Notes: generated by a model from the letters alone, not told the origin. 64,000 bases of DNA from Candidatus Parcubacteria bacterium (GCA_963766795.1 CAVYBN010000008.1:32696-96695), one strand, 5' to 3'. Positions 1 to 64,000 are shown, counted from the stretch's first letter. Program-made: numbers and translations.

Positions 1-1506
1 ATACTCCTTCAGCCGCTCCGGCATGATCGCCTTCACGCCCAATTCATCGTTCAATCTCTGCGCCAAGTGCATCGAAGCGCCCGGCTCGCCCATGACAACG
101 AATACTTCTTTCAATCGGTCGGTAGCAGTCGATACGAATTGCACCAGATGGTCGCCGTCTTTATGGGCCGAATAGCCGTAGAGCGTCTCGATATGCGCTT
201 TGACTTCTACATTCTTGCCTTGGATACGCACTTTTTTGGCTCCGTCGGCCAATTCGCGCCCGAGCGAGCCGGCAGCCTGATAGCCGACAAGCAGGATCGT
301 GCTCCGCGGATCCGGCAGATAATGCTCCTCGTGGCCGACCACGCGCCCGCCGACCGACATGCCCGAGCCGGCTAGGATGATCTTGGCGCCTTTCCAATGC
401 TCGATGCCGCGCGACTCGCCTTGCGAGAGCACGTATTCCAAGTGCGGGAACTTGAAGATGTCATTACCGGCCTTGATCTCCGCCAGTGCGCGTTCGTTGA
501 ATAGATCTTCATTGGACTTGTATATCTCCGTGGCCTTGATGGCCATAGGCGAATCCACAAAGACTTTGACCGAAGGGATCCTCTTTTGCTTCACAAGCAG
601 GTCGAGCTCATACAATAGCACTTGGGTGCGGTCGATCGAGAATGTCGGGATGACCAGCGTGCCGCCGCGCGCCAGAGCCGCTTTGATGATGCTCTCGAGC
701 TTGGCCTCGCGCTCTTCCTTGGGCTCGTGATTGCGGTCGCCGTAAGTGCTTTCCATCACCAGATAATCGACGTCGCCGACCGGCTCGGCATCGCGCAGGA
801 GCGGTGACCGGTGAATTGCCGAGATCGCCGGTGAAGAGGAGCTTCAAGGGTTCAGAGTGCAGGGTGCAGGGTACAGTCTGTGATCCAGTTTTGGCTTTAT
901 TCTGACCTCCGAAGTCTTGGTGTAGGAAGTGGCGAAGGAGGTTGGGTTTTGTGTCTTAAGATCCTCTGTACCCTGTCCCCTGTACCCTGTCCCCTGTACT
1001 GTCACTTCAATCATCGCTGACCCCAAAATGTGGCCCGCGTCTTTCAAAAATATCGAGATATCGTCGTTCAATTTGAATGCCTGATGATATTCAATCGTCT
1101 TCCATAGCGGAAAGACTCTTTGTACGTCTTCGATGCCATAGAGCGCCGCCGCGCCTTCATGTGCGGCTTCAGCAGTCATGATCGAGACCGCGTCATTCAA
1201 GACTAACTCAGCCAGTGCCTTTGTTTGCGGAGTCGAGTAGATCGTGCCTTTGAAGCCTTCCTTGACCAGCTTGGGGATGCGGCCGACGTGGTCGAGATGC
1301 GCGTGCGTCACGAACAGGGCTTGGATCGAAGCCGGCGCATACGGGAATGCCTCGCTGTTCTCCGGCAGAGCCACCTTCTCGCCTTGAACCAGTCCGCAGT
1401 CGATCAGGATCTTGGTGCCAGCCGGCGATTCCAATAAGAAGTTAGCGCCGGTAACTGTGCCAACGCCTGCGGCAAAAGTGATCTTTGCCTTTGAAGGATC
1501 ATCCAT
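1..1506 (-). pseudogene. MBL-fold beta-CASP hydrolase (RNase J/CPSF-like); 3' end lies outside the window; reading frame interrupted
   Basis: The ORF from 1506 down to 844 carries the HAHLDH metal motif. Manual translation downstream gives LLFTGDLGN, DYLVMESTYGDRNH and YSAHKDGDH. A roughly 150-nt hairpin element (848-999) brings an in-frame TGA at 844-846. A further 1-nt frame change lies near 812. Confidence 0.6.
848..999. repeat. Heptad-word hairpin element (GGGTACA/GGGGACA words) inserted inside the beta-CASP gene
   Basis: Arm 848-876 (gggttcagagtgcagggtgcagggtacag) opposes arm 966-999 (ctgtaccctgtcccctgtaccctgtcccctgtac). The loop contains a CCTCC...GGAGG sub-stem. Confidence 0.7.
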
Positions 1507-1528
1507 GGCTCTATTGTAGCATCCAATC

Positions 1529-1560
1529 GAAAACGTCCCGATGTACATCGGGACGTTTTC
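1529..1560 (-). terminator. Perfect hairpin with flanking A and T tracts, downstream of ndk; possibly bidirectional
   Basis: The sequence gaaaacgtcccgatg-ta-catcgggacgttttc gives a 15-bp perfect stem with A4 and T4 flanks. Confidence 0.6.
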
Positions 1561-1816
1561 AATGGGTCGCGAGAGATATACCCGCTTGCGCAGGTGGGAC
1601 GTCTCACACCCAATGCCGATGGCACGGATGAATTTGAACAGCCGAACTGTTCGTCGATGTCCCGTATATATTTATTTTGTTGGATTTATGCTCTCGCAAC
1701 CTGTATACATTTTAGTCCGTGAATCGACAGGCGCAAGGGGGATAACGAGTTGTGCCATGATTTTTCGCATCGTGGCAAAGTTGACAAAAGAATCTTGGAG
1801 GAGTATGCGGAGACCT

Positions 1817-2428
1817 CTAGCCGAGCAAGCCTTCGAGCTCCGGCGCGTATGTGATCGCTTCTTGCACGAGCTTGTAGTCGATGATCTCCCCTTTTTTGAA
1901 CCAATGCGCGATCTCGTCCTCGGCTTCCTTGACCGAGCCCGAGGCATGGACCAAGTTACGGATGGCGCGGCCGTCGGCGTCGCTCATCGAATACGAATCG
2001 AGCACGAAATCCCCGCGGATGGTGCCGACATCGGAAGTGCGAGGCTCAGTGCCGCCAGTGAGCTTCCTCACCGTTTCCACCGCGTGCGCCCCTTGCCAAA
2101 CCATGACGAGCACAGGGCCCTTGGTCATGTACTTGACCAGATTCTTGAGGATGATGCCAGTGATGACGACCGGATCGGTATGCGGGGGCTTGAGGCCTTT
2201 GTCCGTATAGCCCTTGATGGTCTTCAAGCCAGTCTTCACCCGCCATTCCGGATCAAGCGTGTAATGCTTTTCGACAAGCTCCGCAGTCGGGACCATCATC
2301 TTCGCCGCGACGAGCTTCAATCCGATCTGCTCATAGCGCTTGATGATCTCGCCGATGAGGCCCCGCTGGATTCCGTCGGGCTTGATGATGACTAGCGTGC
2401 GCTCATGCTTGGGGTGGGTAGGTTTCAT
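1817..2428 (-). CDS. ndk: Nucleoside diphosphate kinase (long form)
   Basis: Motifs ERTLVIIKPDG, GTIRGDF and NLVHASGS. Intact 203-aa ORF. Confidence 0.85.
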   Translation of the reverse strand: MKPTHPKHERTLVIIKPDGIQRGLIGEIIKRYEQIGLKLVAAKMMVPTAELVEKHYTLDPEWRVKTGLKTIKGYTDKGLKPPHTDPVVITGIILKNLVKYMTKGPVLVMVWQGAHAVETVRKLTGGTEPRTSDVGTIRGDFVLDSYSMSDADGRAIRNLVHASGSVKEAEDEIAHWFKKGEIIDYKLVQEAITYAPELEGLLG

Positions 2429-2758
2429 AGAGGTGAATGATAGCGAAAAAGAATTTTAACTGGCATTAATCGCCTAGATCTTTTAGACTGTCAATGACTG
2501 TAATACGACCGGCATTTATATCGCGTTCCGCCCTATCAAGGCTCTGAATAAAATGCTCGTTAAACATGGCGATATTCTATCAAAAAATCGGGGATATGCA
2601 ACTATCTCACGCGCTACAATGTGAAGCTATTCAGGATTCCGTCAATGACACTTTTGGTACTTACGGTATCCGCCAGTCCTATGGAATAGAGATCGCCATC
2701 TTTCTCAAAGAAATAAGTTCTTTTACCAAGCCAATTACATTGCATATTTTTGAAATCC

Positions 2759-3526
2759 TTACGCCGTCAAAATCTCCGCGCCGCTCTTGGTGATGAGGAC
2801 GGTGTGCTCGAAATGCGCCGAGGGCTTGCCATCGGCGGTGCGGTAGGTCCACTCATCGGCGGCAAGGGCGATGCGGCGCGTGCCCAGATTGAACATCGGT
2901 TCGATGGCGATGACCAAGCCGGGAGAGAGGACTTCGCCTTGGCCGGCTTCGCCGTAATTCGGGACATAGGGATCCTCGTGGACGCGGAAACCGACTCCGT
3001 GGCCTGCCAATTCCTCGACAATGCCGTACTTCCCCGCTATGCCGATCAATTCGATGGCGCTAGAGATGTCGCCGACGCGCCGGCCGGCTTTGGCGGCTTT
3101 GATGCCTGCCATCAAGGCTTCCTTGGTGACGGAAAGCAGCTTCTCGAGCTCCGGAGAGATCGTGCCGACGCCCACGGTCACGGCCGCGTCGGTGATCAGG
3201 CCTTTGTGTACCAGGCCGAGGTCGAGCGAGACGATGTCGCCTTCTTGCAGGATCTTCTCGTCCTCGTTGGGTATGCCGTGGACGATCTCGTCATTCACGG
3301 AAACGCACAAAGACGCCGGGAATGGTCGGCTGGCTCCGCGCGGCTTGTAATTCAAGAACGCCGACTGGTCGCCGCCATTGGCGATCATCTCTTCGGCGCA
3401 AGCGTTCAATTCCGAGGCGGAAACGCCCGGTTGGACCAGTTTGACTAGCTCGCGCAATATAGCGGCATGGCGATGCCCACCTTCTCGCAAGATTGTGATA
3501 TCTTTCTTTGTTTTGAGAGTAATCAT
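2759..3526 (-). CDS. map: Methionine aminopeptidase type I
   Basis: 255-aa ORF with pita-bread fold motifs (GDIVSLDLG, GHGVG, AHFEHTV). It sits in the usual position after adk. Confidence 0.9.
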   Translation of the reverse strand: MITLKTKKDITILREGGHRHAAILRELVKLVQPGVSASELNACAEEMIANGGDQSAFLNYKPRGASRPFPASLCVSVNDEIVHGIPNEDEKILQEGDIVSLDLGLVHKGLITDAAVTVGVGTISPELEKLLSVTKEALMAGIKAAKAGRRVGDISSAIELIGIAGKYGIVEELAGHGVGFRVHEDPYVPNYGEAGQGEVLSPGLVIAIEPMFNLGTRRIALAADEWTYRTADGKPSAHFEHTVLITKSGAEILTA

Positions 3527-3618
3527 CTATTAAGGCGGACGAGGTAGAGATTCTGAAAGCCCGAGAACCTGTTTGAGCGAGCTGAGATCGCGTTGGTCCG
3601 GAGAATGCGGGAATTTGT

Positions 3619-3711
3619 GTCATCCCCGCGAAAGCGGGGATCTAGTGTCTTTGCTGTATGACCCTGGATTCCCGCTTGCGCCTTCGCTTCGCTCCGGCTT
3701 GCGGGAATGAC
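3619..3711. repeat. GC-rich palindromic element, composite copy (93 nt) in the adk-map spacer
   Basis: gtcatccccgcgaaagcggggatctag ... ctggattcccgc[expanded loop]gcgggaatgac. Same ends as the 84-bp copies at 49591, 55962 and 62487. Confidence 0.75.
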
Positions 3712-3768
3712 AACAGCATTCTTTACAGAGCTCTTCAATAGCTGCTGTCTCGTCCGCCGCCATTCAGA

Positions 3769-4362
3769 TTACCCCAAACCGACCTGCTTCACAATATCCG
3801 CGTGGATTGCTTCGACAGATCGTTCGCCATCGATCTTGAGGAAGCGATAATTCTTGTTGGTGCGGAAAAATTCCACGGCAGGCGCCACATCTGTCTCATA
3901 CCAGGCCAGACGCCTCTTGACGTCTTCGACGGTGTCATCGAAGCGCTTGCGCAGCAACAATCGCTTCAAGGCTTCTTCCGGACTGATGTCGATATTCAAA
4001 ACCCAAACAGTTTCGATGTTGTAGAATCCGAAAACTGAATCGAGCACGCCGGCTTCGTGGTACTTGCGAGGCGTGCCGTCGAAGATGATGTGCTCGTCGC
4101 CGGTGCAATTCTGAATGAGCGGATTTTCCCACATCTTTATGGCCAAAAATTCGGGTTGGAGCCCTCCGACATCGTTGACATCGCGGGACTTCTTCTGCGT
4201 GAATGATTCGCCTTTGACGAAGTCACGGAATTCTTGGCCAGTCTGGATGTAGAGGATGTCGCGCTTCGGATCCGCTTTTTTCAGATCTTCCATGAGGAGC
4301 TTCACCTGCGTCCCTTTGCCGCAGCCAGAACGGCCGATGAAGATGAAGGCTTGAGGTTTCAT
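3769..4362 (-). CDS. adk: Adenylate kinase family protein
   Basis: P-loop GRSGCGKGTQ; operon position between secY and map. Confidence 0.8.
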   Translation of the reverse strand: MKPQAFIFIGRSGCGKGTQVKLLMEDLKKADPKRDILYIQTGQEFRDFVKGESFTQKKSRDVNDVGGLQPEFLAIKMWENPLIQNCTGDEHIIFDGTPRKYHEAGVLDSVFGFYNIETVWVLNIDISPEEALKRLLLRKRFDDTVEDVKRRLAWYETDVAPAVEFFRTNKNYRFLKIDGERSVEAIHADIVKQVGLG

Positions 4363-4450
4363 TGGGGATAGTTTACAGTGAAAAGGGCAAAGTGCAAAGT
4401 GACAGTCAGCTTAAAATTCTAGAAGCAACATCTCCTTTTCGTCAGAAAAT

Positions 4451-5438
4451 CAGAGGTATCCCCGCACGGCCTAATTTGCTGAATTGATATATACTTTGTT
4501 GCGTGAAGAGAGCGGAATTTCTTGCGCTTTTGAGGCGCGTAATACGATATCAAGCAAGGTCAGGAAGCGTTTCCTGTCGTTGCTCCGGTTGTTGTAGTGG
4601 AAAACAAAGCCGTTTAGGTACTCCTCCAAATGCTGTTTCGAAACGCCCTTGTGCGTCCCGGCAACGCTCCGCTTGACGTGCGACCAGAACGATTCGACCG
4701 TGTTGACGTGAACGTCCCCGCGGACATACTCCTTCCGGTGATGGTCCACGGCATGATGATCATACAGCCTTCCGACTTTGACGAATGTGTTGCTCTTGTC
4801 GGTCATGAGGCGCGTTCCGGGCTCGATATGACGGAGAACGAAATCGCCGGTCGGCGCCGTTCCCATTCCAATGACCGTCTTGGCTCGCATGTCCCCGCCT
4901 CGTTCGACGGCTGCCATGGCCTTGGATTTCCTCTCGAAGGCCTCCCTGAGCCGCTTTCCGTCTTTTGGACCGGTCTTTCTGCCGCCAAAGTACGCCCCAT
5001 CGGTTTCAACATCACCGACAAGCCTTTTAATGCCTTGCTTCAGCGAGGTTCTGATCTCGTGGAGGATCCTCCATGCGCACTTGTATGTGACGGCCAAGTG
5101 ACGCTCCAATTGCTTGGCCGAGACGCCGCTTTTGGCATTGGAGAAAACCATGAGAGCGTGGAACCAGAGCACGAACGGAGTCGATGATTTCTCGAATACC
5201 GTACCGACGGCCGGGGCGATCTCGGAACGGCACCTGCCGCATTGAAATTTTTTGCGCTCATTGCGAAGAGCATAGGTACCGCCGCATGAACATCTGCGGG
5301 TATGAAGCGAATCAAATATGAATTCGAGACAGGCCTTGTTCGTCGGAAAATCGCGGTGAAGCTCGCGGATCCCGTATTTGGATGACCTGGCCATGCGGTA
5401 ATTCTATCAGCAAATTAGGCCGTGCGGGGATACCTCTC
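4451..5438 (-). mobile_element. IS1595-family insertion sequence (988 bp) between secY and adk
   Basis: Terminal inverted repeats cagaggtatccccgcacggcctaatttgctga and tcagcaaattaggccgtgcggggatacctctc. The 8-bp direct repeat cagaaaat occurs at 4443-4450 and 5439-5446. Confidence 0.85.
4471..5394 (-). CDS. IS1595/ISXO2-like DDE transposase with N-terminal zinc ribbon
   Basis: Cys clusters (CSCGG...CGRC) and the C-terminal signature NTVESFWSHVKR...HLEEYLNGFVFHYNNR. Confidence 0.85.
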   Translation of the reverse strand: MARSSKYGIRELHRDFPTNKACLEFIFDSLHTRRCSCGGTYALRNERKKFQCGRCRSEIAPAVGTVFEKSSTPFVLWFHALMVFSNAKSGVSAKQLERHLAVTYKCAWRILHEIRTSLKQGIKRLVGDVETDGAYFGGRKTGPKDGKRLREAFERKSKAMAAVERGGDMRAKTVIGMGTAPTGDFVLRHIEPGTRLMTDKSNTFVKVGRLYDHHAVDHHRKEYVRGDVHVNTVESFWSHVKRSVAGTHKGVSKQHLEEYLNGFVFHYNNRSNDRKRFLTLLDIVLRASKAQEIPLSSRNKVYINSAN

Positions 5439-5620
5439 CAGAAAATTCTAAGTCAAAACCACAAAAGCATGGTCTAGTAACATAGGCGGCATAAGGCTCA
5501 TTGGGGACGAGAAAATATTGTATGACAAATAAGTGCCCTTCAGTTTTTTCGAGGAAAAGGATAGTATTTCGCCCGCCGACGTAAAACAAGCCTCATTAAA
5601 AGGCTGTTCTATTAGTATTC

Positions 5621-6913
5621 TTAATACTCCCTCATCGCTACTTGAGCATCGATCTTTTTGAGCAAATCAAGAACCACGGAAACCACGATCAATAGCGCGG
5701 TGCCGCCAACGGCGAAGGATTGGGTGCTGTCGGGCGAGAGGCTTTGGATGATGAGAGGCAGTATGGCCACACAACCGAGGAAGATGGCGCCGACCAGCGT
5801 GATGCGCGTGACGATGTTGGCCAGATAGTCGCGGGTATGCTCGCCGGGACGCACGCCGGGGATGAAGGCGCCGCTTTGCTGGAGATTTTCGGAGATCATC
5901 TGGGGATCAAAGGTCACGGCCGTGTAGAAATAAGTGAACAAGACGACCATCAGGAAATAGAAGACGCCGTAGAACCACGACGGCGGCGTGAGGAGGAGCG
6001 CCAAGGATTGCGACCAGGAAGCGATCAGCGGATACGCCGCCCATTTAGCCAGAGCATTGAAGATGATCTGCGGGAACAAGAGGATCGAAAGGGCGAAGAT
6101 GATAGGGATGACGCCAGACTGATTCAAGCGGAGCGGCAGATAGGTCGAGGCGCCGCCGTAGACTTTGTTGCCGCGGACCTGTTTGGCGTAAGTCACGGGC
6201 ACGGAGCGCTCAGCCTCGGTGACATAGACCACGCCGGCCACGGCAAGGACCGCCACGGCAAGGACGATGATGTAGAAAGGCAGATTGGCGAAGCCGGAGC
6301 TGGCCAGCTTCTGGTAATTCTGGACGAAGCCCACGGGCAGGCGCGCCACGATGCCGGCGAAGATGATCAGCGAGACGCCGTTCCCGATGCCGAATTCAGA
6401 GACCAATTCGCCCAGCCACATAAGGAGGATCGAGCCGCCGACGACGATGATGACGTTCTCGGCAAAAGCGAAGGCCGAGAGGTGCGGCAGGACGTTCTGC
6501 GTCTCGAAGAGGATCAGGTAGCCGATGCCTTGCAGGATGCCCAAGGGCACTGATAGCAGGCGCGAATATTGCGAGAGCTTGTTGCGGCCGGCCTCCCCTT
6601 CCTCATGCATCAAGGCTTTCCATTTCGGGAAGACCATGGTGAGAACTTGGATGATGATCGAGCCGGTGATGAAAGGGCCGACTCCGAGCATCACGATCGA
6701 GAGGTTCGACAAGCCGCCGCCCGAGAAGATGTTCAGGAATCCGAAGAGCTGGCTGGAATTGAGCAGGTTCGACAAAGTCGCCGGATTGACGCTCGGGATG
6801 GGGATAGCTGCCAGAACGCGGAATATGATCAGCGCCAATATCGTGAAGCCGATCCTTTTCCGCAGGATCGGATCCTTGAATATGACTGTGATCTTTTGGA
6901 TGAGGTTCTGCAT
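5621..6913 (-). CDS. secY: Preprotein translocase subunit SecY
   Basis: 430-aa polytopic ORF directly after rplO, with typical SecY sequence. Confidence 0.95.
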   Translation of the reverse strand: MQNLIQKITVIFKDPILRKRIGFTILALIIFRVLAAIPIPSVNPATLSNLLNSSQLFGFLNIFSGGGLSNLSIVMLGVGPFITGSIIIQVLTMVFPKWKALMHEEGEAGRNKLSQYSRLLSVPLGILQGIGYLILFETQNVLPHLSAFAFAENVIIVVGGSILLMWLGELVSEFGIGNGVSLIIFAGIVARLPVGFVQNYQKLASSGFANLPFYIIVLAVAVLAVAGVVYVTEAERSVPVTYAKQVRGNKVYGGASTYLPLRLNQSGVIPIIFALSILLFPQIIFNALAKWAAYPLIASWSQSLALLLTPPSWFYGVFYFLMVVLFTYFYTAVTFDPQMISENLQQSGAFIPGVRPGEHTRDYLANIVTRITLVGAIFLGCVAILPLIIQSLSPDSTQSFAVGGTALLIVVSVVLDLLKKIDAQVAMREY

Positions 6914-6916
6914 GGT

Positions 6917-7495
6917 CTAGGAAGATTTCTTGTTGGCTTTCTTATTTGAATCCTTGGAAGCTTCCGCCTTTCCTTTAGGCCCATTCGAATCAGTCGTTCC
7001 CGCCTTCGGCCCGGTCCTCTCGGCAACGATCTTAGTCTTGGCCTTGGGCTTCACAAGCGTGACCGTACCACCAGCCTTTTCTATAGCAGCCTTGGCAGAT
7101 TCCGAGACGGCGCAACCCGAGACCTTGAATGATTTGGTGAGCGCATCACCGCCGAGGATCTTGACCTCGAGGATGCGGCCTGACAGCGTCGAGACAATGC
7201 CCTTCTCTGCGAGGATAGCCGGGTTGATCATGTCGCCCGAAGCGAAGGCGTTCTCGAGCAGATCCAAACCTACCGGGATCGGCCTCTTATAGAAAGAGAT
7301 GTTGGAATTCTTGCCGCGGCCGCGGAGCTTCGGAAGCTTCTTGATGATGTCGCGCCATTCCGGGCGGCGCTTGTTGCCGGCGCGGGCAGTCTGACCCTTG
7401 CCGCCGCGGCCGGAGGTCTTGCCGCGCTTGCCGCCGCGGGCGACGATCATGCGTTTGGTATTGGGGTGATTGCGTTGTAATTGATTGGTTTGCAT
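6917..7495 (-). CDS. rplO: 50S ribosomal protein L15 with Lys/Ala-rich C-terminal extension
   Basis: GGKRGKTSGRGGKGQTARAG motif. It follows rpsE directly, with no rpmD between them. Confidence 0.9.
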   Translation of the reverse strand: MQTNQLQRNHPNTKRMIVARGGKRGKTSGRGGKGQTARAGNKRRPEWRDIIKKLPKLRGRGKNSNISFYKRPIPVGLDLLENAFASGDMINPAILAEKGIVSTLSGRILEVKILGGDALTKSFKVSGCAVSESAKAAIEKAGGTVTLVKPKAKTKIVAERTGPKAGTTDSNGPKGKAEASKDSNKKANKKSS

Positions 7496-7636
7496 GATGA
7501 TTAGAATTCAAAACTCAAATCACAAATTCCAGAGAAGCTCCAGAATTCAAATTCCAAAGGATCATCCCTATTCTTTGAGATTTGAATTTTGGGATTTATC
7601 TGGGATTTGGATTTTGAAATTTGGATTTTCATATTA
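7496..7636. repeat. Heptad-word hairpin spacer, family A
   Basis: The core tcaaatcacaaattccagagaagctccagaattcaaat opposes tttgaattttgggatttatctgggatttggattttgaaatttgg. It fills the whole rpsE-rplO gap. Confidence 0.8.
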
Positions 7637-8431
7637 TTATTTGGTGCTCCTATATTCTTTTTTGGGAGTTTTAATCAGTTGTTCAAGAGCGGCGATCGCG
7701 ACTCTGGCGTTGTTCAAACGGTTCTTCGAGCCGGAAAGATATTTGGCGCAGACGTCCTTGATGCCGGCGAGCTCGATCACGGCGCGGGCCGACGAGCCGG
7801 CGACTACGCCGCGGCCGCGAGCCGGGAAGATCTTGATCATGGCGCTGCCCCATTTGGCTTCGACGGCGTGCGGTATGGTTTGAGCCGGAGAGAGCGGCAC
7901 TCTGATGAGATGCTTCTTGGCTTCGCGAGTGGCCTTTTCGACGGCTCCCGCCGTGTCCGAGCCTTTGCCCAAGCCCACTCCGACGCGGCCCTTATGGTCG
8001 CCGGCCACCACGGCCACGCTGAAATTCATGCGCCGGCCGCCGGCAGTCACGCGGGTGACGCGACGGATGTCGATGATCTTGGAATCGAATTCGGGCTTGA
8101 CGCGCTCGCGGCTGTCGCCGCCCCTGCCTCCTCTGCCGCCGCGCGAGCTACCGCGTCCCAGCCCCTGACCTCCGGCTCCGGGGCCGCTGCCTCGTCCGCC
8201 GCGCCGGGCATTGTCCTGGACTCCGCGCAGCTTACGCCCGGGAGTGACTTTGCCGACAGGCGCAGCCATGGGAGCGGCCGCCGGAACACCGGCCGGGGCT
8301 TCAGCTTTGACAACGGATTCGTCTTCGAGAATGGCCGCGACGTCTACGCCGGTCGCCGGAATCGCGACCTTCAAGGCCGCCTCGTCGGCTCCGTTCATGT
8401 CTGCATTGGTTTTTATCTCTTTGGCTGTCAT
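7637..8431 (-). CDS. rpsE: 30S ribosomal protein S5 with roughly 100-aa N-terminal extension
   Basis: The C-terminal two thirds is canonical S5 (RRMNFSVAVVAGD...GVVAGSSARAVIELAGI). Confidence 0.9.
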   Translation of the reverse strand: MTAKEIKTNADMNGADEAALKVAIPATGVDVAAILEDESVVKAEAPAGVPAAAPMAAPVGKVTPGRKLRGVQDNARRGGRGSGPGAGGQGLGRGSSRGGRGGRGGDSRERVKPEFDSKIIDIRRVTRVTAGGRRMNFSVAVVAGDHKGRVGVGLGKGSDTAGAVEKATREAKKHLIRVPLSPAQTIPHAVEAKWGSAMIKIFPARGRGVVAGSSARAVIELAGIKDVCAKYLSGSKNRLNNARVAIAALEQLIKTPKKEYRSTK

Positions 8432-8443
8432 GTTTTTTGGATA

Positions 8444-8794
8444 TTAAAATTCGAGTCCTCCGGCGCGCGCCGCATCCGCCACCATGGCGATCTTGCCGCC
8501 GTAGATGTAGCCGCCGCGGTCGAAGACCACTTTGGTGATCTTGGCCGCCTTGGCCATCTTGGCGATCTCGATGCCGACTTCCTTGGCGCGATCCACGGGC
8601 TTGGCGCCTTTGACCTTGCGTGAATCGACCGATGCCAGAGTATGGCCCTTGTCGTCATCGATGATCTGGGCGTAGAGATAGCGGTGCGACTTGAAGATCG
8701 CCAATCGCGGCCGCTCGGCCGTGCCTTTGATCTTGGCGCGGATCCTGGCCCGGCGCCGTTCGAAGTTAGCTTGTTTTTTCTGGATGATCTTCAT
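8444..8794 (-). CDS. rplR: 50S ribosomal protein L18
   Basis: The start is set at MKIIQKK (ATG 8794). The longer ORF to 8842 translates the hairpin spacer. Confidence 0.9.
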   Translation of the reverse strand: MKIIQKKQANFERRRARIRAKIKGTAERPRLAIFKSHRYLYAQIIDDDKGHTLASVDSRKVKGAKPVDRAKEVGIEIAKMAKAAKITKVVFDRGGYIYGGKIAMVADAARAGGLEF

Positions 8795-8922
8795 GATAGT
8801 AAATTCAAAAGGCAAAAGGCAAAAGGCAAAATTGAAATTCAAAATTTAAAATTGAATTTGCGACAGAACTTTTGACTTTTGACTTTAACTTTTGCATTTT
8901 GATTTTTGAATTTTGACTTATA
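8795..8922. repeat. Heptad-word hairpin spacer, family B
   Basis: The left arm, (aaaggca)x3 then aaattga aattcaa aatttaa, opposes ttttgac ttttgac tttaac ttttgca ttttgat. Near-identical copy at 13285-13404. Confidence 0.8.
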
Positions 8923-9456
8923 TTACGCCGCCTTTTTGCCTTGCTTTCTCCTGATGATCTCGTCAGAGTAACGCACTCCTTTACCCAGGTACGGCTCCGG
9001 CTTCTTCTTGGAACGGATCTCGGCGGCGAACTGCCCGACCTTCTCGCAATCGATGCCCGTAACAGTTATGCCAGTCTTGTCCGAGACGACTTTCAAGTCA
9101 GCCGGGATCGGCATGACGACCGGATGCGAGAAGCCGAGCGCCATGACCAGATCCTTGCCTTTGACGTCGGCCTTGAAGCCGATGCCTTCGACGATCAGCT
9201 TCTTCTCGTAAGCCTTGTTGACGCCGGCGATCATGTTCTTGATATGCGAAACATAGGTGCCGAGTAGGACCGGCGTCTCGGGAGCTTCATGGGCGGCGGT
9301 CGAGAGTGACCAAGCCGGGCTCGATCGTGACCTTCACGTTCGGGCGAAAGGCTTTCGAAAGCGTGCCGAGCGGGCCTTTGACAGTCAGCGTGCCAGCCGA
9401 ATATGTGACTTCGGTCTTGGCCGGTATGACGATGGGTTTTTTGGCGAGTCTTGACA
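8923..9456 (-). CDS. rplF: 50S ribosomal protein L6, with a single frame break near 9298-9310
   Basis: The N-terminal part MSRLAKKPIVIPAKTEV...EPGLVTL (from ATG 9456) stops prematurely. The rest (TAAHEAPETPVLLGTYVSHIKNMIAGV...) continues in the +1 frame as ORF 8923-9234. Confidence 0.8.
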
Positions 9457-9602
9457 TAGTAATTAAATTCCAGATTTCAAATCACAAATTCCAGAGAAGC
9501 TCCAGAATTCAAATCTCAAAACATCCTTCAAATTCCTTGAAATTTGGACTTTGGAATTTTTCTGTAATTTGGACTTTGAATTTTGGATTTTCATGATAGT
9601 GA
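9457..9602. repeat. Heptad-word hairpin spacer, family A
   Basis: Same core as 7496-7636 (tcaaatcacaaattccagagaagctccagaattcaaat). Confidence 0.8.
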
Positions 9603-9998
9603 TTACCAGATTTTGAACAATACCTCTCCCCCGACCTTATGCTTCCTGGCTTCCGCGCCGGTCAAGATCCCCTTTGGCGTCGAAAGGATGATGTCGCCGA
9701 AACCGCTCTTATATGTGCGGATATCGGAGACGCGCTGGTATATGCGGCGCGAGGGCTTGGAGACGCGTTCGAGATCGTGGATGCGCGCGCCGTTCGTGCC
9801 ATAGACCATGGCGACTTCGAGGGTCTTCCCGACGATCTCCTTGCCTTTCTTCTCAATGGCGGCGACATAGCCGGCTTTCTTCAAGGCGTGGACGACATTG
9901 TCGGCGAATTTCGTGTACGGGATGGTCACGACCGCCTTGCGCGCGTTGGAACCGTTCTTGAGACGGGTGACGAGATCGGAGATTGGGTCGGTAATCAT
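9603..9998 (-). CDS. rpsH: 30S ribosomal protein S8
   Basis: MITDPISDLVTRLKNG...; operon position. Confidence 0.95.
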   Translation of the reverse strand: MITDPISDLVTRLKNGSNARKAVVTIPYTKFADNVVHALKKAGYVAAIEKKGKEIVGKTLEVAMVYGTNGARIHDLERVSKPSRRIYQRVSDIRTYKSGFGDIILSTPKGILTGAEARKHKVGGEVLFKIW

Positions 9999-10143
9999 GG
10001 TAATTAGATCTCAAATTTCAAATCACAAATTCCAGAGAAGCTCCGGAATTCAAATCCAAAAACATCATCCCCATTCCTTGAAATTTGGAACTTGGAATTT
10101 TTCTGTAATTTGGATTTTGGAATTTGGAATTTCATATTGTTCG
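9999..10143. repeat. Heptad-word hairpin spacer, family A
   Basis: Same core as 7496-7636 and 9457-9602. Confidence 0.8.
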
Positions 10144-10329
10144 TTACCACGATGACTTCTTAATTCCCGGTATGGCTCCCTCATTCGCGAATTCACGGAA
10201 GCAGATGCGGCAGAGATCAAAATCGCGCATATAGCCGTGCTTGCGTCCGCAACGGAAACAACGCCGAACCACGCGCGACTTGAATTTCGGCTTCCTTTTC
10301 GACCTGACGATGACTGATGTTTTTGCCAT
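10144..10329 (-). CDS. rpsN: 30S ribosomal protein S14 type Z (zinc-binding)
   Basis: 61 aa with CFRCGR...CRIC. Confidence 0.9.
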
Positions 10330-10598
10330 AATGCAAATGGGATTGGTTAGCGCCGACAGGCCGCTTCCAATCGCTATTTCCCTGAAATACTTCGAAACTA
10401 CTGGGTATTTGAAGGTGTCCTGATACTAACAAAGAGGCAGGATGAAGTCAAATGCATCTGGTGCTTCGAGGAAACTGCGAGCCGGTTCGTCAAAACCGAC
10501 ATCGAATCCCTTCAGGAGAAATGGCGTGGGATGATGGCGAAGGAAGCGATGCTGGTAGTGGCCCTGGCGTAAAACCCTGACACTTCAAAATTTCAGGT

Positions 10599-10625
10599 AA
10601 GCCCGGTCTCAAAAAGGCCGGGCTT
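10599..10625 (+). terminator. GC hairpin (aagcccgg...ccgggctt) followed by a T-rich run
   Basis: An 8-bp GC stem with a 10-11-nt loop, abutting the left target duplication of the second IS. Confidence 0.35.
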
Positions 10626-10635
10626 CTTCATTTAT

Positions 10636-11673
10636 GGCTTAATGGTACTTTTGTGAGGCTGTGATGATACAATCAGCTTCTAGTAAAGCCATATTTAACA
10701 AATATTAATGAATATGCGTAAAAAAAACGATTTCTTGCCCAAATTGCGCTTCCAAAGCGGTAAAAAAGAACGGCCGGTTTAGAGGGATCCAGAGATACAA
10801 ATGCACCGGCTGTTCCGTTCAATTTCAGATATCAAAGAAAAGAGACCCGTCTCAGATCAGAAAGAAGCTCTGGTTTGATTTTTGTTTTCGATACGCGACC
10901 GTCGAGACGCTCACGGAGAAATACCGCAAGTCCGAGAAGTGGGTCCGCAATCAGCTCAAGCTCTACGAGCTTCCGGACGCGAAGCCAGTTCCTCGCGCCA
11001 TGGTCGCGGTCATGGACGCGAGCAAGGTCGGGAACGAGTGGATCTTCGTGGTACGCGATCCGCATACGAAAGAGAACGTGTACATGGAGACGATCCAATT
11101 TGAAAGCACGTTCTGCTACCAGACGGCGCTTCGGGAGCTGAAAGAGAAAGGTTTTACGATCAAAGCCATCGTGGGAGACGGAAAAGTGGCCGTATCGTGG
11201 CTTTTCAAGGGAATACCGTCGCAGATGTGCCACTTCCACCAGAAGCAGATCGTCGTGAGACGGATCACGCTCAACCCTCTCTTGCCAGCCGGCGTGGAGC
11301 TTCTGGCAATCGTGAATACCTTGACTGCGAGCACTGAAGCGGAATTCACCTTGAAGTTCAAGGAATGGTGCGAAAAGTGGGACGCGTTCTTGAAAGAAAA
11401 AAGCTTGAACGAAAAAACCGGAAGATACGCTTACACGCATCGGAAGCTTCGAGGCGCTCGAGACAGCATTAAAAGGCATTTGCCGAACCTGTTCACTTTT
11501 GAAAGATACCCGGAACTCCATATCCCGAACACCACGAATTCTCTTGACGGTTCATTCACCAAGATCAAGAACTCGATAGCCATTCACGCCGGGCTCGCGC
11601 GCGAACAGAAGATCAAAATGGTCAAAACATTGCTTGGAGGGAAAGTCTAGCCTCACAAAAGTACCATTAAGCC
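10636..11673 (+). mobile_element. Insertion sequence (1038 bp); family unresolved (zinc finger plus DDE, with an IS256/ISL3/IS1-like C-terminal signature)
   Basis: Perfect 24-bp terminal inverted repeats ggcttaatggtacttttgtgaggc and gcctcacaaaagtaccattaagcc. The 8-bp direct repeat tcatttat occurs at 10628-10635 and 11674-11681. Confidence 0.85.
10714..11650 (+). CDS. Transposase; the ATG (10714) is out of frame with the body across an A8 tract
   Basis: ATGCGT-A8 is followed, in the +1 frame, by TISCPNC...CTGC and then ORF 11000-11650 (MDASKVG, IVGDGK, TTNSLDGSFTKIKN). An A7 tract would be in frame. Confidence 0.7.
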
Positions 11674-11754
11674 TCATTTATTGAAATATGCTCCAATCGC
11701 CCCGATGTCGCCGCAAGACGGCTCTTCGGGGCGATTTTTGTTGGGGGAAATCGC

Positions 11755-12144
11755 TTACTCTGCGCACAATTTCAAGAGATATCCTTTCAAGACCCTTACA
11801 TAATCGTTGTATTTCTCCTTATCTCTAGGATGTTCAGCGCCAAATCCGAGGCTCTTCCTCTCTTCGATAAAATCAAGATTGATCGACCCTTCCAGAAGAT
11901 CGAGAAAATATACGACCCGATACCCACCGCGTTTTCCGCGATTGCTCTCGGGATCGGGTATGCCGGCATTCCAAGCTTCATAGCGATTATTCGGCGAACG
12001 GTATACGAGCTTCAAACGAGGAGCCTCGCTCTTATTCGAAACAGTCTGCGCCCAGTTTTTGATCGCCGCGCGCAGCTCAACGGAGATCCGCAATCTCTCG
12101 CACATACGGACGAACTGTTCGCGTTCGACGTAGATCCATGCCAT
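11755..12144 (-). CDS. Putative RelE-superfamily toxin (GKRGGYRVVYF motif)
   Basis: The K-x-GGYRV-hydrophobic-Y motif is typical of RelE/HigB-like toxins. It lies 13 nt downstream of a DUF4065 gene. Confidence 0.5.
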   Translation of the reverse strand: MAWIYVEREQFVRMCERLRISVELRAAIKNWAQTVSNKSEAPRLKLVYRSPNNRYEAWNAGIPDPESNRGKRGGYRVVYFLDLLEGSINLDFIEERKSLGFGAEHPRDKEKYNDYVRVLKGYLLKLCAE

Positions 12145-12157
12145 GTCAGTAGCTGAA

Positions 12158-12664
12158 TTACTTCCTGAAGAAATCTATGTCCTCGGCATATTTGTAATCG
12201 ACTATCTCAAATGGCTTAGAGAAAAACCATGGTGCCTCAAGATGGGTCTGGGTCACGATCTTATCAGTCGACCAGCTGCCAAACTCATCACAAATCTCTT
12301 TCAATAATATCTTTTGAGTCGGAGAAAATACGGCTTCATCCAGAGCGTTGGGATTCTTTATCTGGAAACGGATCATCTCTCCGTCTTTGTACGGCATAGA
12401 TTCAGTATCAATAGCTCCTTTTGTCTTCAACCCAGTCAGTATTTGATCCATGTGCGCGGGAACAGGGCCGTATTCCTGATGTACGTATACGTCGGCGCTG
12501 ACTGTTTTGGCCGTGTCTCTAAATGAAATGAAGTCCAGATAATACAGGAGCTTGTTAAGCTTGGTCTTGCCGAGGTATTGATTGTTACAGTATTTGATGA
12601 AATACAAAACTGCGCTTTCATATAAACGCTCATTGGGAAGCGGCTGGGATGCAGTCTTAGCCAT
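12158..12664 (-). CDS. DUF4065 (SocA/Panacea) antitoxin-domain protein
   Basis: KLNKLLYYLDFISF...YVHQEYGPVP matches the DUF4065 core pattern. Confidence 0.7.
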   Translation of the reverse strand: MAKTASQPLPNERLYESAVLYFIKYCNNQYLGKTKLNKLLYYLDFISFRDTAKTVSADVYVHQEYGPVPAHMDQILTGLKTKGAIDTESMPYKDGEMIRFQIKNPNALDEAVFSPTQKILLKEICDEFGSWSTDKIVTQTHLEAPWFFSKPFEIVDYKYAEDIDFFRK

Positions 12665-12720
12665 ATTCAGCCCTAGTATACTACAAAAATGTCAATAGCA
12701 AAAATCAAAAAGAAAAAGAT

Positions 12721-13284
12721 TTATTTCTTCTCCTCCTCCCTCTTCAACGGAAATCCCAGATGTTCGAGGAACGCCAGCGTATGCTTCTTGTCGTTCGAGG
12801 TGGTGACGATGGTGATGGACATGCCGAAGACGTCCTTGAGGTCTTCGTCGGAAGTCTCCGCGAAGATTGTATGCTCCTTGATGCCGAGGGTGTAATTGCC
12901 CATGTCGTCCACCGAAGCGCGCGAGAGGCCGCGGAAGTCCTTGGTCCTGGGAAGCGCGATGTGGATGAGACGGTCGAGGAATTCGGTCATGCGGCGGCCG
13001 CGCAGGGTGATCTGATAGCCGACAGGGTCGCCTTCGCGGGTCTTGAAGGTGGCGATGGCTTTCTTGGTGACGCGCAAGGCCGGCTTTTGGCCGGTGATGC
13101 GAGCCAACCGCTCGGCGATGAGCTCGATCTTCTTCTTGTCCTTGACCGAACCGAAGCCGCTCGAGATGACGACCTTGACCAGACGCGGCGCTTGCATCGG
13201 ATTCTTGAGCGCCAAAGGAGCCTGCAGGGACTTGAATGAGTCCTTGGCGAGATCAAAGGTGTTTTTTGGGGTGATGGTGGTCAT
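12721..13284 (-). CDS. rplE: 50S ribosomal protein L5
   Basis: The start is set at MTTITPK (ATG 13284). The residues before it in the ORF track translate the hairpin. Confidence 0.9.
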   Translation of the reverse strand: MTTITPKNTFDLAKDSFKSLQAPLALKNPMQAPRLVKVVISSGFGSVKDKKKIELIAERLARITGQKPALRVTKKAIATFKTREGDPVGYQITLRGRRMTEFLDRLIHIALPRTKDFRGLSRASVDDMGNYTLGIKEHTIFAETSDEDLKDVFGMSITIVTTSNDKKHTLAFLEHLGFPLKREEEKK

Positions 13285-13404
13285 GGTAATTAAAGGCAAA
13301 AGGCAAAAGGCAAAATGCAAAATTGAAATTCAAAATTTAAAATTGAATCTGCGACGGAACTTTTGATTTTTGACTTTAACTTTTGCATTTTGATTTTTGA
13401 CTTT
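13285..13404. repeat. Heptad-word hairpin spacer, family B
   Basis: Near-identical to 8795-8922. Confidence 0.8.
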
Positions 13405-13623
13405 TTAATTAGTTTTTTTCACCTTCGACGCGTAGATCGGCATAGCTCTCTCGACGGTCTGACCTTTAGCGCCTTGCTGACGGGGTCGCTCATGCTTCTT
13501 GGTCATATTCACACCCTCGACCAATACTTTGCCGAGAGCCGGAAAAGCCTTGACGACCTTGGCGGTCTTGCCTTTGTCTTCGCCGGATAAGATTGTAACC
13601 GTGTCTCCTGTTTTGATATGCAT
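13405..13623 (-). CDS. rplX: 50S ribosomal protein L24
   Basis: KOW motif IKTGDTVTILSGEDKGK. Confidence 0.9.
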   Translation of the reverse strand: MHIKTGDTVTILSGEDKGKTAKVVKAFPALGKVLVEGVNMTKKHERPRQQGAKGQTVERAMPIYASKVKKTN

Positions 13624-13722
13624 GGTAGTGATTACTTTACTTAAATTGATTCAGGATTCAAGATTCATGATTCAGGAATTTTTGTGTTCTTCTTGAATCG
13701 TGAATCCTGAATCTTGAATCTC
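13624..13722. repeat. Heptad-word hairpin spacer, family D (gattcag/gattcaa words)
   Basis: gattcaggattcaagattcatgattcagg opposes cttgaatcgtgaatcctgaatcttgaatc. Confidence 0.8.
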
Positions 13723-14094
13723 TTACACAATCTCCGCCGCCCTCGACGCTATCGTCTTGAAGCCCGCCTCTCCGACTTCGCGCGGGATCGGTCCGAAGAT
13801 GCGGCCGGCGATTGGCTCTTTCTTACCCTTCTCGATGATGACCACGGCATTCTCGTCGAAACGCACGTACGAGCCATCCTTGCGGCGGGTCGGCTTGACC
13901 TGGCGCACCACGACCGCGTGCAGGACGTCCTTCTTCTTGACGGCCTTCCTGGGCTCGGCCTTTTGAACGGAAAGCACCACGACTTCGCCGAGCTCGGCAT
14001 AGCGCTTCTTGGAGGCGCCGAGCACTTTGAAGATGCGGCCGATCTTGGCGCCGGAGTTGTCTGCGATATTCACGATTGTTCTTGGCTGTATCAT
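13723..14094 (-). CDS. rplN: 50S ribosomal protein L14
   Basis: MIQPRTIVNIADNSGAK... Confidence 0.95.
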   Translation of the reverse strand: MIQPRTIVNIADNSGAKIGRIFKVLGASKKRYAELGEVVVLSVQKAEPRKAVKKKDVLHAVVVRQVKPTRRKDGSYVRFDENAVVIIEKGKKEPIAGRIFGPIPREVGEAGFKTIASRAAEIV

Positions 14095-14168
14095 GTTTTA
14101 CTTGAATCAAGATTCAAGATTCATGATTCAAGAGGTTTTTCTTGAATCCTGAATCCTGCATCCTGAAT
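14095..14168. repeat. Heptad-word hairpin spacer, family D
   Basis: cttgaatcaagattcaagattcatgattcaag opposes cttgaatcctgaatcctgcatcctgaatc. Confidence 0.8.
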
Positions 14169-14426
14169 CTATGCGATGATTTTAAACGCCTTCCTCTTCG
14201 AGATCGGCCGACAGGCCAGGACGGTGGCCTTGTCCCCTTCCTTCTTGGTGTTACCCGCATCATGCGCCATGATCTTGGTCTGCTTATTCTGATACTTGCC
14301 GTACTTCGAATGCTTGATGTAGCGCTTGACCAGGACGACGGCCGTGTCTTTCATCTTCGTCGAAACCACGACGCCGGTGAATGTCTGCGGCTTTGTGTTA
14401 TTCGCGGTTGTTTGGGCGGCTGTCAT
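14169..14426 (-). CDS. rpsQ: 30S ribosomal protein S17
   Basis: Operon position; FTGVVVSTKMKDTAVVLV. Confidence 0.9.
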   Translation of the reverse strand: MTAAQTTANNTKPQTFTGVVVSTKMKDTAVVLVKRYIKHSKYGKYQNKQTKIMAHDAGNTKKEGDKATVLACRPISKRKAFKIIA

Positions 14427-14469
14427 GTGAGTTTGGATACTACTTGAAAATCGAGGATTTGTCTAGGAT

Positions 14470-14658
14470 TTAAGCCTTCTTCGCATTCATCGCCGTCAAA
14501 GTGCGGGCGATATCTTTGCGGATGGCTCTGCCTTCTTTGACATTCTTGGTCTTGGAACCGGCCGCGCCGAATCGGAAGACGCGCAAGGCCTCGCGCTTGT
14601 CGGCGAGCATCTTGGACATATCAGCGGCGGTCTTGGTTTTGGTGTCGATCTTTTTCAT
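14470..14658 (-). CDS. rpmC: 50S ribosomal protein L29
   Basis: 62 aa; operon position; LREALRVFRF-like core. Confidence 0.85.
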   Translation of the reverse strand: MKKIDTKTKTAADMSKMLADKREALRVFRFGAAGSKTKNVKEGRAIRKDIARTLTAMNAKKA

Positions 14659-14732
14659 GATCGGAATGGATCGCGTCTCAGAATGAAAGTAAAAAGCTCC
14701 AGAGAGCTATAAAAACATCTTAACAAAGCCGC

Positions 14733-14760
14733 TTGACAAAGTCAATCGAAGCGCTATACT
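14733..14760 (+). promoter_or_regulatory. Sigma70-like promoter: TTGACA, 16-nt spacer, TATACT
   Basis: TTGACA at 14733-14738 and TATACT at 14755-14760, on the strand opposite to all neighbouring genes. Confidence 0.45.
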
Positions 14761-14766
14761 TGCTTT

Positions 14767-14837
14767 GTAAGAAGTAAGTCCTCTTCGCGTTGGGTTACCG
14801 GATGGCGGCCCGTTAAAGCGAGGGGGCTTTCTTTTTT
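14767..14837 (+). ncRNA. Candidate small RNA of about 70 nt (promoter plus structured stem plus U-tract); function unknown
   Basis: Stem 14778-14788 pairs with 14818-14827 (10 bp, including 3 G-U pairs that exist only on the + strand). It encloses an inner GGG/CCC and CCG/CGG stem and is followed by tttctttttt. No ATG lies downstream of the promoter. Confidence 0.35.
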
Positions 14838-14844
14838 AATCTGA

Positions 14845-15472
14845 TCATTCGACCCTGCTTTCAACGATTATTTTGGGCCTGATGCGCTCATAAAACTTAT
14901 CGTCTCCGTATTCATATTTACGAAAGATCGACCATGCGATAAAATCAGCCGCTTGAAGCGATTTTTCATTGTGCGATTCCCTGAATGTAACGCTGACATA
15001 CGATTCGTCCGAAGCAGTGAGAAGCTTTTTGAGACGGTCGCGCAGATCTCCCTCTTGCTCTTTCTTCATATTCCTCTTGTCAATGACAACGGTCGTGTCT
15101 GCCGCACCAAATCCACGATCTTCGCCGAAGCAAACTTTTATTAGTAACTCGCAAGCAACGCAGTATCTTTCGTGCGATGTCTGTCTCCTATCGAACCGCC
15201 TTCCTGTTTTATCCAGAATGATGCAATAAATCGATAGGTCATCAACGGCGTTCAGTTTCTTTAGCATTCGCACGCGCGTGAGATCGCTTGCGTGGTATGC
15301 GTGCAATTCGTTCGGAACAAAGCTCTTCTTGCCCAAGATCTTCCTTGTCTTCTTGACCGCATGCTCCAGCGAGCGCTTACTGGAGATAACTAGCATGGCC
15401 AAAACAAACCATCTGCTCGATGATTTCTTGACTCCCGAGATCTCCGCTTTCGTCTATGAACGCGTATAGCAT
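14845..15472 (-). CDS. DUF3800 domain protein, with a frame break near 15431-15440
   Basis: MLYAFIDESGDLG from ATG 15472 is the DUF3800 N-terminal hallmark. The body continues in another frame (VKKSSSRWFVLAMLVISS...) as ORF 14845-15402. Confidence 0.65.
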
Positions 15473-15589
15473 GGATTAAAAAAATGCCCTCCGCGAATTG
15501 AAGTCTTCGACTCCAGCCGCGGGGCTTTTACAGTTAGAAGTTTAGCAGAAAGTATCAGGCGGTCAAGCGATGCCTTGTAGCTTTATGTA

Positions 15590-16813
15590 TCAATTTGTAA
15601 ATTGGCTGCTGTATTTTTCGTGAAATGCATCAGACTGTGAACACAATGTCGTAGTAACGCCATATTTAATTGTTCCTGCGAAACCGCTTGTATCCTGGCA
15701 CCACCAAGCCCCATTCGAAAGCTGAACCGACTCCGCGTCACTATTCGCGTCGCATTGAGCGCCTATCGGTATCCGAGCATCAACCGCCGTGCGAATATCA
15801 GTCGCGTTAAATGAATTCCCGATGCACGAACCGGAATATGTACCTTTGACGGCATAAAACTTTTTGCTGTCCGAGATAAGCGCAGAAATCAAAGCTTTCA
15901 ATTGATCATCGGTGAATGGTCCGAATGCTGGAAAAGTCGGGGCTGATTGCGTTTGAACAATAGGCATAACGCTTACTGGTGAAGTGCTTGCCGGAGAACA
16001 ATCGTATTTGTTCGCGGAAACGAATCGAGCCGGGATAGTCTGCATGGATTGACCGAAATTATTGTCACCGCCGAGGAAAGCCATCGAAAAGGCTAAGGTG
16101 GAACAATAATAGACGGTTGGATTGACGCAAGACCTTCCAAAGACAGCGACTTGAGTCCCATCGGGAGAAATATTCTCGACTAAAGAACCGCTGCATTTCG
16201 GTGCTTCATTTAAAAGAGCGGGCTGATATCCCGTGAAATTATTCTGACGGCTTACGGCATATTCCATTGCACCGGCAAGATTATCAGTGATGGCAGTCTG
16301 AATGAAAGTCTCATTATTTTGAGGGGTAAAATAAAAGTCGATCAAGATCGTCGGAAGGATCGCCATGGCAACTATGACAAGCGCGAGTAGTTTCATACTA
16401 GTAGCGTTCGTAACGGGTTGTGGCGCATCTACGGTAGCTAATATATTTTTTATTGACCTGTGGATTCCCGTCCATATTCCCGCAAAAATGATGAGAGCGA
16501 AGATGAGATGAGATATTATATTTTGCGCTCCCAGTGCGCTTGAATCCGCGATCAAAATAAGGCCTATGTATAAAAGATACACGAGAGAGACCGAGATTAG
16601 AGCGGTAGTAGCCCACACAAGAGCATCTTTCCTGGAAAAATAGACTTTGTACGCTGATACGAGAAAAAGTAAGATACTGGGGATAGCGATGATGATCTGG
16701 ATTGGATTAATCTCAACCTTGCCTGTGATAGAGGCAAATATCGTGATTATGGAAGCCAGCACCGGAGCTAAGAGTATAGCGACGACCGGATAGACGCGAG
16801 GATTTCTTTGCAT
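15590..16813 (-). CDS. Polytopic membrane protein with a large extracytoplasmic C-terminal domain; function unknown
   Basis: About 5 hydrophobic helices in the first 160 aa. Start set at MQRNPRVY (ATG 16813). Lower GC than its neighbours. Confidence 0.55.
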   Translation of the reverse strand: MQRNPRVYPVVAILLAPVLASIITIFASITGKVEINPIQIIIAIPSILLFLVSAYKVYFSRKDALVWATTALISVSLVYLLYIGLILIADSSALGAQNIISHLIFALIIFAGIWTGIHRSIKNILATVDAPQPVTNATSMKLLALVIVAMAILPTILIDFYFTPQNNETFIQTAITDNLAGAMEYAVSRQNNFTGYQPALLNEAPKCSGSLVENISPDGTQVAVFGRSCVNPTVYYCSTLAFSMAFLGGDNNFGQSMQTIPARFVSANKYDCSPASTSPVSVMPIVQTQSAPTFPAFGPFTDDQLKALISALISDSKKFYAVKGTYSGSCIGNSFNATDIRTAVDARIPIGAQCDANSDAESVQLSNGAWWCQDTSGFAGTIKYGVTTTLCSQSDAFHEKYSSQFTN

Positions 16814-16841
16814 GATTAGAATTGTACCACACCACAAACGC

Positions 16842-17267
16842 CTACGCCCTGCTTATGATCTTAGTCGTCATCGGCAATTTGGTGCCGGCCTTGCGGAGCG
16901 CTTCGGCGGCGATGGCTGGCTCGACGCCGTCGATCTCGAACATGATGCGGCCCGGCTTGACCTCGGCGATGAAGCCCTGCGGGTCGCCTTTGCCTTTGCC
17001 CATCTTGACCTCGGCCGGCTTCTGCGTGAATGGGTGGTCGGGATATATGCGGATCCAGACTTTGCCGGTCTTGCCGGCGTGGTGCATGATGGCCTTGCGG
17101 GCGGCTTCGATCTGGTTCGAGGTCACGCGGCCGTATTTCATGGCCTTGATGCCGAACGAACCGAATGCGAGCGCGATGCCGCGCGTATCGGCGTGCGCCG
17201 CTTCCTTAACGCGGTTCATGCGCATGGTGAACCACTTGCGGTGTTTTACTTTTTTGGGGTATAGCAT
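16842..17267 (-). CDS. rplP: 50S ribosomal protein L16
   Basis: MLYPKKVKHRKWF... Confidence 0.95.
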   Translation of the reverse strand: MLYPKKVKHRKWFTMRMNRVKEAAHADTRGIALAFGSFGIKAMKYGRVTSNQIEAARKAIMHHAGKTGKVWIRIYPDHPFTQKPAEVKMGKGKGDPQGFIAEVKPGRIMFEIDGVEPAIAAEALRKAGTKLPMTTKIISRA

Positions 17268-17381
17268 GGTAGTTTACAGTTTACAGTGCAAAGTGAAAAG
17301 TTTTAGTTGGAAATTTGAAGTTGAATCTGATACGTGATCATTGATTTGCGACTAAAATTTTGCACTTTGCACTTTGCACTT
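17268..17381. repeat. Heptad-word hairpin spacer, family C (agtgcaa words)
   Basis: tttacagtttacagtgcaaagtgaaaag opposes ttttgcactttgcactttgcactttt. Confidence 0.8.
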
Positions 17382-18059
17382 TTAACTTCGTTCTTTGACA
17401 TCCTTCTTGAATATTTCCCCTTTGTAGACCCAGACCTTGATGCCGAGGTCGCCGTATGTCATGTGGGCCTTGTCGCGGGCGAAATCGATGTCGGCGCGCA
17501 GGGTCTGCAGAGGGACGCGGCCGCGCTTCATCTCCTCGGAACGGGCGATCTCCGCGCCGCCCAATCGGCCGCCCAGATATACGCGAACGCCTTTGACTTC
17601 CTTGTTGGCCATGACTTTCTCCAAGGTCTGCTTCATGACGCGGCGGAACGGCAAGCGCTTCTCGAGCGATTCGGCGATCATGAGCGCGATGATGGCAGCG
17701 TTGGATTCTGGGCTGCGGATCTCTTCGACGTCGAGCTTGAGCTCTTGTCCGCCCAGGCTGATCTTCTCCGCGGCCAAGAGCTTCATGATCTTTGCGCGCA
17801 GCTTGACGATGCCATCCCCCGCCTTGCCGATGAGCATGCCGGGGCGCGAGGTCTTGATGATGACGCGGATGACTTTCTGGTTGCGCTCGATGTCGATGCC
17901 GCCCAAGAAGAACGGCCGGAGCTCCTTGGTCAGGAACTCACGGATGGTGAGATCGGCCTTTAGGGCATTCCGGTAATTCTTGTCCGTGGCGAACCAGCGG
18001 CTCTTCCAGTCGCGGATGATCCCAAGCCTGTGAGAATATGGATGGACGGTGTGAGACAT
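17382..18059 (-). CDS. rpsC: 30S ribosomal protein S3
   Basis: Start set at MSHTVHPYSHRLG (ATG 18059). Confidence 0.95.
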   Translation of the reverse strand: MSHTVHPYSHRLGIIRDWKSRWFATDKNYRNALKADLTIREFLTKELRPFFLGGIDIERNQKVIRVIIKTSRPGMLIGKAGDGIVKLRAKIMKLLAAEKISLGGQELKLDVEEIRSPESNAAIIALMIAESLEKRLPFRRVMKQTLEKVMANKEVKGVRVYLGGRLGGAEIARSEEMKRGRVPLQTLRADIDFARDKAHMTYGDLGIKVWVYKGEIFKKDVKERS

Positions 18060-18199
18060 GTTATTAGAAAATTCCAAAACCCAAATTACAAAGTCCAAAT
18101 AAATCATAAGCTCCAAAATTCAAAGCTGCCGTTCCTTTTGGAATTTGAGCTTTGAGATTTATTTGGAATTTGAGCTTTGAACTTTGGATTTTTTTCATG
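18060..18199. repeat. Heptad-word hairpin spacer, family A variant
   Basis: aaattccaaaacccaaattacaaagtccaaat opposes atttggaatttgagctttgaactttggattt. Confidence 0.75.
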
Positions 18200-18559
18200 T
18201 TATTTGTTCATTCTTTTCGATTCTTTTACAACAATAGGTGCCAAGACAACCAATACATTACTGGTGCGCTTCTTGATCGGGAATGCCGAGCCGCGAGACA
18301 TCGGCCTCGAGCGCTTGAGGGTGACGCCTTGATCCACTCGGATCTCTTTGACGTACAGGGTCTCGGCCTCGATCTTGTGGTCATGCTTGGCGTTGGATAT
18401 CGCCGAATCGATCAGGTCGCCCAGAGGATGCCGGGCCTTCTTGGCAGCATTCGTGAGGATGAGCTTGGCTTCCGAGACCTTCTTGCCGCGGACCATGTCG
18501 GCCACGATGCGGACCTTGCGCGGCGAGATGCGGTAGTTTTTGAGAGAGGCAGTGATCAT
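18200..18559 (-). CDS. rplV: 50S ribosomal protein L22
   Basis: Start set at MITASLKNYRISPRKV (ATG 18559). Confidence 0.9.
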   Translation of the reverse strand: MITASLKNYRISPRKVRIVADMVRGKKVSEAKLILTNAAKKARHPLGDLIDSAISNAKHDHKIEAETLYVKEIRVDQGVTLKRSRPMSRGSAFPIKKRTSNVLVVLAPIVVKESKRMNK

Positions 18560-18682
18560 GATATTAAATGCAAAGTGCAAAGTGCAAAGTGCAAAGTTTC
18601 AATTCAAAACTTGAAATTAGATTCGTGCTGGAACATTTGACTTTTGCGTTGAAGTTTTGCATTTTGAGTTATGAGTTTTGAC
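18560..18682. repeat. Heptad-word hairpin spacer, family C
   Basis: The left arm, aaatgca then (aagtgca)x3, opposes ttttgcgttgaagttttgcattttgag. Confidence 0.8.
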
Positions 18683-19033
18683 TTACTTCTTCGTAGAAGC
18701 AGTTTCAGCTGCAGCCTTCGCGGCTTGGGCCGAAGCGACCTCGGCTTCCTTGGCCTTGAGCTCGATCTCCTTCTGCATCTTGCCGCCGTGGCGCACGAAT
18801 TTGCGCGTGGGCGAGAATTCACCGAGGCGGTGTCCTACCATGTCCTCGGTGACCAGCACGTCTATATGCATCTTGCCGTTGTGGACCCCGAAGGTGAAGC
18901 CTACCATCTCCGGAGAGATCTGCGAGCGGCGCGCCCACGTCTTGATAGACGCGGTGGTGGCAGGCTTTTTGCCGGCGATCTTTTTGAGGAGGTTCGCTTC
19001 GACGTACGGGCCCTTTTTGAGCGATCGTGCCAT
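18683..19033 (-). CDS. rpsS: 30S ribosomal protein S19 with Ala/Lys-rich C-terminal extension
   Basis: [11 protein letters not shown]...GHRLGEF. Confidence 0.95.
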
Positions 19034-19131
19034 GTTGTTTGGTCTCGTAAGAAAGAAAATCAGCTCCGGGGAGCTTCAAAGCATAGTAGCAGAGCCGTAT
19101 TTTTAAGTCAATGGGCTGTTCGGAACCGGCT

Positions 19132-20520
19132 CTACCTCGTGAACTGAAAAGTTGCGAGGATCGATTTGAGCTTGGACTGCATCATCGCCGAGAAATCAGG
19201 ACTAATCCCCTTTTCCGATGCGCCACGGCCAGAAGCAATCTTCAGATCGACCGTATAGCATGCTCCCGTATGATATGTCCGGTATGAGTCTGTAGACAGG
19301 TAATGCCCCAAGCCCGCATCGCCGAGTTCGACCTCATTGAAAATGATGCCGTTTATCGTCACGGGGGTCGGGATAGGTGAGGAGCTCTCCTTCGGTTCCG
19401 GCTGGGCACAATTTTGTATGCTCATGGTCGTGCTCGCTGTGACATCAATAGCAGCCGCCTCGAATCCATCGTCTTTCAGATTTCCTATATAGCAAAAACC
19501 TATCTCTCCTGCCGGATAAGCAAAGCTGGAAAGGGGGCATGCTCCCATATATGAGCCTGCAGATGTCTGTTGCTGGGAATTCAAGCTGCTTGCAAGAGCG
19601 AAATCTGACGGATAAGAAAGCGTGTAAGGAAATGTGGGATCGCTGTAAGAATGTGTGACCATAGCTGAAGGCGCTCCTCCCCCAGGTTGAGCCCAAGTGC
19701 CTGATTCCAAACCGGAGTAAGCTGCCAATTCTGCTTGAATCGTCTGCGTCTGCTTCAACTGGCTGACTGGCGTTGCAACAGAGGGATCAGTGGCAACGAT
19801 CGTTTTTGCCAGAGCTTGAGAATCACCGCTACCCGTGGCAATTGTCGCATCAACAGAAACTATGAGGAAATCCTTGGCACTCAATGGAATGATGGTATTG
19901 GCACCGAACCGCATCGAACCAGCAAGCATATGAAGGCCGCCCATAGTATTGTTAGACACATTCGCCGCTACAGAAACGCCAGCTGGAGTAATCCCTGAAT
20001 CGGTGCCATTTGGATACATGACCATCCATGTATGCAGGCTTGGGTTGAAATAATAATTTGTCGTATTACAAACGGGACATGCTCCGACTCCAGTGCTGTC
20101 GGTGATCGAGTCCGTTGGAGAGACGAATTCCTCTATCGTTATATTTTCATGGCCGTCAGTGACATTCAGCTGTTTCAATACCGTACCGCCTGGATATTTA
20201 TTTTGGTTCATGACTGGCGCTTCCGTCACCTGCAGCCAGTTCGGATACCAGAACGAGAATCCGAATTCCTGATCGGTATATTGTGACATACCGGCCACGG
20301 CAATCTGGCCGCTATTATTTACGCTTGAAGGAGCGGCTGATTGAGTCTGGACCGCAGGCTGTTGACCCTGTCCCGATGGTTGTGCGTCATTATTGATAAC
20401 TTCCGTAACACCTATCTTTTGATTCTCGTACATGTAGACACCACCCGCTATCACGAGAATAAGCACAACGATGATGATCGCGAGGATCGTAGTAACCGAG
20501 CCTTTTTGAGAGTTTTTCAT
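19132..20520 (-). CDS. Membrane-anchored extracellular protein; function unknown
   Basis: N-terminal TM helix (TTILAIIIVVLILVIAGGVYMY) followed by a Ser/Thr/Gln-rich ectodomain with Cys pairs. Confidence 0.55.
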   Translation of the reverse strand: MKNSQKGSVTTILAIIIVVLILVIAGGVYMYENQKIGVTEVINNDAQPSGQGQQPAVQTQSAAPSSVNNSGQIAVAGMSQYTDQEFGFSFWYPNWLQVTEAPVMNQNKYPGGTVLKQLNVTDGHENITIEEFVSPTDSITDSTGVGACPVCNTTNYYFNPSLHTWMVMYPNGTDSGITPAGVSVAANVSNNTMGGLHMLAGSMRFGANTIIPLSAKDFLIVSVDATIATGSGDSQALAKTIVATDPSVATPVSQLKQTQTIQAELAAYSGLESGTWAQPGGGAPSAMVTHSYSDPTFPYTLSYPSDFALASSLNSQQQTSAGSYMGACPLSSFAYPAGEIGFCYIGNLKDDGFEAAAIDVTASTTMSIQNCAQPEPKESSSPIPTPVTINGIIFNEVELGDAGLGHYLSTDSYRTYHTGACYTVDLKIASGRGASEKGISPDFSAMMQSKLKSILATFQFTR

Positions 20521-20553
20521 ATGCCGTAAGTATACCAGAAAATCTGCGCGGAT

Positions 20554-21429
20554 TTACCGCGGCTTATCCACCCGGCCTTGATCGTCTTTCTCGATCATGT
20601 CTTTTGCGTATTTTATGAGATAGCCGTACAAAGGCTCGCCTTCTTTGACGAAGGTATCGAGGAGCGCGAACCTAAGATCGAGATATTCATGGACGAGAAG
20701 ATTCCTCATGTCGGAAAAACGGGCGATCTTGGAAGCGACGCTCTCGTCGAATCCGTCCAAAAACGCCAGCTCTTTCAGTATCGCTTTGTAGGTCTGTGGT
20801 ATAGGCCTTTTTCTTGAAGCAATCAATATCTTCCCGATATCGATCGAGGCGTTGGCGAGAGTCTCGGCCCAACGCTCGAGGTTGCGCTTGACGGAGATAT
20901 CCCTCTCGTATTCTTTTTGAGACATTCCTGCAAACTTTTTGAAATCCGGCATCTGATCTTGGACAAAATCGATCAACCTCTCGAGCCTGACTCTGTCGTT
21001 CGCCGACAATGATCTTGAGCGTTCTTTTATCTTCACGAAGTCAGAGATAAAATACCTGAAATCATCCGCCAGATCATTCACGGCAGCCGATAATCTGGAA
21101 AGAAGCCCTTCGTCGGCTGAAAAGACCTTATTCCCCTCCTCGATGACGGCGGAGAACAGCGTTGATGGAGCGCGATTCAAGACGACCATGTCCGTCTGTC
21201 GTCCAGTCAGACGCTCCAAGTCGCTCCCGATATCGTCCTCGCCGGGATAACGATTCTCTGATTCGTATTCCAGTGCCTTGGTTCCGGGCCTGAAATATAC
21301 CCCGATATCGACATCGGATTCGCCGTGAGAAGTGCCTTTGGCGACTGAACCAAACAGATACGCGAAAGCTACATCCGTCCGTCCGCGGAAATATTCTCGC
21401 AATTTGGCGATCAGAGCATCTTTGTCCAT
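20554..21429 (-). CDS. Fused minimal nucleotidyltransferase (MNT) and HEPN/DUF86 protein
   Basis: The N-terminus has LFGSVAKG...SDVDIGV (pol-beta NTase GS...DxD). The C-terminus has RNLLVHEY (the R-x4-H HEPN motif). Confidence 0.65.
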   Translation of the reverse strand: MDKDALIAKLREYFRGRTDVAFAYLFGSVAKGTSHGESDVDIGVYFRPGTKALEYESENRYPGEDDIGSDLERLTGRQTDMVVLNRAPSTLFSAVIEEGNKVFSADEGLLSRLSAAVNDLADDFRYFISDFVKIKERSRSLSANDRVRLERLIDFVQDQMPDFKKFAGMSQKEYERDISVKRNLERWAETLANASIDIGKILIASRKRPIPQTYKAILKELAFLDGFDESVASKIARFSDMRNLLVHEYLDLRFALLDTFVKEGEPLYGYLIKYAKDMIEKDDQGRVDKPR

Positions 21430-21578
21430 AAGGGAATATTAGCACATTTTGAATGCTATAATTAACTGGCAATGATACTTATGGACTACCAAACATCATT
21501 TCAAGCGTTTCCTCCTGGCTCTCCCAGATTCTTCGACCAAAGCTGGACAGCCGCGGACACGGTCTGATCGTCATCGCC

Positions 21579-22312
21579 GTGATATTGACGACCATCATCG
21601 TCCTCCTTCTGATCCACAGCCGGAACGAGCAGCGGCGCTACGAATTCATCACCATCATGGCCCATAAGTTCCGCACTCCCCTCACGCACATCAAATGGTC
21701 TACGGAGAACATCCTCGAAGGCAATCTCGACGCTTACCAGAAGCAGAGCTTCGCCGACATCCGGAACGCCAATGAGAAGCTGATCAAGCTAACCGGCACA
21801 TTGATCGAGCTCACTGATTCCGAGAGCGGCGCCAAGGCGGCGTACAAGTTCGAGCGCGTCAATGCCTGCGAGGTCATGCGCGAAGCCGCGACCGAGGCCA
21901 AGAGGGACTTCCGCGAGAAGAACCTCTTCATAACGGCCGAATGCGCCGATCCGGCGCTATTCGTGCGCGCCGACCGCGCGCGCTTGAGGTTCGTGATAGA
22001 CACTGCTCTGGAGAATGCCTGCCTGTATTCCCCGGCGGGGCGGAACGTGATCTCAAGCTGGAACGCCGCGGCCGGAAGTGCGCCATCTCCGTGACAGATC
22101 ACGGCATCGGCATCGATCCGCGCGACCAATCGAGAGTCTTCGAGAAATTCTTCCGGGCCAAGAACGCCCGCGCCATGAATGTCGAAGGTCTCGGCATCGG
22201 CCTGTATCTGGCGCGTTCGGTGGTCAAGCGCCACGGCGGCAAGATCAAAGCCTTCTCGGAAGGCACAGGCAAAGGTACGACTGTGAGCGTGATATTGCCG
22301 AGAGTGAAATAA
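21579..22312 (+). CDS. Sensor histidine kinase (short form), with a frame break near 22046 and an uncertain start
   Basis: HisKA H-box MAHKFRTPL is in ORF 21579-22094. The HATPase part (SVTDHGIGI, GLGIGLYLA) is in ORF 21941-22312, in another frame. Confidence 0.7.
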
Positions 22313-22313
22313 G

Positions 22314-22616
22314 TCAGCCTTTCTTATTATTGCGCTTATAGAAATTCTTCGATTCTCGCGTCAAAGCCAGGATACCGATGACGCCGATGTACGAGGCGCT
22401 GACCTCGGCCGGCATGTGATAAGGAGTGGCGTAGAACACGGTTCCGACGATCAAAGCTATGATAAGAATGGTCCAAAGGATGGCATAGACTTCGCCGGGA
22501 TGGAGGAAGCTGTGCATGTGATGCCAACGGCGGAATTCTTTCTCGGCGCTGTAAATGGCTAGGAAGGCCGTGTAGATCGCGGCGATGGCCAGCAGGATCT
22601 CATTCTGGAAAGACAT
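22314..22616 (-). CDS. Small membrane protein; may continue upstream to 22722 through an overlapping 40-aa ORF
   Basis: Three predicted hydrophobic helices. An upstream ORF (22600-22722, MKGLKKIGSFKTW...) overlaps it by 17 nt in another frame. Confidence 0.4.
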   Translation of the reverse strand: MSFQNEILLAIAAIYTAFLAIYSAEKEFRRWHHMHSFLHPGEVYAILWTILIIALIVGTVFYATPYHMPAEVSASYIGVIGILALTRESKNFYKRNNKKG

Positions 22617-22772
22617 TGTCGTTGAAAAAGTCGTAAATGATCGCGATGAAGAAAAGGACCGTCCAAAAATTCACGACATGCCGCCAGGTCTTGAATGAGC
22701 CAATTTTCTTGAGGCCTTTCATCACTCTATATTCTAGCATCCTTTGCTACAAGACTTCTAATCAACCCTTAA

Positions 22773-23810
22773 TCAACTCATCGATGCAATCCTCAACTTG
22801 TGACCATTACCGTGGCTTATCAGACCGAGGTACGACTGTATAACTTCGGACTTGCCTTCGCTGTCCTTTAATCTTCTGAACATCCTACGCTTTGTGGCTG
22901 TCCTCAATACTCGATGGTCGGGAAAATTGACCCAACCGAGATAGTCGACGCCAGAAGCTATGGTACTGATCGATATTTTATTGGGGTGAAGTTGGAGCTT
23001 TAATCTGTCAGATAAGAATACTCGGATAAGAGGCAGAACCGAACACAACCATTCTCTATCAGATGACAAGATGACAAAATCGTCGGCATATCTTATATAG
23101 TATCTGGCTTTCAGTGAATGCTTCACGAATTGCTCGAATTCGTTCATGTAGATGTTCACGAATAATTGCGAGGTCAGATTGCCTAGGGGCAAGCCGACCC
23201 CTTTTCCCGTCGAAGAAAAGCTGTGAATGATTTCGGAGATCAATACGAGAATATCTTTGTCCGGAATGTATTCAGCCAAGATTGCAAGCAGCGTCGCCTG
23301 ATCAATCGAAGCGAAGAATTTACGTATGTCGCATTTGAGCACCCAAGCCGTTTTGGTGTGATTTAGGGTCACTTTATATGCAAATGAGCGGAATCGATTT
23401 ACAGCCTTATGCGTTCCTTTTTCAAGCCTGCACGACGAGGAATCCGACACGAATGTCCTGTCGAAGAATGGATACAGCATTCTATAGACGGCATGGTGAA
23501 TTAATCGATCTCGTACGGCGGCTTTATGGATATCCCTTTCCTTTGGATCGTGGATCCTGAAGAATTCATATGGCGAATGCTTGTAACTTTTAGTCGCCAG
23601 ATCGTCGTGAAGATAAATGATGTTAGCCATGAGGTCGCGTTCGAATTCTTGGACATCCTTGCGAGAGCGTTTTCCTCTTACGAATTCTTTCCATGCGGCA
23701 AGCAGATTTTCAAGCGAGATGATATCATGATACGCATGTTTGAATCGGATCCGTCGCAGACAATGAAGACCCCCCCCCCACGCAATTTTGCCGGTTTTGA
23801 CCAAGGTCAA
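22773..23810 (-). CDS. Diversity-generating retroelement reverse transcriptase
   Basis: LPLGNLTSQLFVNIYMNEF (the DGR-type GxxxSQ motif) and YIRYADDFVIL (YxDD). A TR/VR pair lies adjacent. Confidence 0.85.
   Translation of the reverse strand: MTLVKTGKIAWGGGLHCLRRIRFKHAYHDIISLENLLAAWKEFVRGKRSRKDVQEFERDLMANIIYLHDDLATKSYKHSPYEFFRIHDPKERDIHKAAVRDRLIHHAVYRMLYPFFDRTFVSDSSSCRLEKGTHKAVNRFRSFAYKVTLNHTKTAWVLKCDIRKFFASIDQATLLAILAEYIPDKDILVLISEIIHSFSSTGKGVGLPLGNLTSQLFVNIYMNEFEQFVKHSLKARYYIRYADDFVILSSDREWLCSVLPLIRVFLSDRLKLQLHPNKISISTIASGVDYLGWVNFPDHRVLRTATKRRMFRRLKDSEGKSEVIQSYLGLISHGNGHKLRIASMS
23770..23779. repeat. C10/G10 homopolymer in the overlapping 5' ends of the RT and avd-like genes
   Basis: Ten consecutive C on the + strand. 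They encode WGGG in the RT frame and separate ATG 23763 from the avd-like frame by 1 nt. Confidence 0.9.
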
Positions 23811-24150
23811 AGACGCTTATCTGTTGTGGCATGGATTTTATAGAGAATTACCAAAATTTCACAGGAATTCTTTCGGGTTTCGCGTTGACTCATTGTTCGT
23901 TGAGATCATCGAGGCGATCGCGGCCGCCGGTTTCCTGTCGCCGCAGGAGAAGCATCCGTATGTACGCGTCGCCATACGCAAGCTCGACGCTCTCAAGGTA
24001 TTACTGATGATCCTCTGGGAAGCCAAGTCGCTCGACGACAAGAAGTATATCGCATTGTCAGTGAAGCTCGATGAGATCGGCAGAGATCTTGGCGGCTGGA
24101 ACGGAAAGCTAACAAAACAAAACTCCCCCGCCAAAGCAGGAGAGAAATGA
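23788..24150 (+). CDS. avd: Avd-like four-helix-bundle protein (DGR accessory variability determinant family)
   Basis: Helical heptad pattern with PKFHRNSFGFRV and C-terminal KLDEIGRDLGGWNGKL. It lies on the strand opposite to the RT, TR and target. It has only a TTG start as sequenced. Confidence 0.6.
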   Translation: MPVLTKVKDAYLLWHGFYRELPKFHRNSFGFRVDSLFVEIIEAIAAAGFLSPQEKHPYVRVAIRKLDALKVLLMILWEAKSLDDKKYIALSVKLDEIGRDLGGWNGKLTKQNSPAKAGEK

Positions 24151-24156
24151 AGTGAG

Positions 24157-24253
24157 TTGCGAGGCCGGCGAACCACCAGTTGTCGTTCCAGTCGTTGTCG
24201 TTCCGGTTGACGTTCACGTTGCGCTCGTCATCGTTCCAACGGTTGAAGGCGGC
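24157..24253 (-). repeat. DGR template repeat (TR)
   Basis: The 97 bp are 81/97 identical to 24608-24704. All 16 differences fall at TR adenines on the - strand. The TR reads as an AAC-rich frame (NRWNDDERNVNVNRNDNDWNDNWWFAGLA). Confidence 0.85.
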
Positions 24254-24525
24254 CGATATGTGCAAAGTGCCATCCATGCCACCACCCCTCGAATCCTCAG
24301 TTGGCGGATCTCGGGGTTGAATCGTATTCGGCATCGTAATGCCCTAGCACTCTGCACCAAGTAGCTTCATTTTTTGAAGTGTCTGCATGCGCCCTCTGTC
24401 TGAAGCCGTGACCGCTGATCGCTCTCAGCGCATGGATACTGGATTCGGCCGCAGGAAGCCCGAAGATTTAATGGCCGCCCGCATGATTCGCCTACTACCG
24501 AGATCATTGTAGCATGACGAAAATG

Positions 24526-24551
24526 CTCCGCGCTTTTGTAAAAGCGCGGAG
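24526..24551 (-). terminator. Rho-independent terminator after the DGR target gene
   Basis: ctccgcgctttt-gt-aaaagcgcggag forms a perfect 12-bp stem, followed on the - strand by cattttcg. Confidence 0.6.
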
Positions 24552-24602
24552 CAAGGGCAAAGGCCAAAGTGCACAGAGTGCAAAGTGACCAAGGCTTGAG
24601 AG

Positions 24603-25244
24603 CTAACTTGCGAGGCCGGCGAACCACCAGAAGTCGAGCCAGTCGTGGTCGTCCCGGCGGACGCCCACGACGCGCCCGTCACCGCTCCAACGGATGAAGG
24701 CGGCATAGCACCACTTGCCACTGGAATCCTTCCAGTGAGTGGCGTTGGGACGCTCGTCGGCAAACTCCGGATCATCTTCATTTACCTTGGCGAGAGAATA
24801 CGGATCGGCGGGTTTGAGACCGCGCAATAAGTATTGCTTTTCCAAGTCATCGTCGCTGATCCAGCCATTCTCGTTGTACGCATACGCATCAGGCTTGAAG
24901 AAGACCACCTTGGCTTCCCCGCCGGTGCCCTTCGGCATGGCGGCAACGACATCTTTGTCGGTGTATTGCTTCCGGCCGGTAGCGGTCAGAGCCTGCTCTG
25001 GAGTCAGGCTACGATTAACACTAACGAGTCTGACGATCATGTTGACGAAGCGCTCGACATATCCGCGAAAGACCGCGAACATGTCTGGAACTAATTCCTT
25101 GGAACCGAGCGCTTGTTGAACAGCATCTTTGTTGAATTCCGGACAGTGTTTTTCGAGAAGCGCCCGGAAATTACCGACAGCCTTGTTGATTTGATCGGCG
25201 GTAACGGTTTCTGATTCTGCTGATGGGGTCATGGTTTTATTCAT
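24603..25244 (-). CDS. DGR target protein with a C-terminal variable region (putative C-type-lectin-like fold)
   Basis: The C-terminal residues ...AAFIRWSGDGRVVGVRRDDHDWLDFWWFAGLAS are encoded by the VR. Confidence 0.75.
   Translation of the reverse strand: MNKTMTPSAESETVTADQINKAVGNFRALLEKHCPEFNKDAVQQALGSKELVPDMFAVFRGYVERFVNMIVRLVSVNRSLTPEQALTATGRKQYTDKDVVAAMPKGTGGEAKVVFFKPDAYAYNENGWISDDDLEKQYLLRGLKPADPYSLAKVNEDDPEFADERPNATHWKDSSGKWCYAAFIRWSGDGRVVGVRRDDHDWLDFWWFAGLAS
24608..24704 (-). repeat. DGR variable repeat (VR)
   Basis: Counterpart of the TR. Its 3' 23 nt (ctggtggttcgccggcctcgcaa) are identical to the TR, resembling an IMH. Confidence 0.85.
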
Positions 25245-25319
25245 GGCGTCATCCTTTCATATATACGTTGTTTATTTACGCTGGACTCTTCGCCACAGCA
25301 TTCAAAGAACTACTTTACA

Positions 25320-25348
25320 AGTATACACCTATTATTCCACAGTGTCAA
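25320..25348 (-). promoter_or_regulatory. Sigma70-like promoter (TTGACA, 17-nt spacer, TATACT) for the DGR target gene
   Basis: Read on the - strand: ttgacactgtggaataataggtgtatact. An AAAGGA Shine-Dalgarno-like element lies 8 nt before the ATG. Confidence 0.5.
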
Positions 25349-25375
25349 TAGCACAGAATATGGCCTGTAATAAGG

Positions 25376-26614
25376 CTATTCATATCTCAACGCCTCTATC
25401 GGGCTCTTCTTGGAAGCCTGACGGGCCGGATAGCCGCCGAAGATGAGGCCGATCGCGGCCGAGACGAAGAAGCCGAGGGCCGCGCCGCTCCACGGGAAGA
25501 CGAAGGTCCAATTCACGCCGAGACCTTGCGACAGCACCAATGCGATGATGAACGCCAATCCTGCTCCGAGGACGATGCCGACCACGCCGCCGATGACCGT
25601 CAGGAGGACGGCTTCGAGCAGGAATTGCGAGAGGATGTCGCGCTCGCGCGCGCCCAGAGCCTTGCGCAGACCGATCTCGCGGGTGCGCTCGGTCACCGAG
25701 ACCAGCATGATGTTCATGATGCCGACGCCGCCGACGAAGAGCGCGATCGAGGCCACGGCCACAAGGAAATAGGTGAGCGCGCTGGTGATAGTCGAGAGGC
25801 GGTTGGCCAGGTCCTGCTGAGTCTGGACAGTGAAATCGTCCTTGGTCGGATCAGTGATGTTGTGCGATTCCTCGAGGGTGAGCCGGATATCAGCGGCCGC
25901 CACCGGCACGACTGCGTCGGAGGTAGCCTGGATGATCAGGCGGTTAAAATATTTCTGGCCGGTGACATAGGTCATCACCGTCGTATAAGGCATGATGACC
26001 ATGCCGTCGAAATTGAAGAGCGATCCGCCGCCGGACTTCGCCAAGACGGCGACCACACGGAAGTTGCGGCCTTTGATCTTGATCTGCTGATTCAGAGGAT
26101 CCTGTGTATCGAAAAGATGAGTGGCGACGTCAGCGCCGATGACTGCGATATTGGCGAATGATGAGACATCGCTCGAATCGAAGAATACGCCTTCAGTCGG
26201 CTGGAGATCGAAGATACTGGCCATGAGGTCGGTGCCTCCGAAGATCGAGACTTGGTAATCATTAGAGCCGTACGAGGCGCTCGAGGCGCCGATGACCGTC
26301 GGCATGATCGACTGGAGATCCGGCACATTGGCCTTATTCTGGAGAGCTGTGAGGTCTTTCGGCTTCAATGAATCGCTGTAAAGAGCGCTCACGTCCGTCG
26401 GACCGGTCGGCTCCCTGCCGGGAATGATCGCGATGGTATTCGTGCCGAGCCCTTGGACTTCGCCCAGGATGAGATTCTGTGCACCGGCTCCCAGGGATAC
26501 CACCAGCATGATGGCGGTGATGCCTATCACGATGCCCAGAATGGTCAGGAACGACCGCGAGCGGTTGGTGGTCAGGCCGGTCAGAGAGGTTTTGAGAAGG
26601 TGGCGGTAGGTCAT
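25376..26614 (-). CDS. MacB-like ABC transporter permease (FtsX domain)
   Basis: 412 aa with an N-terminal TM helix, a periplasmic domain, and a C-terminal FtsX-type 3-TM bundle (REIGLRKALGA). Confidence 0.85.
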   Translation of the reverse strand: MTYRHLLKTSLTGLTTNRSRSFLTILGIVIGITAIMLVVSLGAGAQNLILGEVQGLGTNTIAIIPGREPTGPTDVSALYSDSLKPKDLTALQNKANVPDLQSIMPTVIGASSASYGSNDYQVSIFGGTDLMASIFDLQPTEGVFFDSSDVSSFANIAVIGADVATHLFDTQDPLNQQIKIKGRNFRVVAVLAKSGGGSLFNFDGMVIMPYTTVMTYVTGQKYFNRLIIQATSDAVVPVAAADIRLTLEESHNITDPTKDDFTVQTQQDLANRLSTITSALTYFLVAVASIALFVGGVGIMNIMLVSVTERTREIGLRKALGARERDILSQFLLEAVLLTVIGGVVGIVLGAGLAFIIALVLSQGLGVNWTFVFPWSGAALGFFVSAAIGLIFGGYPARQASKKSPIEALRYE

Positions 26615-26620
26615 GGGGTA

Positions 26621-27045
26621 AGTTCAAAAGTTAAAACTCAAAATGCAAAACTTATCATTTGGACTTCAATGTGATAATGCTCTTGCCAAGCATTCTGGAA
26701 ATCTCATCCGTCTCGGCAATAAGCAGATTAATCTTATCAGACGGACCAAGTTTGCTCATTTTAAGCAAGCTTAACCAATACATGGATTCATGCGCGCTTT
26801 TGAGAGCAATCTCATAATATCTTTTGAACTCCAATCTGGAACTGCTAGATTTTGCTTCAGTTATGTTTGCCCCGATTGACATCGATGAGCGAAGCAACTG
26901 ATCAGTAATGATCCAAACTGCTCTTTTATTCGGCAAGTTTCTGCACAGATCGATTACGTTCAAACTCAATACAAAAGCCCTTGCTTTGACGTCTGTTTTG
27001 AGTTTTTCATTTAAGTTTTGCATTTTGAGTTTTGACTTTTGAATT
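26621..27045. repeat. Hairpin-bracketed cassette: 34-bp inverted arms (32/34 match) enclosing one ORF
   Basis: Arm 26621-26654 is agttcaaaagttaaaactcaaaatgcaaaactta. The reverse complement of arm 27012-27045 is aattcaaaagtcaaaactcaaaatgcaaaactta. Confidence 0.85.
26655..27023 (-). CDS. Four-helix-bundle protein of the 23S rRNA intervening-sequence (IVS)/Avd superfamily
   Basis: NLPNKRAVWIITDQLLRSSMSIGANITEAKSSSSRLEFKRYYEIALKSAHES matches the IVS-protein pattern. The ATG lies inside the right arm. Confidence 0.7.
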   Translation of the reverse strand: MQNLNEKLKTDVKARAFVLSLNVIDLCRNLPNKRAVWIITDQLLRSSMSIGANITEAKSSSSRLEFKRYYEIALKSAHESMYWLSLLKMSKLGPSDKINLLIAETDEISRMLGKSIITLKSK

Positions 27046-27763
27046 ATTTTTTGAACTCATCATTGGCCGTCAGCCTATTCTTGACCTTCATGTCGCTCTC
27101 TACACGGCCGTCCATGAGGTGGATGATGCGCTCGGCATGCTCGGCCGTGACGGTCTCGTGGGTGATGAGGACGATGGTCTTGCCGTGCTCCTGATTCAGG
27201 CGCTGGATGATGCCCATGACGTTCTTGCCGGACTTGCTGTCGAGGTTGCCGGTCGGCTCGTCGGCGAAGATGACCTCCGGGTCGTTGACCAGGGCGCGCG
27301 CGATGGCCACGCGCTGGCGCTCGCCGCCCGAAAGCTCTGCTTGCTTGTGATACATGCGATGGCCCAAACCGACCGATTCGACGGCTTTCATGGCGCGCTC
27401 GTCCCATTCGCGTTCGGAAACGTCGGAGTACACGAGGGGCAGCTTGACGTTATCAAGTACGGAAGTGCGCGAGAGCAGGTTGAAAGACTGGAAGATGAAG
27501 CCGAGCTCGCGATTGCGCAGGTCGGCCAGCTCATTCCCCGTGAACGAAGTGACATTCTTGCCGTTGAAATGGTAGCTGCCGGAAGTCGGCACATCCAAAA
27601 GTCCCAGCAAATGGAGCAATGTCGATTTGCCGGAGCCGGACGGTCCCATGATGGCCAGGAATTCGCCTTTTCTCACGTCGAACGAAACGCCATTCAAAGC
27701 GACAGTCTTGGTATCGCCTTCCTGATAGGATTTGTGCAGGTTTTTGACGGAGATGATGTTCAT
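27044..27763 (-). CDS. ABC transporter ATP-binding protein (MacB/LolD type)
   Basis: Walker [10 protein letters not shown], signature LSGGERQR and Walker [13 protein letters not shown]. Start set at MNIISVK (ATG 27763). Confidence 0.9.
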
Positions 27764-28842
27764 AAAAAAATTAAAACTCAAAATTCAAAAGTCAAAACTT
27801 CGGAAGCAGACCTTTGATACCGTCGGCAAACAAAGTATATGCCCTCACGAATGAGTCGTCGACATGGGCGTACAGGATCCCCTCTCCGGGCCCAGTCTCG
27901 ACGAATTGGCTGGCGAAGGTGATCGTCTTGGCTTCGCTGTCTTGAATGAGCGGCTCCGGCGACACCCAGTCGATTTTGCCTTTTTCATAGTCGTATATGA
28001 ATAAGCCGACGGAGAACGTGCCGTATTTGATCTTGCCGTTGATCTTTTGATTCGCTTCGCGGCCATTCATGATTCCCAGCAATTTGTTTTCGCCGACGTC
28101 GATAAAAGATTTCGGCAACAGCGGCCCCGGCGAGGCATGACCGCCGATCCAGGGGATCCCATGCTCTTTTGGATGGAAGACTGTCTCGCCGAATTTCCAC
28201 GGTTTGCCCATGTCTTCGGCAATCGCGATTTTGACTATCGAATAAGTATCATCGGGCCTTCGATCGCGGGATTCAATCAAATTAAATCTGATACCGTTTG
28301 AATTCATTGGAGGGATTGAGACCTCTTTTGCGCTTTCATCGGCAACTCCCTTATCCAAAAGCGCCGGCATCGTCATCTCTAACGAATCGATGCTTTTTCC
28401 AAATGCGTGGCCAAGGTGAATCTTGATCTTTTCCGTATCTTTCGGAGGCTTTATCGGGATAGTGAAGTAAATGTGCGTCAGCCCAGTCTTGCCATCAATG
28501 AAAATATCGGGATCTTCAAGTCCGATGAAATCCCAGCCTTTCTCCGTAAGAGAGCCGATCACCTTATCCTCATTTTTAATTTGTAGCCGCTCACCGATCT
28601 CAAACAGCTCCAATGACTCGCCGGTGAACAAATGGAGCTCGCTTCGATCAAGATTGCCTTTTACCCCGATTTCGCCGCTTCTAGAAGTGATGCAACGGAT
28701 GATGCCTCTGGGAATCTTTGAGGATGGATCCAAAGTCACCGCCATGACATGTTTGAAACGGCCGTCGGCCGCGACCACTTTGCCGGCATGTTGTATATAT
28801 GCGGCGTCATTTTGACTTTTGCCTTTTGAATTTTGCATTTAC
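27764..28842. repeat. Second hairpin-bracketed cassette (same word family, one heptad indel between arms) enclosing one ORF
   Basis: The left arm aaaactcaaaattcaaaagtcaaaactt opposes the reverse complement of the right arm, aaatgcaaaattcaaaaggcaaaagtcaaaatg. The ORF start and stop both fall inside the arms. Confidence 0.7.
27792..28838 (-). CDS. Beta-propeller glycosidase/phosphorylase-like protein (GH130/DUF377-like, tentative)
   Basis: GLEDPDIFIDGKTGLTHIYFT resembles the G-x-EDPR motif. 348 aa. It is inserted between the adaptor and ATPase genes of the macAB-like operon. Confidence 0.35.
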   Translation of the reverse strand: MQNSKGKSQNDAAYIQHAGKVVAADGRFKHVMAVTLDPSSKIPRGIIRCITSRSGEIGVKGNLDRSELHLFTGESLELFEIGERLQIKNEDKVIGSLTEKGWDFIGLEDPDIFIDGKTGLTHIYFTIPIKPPKDTEKIKIHLGHAFGKSIDSLEMTMPALLDKGVADESAKEVSIPPMNSNGIRFNLIESRDRRPDDTYSIVKIAIAEDMGKPWKFGETVFHPKEHGIPWIGGHASPGPLLPKSFIDVGENKLLGIMNGREANQKINGKIKYGTFSVGLFIYDYEKGKIDWVSPEPLIQDSEAKTITFASQFVETGPGEGILYAHVDDSFVRAYTLFADGIKGLLPKF

Positions 28843-30360
28843 TTCACGTAAGTGACGACCTTATCTCCCGGATTGAGTCCCGAGACGATCTCGATCGTGC
28901 CGTCGGAGCCCTTAAGGCCGGTTACGACGGGAACAACCGAATAGGTTTTACCGTCAAGGCTTACCACGCGCACGGTCGTCGAAGTGGCCGTCGAAGTCAG
29001 GGCACGATAAGGGATCTCTATCACGCCATCTGCCTCATGCGTGTGGATCTCCAGATTGGCAGTCATGCCTGGACGGATGCGGCTGTCTGGCGACACGAAC
29101 GCCAGCGTGACTTTATAGGTCGGCACGCCTTCGAGGACGGTCTCGGCCGGGTCGATCATGGCCACGCGCTCGGGGAAATCGACGTATGAGCCGTAGGCGT
29201 CGAGCGTGCTCAGAAGCCAGATCTCCGACGGCGACCTTGGCGATGTCGGCCTCCGGGACGAAGGCTTCCACCTTGAATCCGCCGCTCTCTACCGCGAAGC
29301 CGGACTGGCCCGGCGCGGCGTATTCGCCGGCATTCGGGTCTTCCTGCGTGACGATGCCGTCGATCGGCGAGCGCAAAGTGTCTTCGTCGAGCAAAGCCTG
29401 TGCCTGCGCGACCTTGGCGGCTTGCGCGGCGACCGATTGCGAGGAATCCCCTGAAAGCTTGAGATTGTAATTCGAGACGGCTTGATCGTATGCCGATCGG
29501 GCGGCGGAAAGCTCGCTCTGGGCGGCAGTCACGGAATCGACGGCCGTATTCAAGGCGGTCATGCCGGAATTCATGGCGGCCACATAAGCATTGATGGCAG
29601 ACTGCGTCAGACCGGAATTGCCGGGGTTCAAGGCGTTGACTATGGGGGCAAGGCCGCTCATGAATGCCTTCATCGTCAAGAGATAGCCGTGGGCATCGCC
29701 GATGATCCCGGTGGCGTTGCTTGTAGAAGCGCTCACGAGCTCGGCCGACCAGCCGTTCAATACGTCAGTGATCAAGACCCGTTCGGAATCTATGGAATTC
29801 TGCTGGACGGACGATTCGGTCCTCACATTGATGGTCGGATTGGCGCTCTGTGGATTGGTGAATAAGGAATCCGCGTAGTTGACGATCGCGCCTTGGGCTT
29901 TGACATAGCCGTCGTGGAAAGCGTTGACCGCGTCTTTCATGGCGTTGTCCAGAGAGGCTTTGGCCGTGGCGAGGCTGGCTTGTTGCACCGCCAATTCCTG
30001 CGGCGAGAGGCTGCGCGACATGTCAGCCAATGTGGCCTGCGCGCTTGCCAGAGCCGCCCGGTCATTGGCATTGTCGAGCGAGGCGATAGGATCGCCGGCT
30101 CTGACGGCATCGCTGACTTTGACGTAGATCTTGGTGATGACTCCGCCCTTCTCGAAAGACAGGCTGGCCTTGCCGACCGGAGAGACGGTGCCGGTCACGG
30201 AGACCGTCTCGACGACATTGCCGAGCGCCGCCTGCGTCCATTCGAATGCCGGCGCCGTGCCGCCTCGGCGGTACCAGACGAATATGACTATGATCACGAC
30301 TATAGCGATCGTCGTAAGCACCCACTTATTCTTGAGATGTCGCCAACGAGATTTCTTCAT
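28839..30360 (-). CDS. MacA/HlyD-family periplasmic adaptor, with a frame break near 29205-29218
   Basis: ORF 29113-30360 has an N-terminal TM helix, coiled coil and RSPIDGIV lipoyl motif. It continues in another frame as ORF 28839-29165 (VAMIDPAETVLEGVPTYKV...). Confidence 0.75.
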
Positions 30361-30476
30361 GTTTCAATGATTATTATAGCCGCAAGCGAGGGTGCGTGGC
30401 AACTAGTTGACACGGCATCCGAGCGCAGCGGATATATGAGCGAAGCGAATATAGCACGAATCGGAGCAGGCGCGGC

Positions 30477-30637
30477 AAAATCTCAAAATTCAAATCACAA
30501 ATTCCAGAAAAATCTCAGAATTCAAATCTCAAAGGACATGTGTCATTTGATCACTGGAATTTGGAGCTTTTCTGGAATTTGAATTCTGGGATTTGGAGCT
30601 TTTTTAGAAATTAAGTAATTAGGTCAATTAGAAATTT
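30477..30637. repeat. Heptad-word hairpin spacer, family A, with an extra outer arm
   Basis: tcaaatcacaaattccagaaaaatctcagaattcaaat opposes ggaatttggagcttttctggaatttgaatt. The outer arm aattaggtcaattagaaatt resembles 60745-60975. Confidence 0.75.
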
Positions 30638-30647
30638 TAATGCCGCT

Positions 30648-30767
30648 TCACTTCCAACCCTGCACGATCAAGAGCGCGAAGGCTTCCACCAAAGTCTTGA
30701 TGCCTTTCGAGATGAACTCGAATACCGGGAATCCCTCTTCTTCGATCTTTGCCTTATCTTCTGCCAT
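30648..30767 (-). CDS. Small ORF (39 aa) abutting the rplB stop; function unknown
   Basis: The ATG lies 1 nt after the rplB TAG. Sequence MAEDKAKIEEEGFPVFEFISKGIKTLVEAFALLIVQGWK. No homology recognised. Confidence 0.25.
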   Translation of the reverse strand: MAEDKAKIEEEGFPVFEFISKGIKTLVEAFALLIVQGWK

Positions 30768-30768
30768 G

Positions 30769-31623
30769 CTAATCGCCCTTCCTCATCAGCCTGCCGGGCT
30801 CGCGGCGAGAGATGACGAAGACGTTGGAATATTTCTTGGGAGTGCGCGTCTTCTGGCCCTTGCCGGCCGGCTTGCCCCAGCGGGTCTTCAAACGGCGCAA
30901 GCCGCGGCCCTGGCGCTGTTCACCGCCGCCGTACGGATGGTCGACGGGATTCTGGGCGGTGCCGCGCACGGTCGGACGGATCCCCATCCAGCGGGAGCGG
31001 CCGGCCTTGCCGATGACGACCAGGCGATTTTCCTCATTAGAAACGGCGCCTACGCTCGCCCACGCGTCCTGGTGGACTTTGCGGACTTCGGTCGAAGGCA
31101 TCTTGATGTGCGTATAGCCGGCGTCGTTAGCGACGACCTGGGCGAAGGAACCAGCCGAACGCACCAGCTTGGCTCCGGAACCGGGCTTGATCTCGATGTT
31201 ATAGATGAAAGTGCCGACCGGGATATTCTTCAAAGGCAGGCGATTGCCGGCTTCGATCGGGGCTTTTTCAGATACGATGAATGAGCTGCCGACCTTCAAG
31301 GTCTTCGGCAGGAGGACATAGCGCTTGGCGCCGTCCTTGTAAGCGACCAGGCCGATGTAGCCGGTGCGGAAAGGATCGTATTCGACGGTCTGGACATATG
31401 CCGGGATATCGCGCTTCTCGTATAGGAAATCTATCTCGCGGTAGAGCTTCTTGTGTCCGGCGCCTTTGTGGCGGACGGTGACGCGGCCGTGCGCGTTCCT
31501 GCCGACGTCGCGCTTGAAGCCGGAGGTCAGCGGCTTGTACGGTTCAGAGGCAGTCAGATACTGCTTGAACGGCAAAGTCGTCATGTGACGGCGGGATTTT
31601 GATGTTGGTCGGTATGATTTCAT
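30769..31623 (-). CDS. rplB: 50S ribosomal protein L2
   Basis: 284 aa; GRNAHGRVTVRHKGAGHKK and VDHPYGGGEQR. Confidence 0.95.
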   Translation of the reverse strand: MKSYRPTSKSRRHMTTLPFKQYLTASEPYKPLTSGFKRDVGRNAHGRVTVRHKGAGHKKLYREIDFLYEKRDIPAYVQTVEYDPFRTGYIGLVAYKDGAKRYVLLPKTLKVGSSFIVSEKAPIEAGNRLPLKNIPVGTFIYNIEIKPGSGAKLVRSAGSFAQVVANDAGYTHIKMPSTEVRKVHQDAWASVGAVSNEENRLVVIGKAGRSRWMGIRPTVRGTAQNPVDHPYGGGEQRQGRGLRRLKTRWGKPAGKGQKTRTPKKYSNVFVISRREPGRLMRKGD

Positions 31624-31768
31624 TTGAATGTGGGTTATTGATGTTTCAGCTCTTGAACAATTTTTAATTCTTAATTTTTGAATTTTTAAATAATTTCTAA
31701 TGAGCTAATTTTTAATGTTAAAAATTAATGCATTATTTATAAATTAAAAATTGAAAAATTAAAAATTA
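31624..31768. repeat. AT-rich heptad-word hairpin spacer (aaaaatt words)
   Basis: aatttttaattcttaatttttgaattttt opposes aaaaattgaaaaattaaaaatt. Confidence 0.7.
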
Positions 31769-32281
31769 TTAAACAAAATCGATCTTTTCGCCAGCCTTGA
31801 CCGTGACCATCGCCTTCCTCATACCCGGGACTACTCCCCTCTTTCCGCGGACGAAGACCCTCTTCGACGGCAGGTTGATCATGGCGACCCTGACCGGAGT
31901 GACGTTGTAGAGCACGGCCATGGCTTTGGCGACCGACGACTTTGTGGCATTCGGCGAGATCTGGAAAGTGTAGACGCCGCTCTGGCTCAAAAGGCCGGAC
32001 TTCTCGGTTACATGCGGGCGAATGATGACGCTGGCGGCGTCAGAAGGGGCGCCTTGAAGGACACTCGGCGTGATCGCTTTGGCGATTGGTTTCAAAGATT
32101 GCTTTCCAGAAACCGCGATATCAGAGGCCTTCTTATCCGCGGCCGGAGTCTTTTCAATGGCTGTCTTCTTGGCTCCTTTTACGAGCGCGCCTTTCGCCGA
32201 AACCGGCGCGCCTTTAACAGGCCAGGCGGCTTGCTCGTAGATCTTCTCGGATTTCGACTTTTTTGACCAGAACATCGGCAT
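31769..32281 (-). CDS. rplW: 50S ribosomal protein L23 with roughly 75-aa N-terminal extension
   Basis: The C-terminal 95 aa is a canonical L23 core (IIRPHVTEKS...YTFQISPNATK). Confidence 0.85.
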   Translation of the reverse strand: MPMFWSKKSKSEKIYEQAAWPVKGAPVSAKGALVKGAKKTAIEKTPAADKKASDIAVSGKQSLKPIAKAITPSVLQGAPSDAASVIIRPHVTEKSGLLSQSGVYTFQISPNATKSSVAKAMAVLYNVTPVRVAMINLPSKRVFVRGKRGVVPGMRKAMVTVKAGEKIDFV

Positions 32282-32318
32282 GATAGTAAAGTTAAAAGTT
32301 AAAATTCAAAAGGCAAAA

Positions 32319-32987
32319 TTAAACGCTTTGAGTCTTGGCTGTTAATGTCTTCAAGGATTCTGCCGGATTTGAAATTATCAAAAACGTGTGATTCATGATC
32401 GAAACCGGGTTGACATTGCGGAACTCTTCGACCGAGATGTTGCCGAAATTGCGGAAGCTCTTAGAGACGGCTTCGGTCTTCTTATCCAGAGCGATGATGG
32501 CGGCGTTGGCTTTCTTGGTGGCGAGCCTCTCATAGCCCTTGATCTTGGAAAGCGAATACATGACTATCTTGGCCTCCTTGGCCTTCGGGCCTTTGAATGA
32601 GAGCGAATCGAGGAACAGCATCTCGCCATCCTTGAATTTGCGCGAGAGGATGGCGTAAAAAGCCTTGGCTCGGGCTTTCTTATTGATCTTGCGCGCGAAA
32701 TTCTTGTCGGCGCGCGGACCGTGGGCGATGCCGCCGCCGACCCAGATCGGCGAGCGTCGGGAGCCGTGACGGGCGCGGCCGGTGCCCTTCTGCTGCCAAG
32801 GCTTCTTGCCGGTGCCGGAGACTTCGCCGCGAGTCTTTGTATTGGCGATCGCCCGGCGCGAATTGGAATTCATCAGGCGCACGACCTCATGGACCAGGTC
32901 GGCATTCCATTTCACGTTGAAAACGCCTTCCGGCAATTTGATCTTGCCTGTCGATTTGCCTGCCTGATTGTATATTGGGGCTTCCAT
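32319..32987 (-). CDS. rplD: 50S ribosomal protein L4
   Basis: KPWQQKGTGRARHGSRRSPIWVGGG. Confidence 0.95.
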   Translation of the reverse strand: MEAPIYNQAGKSTGKIKLPEGVFNVKWNADLVHEVVRLMNSNSRRAIANTKTRGEVSGTGKKPWQQKGTGRARHGSRRSPIWVGGGIAHGPRADKNFARKINKKARAKAFYAILSRKFKDGEMLFLDSLSFKGPKAKEAKIVMYSLSKIKGYERLATKKANAAIIALDKKTEAVSKSFRNFGNISVEEFRNVNPVSIMNHTFLIISNPAESLKTLTAKTQSV

Positions 32988-33029
32988 GAAGATAATTGAA
33001 GATTGAAGATTGAAGATTACGATTGAAAA
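32988..33029. repeat. Heptad-word spacer (gattgaa words), short
   Basis: The sequence is gaagataattgaagattgaagattgaagattacgattgaaaatt. Confidence 0.6.
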
Positions 33030-33653
33030 TTAACGCGCAACGATCTCCACGAGCGTGCCCCGACGGCCAGGTATGGCTCCGGAAACATACAGGACGCTCT
33101 CCTCGGGATCAACATGGACGACCTTGAGGCCACGCACCGTGACGCGATCGGAGCCCATGCGTCCGGCCATGCGCATGCCTGTCGGAACCTTATTGCGCAA
33201 TCCGCCGCCGATCGATCCTGGCTCGCGCTCGCTATGCTTCTGACCGTGGGAACGCGGACCGCCGTGGAATCCGTGGCGCTTGACCACGCCCTGGAATCCT
33301 TTGCCTTTGGAGATGGCGCTGACCTCGACGGCATCGCCGGCCTTGAATTGCGAGAGCTCGACTTTGTCGCCGACTTTAAAGGGTACAGGGTTCAGGGTGG
33401 AGGGTACAGTACGAAATTCTTTCACGGCTGCGAAACTGCCGAGATCCTTCCATTGGCCTTTCTGGGGTTTGGCGATGCGATTGGCGTTTCGAACGCCTTC
33501 ACCGACTTGGATGGCCTCATATCCATCGGCATCCTTGGTGCGGATCTGCGTGACGACGTTGCCGCGCACGGCTACGGCGGTAGCCGGAACAGCGGCACCG
33601 TTGTCGGCGTAGATCTGGGTCATATTGAGCTTTCTTCCGATGATGAATTTCAT
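33030..33653 (-). CDS. rplC: 50S ribosomal protein L3
   Basis: Start set at MKFIIGRKLNMTQIY (ATG 33653); SKGKGFQGVVKRHGF. Confidence 0.95.
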   Translation of the reverse strand: MKFIIGRKLNMTQIYADNGAAVPATAVAVRGNVVTQIRTKDADGYEAIQVGEGVRNANRIAKPQKGQWKDLGSFAAVKEFRTVPSTLNPVPFKVGDKVELSQFKAGDAVEVSAISKGKGFQGVVKRHGFHGGPRSHGQKHSEREPGSIGGGLRNKVPTGMRMAGRMGSDRVTVRGLKVVHVDPEESVLYVSGAIPGRRGTLVEIVAR

Positions 33654-33661
33654 TTGATTAT

Positions 33662-33791
33662 CGCTACGAATGGTAGCGGATGTAGGCTTCAGAACACGCG
33701 TCCGGCCTTGCAAGGCCCGGCGCTACATCTCGTAAATTCCCTGCTGGGAATTTCCTGCGAGGTGTTCTTCAACCTACATCCGCTACCATTC
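33662..33791 (-). promoter_or_regulatory. Structured RNA element of about 130 nt between rpsJ and rplC; not of the heptad type
   Basis: A 19-bp perfect outer stem (33668-33686 with 33773-33791) is extended by 7 more pairs. There are two inner hairpins. CGCTAC occurs three times against one GTAGCG, which allows alternative pairings. Confidence 0.45.
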
Positions 33792-33821
33792 TGTCAAAAA
33801 CCTCAATTGAACTGGTCCCTC

Positions 33822-34259
33822 CTACATCATCTTGACGTCGATGTTAACCCCCGACGGCAATGAGAGGTTCGTCAGAGCCTCGATGACCTTGGGGTTCGGG
33901 TTCACTATGTCGATCAGGCGCTTGTGAACGCGCATCTCGAACTGCTCGCGGGCGTTCTTGTCGATGAATGACGAGCGGTTGACGGTGTATTTCTTGATCT
34001 CCGTTGGCAATGGAACCGGACCGTGGATCTCTGCATCGTAGCGCGAAGCGGTATCCATGATCTGCCGCAGGCTGGCATCGAGGATCTTGTGCTCGTAGGC
34101 GCGGACCCGGATGCGCAGATGAGGCATAGCGCCTTCGCCCGCTCCGCCAGCTGGCGGATGGCGGGTGGCTTTGCGGGAGCGCTTCACGGCAATCGGCTTT
34201 GAAGCCGCCTCTGGCTTGGCGTGAGCTTCCTTTTTTGCTGTGGTTTCTTTGGTTGCCAT
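33822..34259 (-). CDS. rpsJ: 30S ribosomal protein S10 with roughly 45-aa N-terminal extension
   Basis: Start set at MATKETTAKK (ATG 34259). The core is LRIRVRAYEHKILD...HKRLIDI. Confidence 0.9.
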   Translation of the reverse strand: MATKETTAKKEAHAKPEAASKPIAVKRSRKATRHPPAGGAGEGAMPHLRIRVRAYEHKILDASLRQIMDTASRYDAEIHGPVPLPTEIKKYTVNRSSFIDKNAREQFEMRVHKRLIDIVNPNPKVIEALTNLSLPSGVNIDVKMM

Positions 34260-34315
34260 GGTAATTACGATTGAAGATTGAAGATTGATAATTTTCAATA
34301 GTAATCTTCAATTCT
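34260..34315. repeat. Heptad-word hairpin spacer (gattgaa words)
   Basis: attacgattgaagattgaagattga opposes tcaatagtaatcttcaat. Confidence 0.65.
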
Positions 34316-35501
34316 CTATGCGACTATTTTGGTTACGACACCCGACCCTACTGTCTTGCCTCCCTCACGGACGGCGAAGCGCATCTGGGCTTCGAGGGCG
34401 ACCGGCGCGACCAGCTTGACCTTGAAGGTCACGGTATCGCCGGGCATGACCATCTCGACCTTCTCCGGCAAAGTGACTTCGCCGGTGACATCGGTGGTGC
34501 GGATGTAGAACTGAGGCTTGTAGCCGGTAAAGAACGGGGTGTGGCGGCCGCCTTCCTCCTTCTTCAAGACGTAGACTTCAGACTCGAATTCGGTATGAGG
34601 CTTTACGGAACCCGGCTTGGCCAGGACTTGGCCGCGGGAGACGTCTTCTTTGGCGGTGCCGCGCAGGAGCAATCCGGCGTTGTCTCCGGCGATGCCTTCC
34701 TTAAGCGACTTGTTGAACATCTCGATGCCGGTGATGACGGTCTTGGCGGCATCACGGAAGCCGACGATCTCGACTTCGTCGCCGACCTTGACCTTGCCGC
34801 GCTCGATCCTGCCGGTCACGACTGTGCCGCGTCCTTCGATCGAGAAGATGTCCTCGATCGGCATCAGGAACGGCTTGTCGACTTCGCGCACTGGCTCCGG
34901 GATGTAATTGTCCAGAGCATCCATGAGCTCGTCGATCTTGAGTTGTCCAGGCAGCATCGCCTTCGAGGGCCTTCAGGGCCGAGCCGCGGATGACCGGGGC
35001 ATTCTTGCCGTCGAAGCCGTTCTTGGTGAGGAGCTCGCGCACTTCCTCCTCCACGAGATCGATGAGGTCCTTCTCCTCGACCATGTCGCACTTGTTGAGG
35101 AATACGAGGACTTTCGGCACGCCGACCTGGCGGGCCAGGAGGATGTGCTCGCGGGTCTGCGGCATGACGCCGTCGGTGGCGGACACGACCAGGATGGCTC
35201 CGTCCATCTGGGCGGCGCCGGTGATCATGTTCTTGACGAAGTCCGCGTGGCCGGGACAGTCGATGTGGGCGTAGTGGCGCTTGGCCGTCTCGTACTCGAC
35301 GTGCGAGAGCGAGATGGTGACGGTCTTGGTGGCGTCACGGACGGTGCCGCCCTTGGTAATGTCGGCGTAGGCTTTGACCTGTGCCATGCCCTTCTTGGCC
35401 TGGACGGCCAGAATAGCGGCGGTCAAAGTGGACTTGCCGTGGTCGATGTGGCCGATGGTGCCGACGTTGACGTGCGGCTTGGTGCGATTGAAATCTGCCA
35501 T
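34316..35501 (-). CDS. tuf: Elongation factor Tu, with one frame break near 34946
   Basis: ORF 34752-35501 (GHIDHGKST...[12 protein letters not shown]) and ORF 34316-34957 ([18 protein letters not shown]...) join if one extra base after the TGG codon is ignored. Confidence 0.85.
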
Positions 35502-35729
35502 AGTATTTGCTTAGTGCTTTGGCCTTTAGCGTTTGGGCGTGATGCCAAGCGTCAAAAGCCAAAGATAATTTTGTTAATAGTTTCGACTTATAAAACGCCA
35601 AACGGCGCGTGGAAACTAGCATAGCATAGTGGTTAAAAAGGCGCAACCAATTTTTTTCGCCTCCGACGAAAAACCGCCCTGAGCGAAGTCGAAGGACGGC
35701 TTTTCAAAACCCTGATCTGGAAATCGGAA

Positions 35730-38511
35730 TCACAATCCGGTGCATCCCGGCCAATGCGTGGTGGCGCATAGCTGTCTGACCGCTTCCCAGCCGGCGGCTT
35801 CATTCGGATTTGAAGAGGCGTCGGAAGTCGGCGCCGTCAACGTGAAGTTGGCCGCGTTGGCATAATCGTTGCCGTAGCTATTCTGGACATAGACTTTGTA
35901 GACCCCGGGAGTCTGTGAATATGTGGTCGGTAAGGTGAGCTTCATAGTGGTCCCGTCAGTCGAGATGGCGCCGAGCACGGTGAACATATGATCGTCGTCC
36001 AGCTTGAAATAGCGTCATTCGCGTTGCCGCCTGACCCGAAGCTGCCGGTGCCGACCGTGAAGTTGCTGCCGTGGATGGTCACTGAAGCGCCGAGAGACGC
36101 CGACGAAGGCGTTATGTAATTGATTACGGGACCGGTGGGAGCGGGACTGACTTTGAATGTCACAGGATTGCTCAAGCCGTTCGCATTTCTGACAGTGATC
36201 GAATGATTCCCGACTGACAAGGTGGACGGGAGCGTGAAGGTGATCATTGATCCTCCAGACGAGAGGTTGCCGACATTGGAGCCGCCCATACCTGCGCTCG
36301 TGCCGTCTATCATCACATTGTTGCCGGTCGGGGTGAAGTTGGTGCCGTAGATGGCCACATTCGACTGTGTCATCGCGGTAGTGTTGGTATCCAAGGGACC
36401 TTGGGTGATGGTGGGAGGCTGACTGGTTGAAGATTGCTGCGTCGTCGCATTCCCCACCTGCACCGTCGAGCTCCACGTTGACGTGAAGCCGGCGCTGTCC
36501 GTGACCGTGAAGGTCACCGTGTATGTGCCAGGATTGGCATACGAGTGAGAGAAAGTCTCGATCTGGGTGAAGCTGTTGGCCGCCGTGGCACGAGACTGGA
36601 TGGCGGTATCGCCCCAATTCTCCAAGTAAGTCAATGAGGCGTACTGCGGATCGCTGACATTGAAGCTCCACGTGCCGGCCTGGCCGACGTTGAGCGTGGT
36701 CGGAGCAGTGCCGCCGGAGATGACTGGGGGTTGATTCGTGCTGGAACCGGACGGAATTATCGTGAACGAAGCGCTGTTTGCTCCTGTCGCGCCCTTGCCA
36801 CTGAACTGTATCTGATAACCCTTTCCGCCAAGTACGCCGCCAGACGCATACTGCGACTGGACAGTCCATGAGAATGAAGTCTGTGACGGATACACGCTGC
36901 CAAGATAGATGGAACCCGAAGAACCCAGCGAACTTCCTACGAGATAGACCGAATAACCGCTGACTCCCTGATCCCATCCTGTCCAAGTGATATTGTAGGT
37001 CTGCCCTGATTGCAATACAGAGTTGGTGGTTGGATAAGTGATAGTGAGTGGACCTGTGTTAGGAGTATAGATCACGCACGAATACCCCGAAGGACAATTC
37101 GATGTCACAGTCGTGCATGTGTATCCGTTAGGACAGATATTGGTTGAGCCGGGCAAGTTGCAAATATAGCCAGCAGGACAAGTCTGGGCCGCACCGCTAG
37201 AAACTATGGTGAAGTAGGAATCGCTGCCGTCATAGACACCGTTGGCGGTTATAGGATCGGCAGAACCTGAAGTATTGCAATAAACATTCGGATCCAAGCA
37301 AGTCCCGACTCTAAGCCAATAATTTCCAGGCTGAATAGTAGAAGGAATCGTCCAATTTACGCTTCCGGGATTTCCGGTGACATTGACCAGATTTTTTACC
37401 ACCAAAGCACCCGTGTTTGGATTGTACAGGTCAAGAGATACTCGAGAGACATTGGAAGAAGCCCAGCTGATGGTATATGTCTGGCCTATTTGCCAATTTT
37501 CTCCCCCATTCGGGCTCAAGACGGTGATGGAAGGTTGGGTACGTCGATACCGCCGCCATTGAAGTTTGCTGAGACCTTCAAATTATCCAAACCCGAAGTG
37601 ATCCAAGAACCTTGAGGATTGCTCGGACTGGTGCCATAGTCGATTCCGACGATCTGAGCGATATTAATTCCGTTCACAGATGCGCCTGCATTGCTTATTG
37701 AACCGTTGAAGACAAGCTGACGTGAAGAACCGGCAGGAATTATGTAATAATTCGATGAATCACCAGCCAAGGTAGCCGGGCTGACTGTTATACCGCCCTT
37801 ATCTGGACTCACATTCCCATTCTTGCTTCCAAATTCAAGAACAATGGCCGGAATAAAATATATAGAGGTATTCCCAGCCGTTAGGGTGAAGCTGAATGAA
37901 ACCGGATAATAACTAGTCGCTCCGCTGGAATTGGTAACTGCCGCGCCAAGCGAAGCTGAAGTGTTGCTAATTTGGACTTGACTAGAAACAGGAGTAGGAC
38001 TCGTTATGCCGCAGGACAATGTGATAGTCCTGCGCGTTATTGCGTCAAGAACGCCAGTCGCGGGCAATCCGACGCTGGTCTGATAGCTTTGGAGAGCAGT
38101 CACCGTCTGACTTCCGAAGTATCCCCTAGCCGTTCGGCCAGCGGATACGGCTGAAATATCAAAACCGTTAGTCATCAGCCAATTCTGGAGAGCGACGACA
38201 TCAGCACCGGTACTACCAATGGTGAGAGTCGTGGTGAATTGATAGCAGTTACCTTTTGTGCCGGTATAACCATTGCCGCCTCCGTTAAAACCGCCGCCGG
38301 AAGAACCGCCGCCGGTTGAGACTGGAGTGTTCGGCGTGCAGACATATCCCGCGGGACAATTAACGGGCTGGGTCGGATTTATCGGCGTACAGGTATAACC
38401 AGCCGGACAAGCGACCGTAGTCTGCGCCTGCGCGACGACTGGGATAAAAGCCACGACGCCGAATGCGGCAATGGAGAGCGCGAGACTGAACGAAACTAAT
38501 GACTTTTTCAT
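35730..38511 (-). CDS. Large secreted surface protein (PG-binding-like, PKD-like and Ig-like repeats), with two frame breaks
   Basis: Three colinear ORFs (37516-38511, 35942-37519, 35730-35987). The first has a signal peptide. The breaks, near 37536-37542 (C run) and 36005-36010 (T run), look like 1-nt deletions. Confidence 0.6.
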
Positions 38512-38626
38512 AATGATAAGTTAGAGTAAATTATTAATCTGCCAGGTTCGCCTGGCTTTGATTCCTGGACACATGATAGCACCCCCCCCACATTCACAAT
38601 AGGGGGTTGTGAACAGGCCTCCACGA

Positions 38627-39454
38627 TCACATCCTGCCAATCTCGGCCTTCAGAATGTCGCGCAGGTTCGCGCTGACGTCATTCACATACCGATCATCGG
38701 CAATCAGCGCCTCAAGATCAAGCTTGATGCTCGCCGGATCGGCCTCTTCTACCGCGGACAAAAGCAGGCGTTTGAGCTCATCCTTGTCCTCCGCTTCTTT
38801 GATGCACGCCATATTCGGAGAAACGCCTTTGCGGAGATACCACATGAGATCGAAATAGTCGCGCCCTTTGACGGTCGCCAGGACTTCGCCGCTCTTGCTC
38901 GTCTTTTTCCATTTCCTGTGGAGGACCGCCCTCACTTTCGTAGCCATCAACGTCGGAAGATCGAATGTCCTCACGATGATGGACCGATTGGCCTTGAAAA
39001 GCGGCACCGCTTCGACTTTGCAACCGCGCAAGAGACCGTCATCATTGAACACTTCGACCTTCAGCATGAGAATATCGGAATCCGCGGTGCCGGCCAAGCC
39101 CAATTCTCTAAGGATCGGGAACTTGAGCATGACGCGGAATTTCTGCGTTGAAACGGCGGCTTTGACGTCCGTGTGCTTATTGAAATAATCAGCAAGATCT
39201 CGGCCGAGCTTGGCTATGTCGAAATTCCCTCCGATATTGACGAAATCCAGATCCTCGGAAAGCCGCGGCAACCCATAGCACTGCGCTAGGCTCGATCCGC
39301 CGTAGAATACCAATGCGCCGTAAACCGGATCGGAATATAGATAATCCAAGACGACTATCTGCAAGTATTCTTTCAAGATATTGCGCCGAAACAGCGCATT
39401 AGATGAGGGTGCTTCCGTCACTAGCCTTTTAAGCGCAGGTTTTAATTCTTCCAT
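38627..39454 (-). CDS. abiEii: AbiEii/AbiGii-family nucleotidyltransferase toxin (DUF1814)
   Basis: LVFYGGSSLAQCYGLPRLSEDLDF is an N-terminal NTase motif. It overlaps the upstream AbiEi-like gene by 13 nt. Confidence 0.7.
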   Translation of the reverse strand: MEELKPALKRLVTEAPSSNALFRRNILKEYLQIVVLDYLYSDPVYGALVFYGGSSLAQCYGLPRLSEDLDFVNIGGNFDIAKLGRDLADYFNKHTDVKAAVSTQKFRVMLKFPILRELGLAGTADSDILMLKVEVFNDDGLLRGCKVEAVPLFKANRSIIVRTFDLPTLMATKVRAVLHRKWKKTSKSGEVLATVKGRDYFDLMWYLRKGVSPNMACIKEAEDKDELKRLLLSAVEEADPASIKLDLEALIADDRYVNDVSANLRDILKAEIGRM

Positions 39455-40092
39455 AGTGTTTTAAGCATATCTCTCATTCGCACCGAGCCTTCCAACTCGA
39501 CGTATCCCGCCAATTCTGTCTTATCTTCCCTCTTCAGCGCCCCAAGATTCAATCGTAACTCTCCGATGGCTGCTTTGTCCGACAACTGGTTCTTTCTAAA
39601 ATACAAAAAATCAAACAGAGCTTTTGCCGGACTGGCGCGGAATATGAGGTAATCACCGTCCCGCACCGGCTTAAAACCGATGAAGAGCGGCTGCTTGATG
39701 CTGTGATATTTGTAGGTTCCGAACGGCGGCGCGAATGAAGCGGTTTTTTTCCGAGTGACCATAGTCACGCCAACGGGCATTTCGGTGATAATGCCGTGCC
39801 GATGCAGCTCATATTCAAGGCTTAGATATGAAGGTCCGTACAATAAACAGGCGAGGCATTCGGCATACGCGCCGGTGCGGCCGGATTTCTCCACCTGGTC
39901 GAGATAATCCCGCGTCACATACATACCCCTTTTCAAACGGACGACATTGCCGGATCTGACACGGCGCGATAATAATACTGTCAGATATTTTCTATCCGTT
40001 TCAATGCTTGCCAGATCATCCAGAGTAAAAACCGGCAAATGTCTTGCCGTTTCAAGGATCTTACTGATTTTTGAATTTCCTCTGTTTCTCAT
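39442..40092 (-). CDS. abiEi: AbiEi-family antitoxin / transcriptional regulator
   Basis: N-terminal wHTH pattern (VFTLDDLASI...LSRRVRSGNVVRLKRGMYV). Confidence 0.6.
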   Translation of the reverse strand: MRNRGNSKISKILETARHLPVFTLDDLASIETDRKYLTVLLSRRVRSGNVVRLKRGMYVTRDYLDQVEKSGRTGAYAECLACLLYGPSYLSLEYELHRHGIITEMPVGVTMVTRKKTASFAPPFGTYKYHSIKQPLFIGFKPVRDGDYLIFRASPAKALFDFLYFRKNQLSDKAAIGELRLNLGALKREDKTELAGYVELEGSVRMRDMLKTLWKN

Positions 40093-40103
40093 AATATACA
40101 GTT

Positions 40104-40115
40104 ATAGTATACTAT
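40104..40115. promoter_or_regulatory. 12-bp perfect palindrome ATAGTATACTAT upstream of abiEi; possible operator
   Basis: It begins 12 nt upstream of the abiEi start codon (ATG at 40092). Confidence 0.3.
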
Positions 40116-40211
40116 CGGAAACAAGAAGTCAAGCAAAAAAGGCTTTTTCCGCAATATTCTTTGGTGTTTCAGATCTATGACGAAATCGTATTAAATGTGA
40201 AATACGGTTTA

Positions 40212-42393
40212 TTACTTCCTCTTTTCCTTGATCTCCAGCGCAACATTGGCCGGCACGACTTCATAGTGGTCGAATTCCATCTGGGCAGAGCCTTGGCCGG
40301 AAGTCATGGAGCGGAGCTGATGTGGTGTAGCCGAACATCTCGGAGAGCGGAACTTTGGCGATGATGGAGACGACTTGGCCCTTTGGATTCTGGCCTTCGA
40401 TTAGGCCGCGCTTTGAGGCGATGCGAGCCGTTGACGTCGCCCATGTATTTCTCCGGACAGACGACTTCGAGCTTCATGATAGGTTCGAGGATGACCGGCT
40501 TGGCGCGCTTGGCGGCATCTTGGAAAGCCTGGCGAGGCGGCGATTTTGTAGGCGATTTCGGACGAGTCGACATCGTGGTAGGAGCCGAAGGTCAGCTCGC
40601 AGGAGATGTTGACCATCTTGAAACCGGCCACGATGCCGCGGTCCATGGCTTCGTGCACGCCTTTTTCGACGGCCGGAATGAATTCCTGCGGGATGACGCC
40701 GCCTTTGATGGAGTTGATGAATTCGAAATCGTCGTAGCGCTTGACGTTCTTCGGGATCTTCTCGCCTTCGGACCAGCGGCTTCATCGGGCTTAATGGTCA
40801 GGCGGACGTGGCCGTACTGGCCCTTGCCGCCGGTCTGCTTGATGTATTTGTGTCTCGGCCTCGGCCTCGCCGAAAGGATCGTCTCGCGATAAGCCACTTG
40901 CGGTTCGCCGACATTGGCCTCGACGCCGAATTCGCGCTTCATGCGGTCAACCATGATCTCGAGATGCAGCTCGCCCATGCCGGAGATGATGGTCTCGCCG
41001 GTTTCGCTGATTGGTGGAGATGCGGAAGGTCGGGTCTTCGTTGCCGAGCTTGCGGAGAGCCATGCCCATCTTCTCCTGGTCGGCTTTGGTCTTCGGCTCG
41101 ATGCGCAGCGACACGACCGGATCCATGAATTTGATGACTTCGAGCACGATCGGGTTGCTCTTCGTCGCAGAAAGTGTTGGAAGTCAGGGCGTCCTTCAGT
41201 CCGACGGCCGCGGCGATTTCTCCGGCAAAGACTTTCTTGACCTCTTCGCGCTTGTCGGCTTGGAGACGGACGATGCGGCCGAGGCGCTCTTTCTTGCCGG
41301 TCGTGGAATTGTAGATATAAGTGCCGGCTTCGATGGTGCCGGAATAGACGCGGAAGAAGGTCAGCTGCGCCGACGAACGGGTCGTTCTGGAGTTTGAAAG
41401 CCAGAGCGGCAGAAAGGCTCGTCGTCGGAAGCGTGGCGGAAAATCTCTTCGCCGGTGTTCGGATCGATGCCTTGGATCGGCGGCATGTCGAGAGGCGACG
41501 GCAGGTAGTCCACGACGGCGTCGAGGACGAGCTGCACGCCTTTATTTTTCAAGGCCGAGCCGGTGAAGACCGGGAACATCTTGTTGTCTATGACGGCTTT
41601 GCGCGATGATCTTCTTGAGTTCGTCGATCGACGGCTCTTTGCCTTCGAGATAATGCTGCATCGCGGTATCGTCATGTTCAACGATCTTCTCGATAAGTTC
41701 GGCGCGATATTTCTTGGCGTCTTCGAGCAAGATCGGCCGGAATCTCCTTTTCGATGACTTTGTCGCCCATCTCGCCTTCGAAGTAATAGGCCTTCATTTT
41801 GAGCAGATCAACGACGCCGTCGAATGTTCGCCTTCAAGCCCGATCGGAATCTGGAATCTGCACGGCATTCTTGTTCAAACGCTCGAGAATGGACTTGATA
41901 TGAGCGCTCGAATGAGGCGCCCATGCGGTCCATCTTGTTGATGAAGCAGAGGCGCGGCACATTGCCATCGTCGGCATAGCGCCAGTTGGTCTCCGATTGC
42001 GGTTCGACGCCAGCGACGCCGTCGAAGACGACCACCGCTCCGTCGAGTACGCGCAGAGACCTCTTCACTTCGACCGTGAAGTCGATGTGTCCCGGCGTGT
42101 CGATGATATTGAAACGGACCTTTTTTGAGATGTCGTCTTACCGTCAGCGCCTTTCAAGCCGGCATGTATGTCGGATTCCAGAAACAAGTGATGGCCGCGG
42201 CGGTGATGGTGATGCCGCGCTCGCGCTCCTGTTCCATCCAGTCGGTGACCGTGTCGCCCTCGTGCACTTCGCCGATCTTGTGGGTCATGCCGGTATAGAA
42301 AAGGATGCGCTCGCTGGTCGTGGTCTTGCCCGCGTCGATATGGGCGATGATGCCGAAGTTTCGGACTTGCTCGAGTGGATAGTCGCGGTTCAT
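40212..42393 (-). pseudogene. fusA: Elongation factor G, with about 15 frame breaks
   Basis: EF-G-homologous segments appear in all three minus frames (ORFs 42154-42393, 41808-42068, 41542-41730, 41361-41681, 40947-41147, 40592-40978, 40401-40658, 40304-40573). Manual stitching gives a colinear full-length EF-G ending ...[21 protein letters not shown]. Confidence 0.85.
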
Positions 42394-42455
42394 TTTAATA
42401 TAATACGAATTTACGAATGGATCCGAATGCTACGAATTTCGAATCTACGAATAAT
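42394..42455. repeat. Single arm of the tacgaat-word family upstream of fusA
   Basis: tacgaatttacgaatggatccgaatgctacgaattt nearly equals the left arm of 46637-46745. No opposing arm lies nearby. Confidence 0.65.
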
Positions 42456-42526
42456 AAAAAGCAGAGACTGCTTAATGCCCATAAGATACAGGAAAAGCCC
42501 AAGAAAAGCAAAACTCTGTAAGTACC

Positions 42527-43024
42527 TTATGAGAATACGGAACCTGACGACAAATGCTCATCTGAGTTTGTTAAAGCATCCCTTTTCCTCTTTAATGAAG
42601 CAATCTTCTCGTCGATTATCATGAGCTTCTTCTGAAGATTGTCTGAGGAATTTATGATCCTGTGTCTATGAACATTATTTTCTCTATAACTAACCCATTC
42701 CAAATTGCTAGCAGCATTATTAGATATATCACCATCCTTATGATTCACGAGAGGGAGATTCATTGGATTCTCAATAAAAGTTCTGGCCACAATTCTGTGG
42801 ACTTTAGTAGTATGACGCCTTATAGCCAAGTCTTTACTGTACAATACCACCATGGCATATTCTCCTGGACTCACGTAAGGGCGTAAGACTCTACAGAGTC
42901 TTTTGTTTCTTACTTTACCCAGATTACTCACCTCATACTTATCTTCCCAACCAGGAATATTGACTGGTCTCCATTCTTCGATATTACCATCTTGTGTTCC
43001 ACCATCAGTGTTCATAATGACCAT
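42527..43024 (-). CDS. HNH homing endonuclease (NUMOD4 plus HNH_3 type)
   Basis: YEVSNLGKVRN, VHRIVARTFIENP and VNHKDGDISNNAASNLEWVS. Confidence 0.75.
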   Translation of the reverse strand: MVIMNTDGGTQDGNIEEWRPVNIPGWEDKYEVSNLGKVRNKRLCRVLRPYVSPGEYAMVVLYSKDLAIRRHTTKVHRIVARTFIENPMNLPLVNHKDGDISNNAASNLEWVSYRENNVHRHRIINSSDNLQKKLMIIDEKIASLKRKRDALTNSDEHLSSGSVFS

Positions 43025-43048
43025 TTAAGCATGAGAAGATTACATTTT

Positions 43049-43579
43049 CTATAAAAATATTTTATTGGCGTTTGCAGTTCTGATCCATCGTTCAAACATC
43101 CGACAGAAAATCATAATGCACTCTTTTTCTGTAAGATTTTCATTAGACCAATCGATTTGCCAATCTCCATGAACAATCTTGTTTCTTATTTCGTAAATAA
43201 GAGCAATCATATCTCCAGCAATATTTTTTGGTTCAATGAACGACCGTTCTTTTCTAGACTTATTTAAATCATCTGCAGAGCAAATATATACCTTGGTAGC
43301 TTTTGCGATATTGTATAGACCTTCAAAGTCATTTTTAGTAACTACGCTCGAATAGATACTCGAAAATGAATTCTCGTTTTTTCTAAAATTGACTAAAGCA
43401 TCCGTTATATTTCTAAAATTTCCTTGTGTATCCATCCAAGTTTCAAAAAGTGACCAAAGAAAAACAAGTTTTATGTAATCATAATCCCGATAACCTTTCC
43501 GGGGAAGATTTAATTTATCCAAATCAATAAGAATTTTGTCTACATATCCTTGATTAAGTTTTGTTTTTTCATATTTCAT
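43049..43579 (-). CDS. Putative HEPN-domain protein
   Basis: YEIRNKIVHGDW contains the R-x4-H motif. Helical and low GC. A 4-nt overlap with the upstream gene suggests co-transcription. Confidence 0.35.
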   Translation of the reverse strand: MKYEKTKLNQGYVDKILIDLDKLNLPRKGYRDYDYIKLVFLWSLFETWMDTQGNFRNITDALVNFRKNENSFSSIYSSVVTKNDFEGLYNIAKATKVYICSADDLNKSRKERSFIEPKNIAGDMIALIYEIRNKIVHGDWQIDWSNENLTEKECIMIFCRMFERWIRTANANKIFL

Positions 43580-44577
43580 TCATTCTGACCATATTCAGTC
43601 TGCGATGTTTCTGTCTCTGCTTGTAGTTTAGGGAAATCTGTACCAAAATATTTTATATTTGCTTGTCCGATTGCTGTTCCTTCAGTTTGTTGGTCGGCTG
43701 ATGCCTTATCCGCATTTTGTTGATAGGTAGTCATCTGATTAAGGGTGTTTATTATCGGCGTACCAAACATTCCATTTTGCTGGTTAGTACAGACTGATTC
43801 CCACGCCATTGCTATTGATTTTTCATTAGTAATAATATCTCTGTAATCATTACTGTACATGAAAAGTGGTACATTTATCTCCATAGGAATATTTGAGGGG
43901 ATAGTATTTTCAAGATTCATTTGGTTTGCAGTGTCGAAAGCACTTTCTGCTGATTTGGCCTCTGCAATACATAAAGAATTATTGTTGCCGCTTGATACAT
44001 CGGCTGCCTTGACGATATATTGCAGGGCAGTATTTATCTGGGTGCCAACAGAGAGGTTTTTGTGCCAAAAATCATGAAGCGAGATTAAGACAGCTTTTTT
44101 TGCCTCATATTCACCGCTTGAAGATGCCGTAACCGCTGACTGATCTTGCGGTTGTGTTGGATTTAAAACACTTTGCGGTATTTGCGGGACCTGACAATAT
44201 GCATTACCAATCTGCGGACAAATAAGATTTTGTCCTACGGGACATTCGCTAAAATAAGTACCATTACAAAGAGTGCCTGCTGGTGTAGGAGAAATAGTCA
44301 CAGGCGGAGAAACTTTTTGAACAACTTTTTTGACTGGCTGACTTGCTGGAGGTGTTGAATTCGCCGCCATATTTATTGAAGTTGTAGCAATAATCGAGGT
44401 TGAAGTACTTATAAAATTATTTGATGAAGTCGTCGTGCCAACAATCTGCACCTGTAAAGAGCTAGGATTATTGAACAAGGCCGACCAATTCCATGAAAGC
44501 GGATTCCACCATGAAGCAAAAGCAACCGATGGGACGATAAGTAATAATGTAGTGATTATTGGAAGATATTTTTTCAT
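43576..44577 (-). CDS. Secreted protein; function unknown
   Basis: Signal peptide MKKYLPIITTLLLIVPSVAFA (start chosen at 44577), followed by a Ser/Thr-rich linker and a Cys-containing domain. Confidence 0.5.
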   Translation of the reverse strand: MKKYLPIITTLLLIVPSVAFASWWNPLSWNWSALFNNPSSLQVQIVGTTTSSNNFISTSTSIIATTSINMAANSTPPASQPVKKVVQKVSPPVTISPTPAGTLCNGTYFSECPVGQNLICPQIGNAYCQVPQIPQSVLNPTQPQDQSAVTASSSGEYEAKKAVLISLHDFWHKNLSVGTQINTALQYIVKAADVSSGNNNSLCIAEAKSAESAFDTANQMNLENTIPSNIPMEINVPLFMYSNDYRDIITNEKSIAMAWESVCTNQQNGMFGTPIINTLNQMTTYQQNADKASADQQTEGTAIGQANIKYFGTDFPKLQAETETSQTEYGQNE

Positions 44578-44634
44578 AACTTGATAATACCACTTATGGC
44601 TCATTTCCACCATTTGAGCTACGAACAAAGTATC

Positions 44635-45027
44635 TTAGTCGTGGTGGACTTCTCCATCTGCGTCAATATGGGTGATACAAAATAATTGTTCTCTCTGATA
44701 GCCGAACACTCGAAACTTATCGATCGGAACGCGGAAATGAAAATAATATTGTTGCATCAACTTTTGAGCAGAACTGTTCTGCAGGTCGATCATTTTAAAG
44801 CTATCGGACCCATGCTTTTCGGAAGTGATTCCATTCTCTCGGGGCAAGGCTCCGAATTGGCTCCACGTAAGCTGTTCAAAATGTCTTAATCTTTTTAAGA
44901 ACTTATCCGCTTGTTCCCTGCTTAAAGTGTAAAAAGACATATTCTTGACTAGAGTGCAGTCACAAATAGAAAAAATCACCTTGGATTCGGCGTAAGCAAG
45001 ATCTATTTTGCTAGGTGTCGTATCCAT
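44635..45027 (-). CDS. Uncharacterised protein; candidate toxin partner of the DUF4065 gene
   Basis: It lies 23 nt downstream of the DUF4065 ORF, in the same arrangement as 11755-12664. No family recognised. Confidence 0.35.
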   Translation of the reverse strand: MDTTPSKIDLAYAESKVIFSICDCTLVKNMSFYTLSREQADKFLKRLRHFEQLTWSQFGALPRENGITSEKHGSDSFKMIDLQNSSAQKLMQQYYFHFRVPIDKFRVFGYQREQLFCITHIDADGEVHHD

Positions 45028-45050
45028 ATCAACCGACCTAGTTTTCTAGG

Positions 45051-45527
45051 TTATTTATTTAATAGAGGTGCGTAGTACTCACTTATCGACTTGTGCGAGA
45101 TCACCTTGTTATTGGAAGCGTAGGCCTCTTTCCATGGAGAGTGCGCGTGTGCAATATCAACTAATCTTCCAGCAGAATAACCGCCAAAGAGATCCCAGAC
45201 TCTCTTGAGATTTTCCCTATCTTCATCAGAAAGCGTTGCCTCATCTTTTTCATGGATAATGCTGTCACTCACATATTCACGATATTTTTTGTACACGGAA
45301 GGAACGACTGGGCCGTATTCCCAGGCCTCGATCGCATCGCTAAACAAAGGCTTCCCCAGTTTTGACAGATAATAAGCCTGCGCGAAATAGAGAATCTTCT
45401 GAAGCTTTAGATTTGTGATGCCTTCTCGTTCTTTGTTATCACCTACAAAGACCTGTGAGGCCAAGTAAATGAAGTGTTTAGCCACATTTTCAGCGCTGTA
45501 TGGAGATTTGAGTTGTGTAGTAGTCAT
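45051..45527 (-). CDS. DUF4065 (SocA/Panacea) antitoxin-domain protein
   Basis: LKLQKILYFAQAYYL...IEAWEYGPVVPSVY. Confidence 0.7.
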   Translation of the reverse strand: MTTTQLKSPYSAENVAKHFIYLASQVFVGDNKEREGITNLKLQKILYFAQAYYLSKLGKPLFSDAIEAWEYGPVVPSVYKKYREYVSDSIIHEKDEATLSDEDRENLKRVWDLFGGYSAGRLVDIAHAHSPWKEAYASNNKVISHKSISEYYAPLLNK

Positions 45528-45656
45528 AGCTGGTCATATTGTACTCCTCAACAGAAAAGTCAACAATGCGTGCGTAGTCCAATTTTAGACCAAAAAGAAA
45601 GCGAGTCAATATTGACGCGCTACTTTTAGTATTCTAGAGAAAATTCGTGTCGCAAC

Positions 45657-46127
45657 TTACCACGCGAAGTGAGCGAAGGCCTTATTCGCCTCGGCCATCT
45701 TGTGCATGTTCTCGCGCTTCTTGATGGCTTCGCCTTCATTCTTGGAAGCGGCGATGATCTCGTCGGCCAGCTTCTCGGCGATCGGCTTGCCTTTCTTGTT
45801 GCGGGCGGCTTCGATGATCCACTTCATGCAGAGCGCGTTCTGGCGCTGGGGACGCACCTCGCGCGGGACCTGATAGTTGGCTCCGCCGACGCGGCGCGAA
45901 CGGACTTCCATGGCCGGAGTGGTGTTCTTTAGGGCGAGCTCGAAGACTTCGAGCGGATTCTCGACTTTGGCTTTCTCCTTGATGGTATTCATGCAGTCCG
46001 CCACGATACCGCGGGCGGTAGTCTTCTTGCCGGACTCCATGATGTAGTTCGTGAATTTGGCCAGCTTCAATGACTGATATGTCATGTCCGGCTTCAGCTC
46101 GCGTTTGATGTTTATTTTTCTGCGCAT
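45657..46127 (-). CDS. rpsG: 30S ribosomal protein S7
   Basis: 156 aa; NTTPAMEVRSRRVGGANYQVP. Confidence 0.95.
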   Translation of the reverse strand: MRRKINIKRELKPDMTYQSLKLAKFTNYIMESGKKTTARGIVADCMNTIKEKAKVENPLEVFELALKNTTPAMEVRSRRVGGANYQVPREVRPQRQNALCMKWIIEAARNKKGKPIAEKLADEIIAASKNEGEAIKKRENMHKMAEANKAFAHFAW

Positions 46128-46213
46128 GATAGTTGATTAGATTCTAGATTTGAGATTCTAGATTCTAGAATAATTGCTTCATTCTCGAATCTCGAATCTA
46201 GAATCTTTATTCT
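46128..46213. repeat. Heptad-word hairpin spacer (ttctaga words)
   Basis: gattagattctagatttgagattctagattctagaat opposes attctcgaatctcgaatctagaatc. Confidence 0.8.
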
Positions 46214-46636
46214 TTAGGCTGTCTTAGCGGCCTTCGGCCTCTTGTTGCCGTATTGACTTCGACCTTTCCTGCGGGCTTCGACGCCGGCGCAGTCCAGAAC
46301 GCCACGGACGATGGAATAACGCAGACCGACGTCCTTGACGCGGCCGCCGCGGAGCAAGACTACGGAGTGTTCCTGGAGATTGTGGCCCATGCCCGGGACG
46401 TACGCGGTCACTTCGACGCCGTTGGTCAGGCGCACGCGGGCGATCTTGCGGATGGCGGAGTTAGGCTTCTTAGGCGTCTTGGTGGTGACTTTGACGCAGA
46501 CGCCGCGCTTGAATGGTGCCGGGAAGAAGCTCGGGCGGTTGGCGATCGTATTGAAAGTGCGCGTCAAAGCCACGGACTTCGACTTTGCCTTGAAGCGCTT
46601 GCGATGGGACTTGGTGAGCTGATTGATGGTTGGCAT
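46214..46636 (-). CDS. rpsL: 30S ribosomal protein S12
   Basis: MPTINQLTK...[10 protein letters not shown]. Confidence 0.95.
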
Positions 46637-46745
46637 GTTTATAATACGAATTTACGAATGTATCCGAATGCTACGAATTACGAATTTTACGAATATTCGT
46701 AGATTCGATATTTGTAGCATTCGAATCAGATTCGTAGATTTGGAT
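46637..46745. repeat. Word-repeat hairpin upstream of rpsL (tacgaat words, 7-10-nt period)
   Basis: atacgaatttacgaatgtatccgaatgctacgaattacgaattttacgaat opposes attcgtagattcgatatttgtagcattcgaatcagattcgtag. Confidence 0.8.
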
Positions 46746-46896
46746 TTTGTCGTTTCCGCTTGAATTTTTTCACCGTTTTCGGCCGAGCCGGCCTGAACGA
46801 TTACTCACGCGGAGCTGGTAATGTGGTTTTTAATGCCTACAAAGGCAGTGGGAAGACTGTAGCATAGATGGTTCGAGGAATCAAACCTATTAAAAA

Positions 46897-47241
46897 CTAG
46901 AGACCTTTCATTCCAAGAGCAATCATAAGACCAAAAATTGTGAGCAATGAACCAATGATTCCAAGGACAATCAAGACAGAGGCAGTTATTCGTGAAAAAG
47001 AAGTTTTACAACCTAATGTCCCAGCTCTTTTGTTTACCGCTCTTCCCCAAACGGAGAGTATCGTAACTACAAACGGAAAGAATGTTACAATCCCTGAAAT
47101 AGTCTGCCAAAAAGAATCGTACCTGCAAGATCCTTGGTATATTGATGGGCAGAAAAAGGAGAGAATGTATTGATAAGCAAGATAAAAGATAGCGAGGATA
47201 AGAGCCACGAACACCATGGGTTGAATTTTTTCTTTTTTCAT
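46897..47241 (-). CDS. Small membrane protein; function unknown
   Basis: 114 aa with 3-4 hydrophobic helices; low GC. Confidence 0.45.
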   Translation of the reverse strand: MKKEKIQPMVFVALILAIFYLAYQYILSFFCPSIYQGSCRYDSFWQTISGIVTFFPFVVTILSVWGRAVNKRAGTLGCKTSFSRITASVLIVLGIIGSLLTIFGLMIALGMKGL

Positions 47242-47287
47242 ATTGAAAGTATAGCAAACCAGTTATTAATTCACATCCCCACCACCG

Positions 47288-47551
47288 TCACTTCCCGAAC
47301 AACTGATGGTGGGTGCCGATTCTGTGAAGTAGAATATACTTATCATCTATCTTACGGAACACGATACGCCAATCTCCCGTCAGATTGATGCTCCTGAACC
47401 CTTCGTATTCATATTTCAATTTGTGATTATTCAAGAGAGGATCAAACTCATTCACTGAAAAAAGCTCCAACCGCTGATACACCTTCAATGTCAATTCCCG
47501 AGTAAGCCTCTTATAGTCCTTCTCGTAGGCTGTAGTGCGTATAAATAGCAT
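47288..47551 (-). CDS. RelE/YafQ-family type II toxin
   Basis: NNHKLKYEYEGFRSINLTGDWRIVFRKIDDKYILLHRIGTHHQLF. Confidence 0.7.
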   Translation of the reverse strand: MLFIRTTAYEKDYKRLTRELTLKVYQRLELFSVNEFDPLLNNHKLKYEYEGFRSINLTGDWRIVFRKIDDKYILLHRIGTHHQLFGK

Positions 47552-47566
47552 GGTAAGAAATTCATG

Positions 47567-47848
47567 CTAGGAATTCAGTTCCGCGGTAAGCTCATCCAGA
47601 GTCATCGGCTTCGGCAAACGGCCTTCCGCATATTCCTTCTCTCCTTTGCGAAGTGACGCAATAAGTTTTTTATTTGGGACATATTCATCTATGGAAACTT
47701 TCACTTCCTTGGTCCGCACGAACTGCCTCAATAGCGCGTTGACGAGAGTGCCCAGAGAGAAGCCGAGCTCTCCGGCGACTTCTTGAGCCGCCAGTTTAAG
47801 GCTTTTATCGGTCTTCACGGTCAGAAGCGTTTTGGTGTTGGTAATCAT
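47567..47848 (-). CDS. RelB/DinJ-like antitoxin
   Basis: Start set at MITNTKTLLTVKTDKSLK (ATG 47848), with a ribbon-helix-helix-like N-terminus. It lies 15 nt upstream of the toxin. Confidence 0.55.
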   Translation of the reverse strand: MITNTKTLLTVKTDKSLKLAAQEVAGELGFSLGTLVNALLRQFVRTKEVKVSIDEYVPNKKLIASLRKGEKEYAEGRLPKPMTLDELTAELNS

Positions 47849-47872
47849 ATACCAAAGTATATACTTTGGTAT
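47849..47872. promoter_or_regulatory. 24-bp perfect palindrome ATACCAAAGTATATACTTTGGTAT abutting the antitoxin ATG; possible operator
   Basis: Exact dyad symmetry, checked base by base. Confidence 0.4.
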
Positions 47873-47972
47873 GGTGTTGTCAACTGCATTTTCTACATCC
47901 CCACCCCGGTGAAGAGCTTTGCCTTGTACACAACCTAGCCGCATGCTAAAGTTTAGGTAAGGCCTATCGCGT

Positions 47973-48905
47973 TTACGCGGTAGGGTCCCCAAATAGACCG
48001 ATCGGCTTTATATTCGCCAGAAGCTCGGTAAATTTGGAAACCCTATCCCCCGCCAGCTTATTGAGCTTTGTCCGCGTGATATCTTCAACCTCGTTCCTCA
48101 TCAGGGCTTCTTTCATGATGTCTTCGACCTTCTTCAGGCGGGCATCGACTCTTTGATTTTTAGCTCGCGAAGAGAATGTTCGGGTCTTGCCATAATGATT
48201 GTTGAAATGGGCCCACGCGAACAGATCTGCCAATTCGAGCCCAAAGCTTAAGCCTTTTTTATTTTGGAACACCAAGCTGTAGATCCTTTTGAAACTTGAG
48301 ACCGACCATGAGCGATAATGCGTATGTTCTTGGAACTTTGATAATTGAGTGCTATCGACGAATGCTCTGAGCATCGCGCCATCGTCCTGTCTGCGTGATT
48401 CTGCGACTACTTCCCCGCAAGCATCATTCTCTTCCAGAAAATGCCCGAATTGAAGTATCAACTTCCGCGCCAGAGTTTCATATAAAAAGTCATGCAGGTT
48501 TTCCTTTTTAAGCCGATTCGTGATGTTCTTCTCCGTTATGCCTAGCTTTTTAGCCCTTTTTGTTATCAAACGCTTATACTCAAGCTTGCTGATCCTCATA
48601 ATGAGACATTGAATATCAGCTCCTTGGACTAGAGCGCATAGTCGATCAAAGAAAGTCTTAACATATTGGTGTTTATGGTGGATATCTTTGACTTTCTCTG
48701 ATTCAAAAAGATCAAATGCGTGGATATTCTCATCCGATGATATGCCGCTCTTCTCTTTGAGGGAAAGCATGTAATGAGAGAGCGCTGAATTGAGATCTTT
48801 GTTTATGATGATCCCCGCCAATAAGAAATGATCCCCGAGATCGGAGAGCTTCGACTTGCCAGACTCATCGATGAACAAAATATAATTTTCTATCTTCCTT
48901 ACCAT
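47973..48905 (-). CDS. DUF3800 domain protein
   Basis: The N-terminal YILFIDESGKS hallmark; 310 aa; low GC. Confidence 0.65.
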   Translation of the reverse strand: MVRKIENYILFIDESGKSKLSDLGDHFLLAGIIINKDLNSALSHYMLSLKEKSGISSDENIHAFDLFESEKVKDIHHKHQYVKTFFDRLCALVQGADIQCLIMRISKLEYKRLITKRAKKLGITEKNITNRLKKENLHDFLYETLARKLILQFGHFLEENDACGEVVAESRRQDDGAMLRAFVDSTQLSKFQEHTHYRSWSVSSFKRIYSLVFQNKKGLSFGLELADLFAWAHFNNHYGKTRTFSSRAKNQRVDARLKKVEDIMKEALMRNEVEDITRTKLNKLAGDRVSKFTELLANIKPIGLFGDPTA

Positions 48906-48940
48906 CCGCGAAATATATCATATTTCTTAGGAGAATAGGC

Positions 48941-49567
48941 CTATATCCCCACCCCGGTGAAGAGCCGGAACACCCACGGGATAATCGGCTCGACGACTTG
49001 CCAGAGGAAGAAGACGACGATCAAGACGAAGATCGGCGCGTAGCGTTCGAGCGTTAGGCGGAAGCGACCATATTGATTCGGCAGAATCGAGAAAAGGATC
49101 TTGGAACCGTCGAGCGGAGGCAGTGGAATGAGATTGAAGATGGCGAGGACGATGTTGATTATGACGATGGTCGAAACGATCTCAAAAAATGGGGCGTATG
49201 CCGTGGCAGTAGCAACATCGGTGATCCCGGCGACAGTGAAACGCAAGATGGTGCCGAATATCAATGCCAGCAGAAGATTGGAAGCCGGACCGGCCAGAGA
49301 GATCAGCAATTCGCCTTGGCGCTTGTTCTTCAGGTTATAAGGATTGTACGGCACCGGTTTGGCCCAGCCGAACGTGAAGCCGAATATTGAAGTGATCAAT
49401 GGCACGAGAATGGAACCGATGGGATCGATGTGCTTCAAGGGATTCAGGGTCAATCGGCCAGCCAATCGCGCGGTCGGATCGCCAAGTCGGTCAGCCATGA
49501 AGCCGTGAGAGACCTCGTGGAGGATCACGGAGAAGATTAGGATTATGATAGATAAGATTATTAGCAT
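48941..49567 (-). CDS. Site-2 protease family (M50) zinc metalloprotease
   Basis: HEVSHG (HExxH) lies in the first TM helix; polytopic. Confidence 0.75.
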   Translation of the reverse strand: MLIILSIIILIFSVILHEVSHGFMADRLGDPTARLAGRLTLNPLKHIDPIGSILVPLITSIFGFTFGWAKPVPYNPYNLKNKRQGELLISLAGPASNLLLALIFGTILRFTVAGITDVATATAYAPFFEIVSTIVIINIVLAIFNLIPLPPLDGSKILFSILPNQYGRFRLTLERYAPIFVLIVVFFLWQVVEPIIPWVFRLFTGVGI

Positions 49568-49590
49568 GGGATTGAAAAAGTAATCTGCTT

Positions 49591-49674
49591 GTCACCCCCG
49601 CGGAAGCGGGGGTCCAGTGTAATACAACTAATGTTATTGGTATTACTCTGGATTCCCGCTTTCGCGGGAATGAC
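49591..49674. repeat. GC-rich palindromic element, 84-bp composite, intergenic copy
   Basis: gtcacccccgcggaagcgggggtccag, a 30-nt spacer, then ctggattcccgctttcgcgggaatgac. Confidence 0.85.
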
Positions 49675-49717
49675 ATAATTTTGACTTTTGCTTTAGTCAT
49701 GATAGCATACTAGGCCT

Positions 49718-49963
49718 ATGGCAAAGATATGCGACATCACCAAGCGTGGCTCCGTCTCGGGCGGCCGGTATTCCAACCGGACTCGCGCGACGCAATTCAA
49801 TCCCTGCGGCACCATCCGCCGGTATCCGAATCTGCAGAAGAAGACCATATATGTGCCTGAATTGAAGAAATCCTTCGCCCTCACCGTCTCCGCTCGCGGC
49901 TTGCGCACCATCCAAAAGAACGGCGCATTCAAGGCTCTCCGCGACGCCGGGATCATAAAGTAA
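49718..49963 (+). CDS. rpmB: 50S ribosomal protein L28
   Basis: MAKICDITKRGSVSGGRYSNRTRATQ... Confidence 0.85.
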   Translation: MAKICDITKRGSVSGGRYSNRTRATQFNPCGTIRRYPNLQKKTIYVPELKKSFALTVSARGLRTIQKNGAFKALRDAGIIK

Positions 49964-49967
49964 GGCT

Positions 49968-50984
49968 TCACTCTGAGATTTTTATACTCGTTCCATCCGA
50001 AACGATCTTCACCATCCCCTTTTCCCTGACATTGAAACGATTGCTGTTCAGGATGCCGCCTCCGCCAGCTGGCGGAGGGTCGGTTTTTGGTTTTGCCTTT
50101 GAAGAAGCTGACGATTTTTTCTGCGTCGATTGATCAGTATTGGCGGCAGTGCTTTTCAATACCTGTGCCGAGTAAATCAAATAATCCGGTGTCAACGAAT
50201 CTATCAATTGAATTGCGATGTTCGATGCGATAGCGCTATTCGAGATGATCAATGCGTCAGCCGGCAATTCGTTATTCACCGAGATGAATTTCTGCACTTT
50301 GATGCTGGCATCGCTCATTAACATGAATGAAGTCGAACCGTAATTGATCCTCATGATGATTTGAGGACTGCTGGCTTTTGAATATTGAAAAGCTTTGGTA
50401 GTTGTCGAATTCGGCGCATTCGAATCAGTGCCCACCGGGAACAAGACGTCGGCAATGACCGGACTATTTGAATTCGAATCATTGCTGATGCTTCCCTTCG
50501 TCAGCTGGTCAAAAACCAACCGCTGGCCAGCCTCGACTTCACTGACTGGAATCTTATGAGAATCGACTGCCGCCATGAATGTCTCGTAAATGGGACCGCT
50601 CGAGCTGGCCAGACCGAGACTTTGTAGTGAAACCGCTGGCAAAACGACTTTATCGACGGAATAGCGATCGATCACATCAATTAACCCCGTCACATTCTTT
50701 GGATCGTCATTCGTGGCAATGACGACATCAATGCGTCGCGAATAAAACGGTAATATTCCGCTTATCCGTTCGATGATCTCCGAATTGGAGCCTCCGTTGA
50801 TCAGGATCCGCTTGTCATTCGGGGTACGGATGAAGATAGCGGGATTGCCGGGCGTATTGAAAATGAACAGCTCCAAGACTGCCGGCCTATGGGATTCGAC
50901 GAAGGCATAACCGCCTATTCCGGCCAGCGTGGCGGCCGTGGCCAGAGCGGCGATGATGAACGGTTTGGTTGCACCCGTGGACAT
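49968..50984 (-). CDS. ComEC-associated MBL-like domain protein (stand-alone, degenerate)
   Basis: An N-terminal TM helix, then a fold resembling the ComEC C-terminal beta-lactamase-like domain. It shares a 5' leader with comEC. Confidence 0.45.
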   Translation of the reverse strand: MSTGATKPFIIAALATAATLAGIGGYAFVESHRPAVLELFIFNTPGNPAIFIRTPNDKRILINGGSNSEIIERISGILPFYSRRIDVVIATNDDPKNVTGLIDVIDRYSVDKVVLPAVSLQSLGLASSSGPIYETFMAAVDSHKIPVSEVEAGQRLVFDQLTKGSISNDSNSNSPVIADVLFPVGTDSNAPNSTTTKAFQYSKASSPQIIMRINYGSTSFMLMSDASIKVQKFISVNNELPADALIISNSAIASNIAIQLIDSLTPDYLIYSAQVLKSTAANTDQSTQKKSSASSKAKPKTDPPPAGGGGILNSNRFNVREKGMVKIVSDGTSIKISE

Positions 50985-51004
50985 AGGCGCACAGTATAAA
51001 GAGC

Positions 51005-51082
51005 GGGTGTTAAAGAAACCTATAAGAAAAGTTAAAATAATCGTGAAGAAAAGTTAAAATTTTCATTAAGAAATGTTAAAAT
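51005..51082 (-). promoter_or_regulatory. Shared upstream element: a 34-mer identical to 53818-53851, plus GTTAAAAT repeats at 22-nt spacing
   Basis: gggtgttaaagaaacctataagaaaagttaaaat is identical at both loci. GTTAAAAT occurs at 51031, 51053 and 51075. Confidence 0.5.
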
Positions 51083-51134
51083 AATCTTAAGGTTCAGTGT
51101 TTATCCGTTAATCGCGCTAATTTTAATCAACGCC

Positions 51135-51740
51135 ATGCAACAATTCACCGCGAAAAAGTTCGACATTCCAGCTCTCAAAGGCATTTCGGCCAAGACCATT
51201 GAAGAGCATTTGAAGTTATACGAGGGCTATGTCAAGAATGCGAACGGCATCAACGACATGCTCGGCAAATTAAGCGCCGACTTTACAACCAATTCGTACC
51301 TAATTGGTGAATTGAACCGCCGATTCAGCTTCGAATACGACGGCATGCGCAATCATGAGATCTATTTCAGCTCATTCAAAGGCGGCTCCAAACCATTGGC
51401 GTCAGGCAGCACGCTCAAGAAAGCCATCGAAGCAGTAGGGGTCTCATTCGACGGTTTCCTGGCCGCATTCAAATCATTGGCGCTGACCCGCGGCATCGGC
51501 TGGGCCGTGCTGTGGTACGACCCCAAAGATAAGCGGCTGATCGGTTCATGGGTGGACGAGCAGCATCTCGGACAATTGAACGGCTGCCAGATGATCCTGG
51601 CTCTCGACATGTGGGAGCACTCGTATGTCGCCGACTATCAGCCGTCCGGCAAGAAACAGTATGTCGAGGATTTCTTCGCGAATTTGAATTGGGAGGTCAT
51701 TGAGGAGAATTTTAAGAAAGCACAACGGACATCATCTTGA
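51135..51740 (+). CDS. Fe/Mn superoxide dismutase family protein (divergent N-terminal metal-ligand region)
   Basis: DMWEHSYVADY and RNHEIYF are conserved. The usual HHxKHH is replaced by EHLKLY. Confidence 0.7.
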   Translation: MQQFTAKKFDIPALKGISAKTIEEHLKLYEGYVKNANGINDMLGKLSADFTTNSYLIGELNRRFSFEYDGMRNHEIYFSSFKGGSKPLASGSTLKKAIEAVGVSFDGFLAAFKSLALTRGIGWAVLWYDPKDKRLIGSWVDEQHLGQLNGCQMILALDMWEHSYVADYQPSGKKQYVEDFFANLNWEVIEENFKKAQRTSS

Positions 51741-51887
51741 CTTTTCGCCATCGCTCGCACTATAATTAGCGTCGAAATACCTTGAGAGTTTCTAGATTCG
51801 GTTTCGAACGCCGTGAGCTGTTCTAAGAGCAGAAAATCGGCTCAACTGCCAGCGTGCCGAAAGGCATACGCAGATGGAGGGAGCGTA

Positions 51888-52333
51888 TCATACGATGCCC
51901 GCCGTCCTCCAGAGCAGCTCATAGTGTTCGAGATATCCTTCGTCGGTCTGAAAAATGGTGACGATCATCCCGTAGCCATTTTTCATACGCTCGATGACGA
52001 TCGAATGCAAACGGCCATCCTTATAATCCTTGGATGAGGAGATGACTTGGAAACGGTTGCTCTCCTTTGCGGTCCTTATCTCTATATCTCTATCGGCCGA
52101 GAAAGCATGACGGGCAATACAGACAGAAGCCGTCGGCCCTCTTTTCCCTTCTCTGCAACATGCTTCAAGGACAACCTAGAAAATACAAGGCATTTTTCAT
52201 TAACACCGGTAATCTCTCTGGTCTCACGAGACAATCTAAATGTCGTTGGAATCAATTCATCCGGTCTATCAATTAGAATGCCCTTGGGAAGCTTCTGCAA
52301 AGCCATGAATTGTGAAAGGAGATTCTTATTCAT
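51888..52333 (-). CDS. Hypothetical protein, with a frame break near 52085
   Basis: An ATGA overlap with the comEC stop. MNKNLLSQFMALQKLPKG... ends at 52082, then continues in another frame (EIRTAKESNRFQVISSSKDYKDGRLHS...) to a TGA at 51888. Confidence 0.35.
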
Positions 52334-53805
52334 GTTTTTTCGAAGGAACCTGTCCTCCTCTTCCACCACAAGAACCCGCCGATGAATGCGGCGTAGAAAC
52401 CGACGACCCACCAAATAGAGAATGGCGGGAAGTAGGCTGCGGCGAACGGCAACTTGGCGAACCATTCGACGATGAAGAGCTCGTATGACAGTAATAGATG
52501 CGCGGACCAGCCGATGACGATCGAGATTGGATGCCAGATGAAGCCAAGAGCGCCAGTCAAGAATACGGCTAGCATTGTGATCGGAATGAATGGCAGGACT
52601 AGAATATTCACGAGCACGCCAACAATCGAGATCTGGCCCATCATATAGAGGATGAAGGGCGCGACGAATATCTGCGTGGCCAGACAAGAAGCGATCGTTC
52701 CACGCATCCCGAACTTATCCGGGATCCATTCGAGCTTGTTTTCTATCGGGCCGGCCAGAAGAACTAGACCGATCGTGGCCAGGAATGAGAGCTGGAATGA
52801 CGGGTCATGCATCAGGATGAGCGGATTGGCGATGAGCATGATGAGCGCCGCGAACGCCAGGGCTCGTTCGACGCTGTAATCGCGGCGGATGAGGTCAGCG
52901 ATCAAAGCGATTCCCGCCATGAAACAGGAACGGATGACGGTGGCTCCCCCGCCGACGAGAATGCCGAATAAGCCGATGCCGATTCCTCCGATCAAGATGC
53001 CCCAAATGCGCGGCAATCTTGAAAGCATTCGCCTTAGAGCTATGCCGACGATCGTGATATTGAATCCAGATAGGACGACAATGTGGATGAGCCCGACGAT
53101 CCTGAAATCATTCAGGAGGTCTTTGCCAAGCGCAGCCTTGTCGCCGACGACCAAGCCGCCTGCCAGAGCGGCCTGCGGCTCGCCGAGAGCAGATTCCAGA
53201 TTTCCGACGAAGCCACGCTTGATTGCATAAAGCGTCGAAGTGATCGATGTATTCGGATCATCCGTCGCCAAAACCACGACTGCGCTTTTTATTTGATAGT
53301 AAACATCATCTTTTGCCAGATAGCCGGCGTAATCGAAGCTGCGACCGTTGTCGCTGGAGAAATTAAAGGGCTTCGAAAGGTTGCCGGTGAATTCAATCTG
53401 GTCGCCGTAAGAAAATCTCGGGTAGAACTTGGTTTTAATTTGAATGCGAATGTTTTCAGCGCAGATCCCATTAAGAACATCTGATTGAAGTGCGGCTGTC
53501 GTCGATAGGCTGCTGCTTGAGCTCGTACTGGCATGGCTCGCAATTAAATCACTGCTGGAACTGACCTTATTTGAATGAGGTGCAGTTAAATCATCGCTGA
53601 CGATCAATCGCTCCGCGTCAACGTTAAAAACTTGGCCGGTCGCCGTCCGTGAAGGGTCGTCAGCGACTATTCCAACGCCTTTAAGAGGATGGCCGAGACA
53701 GCCGGCGGCGTCAGGCGCGCTTTGGCTGAACGACAAGAACACGCGGACGATGGCGGCCGCGCCGAATAGGCTCCAGAAAGCGAAAGTGCCCCGTTTCATG
53801 GGCAC
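52330..53805 (-). CDS. comEC: ComEC/Rec2 competence channel (OB/DUF4131 plus competence domain), lacking a fused MBL domain
   Basis: 491 aa and polytopic, with the typical ComEC TM core (HIVVLSGFNITIV). Confidence 0.8.
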   Translation of the reverse strand: MPMKRGTFAFWSLFGAAAIVRVFLSFSQSAPDAAGCLGHPLKGVGIVADDPSRTATGQVFNVDAERLIVSDDLTAPHSNKVSSSSDLIASHASTSSSSSLSTTAALQSDVLNGICAENIRIQIKTKFYPRFSYGDQIEFTGNLSKPFNFSSDNGRSFDYAGYLAKDDVYYQIKSAVVVLATDDPNTSITSTLYAIKRGFVGNLESALGEPQAALAGGLVVGDKAALGKDLLNDFRIVGLIHIVVLSGFNITIVGIALRRMLSRLPRIWGILIGGIGIGLFGILVGGGATVIRSCFMAGIALIADLIRRDYSVERALAFAALIMLIANPLILMHDPSFQLSFLATIGLVLLAGPIENKLEWIPDKFGMRGTIASCLATQIFVAPFILYMMGQISIVGVLVNILVLPFIPITMLAVFLTGALGFIWHPISIVIGWSAHLLLSYELFIVEWFAKLPFAAAYFPPFSIWWVVGFYAAFIGGFLWWKRRTGSFEKT

Positions 53806-53817
53806 AGCTTACTCGCA

Positions 53818-53875
53818 GGGTGTTAAAGAAACCTATAAGAAAAGTTAAAATTTGTATGAATTTTTGTTAAAATTT
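53818..53875 (-). promoter_or_regulatory. Second copy of the shared comEC upstream element
   Basis: The identical 34-mer is followed by two GTTAAAAT repeats. Confidence 0.5.
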
Positions 53876-53987
53876 TTATTAAGAAAAATACGATGGCCTA
53901 CGGCCATCGTTTTGACTTCGACTCGGACGCCGTGAATGCGAGCATTCACGCGTCCTCGCTCGTCAGAAGAAAATTTCCTTAATAACT

Positions 53988-54776
53988 TCAAATCGCCTCG
54001 AATTCAGCCATTATTTTCGCTTCGTCGTCGGCGCTTTCGGCTTTTCTGAACTTGGCTCCAGCGACGCCTTTGACGCGCTTCTCGCATTCCGCCCAAGTGT
54101 GATGGGTCTCGATGACGCCTTGGACCATGCTCACATAGGAATAGGCTTTTGCCCGTGAATGCGCCGAGTCAGAGCTCTTTTTGCTTTGCAATGCTTCGTC
54201 GAGCGAGATGTTCAGGATATCCGGCAGATCGTAGTCAGCCAGCGAGCCTTGATAGAGCTTGATCTTCATGCCGTCCGCGAATGCTGTGGCGATGTGGTCG
54301 CAACGCTCGTTGCCGAGAATGCCGACATGTCCGCCGACATAATTCCATTTGACCGAGAGCTTCGAATTCAATTCGTCCAACTCCTCCCAAAGGTCGCGAT
54401 TGAGCACGCTTTGTTTCGTCTTGGTCTGCCAGCCGTTGCGCTTCCAACTCTTGACCCACTTTGTAATACCATTGATCACATAGGAAGAATCTGTGAAGAG
54501 AGTGATTTGAGTATTTAAACCCTGGATTCCCGCTTTCGCGGGAATGACACGGCTGGCTTGAATCTTTTTGAGCCCCCCAATCGCCGCTGTCAATTCCATC
54601 CGATTATTCGTCGTGTTCTTCTCGCCTCCGCCAAGCTCGATGACTGTCGCATTTTCATCTCGTCCTTTAATCGTTGCTTTTTCACTTTGCACTATTACAG
54701 TTCCCCAACCGCCTGGACCAGGATTGTTGCGCGACGAGCCGTCGGTGAAGATGGTGATTGGGTCCGGTTGATTCAT
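53988..54776 (-). CDS. rnhA: Ribonuclease HI with a C-terminal hybrid-binding-domain-like module and an in-frame palindromic-element insert
   Basis: The RNase H core has TDGSSRNNPGPGGWG, NNRMEL and GNERCD. The C-terminus has YSYVSMVQGVIETHHTWAECEKRVKGVAGAKFRK. Start set at MNQPDP (ATG 54776). Confidence 0.8.
   Translation of the reverse strand: MNQPDPITIFTDGSSRNNPGPGGWGTVIVQSEKATIKGRDENATVIELGGGEKNTTNNRMELTAAIGGLKKIQASRVIPAKAGIQGLNTQITLFTDSSYVINGITKWVKSWKRNGWQTKTKQSVLNRDLWEELDELNSKLSVKWNYVGGHVGILGNERCDHIATAFADGMKIKLYQGSLADYDLPDILNISLDEALQSKKSSDSAHSRAKAYSYVSMVQGVIETHHTWAECEKRVKGVAGAKFRKAESADDEAKIMAEFEAI
54522..54548. repeat. 27-bp half palindromic element, in frame inside rnhA
   Basis: ctggattcccgctttcgcgggaatgac is translated as VIPAKAGIQ. 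Confidence 0.85.
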
Positions 54777-54872
54777 GACAACATAGTAGCATATGTAAGA
54801 AATCGGGATAAAAAATGGCGCCCCGACTTCGGAGCGCAGTGACACTTGCAATAATTCCAACGACCAAAGAAT

Positions 54873-55445
54873 TTAACCATTAACTTTGGCTTGAAACAGG
54901 GGGCTTTCCTTGAGCAGTTCCGCGAACCTGCCGGAGACTCTTTCGCGCCGCTCAATACATTCAATGAGCCACCTATCTATTTCCTCGCGTACGCAAGAAG
55001 CAAGGTCCGCATCGTGGCTAGCGACAAGAACCGTTTCATCGTTTGTCTTCCTGATCACTGATTCCTGTGAAAGGAAGATGTATTTACCCCGTAAGGTGCA
55101 TTTGCCCTGATTGACAAAAATTGTCCTCCACAGAAACCAGTCTCCTTCTCTGTTCAGGAAAAGCAAATTCTTCCTGACTTCCTTGGCCTGAGTGAGATCG
55201 TGCATACAATCGTATGCGAGATGATTACACCTAGCCACGACCCGAAGATAAGTATTGTCAGTGAAACCGAATGGGACCAGCAAGCTATCCTTACGGATTT
55301 CAAATAAGCACCTCTTCCTTCCCGCACAAGTAATCTCCTCTTTGAGGAAGTAATCAGGAACTCGCTTGAAGATAAGATATTCCAAGAGAGGCTTAATCCT
55401 TTGGGACTCTGCAGTTAACGAGAATTTGGACGCATCCGCATTCAT
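54873..55445 (-). CDS. Hypothetical protein
   Basis: 190-aa ORF with lower GC; no family recognised. Confidence 0.4.
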   Translation of the reverse strand: MNADASKFSLTAESQRIKPLLEYLIFKRVPDYFLKEEITCAGRKRCLFEIRKDSLLVPFGFTDNTYLRVVARCNHLAYDCMHDLTQAKEVRKNLLFLNREGDWFLWRTIFVNQGKCTLRGKYIFLSQESVIRKTNDETVLVASHDADLASCVREEIDRWLIECIERRERVSGRFAELLKESPLFQAKVNG

Positions 55446-55529
55446 ATGTTTTTCTATTTATTTTGTTTTTGTTGAACTCTTGCTCTTTGGGACGCATCCC
55501 GCCAAGCAGAACCGAGATTGAATCTAGGC

Positions 55530-57674
55530 CTATTTAGGAACAATGTCAACCACCCTCAACCTCAATTCCGGCCTGCCACGATACATGGATTTCTCGACGG
55601 AAGCGATGAGGTCGAGCGGCTGACCGGCTTTGGCCTTGTCGGCCCACTCGTTATTCACGCCGAAGAATGAGATGGCGGAGACTTTCTTATTGGCACCGAG
55701 ATCAAACGACAATTCGATGTGCTCATTCCCCTTCCCGAACCGTCGCACGCTGGATGGCTTCACGCTTTTGAAAAGAAATGCCGGCTTGCGATTGCCGATG
55801 CCGAACGGCGCCAGCTTATTGATCTCGTCGTGAAGACGATATGTTATTTGGCTCAATTGGAGCTCGGCGTCGATGAAGCTGGCTTCGGAGGCAGAAGATT
55901 CTTCATCAGCCTTGGAAGTGTCGCTCTCTAGATTATCGTTATCGCCATTGCCTGTCATTTTGTCATTCCCGTGCAAACGGGAATCCAGTGTCTTTCCGCT
56001 AGACTTAATCGTTTCACCCTGGACCCCCGCTTTCGCGGGGGTGACAGAAGCGTCTGGCTTCCTGGTCTCAATCTCTGCATCCTTCGCCAATCCTTCTGCA
56101 GCTTCATTCAATCGTTGCTCCAGATAATGGACGGCGTCATTGCTGACGGTGAATCCGCCGGAATGATGATGGCCGCCAAATTGCGTGAGCGTGCCGACCG
56201 GCATGGCGCGCATGAGTTCGACGACATGGGTCTTGCCTTCGGAGCGGCACGAGCCTTTGATGAGATCGTCGCCGTCGCGGCCCCACAGGAAGACCGGCCG
56301 ATGGAATTCTTCGGCGCAGGAATTCGCGGCCAGACCCAGCAATGAAGGCCTCCATTGCGGATTGCCTAGCACGATGACGCTTGGTAAGCCAGATTTTACA
56401 TGCTCGATCTCTGTGATGCTTTCACCTCCAATCGTTGGACCCTGGATTCCCGCTTTCGCGGGAATGACAACACTATTGTCCTTAACTTTTGAGTTTTGAC
56501 TTGCAATTTTGACTTTTGACTTTTGACTTTTGACTTTGCTTGGTTCTTCGCCGTATCTCTCTCTGATCGTCTTTTTTACCTCCTTGACGAGAGACGCCAC
56601 CACGCCTTTCCTTTCATTATTGATCTCATCCAGATGAGCAGCGGCGATGGCACCGGCCTCGTCGGTATCGGCGGCCAGAAGATCGAATGCGTCCATAGGC
56701 ACGCCCATGCGCGAGGCGGCGTTGATGCGCGGCGTGATCATGAAGGCGATATCGTCCTCGGTCAAGTGTTCCTGCGCGATCCGCAATCTCGAGAGGAGTT
56801 GGCGTAGGCCTTTGCGCGGGCTCTTGCGCAAGACCGTGAGGCCATAGTGCGCGAAGACGCGATTCTCGCCTGTAAGCGGCACCATATCCGAGAGCGTGGC
56901 CATGCCGACCAGATCCAAGAACCACTTCTCGTGTCCTTCCTTGAAGCCGGCCGCGGCAAAAAGCGATGAAAGACTTTTGTCGTCTTTCGACTTCTTGATG
57001 ATCGCCTGGATCAGTTTGTAAGCCACACCGGTACCGCAAAGATTTTTGTCGGGATATTTGCAATCAGCCTGCTTGTGATCGACGATAGCGAAGGCTGGCG
57101 GCTTTTCTTCACATCCGGTCTTCTGAGATATCGGCGCTTCATGGTGATCGGTGATGATGACATCCATTTCCAATTCATTGGCGCGCTCGACAGGCTTTAC
57201 GTCAGTTATGCCGCAATCGACCGTGATAAGCAGCTTCACGCCTTGGCTCGCCAATTCTTCTACAGCTTCGATATTCAATCCGAATCCCTCATTATGGCGA
57301 TGTGGGATGTAGATGACGAAATCCTTGAATCCGATGCGCTTGAAGAAGTCATTCCACATGGCGGCGCCGGGAATGCCGTCGGCGTCATAGTCGGCGTATA
57401 TGGCCATCTTTTCGCTGGAAATAAGCGCCTGAATGATCCGTTCGGCCGCTTTCTCGGCGTCTTTCAACAGGAATGGGTCGTGCGTGTCGCGCTCGTAATC
57501 TGGCACCAGGAATCTTTCGGCAGTCTCGGCATCGCTTATCCCGCGGTGGAACAACAGATGCGCGGTAAGGTCAGGCACGCCGGAAAGCGCGTTCCTTTCG
57601 TCTGGGGTCAAGACTCGTCGGATGGAATAGCTCATAAGGCTGAGTATAGCATTTGCTAGAGAATAAAATTTCAA
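55530..57674 (-). CDS. recJ: Single-stranded-DNA-specific exonuclease RecJ with repeat-derived in-frame insertions
   Basis: DHH motifs (ADYDADG, VIITDHH) and DHHA1. Three repeat elements are translated in frame in the linker region. Confidence 0.85.
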   Translation of the reverse strand: MKFYSLANAILSLMSYSIRRVLTPDERNALSGVPDLTAHLLFHRGISDAETAERFLVPDYERDTHDPFLLKDAEKAAERIIQALISSEKMAIYADYDADGIPGAAMWNDFFKRIGFKDFVIYIPHRHNEGFGLNIEAVEELASQGVKLLITVDCGITDVKPVERANELEMDVIITDHHEAPISQKTGCEEKPPAFAIVDHKQADCKYPDKNLCGTGVAYKLIQAIIKKSKDDKSLSSLFAAAGFKEGHEKWFLDLVGMATLSDMVPLTGENRVFAHYGLTVLRKSPRKGLRQLLSRLRIAQEHLTEDDIAFMITPRINAASRMGVPMDAFDLLAADTDEAGAIAAAHLDEINNERKGVVASLVKEVKKTIRERYGEEPSKVKSQKSKVKIASQNSKVKDNSVVIPAKAGIQGPTIGGESITEIEHVKSGLPSVIVLGNPQWRPSLLGLAANSCAEEFHRPVFLWGRDGDDLIKGSCRSEGKTHVVELMRAMPVGTLTQFGGHHHSGGFTVSNDAVHYLEQRLNEAAEGLAKDAEIETRKPDASVTPAKAGVQGETIKSSGKTLDSRLHGNDKMTGNGDNDNLESDTSKADEESSASEASFIDAELQLSQITYRLHDEINKLAPFGIGNRKPAFLFKSVKPSSVRRFGKGNEHIELSFDLGANKKVSAISFFGVNNEWADKAKAGQPLDLIASVEKSMYRGRPELRLRVVDIVPK
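55962..56045. repeat. 84-bp composite palindromic element, in frame inside recJ
   Basis: gtcattcccgtgcaaacgggaatccag, a 30-nt spacer, then ctggacccccgctttcgcgggggtgac. Translated as VTPAKAGVQGETIKSSGKTLDSRLHGND. Confidence 0.85.
56442..56538. repeat. 27-bp half palindromic element plus a single ttttgac heptad arm, in frame inside recJ
   Basis: ctggattcccgctttcgcgggaatgac is translated as VIPAKAGIQ. It is followed by (ttttgac)n, translated as KVKSQKSKVKIASQNSKVK. Confidence 0.8.
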
Positions 57675-57792
57675 AATTCAAATCACAAATTCCAGAAAAG
57701 CTCCAAATTCCAGTAATCAAATGCTGTATGAATTCTGAAGTTTGGATTTTGTGATTTTTCTGGAATTTGGATTTTGAAATTTGGATTTTTCC
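57668..57792. repeat. Heptad-word hairpin spacer, family A
   Basis: tcaaatcacaaattccagaaaagctccaaattcc opposes ggattttgtgatttttctggaatttggattttgaaatttgg. Confidence 0.8.
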
Positions 57793-57832
57793 ATGGTTGA
57801 TGAAAATGACTAGATTGCGTTAAAATATCGAC

Positions 57833-58216
57833 ATGAACGACTGCATCTTCTGTAAGATCGTAAAGAAGGAGATACCCGCGCACATCGTCTATGAAGACGA
57901 CGACTTCATGGCCTTCCTCGACATCCATCCGCATACCGTCGGCCACGTGCAGGTCATCCCCAAGAAGCATTACCGCTGGGTCTGGGACATTCCCGCCGAC
58001 CGTAAGAGCCAGCCAAGCATCGCCTCGTATTTCGAGGCTGTGGCGAAGATCGCTCGCGCGCAACGCAAGGCTTTCGATACCGATTGGATCCTGAGCAAGA
58101 TCGTCGGCGACGAAGTGCCGCACGCCCATATCTGGGTCTTCCCGAGCGACAAGGTCAAAGGCGATAAGATGGATTTTGAAACAAATAAAAAGAAGATCAC
58201 AGAGAATCTGGAGTAG
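57833..58216 (+). CDS. HIT-family (histidine triad) protein
   Basis: CIFCKIV and the HAHIWVFP histidine triad. Confidence 0.85.
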   Translation: MNDCIFCKIVKKEIPAHIVYEDDDFMAFLDIHPHTVGHVQVIPKKHYRWVWDIPADRKSQPSIASYFEAVAKIARAQRKAFDTDWILSKIVGDEVPHAHIWVFPSDKVKGDKMDFETNKKKITENLE

Positions 58217-58317
58217 AGATTAGAGACGCGATAAAAAATCCCGCGGACCGGATATGCATCGGAGCGGCGGGAGTGTGTGATCGATTTAAGCGTGCGGTCA
58301 GGCGGCTAGTGAATGCT

Positions 58318-58686
58318 TCAGCACTTCGGTATCGGAGTGCAGATGACGCTGACTCTGACTTGAAAGTCAGGATCGAGCTTGCGGATCTTCTGATCACCGA
58401 CCAGTTGGAGCGCGCCTTGGATTTCTGCCGCATACAAGAATCGTTTCTTTTCTGTCTCCGCGCGTTCTTTCAGTCGCCCAAGATATTCTTGGTACGCCCT
58501 CCATTTTTCGCCCCTGAATCGTTTGAACCGCTTCCTAAAATCGGCGGGCAACGGTTCATCCAGATATCGCGTGTACCAATCCAACATCCATTGTTTGAGC
58601 TCCTCGCCATAATCCTTGGCACAACCGTCGTGGTCGTGATCGCAGGCGTCATGCCCGCAGAATGCGCATTTGACTATACATGCCAT
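58318..58686 (-). CDS. Hypothetical protein with a Cys/His-rich N-terminus
   Basis: MACIVKCAFCGHDACDHDHDGC...; no family recognised. Confidence 0.4.
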   Translation of the reverse strand: MACIVKCAFCGHDACDHDHDGCAKDYGEELKQWMLDWYTRYLDEPLPADFRKRFKRFRGEKWRAYQEYLGRLKERAETEKKRFLYAAEIQGALQLVGDQKIRKLDPDFQVRVSVICTPIPKC

Positions 58687-58802
58687 AAAAAGTTCCTTTC
58701 ATTTTCGTTGTTGATTGTCTGCCAAGAAGATTACGCCCAATCATAATCAAGTCAAGTGCCAATGACTTTCAATCTTCAATCGTAATCTTCAATATTCAAT
58801 TG

Positions 58803-59957
58803 TCACGCCTGCGAATCTTCCAATGCTTCTATCCCCGGCAGCGTCCCTTTCGCCAGAAAATCCAGCATCGCGCCGCCGGCGGTCGAGACGAAAGAAAATT
58901 TGTCGGCGATGCCGAGCGAGGCGATGGCAGCCAAGGTATCTCCCCCGCCGACGATCGTCTCCGCGCCATGGAATGTAGCTTCGCCGATCATCTCTGCCAA
59001 ATCCAATGTCGGCTGACGAAAGCCGTCTTCGTACATGCCTAAAGGGCCATTCCAGAGGATGAATTTAGAAGCATTAACTTTTTCTTGAAGCATCGCGACA
59101 GTTTTCGACCCTGAATCCGCGATTGCATCATTTGATGTCAGTGAATCGGGCGATTTGACCGTTTTATCTTTTAACTCGACGTCAACCGGTAAAAGAAGCT
59201 TGGGATTGCCGACGAACTTTTCCAGATCGTGAATCGTGAATTTTGAGTCAATTAAATCAGAAACCAATGACTTCCCCGTCTCCCAGCCTTTGGTCTTGAA
59301 GAGATCGCTTGCCAAAGCGCCACCGACGAATACCATATCGGCGATTTCCATGAATTTCGAAAGCAGAGGCAGCTTGGTCTCGAATTTGGCGCCGCCGAGG
59401 ATGAACAGGAATGGATGCGCCGGGTTGAAAACCTTGGAAAGATTCGCGACCTCTTTTTCCAACTCGAATCCGGCATAGCTCGGGATATATTTCGGCAAGC
59501 TGACGATCGAGGCATGCTCGCGATGGCAGACCGAGAAAGCCTCATTCACGAAAATGTCCGCCAGCGAAGCCAATTCTTTCGCGAATTTTTGGTCATTGGC
59601 TTTTTCTCCGTCAAAAGTGCGAAGATTCTCGATCAGCATGCATCCGCTCTCGGGCAATTCGTTCTCGATAAGATCATTGGCCGCGCGGATATTCTTGACG
59701 AACATCACAGGCAGGCCGATCTTCGTCTTCAAATAGTCCGCCACAGGCTGGAGCGAAGGGATGCTCCCGTCGTTCGACTCCAGATGGCTGATCAAGATGA
59801 TCTTTGCTCCTTTGGCGCGCAGGAAATCGATCGTCGGCATAGCGGCTTTGATGCGCGTATCGTCCGCCACCGCGCCATTCTTGATCGGCACGTTCCAATC
59901 CACGCGCACGAGGACCTTCACGCCTTTGAGATGTTCGATGTCGTTGAGGGTTTTCAT
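58803..59957 (-). CDS. pgk: Phosphoglycerate kinase
   Basis: 384 aa; VRVDWNVP, SHL, GGAKFETK and STAGGAMLDFL. Confidence 0.95.
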   Translation of the reverse strand: MKTLNDIEHLKGVKVLVRVDWNVPIKNGAVADDTRIKAAMPTIDFLRAKGAKIILISHLESNDGSIPSLQPVADYLKTKIGLPVMFVKNIRAANDLIENELPESGCMLIENLRTFDGEKANDQKFAKELASLADIFVNEAFSVCHREHASIVSLPKYIPSYAGFELEKEVANLSKVFNPAHPFLFILGGAKFETKLPLLSKFMEIADMVFVGGALASDLFKTKGWETGKSLVSDLIDSKFTIHDLEKFVGNPKLLLPVDVELKDKTVKSPDSLTSNDAIADSGSKTVAMLQEKVNASKFILWNGPLGMYEDGFRQPTLDLAEMIGEATFHGAETIVGGGDTLAAIASLGIADKFSFVSTAGGAMLDFLAKGTLPGIEALEDSQA

Positions 59958-59962
59958 TCGAA

Positions 59963-60730
59963 TTATATATTGTCGACGGCCTTCAACAGTTCCATGAATC
60001 CTGGCATGTTGACGCTCTCGCGGCCGACCAAGAGACCGTCCACGCGGCCGGTCCTGATGATCTCGCCGGCATTCCTGAAATTGACCGCGCCGCCGTAGAG
60101 AACTTTGAGCTTGAGGCCAGCCTCGGCTCCGAAGAGGTCGGCGAAGGTCTTCTTGACGAAGATCGCCATCTCATTGATGTCGGCCGTCGCCATGGCTTCC
60201 TTGGCTCCGACGGCCCAGACCGGCTCGTAAGCGATGATCACGCGCTTGGCCTTGTCCTCGGCTATGCCCTCGAAAGAGCCCTTGATCTGGTTCTTCAGGA
60301 ATTCGAAATGGCCGCCGTTCTCGTCGCGGGCTTTCTCGCCGACGCAGACCACGGCCGTCATGCCTGAATCCAGGATGCGGGCGATCTTTTTTGAGACGAT
60401 CGAGTCGGTCTCGCCGGAAGCCCGCGCCTCGGAATGGCCCGCGATCGCGTATTCCGCGCCGAGGCTCCGGAGCATGGCCGCCGAGACTTCCCCGGTATGC
60501 GCGCCGCCGTCTTCGATCGACACCGATTGCGCGCCGATGTGGAAATTCGCGCCGGGATTGCGCGAGATCGCCGCCGCGATGAACGGGAATGGCGGGCAGA
60601 CTACGGCTTCGGCATGCGCGAGCCGCGCCGCGACCGCCCTCGTCCGCCGGGCGATCCGCTTGGCGTCTTCGAAGCCGGCCGGGTTCATCTTCCAATTGCC
60701 GATGATGAGATGGCGAGATGACATGAGCAT
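59963..60730 (-). CDS. tpiA: Triosephosphate isomerase
   Basis: IIGNWKMN, GHSEAR, AYEPVWAVG and YGGAV. Confidence 0.95.
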   Translation of the reverse strand: MLMSSRHLIIGNWKMNPAGFEDAKRIARRTRAVAARLAHAEAVVCPPFPFIAAAISRNPGANFHIGAQSVSIEDGGAHTGEVSAAMLRSLGAEYAIAGHSEARASGETDSIVSKKIARILDSGMTAVVCVGEKARDENGGHFEFLKNQIKGSFEGIAEDKAKRVIIAYEPVWAVGAKEAMATADINEMAIFVKKTFADLFGAEAGLKLKVLYGGAVNFRNAGEIIRTGRVDGLLVGRESVNMPGFMELLKAVDNI

Positions 60731-60744
60731 TAGTTTAGCATAAA

Positions 60745-60975
60745 TAAGAATTTCTAATTGACCTAATTAATCTAATTCCTAAATAAATCCCAAATCCCAA
60801 AAATCAAGCTCCAGAAAAATTCCAAATTACAATAATCAAAATCGCAAATCTTATTTTGGAATTTGAATTTTGAGATTTCTCTGGAATCTGTGACTTGAAT
60901 TTTGAGATTTTAATTGGTAATTGGGATTTTCTTAGGTCAATTAGATCAATTAGAAATTAGGTCAATTCCAATCGT
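60745..60975. repeat. Heptad-word hairpin spacer, family A, with additional outer arms (about 230 nt)
   Basis: The outer arm aatttctaattgacctaattaatc opposes ggtcaattagatcaattagaaatt. The inner arms are of the family A type. Confidence 0.75.
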
Positions 60976-60977
60976 TC

Positions 60978-62615
60978 TTACTGCACCTGATCCCACGAGA
61001 TCATCTGATATTGGCTCGAGGCTAAGGGGAAAGTCGGCGGCGGCGCGTAGAGCAAGTTGCTATCGTAAGTGATGTTGCGGATCTGATATCCGGTATTGTC
61101 AGTGTAAGCGAAGCCGTAGCGATTATTCGTGGCGATCATGCCATTCAGGTTGATCGTCGATCGGACATGGAAATCCGTGCTATTCACCGTGCAATCGTTG
61201 TCATAATAGAAGCGCCCGATGCGGCCATTCTCGGCGACCAAGGCGGCGTCGACCGTCAGAACGTCTTCGGAGAGCAGGCCGACGTTGATATTCCCTTGGG
61301 CGATGAGACCGATCGTGTCGCGGCCGTCGAAATAGGTGTAGAGCAGATTGCCGCCGGTCGAAGCGTTTCCGTTATCTTGCCCGATCGTGATGTTCGGCTC
61401 ATTGCCGGGACTGTCTGGGAATGTCCCGGCGGCGATCGTCAATCGGCTGCCGCTCACCTGCCCGTCGATCCAGAGATCGTCTTCGACGAAGATGACTCCG
61501 TTCCCCGGATTCGGCCAGGAATGATCGCTATTCGGGCCGTTCACTTGCGTCTGGCTGTTGTTGCCCCCACTACCCGTGGTGATCTGACCAGAGTTGTTGA
61601 CCTTGATGCTCCAAGTCCCCCACTGGGTCTGGTTGTTGCTGTTCGTGCAATTGTTCGGGACCGATTGAAGGCCATTGATCTTGTACATGTTGTAAGTGCC
61701 GTTGGGATTCATGACCATGTGATAGCCCTGCGCGCCGGACGGCGGCCAATCCTTGCCGCCGGATTGCGCGGCGGTCTGCAATTGCTGGAGATTGACGGTC
61801 AGGCCGGGAAAATCGGTGGCCGGCACCGGGAATTGCCTACCCGCGGTGAAAACATCGGGCCGAGGGGATTCTGCCGTCGGCGGATGTGGATCGTCGGTTC
61901 CGACTGAAGTCCAGACTCCCCATTCGGTCAGCCCGGTATCGGGATCAGTGTAAGTATTTTGGGCGCTGGAGATGATGTTGTAAGCCGTGCCGTCGAAGCG
62001 GATGCCATAGTTGGAGGTGACCGGACCATAGACCGCCGTGCCTGCGCCGAAGCGCAGATAATCGTCGGCCACCACTGAATATTGCGCCAAGGACGGGATG
62101 GCCATGGTCGCCTGGACGATGCGCTTGACCGTCGGATTGGCCGTGGTCGTAGCCGTGGAAGTGATGACGACTTTGGTCGAACCCGTCGGAGGAGAAGTGA
62201 TCGACAAGGCGTATGAGCCGAGCAGGTTGCCGTCCTTGTCGTAGAACTTATGATAATAAGGGCCGGAATTATTCGTGCCGTCCTTATAATCAGTCGGCAA
62301 TTGCGCCAAGTGCCAGCGATAATAGTCGATGCCGGCTTCGGCGATCTGGAACGCTTGTTCTCGCGTTTGAACCGTGCGGATGCCGGCGAGCATGGACACT
62401 CCCCAATTGGTCAGGCCTGTCAGGATCGTCACTGCCACAGCCGCGAAGACCAGGACCACCACGAGGATGTCGCCTTTTGAGGCATTGTCACCCCCGCGAA
62501 AGCGGGGGTCCAGGGGATTACCATTAACGTCATCGGTGAAACACTGGATTCCCGCTTCCGCGGGAATGACAAAAACGCTTTTCTCCCTTTCTTCGTTTCT
62601 TCTTTTCTGCTTCAT
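60978..62615 (-). CDS. PilX-like / minor pilin-like large extracellular protein with an in-frame 84-bp element near the N-terminus
   Basis: A hydrophobic N-terminal helix (ILVVVLVFAAVAVTILTGL) follows the repeat-encoded segment. An ATGA overlap joins it to the upstream pilin-like gene. Confidence 0.55.
   Translation of the reverse strand: MKQKRRNEEREKSVFVIPAEAGIQCFTDDVNGNPLDPRFRGGDNASKGDILVVVLVFAAVAVTILTGLTNWGVSMLAGIRTVQTREQAFQIAEAGIDYYRWHLAQLPTDYKDGTNNSGPYYHKFYDKDGNLLGSYALSITSPPTGSTKVVITSTATTTANPTVKRIVQATMAIPSLAQYSVVADDYLRFGAGTAVYGPVTSNYGIRFDGTAYNIISSAQNTYTDPDTGLTEWGVWTSVGTDDPHPPTAESPRPDVFTAGRQFPVPATDFPGLTVNLQQLQTAAQSGGKDWPPSGAQGYHMVMNPNGTYNMYKINGLQSVPNNCTNSNNQTQWGTWSIKVNNSGQITTGSGGNNSQTQVNGPNSDHSWPNPGNGVIFVEDDLWIDGQVSGSRLTIAAGTFPDSPGNEPNITIGQDNGNASTGGNLLYTYFDGRDTIGLIAQGNINVGLLSEDVLTVDAALVAENGRIGRFYYDNDCTVNSTDFHVRSTINLNGMIATNNRYGFAYTDNTGYQIRNITYDSNLLYAPPPTFPLASSQYQMISWDQVQ
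62487..62570. repeat. 84-bp composite palindromic element, in frame in the PilX-like gene
   Basis: gtcacccccgcgaaagcgggggtccag, a 30-nt spacer, then ctggattcccgcttccgcgggaatgac. Translated as VIPAEAGIQCFTDDVNGNPLDPRFRGGD. Confidence 0.85.
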
Positions 62616-63232
62616 AAGTTTGTCTTCAGATTGCGCAATGCCGCTTGCGTCGAATAAGTGCGCGGCTGTGACGGCGGCTTGCCGTTCGGATTGGGGTTGA
62701 GCGTCAAGGCGATCTTGATGAGCGTGACCGACGAGAGGTTCACCGGCTGTGAGAGAGGCGAGCTGGTGCCGGTATAATTCTGATTATAGTACTGAAAGAT
62801 CGGCGATGAGGTGGCGTTGTAGACGCTAGTCAATACGGTGGTGGTCGATTGGTTGGCGGGATTATAAGTAACCGGAGAACCGGATGGCATGATGACGCCA
62901 CGATACAGGGTCGTGCCCTTGAGCGCGTAGGTTATCTCCTCGATGGTGCTGGTTGAGATCGGGCTCGAGAAGAAGGTCAGGGTGCTGGTGCCAGCCGTGA
63001 CCAGCGGGTAGACGCCGTTCGCGGAAAGCGCCATCGAGCGTATCTCCAAGAGCATGGTCTTCAGTATGACCTCGGCGTTCTGCGCCGTCTGCAAAGAATT
63101 AGAAACGGCCTGCTGATTCGACAGCGTGTTCGCATAGAAGGCGAAGATCGCCACCGAAGCTACCGCGAAGATCGCGATGGAGATGAATACTTCCACCAAG
63201 GTGAAGCCGCGAGAGTATGGAAGAGCTTGCAT
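62612..63232 (-). CDS. Type IV pilin-like protein (prepilin N-terminal methylation motif)
   Basis: RGFTLVEVFISIAIFAV. Confidence 0.75.
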   Translation of the reverse strand: MQALPYSRGFTLVEVFISIAIFAVASVAIFAFYANTLSNQQAVSNSLQTAQNAEVILKTMLLEIRSMALSANGVYPLVTAGTSTLTFFSSPISTSTIEEITYALKGTTLYRGVIMPSGSPVTYNPANQSTTTVLTSVYNATSSPIFQYYNQNYTGTSSPLSQPVNLSSVTLIKIALTLNPNPNGKPPSQPRTYSTQAALRNLKTNL

Positions 63233-63290
63233 ATGCCTCTATTGTAATGCCAAAAGAGATATTGAGGAAGCGGACGTTTATAGATGATAA

Positions 63291-63731
63291 TCACAAAGCC
63301 TCCTGTGCGGTTGGTTTGACCATGCGACTGGCTTTTACCCCGTCGACCACTTTCTTGAGAAGACTCTTTTCCAGTACAGGATAATCGCAACTTCCATTGG
63401 ATTCATTGATTAATTCGATCAGTCTCTCTTTGGTGGTGTAGATAAGCCGGTTACAATCAATGCCGGCGTTATCTCTTGATGGCAAAAAGGGACATTCTCC
63501 CTTTTCTATAGCCACGTAAGTATTTATGTTTAACTTTTTTATCCCGATGAACTTCAATACTTTTTCCTTTTTTGTCGTAAAGGGTGCCAAGTTGATCTCA
63601 CTGTCTTTTTGTGGATTCCTGTTAAGGACAACGTAATAGTGATTGACAACGCCGTCTTTCGGAGAAAAGTTATAGACGCGCCCCTGCTCTATGCCTAATG
63701 ACACCTTTATTTCATTTGACATCTCAACCAT
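63291..63731 (-). CDS. Hypothetical protein (weak MazF/PemK-like N-terminal pattern)
   Basis: GRVYNFSPKDG...HYYVVLNRN...INLAPFTT; low GC. It follows a short upstream ORF, as in a toxin-antitoxin pair. Confidence 0.3.
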   Translation of the reverse strand: MVEMSNEIKVSLGIEQGRVYNFSPKDGVVNHYYVVLNRNPQKDSEINLAPFTTKKEKVLKFIGIKKLNINTYVAIEKGECPFLPSRDNAGIDCNRLIYTTKERLIELINESNGSCDYPVLEKSLLKKVVDGVKASRMVKPTAQEAL

Positions 63732-63748
63732 GGTCGGCGTATCAAATG

Positions 63749-64000
63749 TTATACGAGCTGTGTTTTTTGCTCTAGAGACTCAGCAAATAAGTCACGGGAT
63801 AGATCTAACATCGCACTAGATTGAGAGTAGATCTTTTCTAGGATCTTATTCTCTGAAGGCTTAAAGAGGTCCGAAACATCCAAACTCACGACACGGGCAT
63901 CTTCATCTTCGATCTCATATTTATGTCTTTTCCATTCTGGGAGCTCGTGAGTAAGGTCGGCAAGCTCATACTCAGTCTTTTCCCCGACGGCAGCCAGTAC
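63749..64000 (-). CDS. Partial ORF (C-terminal 83 aa; 5' end outside the window); unknown function
   Basis: Open to the window edge, with a TAA stop at 63749-63751. Confidence 0.3.
   Translation of the reverse strand, partial: VLAAVGEKTEYELADLTHELPEWKRHKYEIEDEDARVVSLDVSDLFKPSENKILEKIYSQSSAMLDLSRDLFAESLEQKTQLV

Follow-up and report, generated by a model that had tools for sequence, protein, structure and literature searches.

We found that a short palindromic repeat occurs as ten units at six loci in a 64-kb stretch of Candidatus Parcubacteria DNA (hereafter the window, the whole of the DNA analysed), and that at four of these loci it lies in frame within a gene. The repeat very probably belongs to the known CGTC-1 REP family, which corresponds to dRS3 of Neisseria and RPE-6 of Rickettsia conorii and is also described as NTS or SRM. 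The same high confidence applies to the explanation as a whole, in which a known REP hairpin family has left tolerated in-frame copies and would have spread by a route involving an Ssn-type nuclease. The initial annotation had described in-frame palindromic insertions, which stand, but had missed the identity with the dRS3/NTS/CGTC-1 family.

A palindromic repeat at six loci

The 27-nt unit has the form GTCAYYCCCGC-GAAA-GCGGGRR-TCCAG, preceded by T, and its ten copies are distributed over three inverted dimers of 84 bp, a variant dimer of 93 bp and two units that stand alone. In the window, the exact 27-mer CTGGATTCCCGCTTTCGCGGGAATGAC with up to three mismatches gave 6 matches against 0.00 expected, and the degenerate unit GTCAYYCCCGYNNNNRCGGGRRTCYAG gave 9 against 0.01 expected, at positions 3619, 49591/49648, 54522, 55962/56019, 56442 and 62487/62544. 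The tenth unit, at 3664-3711, has a loop expanded by 25 nt. For this window only, the density is ten units per 64 kb compared with about 0.01 chance matches; the interspersed palindromic repeat, GC-rich and inserted in frame, is real. Unit mapping likewise confirmed that the three composites are exactly 84 bp (27 + 30 + 27 each) and that a 93-nt variant (27 + 18 + 48) lies at 3619-3711, as the initial annotation had stated. The features are as follows.

3618..3711, no strand assigned: variant inverted dimer of 93 bp (27-nt unit, 18-nt spacer, 48-nt unit), from an SRM match at 3618-3645 and folding; intergenic, between map (2759-3526, minus strand; Pfam M24) and adk (3769-4362, minus strand; Pfam ADK)
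49590..49675, no strand assigned: 84-bp heads-out heterodimer (CC-stem unit, 30-nt spacer, TT-stem unit); intergenic, upstream of an M50 peptidase gene (48941-49567, minus strand; Pfam)
53988..54776, minus strand: rnhA, RNase H plus a C-terminal Cauli_VI-like domain (Pfam), start ATG 54776
54522..54549, minus strand: single unit in rnhA, VIPAKAGIQ in frame
55530..57635, minus strand: recJ, 701 aa, with DHH, DHHA1 and RecJ_OB domains (Pfam), identical to database protein P0001
55961..56046, minus strand: 84-bp heterodimer in recJ, VTPAKAGVQ-GETIKSSGKT-LDSRLHGND, in the DHHA1/OB linker
56412..56469, minus strand: truncated dimer in recJ, TT-stem unit 56442-56468 (VIPAKAGIQ) plus a spacer remnant of about 27-30 nt, in the DHH/DHHA1 linker
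56485..56537, minus strand: heptamer array (GTCAAAA)n in recJ, detected by TRF, translated as KVKSQKSKVK..., separate from the palindromic element
60978-62615, minus strand: pseudopilin-like host ORF, start ATG 62615
62486..62571, minus strand: 84-bp heterodimer in the pseudopilin-like ORF, VIPAEAGIQ-CFTDDVNGNP-LDPRFRGGD, in frame

The base before GTC is T in all ten units, giving the head TGTC throughout. The unit reads ATTCCCGC/GAAA/GCGGGAAT followed by CCAG; it folds into a stem of 8 bp capped by a GAAA loop, at -9 kcal/mol when modelled as DNA (z = -6.2). Its orientation is defined by the unpaired head, (T/C)GTC, the stem starting with A-T, the loop and the CCAG tail, and the first A-T pair of the stem is retained in the CC-stem variants. 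The 84-bp dimers are heterodimers, in which a CC-stem and a TT-stem unit are arranged heads-out around a 30-nt spacer; heads-out dimers account for four of the six loci. The dimer at 49590..49675 folds into a single long hairpin, at -30.3 kcal/mol (z = -10.6). Between the three 84-bp dimers the arms are 93-96 % identical and the spacers 53-60 %, compared with about 25 % for random 30-mers.

Relationship to CGTC-1 REPs, NTS and RPE-6

The head, stem, loop and tail of the unit fit the definition of CGTC-1 REPs given by Di Nocera, De Gregorio and Rocco (2013, BMC Genomics 14:522; PMC3733652): an unpaired 5' head CGTC, with TGTC or CCTC allowed, an 8-bp stem whose first positions are A-T, a loop of 4 nt and a CCA tail. 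Members of that family are mostly found as inverted dimers with 20-100 bp between the units, and some are heterodimers, combining units with different stems (PMC3733652). The window copies share these features, although their head is always TGTC. Using the NTS consensus and SRM expression from PMC11893778, we found that three window units match the consensus CGTCATTCCCGCGMAVGCGGGAATCYRG with at most one mismatch, and that the SRM expression matches the window 9 times, where Markov simulations give 0.24; 8 of the 9 matches are units of the element. NTS, also called SRM, is a 28-nt extension of dRS3, and the TT-stem unit of the window equals its consensus but for T in place of C before GTC. Similar to the Neisseria repeats, which are SsnA sites (Nat Commun 2025, 16:2388), the window units are oriented, hairpin-forming and multicopy. 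By contrast, the Neisseria repeats form intergenic clusters (NIMEs) around genes, whereas the window copies are predicted to be mostly translated. A Neisseria construct sequence printed in PMC7593972 has the same dimer layout, and it was this that led to dRS3. No Rfam family matched in the window at gathering thresholds, and a literature search for the peptide VIPAKAGIQ matched no paper.

The likeness to Rickettsia palindromic elements that had been proposed proved to be homology, beyond analogy. CGTC-1 REPs are RPE-6 in R. conorii (PMC3733652), and dimers with the same 27-nt termini occur in a Rickettsia endosymbiont, in frame in an ORF that sequence motifs, judged by eye, mark as isoleucyl-tRNA-synthetase-like. 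Like the window copies, RPE-6 and RPE-4 (Ogata et al. 2000, 2002) are palindromic repeats that entered housekeeping genes without shifting the frame, are missing from orthologues and are tolerated at permissive sites, and the CGTC-1/RPE-6 peptides of R. conorii are identical to those of the window. The Rickettsia dimers differ in being longer (117-132 bp), with unrelated A+T-rich spacers, and their host is an obligate intracellular alphaproteobacterium, whereas the Patescibacteria host is free-living or epibiotic.

The 27-mer was found at no fewer than 119 loci in more than 15 phyla, Rickettsia, Sphingopyxis, Bradyrhizobium and seven Patescibacteria among them, and it is unchanged in genomes from 31 % to more than 60 % G+C. 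Adjacent unit pairs in other genomes are heads-out in 76 of 96 cases, a count whose comparison with PMC3733652 rests on the dimer label 'HH' used there, which perhaps means heads-out. Across taxa, single units (116) are the commonest form, ahead of dimers (75). We found no relationship between the window spacers and dimers in other phyla, and the 84-bp subfamily is local to this Patescibacteria lineage. Comparison with relatives that are about 75 % identical shows that the family appeared in this lineage after the split from them.

In-frame copies in rnhA, recJ and a pseudopilin-like gene

All four genic loci (one in rnhA, two in recJ and one in the pseudopilin-like ORF) are in frame and in phase 0, and the inserts are predicted to be translated, as read off intact reading frames. 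The unit equals nine codons and is open in five of its six frames; the peptides quoted in the initial annotation (VIPAKAGIQ, LDSRLHGND and LDPRFRGGD) are correct on translation. Such peptides have precedents, as VIPAKAGI, SFPRKRES, HSRESGNP and LDSRFRGND are listed in genes of R. conorii, Sphingomonas wittichii (spelled S. wittichi in the source) and Coxiella (PMC3733652). Intragenic CGTC-1 copies encode 8-9 aa and dimers 20-30 aa, many lie in replication and repair genes, and in R. conorii all five open frames are used, VIPAKAGI being the commonest among single units (PMC3733652). Phase 0 in all genic copies is therefore not unusual. One further RecJ homologue also uses phase 0. In-gene, translated behaviour is thus already documented, and what is new is only the host lineage and the host genes: CGTC-1 REPs had been reported in Proteobacteria, Chlorobi, Bacteroidetes, Spirochaetes and Thermotogae, with Patescibacteria not among them, and RecJ and RNase HI fall outside the published list of host genes.

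The genic copies sit in length-variable, unstructured linkers and loops with the reading frame kept, in agreement with the loop or linker placement that had been anticipated. Numbered from ATG 54776, the start indicated by alignments with the orthologue loci L120-L123, VIPAKAGIQ occupies residues 77-85 of the rnhA product. This single arm falls within a 13-residue gap relative to the solved structure of E. coli RNase HI, in the loop that joins helix A to strand 4, where relatives carry heptamer arrays instead of the unit. The 701-aa RecJ has VIPAKAGIQ at residues 390-398 and VTPAKAGVQ...LDSRLHGND at 531-558. About 62 residues of the dimer region align to 2 residues of the solved RecJ structure 8y30, and the AlphaFold model has low-confidence coil (pLDDT < 50) over residues 378-427 and 539-597. 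In ORF 60978-62615 the inserted segment, which translates as VIPAEAGIQCFTDDVNGNPLDPRFRGGD, lies in the N-terminal tail ahead of a hydrophobic, probably transmembrane, stretch. The start ATG 62615 overlaps the stop of an upstream N_methyl pilin-like gene, and there is no in-frame start between the dimer and the hydrophobic stretch.

The segments in both replication and repair proteins are lineage-specific, as the initial annotation had supposed. They are absent from the RecJ and RNase H orthologues, which are 77 % and 75 % identical, and 118 of the 119 remaining RecJ homologues lack them as well; these empty-site comparisons fall in hypervariable loops, where the exact insertion junctions are not clean. 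Loci L120-L123 hold no units in 35 kb. Gene order around the intergenic dimer differs in relatives, so its empty-site comparison has no matching locus. That the segments are ancestral functional peptide motifs and not inserted DNA might be suggested by their intact frames and by the recurrence of the same peptide in unrelated proteins. We give this almost no credence and consider it ruled out by the absence from close orthologues and by the intergenic copies: identical nucleotides are found between genes too, in either orientation and in different phyla, and the segments are predicted to be disordered.

We revised three details of the earlier description. Of the one composite and one half copy assigned to recJ, the composite stands, but the half copy is a truncated dimer, one arm plus spacer, since 56412..56469 is a 54-nt insertion relative to L122 and L123 and its spacer is identical to that of the recJ dimer at 16 of 30 positions. 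Second, the KVKSQKSKVKIASQNSKVK stretch encoded by the adjacent heptamers, which had been taken as an arm of the element, belongs to a separate class. The orthologue L122 has the array and no 27-mer, L120 lacks the array, and the window holds 38 period-7 arrays of many different, unrelated unit sequences, located at most gene boundaries. These observations exclude the heptamers, which were also considered as its target, as part of the element, and the co-occurrence more likely reflects a shared tolerance of variable linkers. Third, lengths in multiples of three had been offered as a sign of selection for in-frame insertion. This argument is weak because 27 nt is a family constant regardless of location, and the dimer in intergenic DNA measures 84 bp as well. 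Lengths mod 3 of the dimers from other taxa are distributed 29/30/16, with no bias for genic versus intergenic copies, a comparison in which the class 'embedded in an ORF' is crude for high-GC genomes. A 128-bp dimer (mod 3 = 2) is still in frame in the isoleucyl-tRNA-synthetase-like ORF of the Rickettsia endosymbiont.

Possible routes of spread and selection

Ssn, a small GIY-YIG nuclease, is the only experimentally shown protein partner of these repeats; it binds the hairpin in ssDNA and nicks just upstream of the head (PMC11893778). In L050, L051 and the viral contig L142, the ssn gene lies between a plus-strand and a minus-strand unit, so that heads-out units flank it. The window differs in this respect: a motif scan, tblastn and Pfam searches of about 78 ORFs of at least 100 aa found no ssn or GIY-YIG gene, cd10448 included, in its 64 kb, and no ssn gene was found at the seven other Patescibacteria loci. 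The window also contains no transposase partner of the element. Across genomes, 73 of 78 dimers lack a target-site duplication or abutting direct repeat, and 93 % of units have C or T at base -1.

The repeats are non-autonomous, the dimer having the layout NTS(+)-ssn-NTS(-) without the gene, and we propose that they spread through ssDNA or a nuclease-triggered repair route rather than by DDE transposition. The likely partner would be an enzyme of the Ssn type, whose gene lies in another part of the genome or is brought by a mobile element. Several copies have landed in coding DNA, and the survivors are in unstructured linkers or loops with the frame kept. Against this route, GIY-YIG nucleases act by hydrolysing DNA, and no strand-joining activity is known for them. 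A 190-aa ORF between recJ and rnhA was considered as an NTS-bounded cassette and rejected, as its junctions have no unit and it matches no family.

Two types of transposition were weighed against this Ssn-type route. The units resemble REPINs, the GTAG REP doublets moved by RAYT, a tyrosine HUH transposase of the IS200/IS605 type, in being oriented hairpins with an unpaired tetranucleotide head, in forming inverted dimers that fold into one long hairpin and in leaving no target duplications. The head is (T/C)GTC rather than GTAG, however; no transposase gene has been associated with CGTC REPs (PMC3733652), the scanned window ORFs include no Y1_Tnp domain, and the gene found between units in other genomes encodes a GIY-YIG nuclease. 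We therefore regard REPINs as quite improbable. Even less probable is a classical MITE origin for the 84-bp dimer, which would make it a deletion derivative of an insertion sequence with a DDE transposase, moved by cut-and-paste. Its shortness and 27-bp terminal inverted repeats would fit, and the window does contain an IS1595 transposase gene (4471-5394), but the perfect 31-bp inverted repeats of that copy bear no relation to the unit, which excludes IS1595 as the parent. Furthermore, target-site duplications are missing from the window copies as well as from most dimers elsewhere, and single units outnumber dimers.

Another possibility is that the in-frame copies are selected as DNA sites within coding sequence, for example as Ssn sites limiting replacement by transforming DNA. 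In Neisseria, NTS sites together with SsnA lower transformation by NTS-bearing DNA (PMC11893778). Window copies are located within or next to comEC, rnhA and recJ and inside the pilin operon, with arms far more conserved than spacers. However, arm conservation could equally come from recent, independent insertions of diverged sources or from gene conversion. There are only six loci, without an ssn gene in the window, and four genic loci of six represent no enrichment where ORFs cover about 88 % of the sequence. We consider such selection unlikely, and slightly more doubtful still the specific proposal that the Patescibacteria units are dual-coding Ssn sites in comEC-rnhA-recJ and the type IV pilin operon, modulating recombination there; the hints in its favour are the difference between arms (93-96 %) and spacers (53-60 %) and the shared phase of the four genic loci. 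If it were true, the NTS/CGTC-1 units of Patescibacteria, which rely on DNA uptake, would be selected sites and not tolerated junk, and would protect or modulate recombination at these competence and recombination genes.

These copies reveal no new mechanism. They place the dRS3/NTS/RPE-6 hairpin family, as identified above, in the Candidate Phyla Radiation and extend the known set of replication and repair proteins with inserts of this kind to RecJ and RNase HI. For annotators, they explain the recurrent VIPAKAGIQ and LDSRFRGND peptides and the over-long linkers in proteins of the Candidate Phyla Radiation.

A hairpin repeat recurs in the window

The repeat is far more frequent in the window than expected by chance. 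The exact 27-mer, with up to three mismatches allowed, had six matches, against 0.00 expected; the degenerate unit GTCAYYCCCGYNNNNRCGGGRRTCYAG had nine, against 0.01. One further unit, the tenth, has an expanded loop and spans 3664-3711. The copies occupy six loci: three 84-bp dimers, one variant dimer and two single units.

Repeat copies and the genes named with them
3619-3711, variant dimer, 93 bp
49591-49674, 84-bp dimer (27 + 30 + 27), intergenic
53988-54776, rnhA
54522-54548, single unit, in rnhA
55530-57635, recJ (DHH, DHHA1 and OB domains)
55962-56045, 84-bp dimer (27 + 30 + 27), in recJ
56442-56468, single unit, in recJ
62487-62570, 84-bp dimer (27 + 30 + 27), in ORF 60978-62615

The 84-bp composite proposed in the initial annotation measured 27 + 30 + 27 at each of its three sites. 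In every window unit the GTC of the unpaired head has a T before it (TGTC). Folding as DNA predicts a GAAA loop on a stem of 8 bp for the unit (-9 kcal/mol, z = -6.2) and, for the dimer, either two hairpins or a single long one (z from -4 to -10.6). Oriented alike, the 84-bp dimers are heterodimers in which a spacer separates a CC-stem unit from a TT-stem unit. Their arms are identical at 50-52 of 54 positions and their spacers at 16-18 of 30, compared with 7.5 ± 2.4 for random 30-mers, so the three form one local subfamily in which the spacer has diverged.

The repeat belongs to a known family

Such repeats were earlier classed as 'CGTC-tagged REPs'. The CGTC-1 type combines a CGTC or TGTC head with a stem of 8 bp, a 4-nt loop and a CCA tail, occurs chiefly as inverted dimers without a dedicated transposase, and is the same family as dRS3 of Neisseria and RPE-6 of R. 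conorii (PMC3733652). The Neisseria Transformation Sequence (NTS), defined as CGTCATTCCCGCGMAVGCGGGAATCYRG, is a superset of dRS3 whose degenerate form is the 'Ssn-related motif' (SRM); NTS is bound and nicked as single-stranded DNA by SsnA, a 94-aa GIY-YIG nuclease, and is present in diverse bacteria, often flanking ssn (PMC11893778). The dimer layout seen in the window also occurs in a Neisseria sequence from a paper on pili (PMC7593972). We found that three window units match NTS with at most one mismatch, and that the SRM expression has nine matches in the window, eight of them units of the element, versus 0.24 expected. Judged by sequence, the window units fit the NTS/SRM and CGTC-1 definitions.

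The initial annotation had compared the element with Rickettsia palindromic elements, and this likeness proved to be homology: RPE-6 is CGTC-1, and a Rickettsia endosymbiont locus (L041) carries 117-132-bp dimers sharing the 27-nt ends, one of which is read in frame in an ORF that, judged by eye from sequence motifs, encodes an isoleucyl-tRNA synthetase. The unit spans nine codons and is open in five of the six frames, the sole stop falling in the frame ...GAATGA (read directly from the sequence). The peptides VIPAKAGI, SFPRKRES, CHSRESGNP and LDSRFRGND, also seen here, have been found in proteins of R. conorii, Sphingomonas wittichii ('S. wittichi' there), Sphingopyxis alaskensis, Erythrobacter litoralis and Coxiella (PMC3733652, supplementary table); in R. 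conorii all five open frames are used, and single units most often encode VIPAKAGI (PMC3733652, supplement).

Genic copies lie in linkers and loops

RecJ homologues place the window in a Patescibacteria genome of Parcubacteria type. In recJ, the single unit falls in the DHH-DHHA1 linker and the dimer in the DHHA1-OB linker. Both segments lie in length-variable regions of an alignment of 19 RecJ proteins and are missing from orthologues 77% and 75% identical. In the solved structure of RecJ, 8y30, only 13 residues align with query residues 354-420 and two with 524-586. In an AlphaFold model derived from the alignment (mean pLDDT 76; residues numbered on the 714-aa ORF), only three stretches of at least three residues have pLDDT below 50, namely the mis-extended N-terminus, 378-427 and 539-597; the last two coincide exactly with the segments that bear the repeat, both predicted as coil. 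The orthologue alignment, the 8y30 gaps and the low-confidence coil agree with the segments being linker insertions. Another Parcubacteria RecJ, P0084, shares 57% identity with the query and has VIPAKAGIQ at residues 450-458 of its DHHA1-OB linker; this insertion is independent of the one in the window recJ but shares its linker and phase.

At the DNA level, the first recJ site is empty in one close relative (L120) and holds a (GTCAAAA)n heptamer array without the 27-mer in another (L122). The window has heptamers plus 54 extra nucleotides, comprising one unit and approximately 27 nt akin to the dimer spacer; the 'single' recJ copy is therefore a truncated dimer.

In rnhA, VIPAKAGIQ lies within a 13-residue gap relative to E. 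coli RNase HI, past the conserved MEL..AAI segment and ahead of the strand ending TDS, a site that we take to be the loop joining helix A to strand 4 in the RNase HI fold; in close relatives, short heptamer arrays replace the unit there. ORF 60978-62615 (545 aa) begins with a codon that overlaps the stop codon of a pilin-like gene (N_methyl) upstream. Its dimer comes after this start and ahead of a hydrophobic, probably transmembrane, stretch, and no alternative in-frame start was found downstream of the dimer.

The 'heptad arm' assigned to the element in the initial annotation is a different kind of repeat. Tandem arrays of period 7 number 38 in the window, with many unit sequences and two to eight copies each, versus 0-3 in first-order Markov shuffles. 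The majority are found at gene boundaries, no more than a few to tens of nucleotides from gene ends.

Examples of period-7 arrays
8801-8919
13292-13410
13648-13721
14107-14169
26995-27042
46138-46206
56485-56537
57741-57789

Some arrays are translated, for example in the linker of RecJ, in the RNase H loop of L120 and L122, two of the relatives, and in an N-terminal extension of the S10-carrying ORF. In corresponding linkers, two other CPR RecJ proteins (P0010 and P0094) have peptides like DSGFKIQ and QDSRFKIQ, which may be of heptamer origin.

Unit length does not reveal selection for frame

Lengths divisible by three had been read as evidence of selection. The unit, however, measures 27 nt in any location, and the intergenic dimer is likewise 84 bp; dimers in other taxa split 29/30/16 by length modulo 3, and a 128-bp Rickettsia dimer is still in frame. 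Because approximately 88% of the window lies in ORFs, the presence of four of the six loci in genes is no enrichment. The P0084 insertion and all four genic window copies are in phase 0. A functional role, for example as sites for Ssn within coding sequence, could account for the conserved arms beside drifted spacers and for copies in competence and recombination genes; we consider it unlikely, with six loci and no partner gene found in the window.

Other features of the window

The ribosomal-protein cluster at approximately 4400-48900 (tuf, S10, L4, L23, L2, S3, L5, S8, L15, secY, adk and map) is interrupted by many non-ribosomal genes, and several ORFs in the region have no family match.

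Further features
4452-5437, IS1595 transposase with perfect 31-bp inverted repeats
22773-23810 (-), reverse transcriptase gene (RVT_1)
23788-24150 (+), weak bAvd-like ORF, under the Pfam cut-off
34316-35501 (-), split EF-Tu gene
54873-55445 (-), 190-aa ORF between recJ and rnhA

The interrupting genes also include two SocA/Panacea and two DUF3800 genes, a nucleotidyltransferase-HepT fusion, an AbiEii/AbiEi pair and MacB/HlyD transporter genes. The adjoining RVT_1 and bAvd-like genes (22773-24150) may be a diversity-generating retroelement. The EF-Tu gene comprises two overlapping ORFs in different frames, with the GTP domain in 34752-35501, domains 2 and 3 in 34316-34957 and the break at ...GDAAW|(T)QLKIDELM... 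(junction near 34945-34957); this could be a single-base indel, an assembly error or a real frameshift. The 190-aa ORF sits in an approximately 700-bp segment of slightly lower G+C, has no Pfam, NCBIfam or PADLOC match and has junctions without the repeat unit; recJ and rnhA are adjacent (approximately 55 nt apart) in four relatives.

Distribution and possible mode of spread

No unit was found in the close relatives L120-L123 (35 kb together), so the family arose or expanded after the window lineage split from them. When one genome per species was scanned for the exact pattern, at least 119 loci, spread over more than 15 phyla, carried the 27-mer; among the matches listed are a Rickettsia endosymbiont, Sphingopyxis, Bradyrhizobium, Lysobacter and seven Patescibacteria. 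The 27-mer was also present on 81 viral-contig stretches. The unit (59% G+C) is unaltered in CPR genomes of 31-35% G+C (L030:5192-5218 and L062:4629-4694, Patescibacteria loci of 31% and 35%), indicating either recent horizontal arrival or strong constraint on its sequence. Together with the viral-contig copies, this points to horizontal spread.

The units are oriented, with heads outward in 76 of 96 adjacent pairs; an abutting direct repeat is missing in 73 of 78 dimers, and the base preceding GTC is C in 62% and T in 31%. Five ssn-like genes occur among 204 loci, three of them (L050:6425-6916, L051:829-1187 and L142:2948-3377) between a plus and a minus unit 10-105 nt away. L142 is an IMG/VR viral contig with four exact units. 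These three loci have the heads-out layout of the 84-bp dimers, but with a gene in the spacer. Within the window, a motif scan, tblastn and Pfam on ORFs found no GIY-YIG, Y1 transposase or IS110-type gene. The IS1595-family transposase, the only one in the window, was rejected as a source; its 31-bp ends are unrelated to the unit.

The element is a known repeat family with known behaviour, namely in-frame intragenic REP/RPE copies; Patescibacteria as host, and RecJ, RNase HI and a pseudopilin-like protein as host genes, are not listed in PMC3733652 or PMC11893778. The dimers may be non-autonomous relatives of NTS-ssn-NTS, spreading through single-stranded DNA or nick-induced repair rather than DDE transposition. 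Copies surviving in genes would then be only those that keep the frame in permissive linkers, their tolerance probably aided by the nine-codon length and five open frames of the unit.
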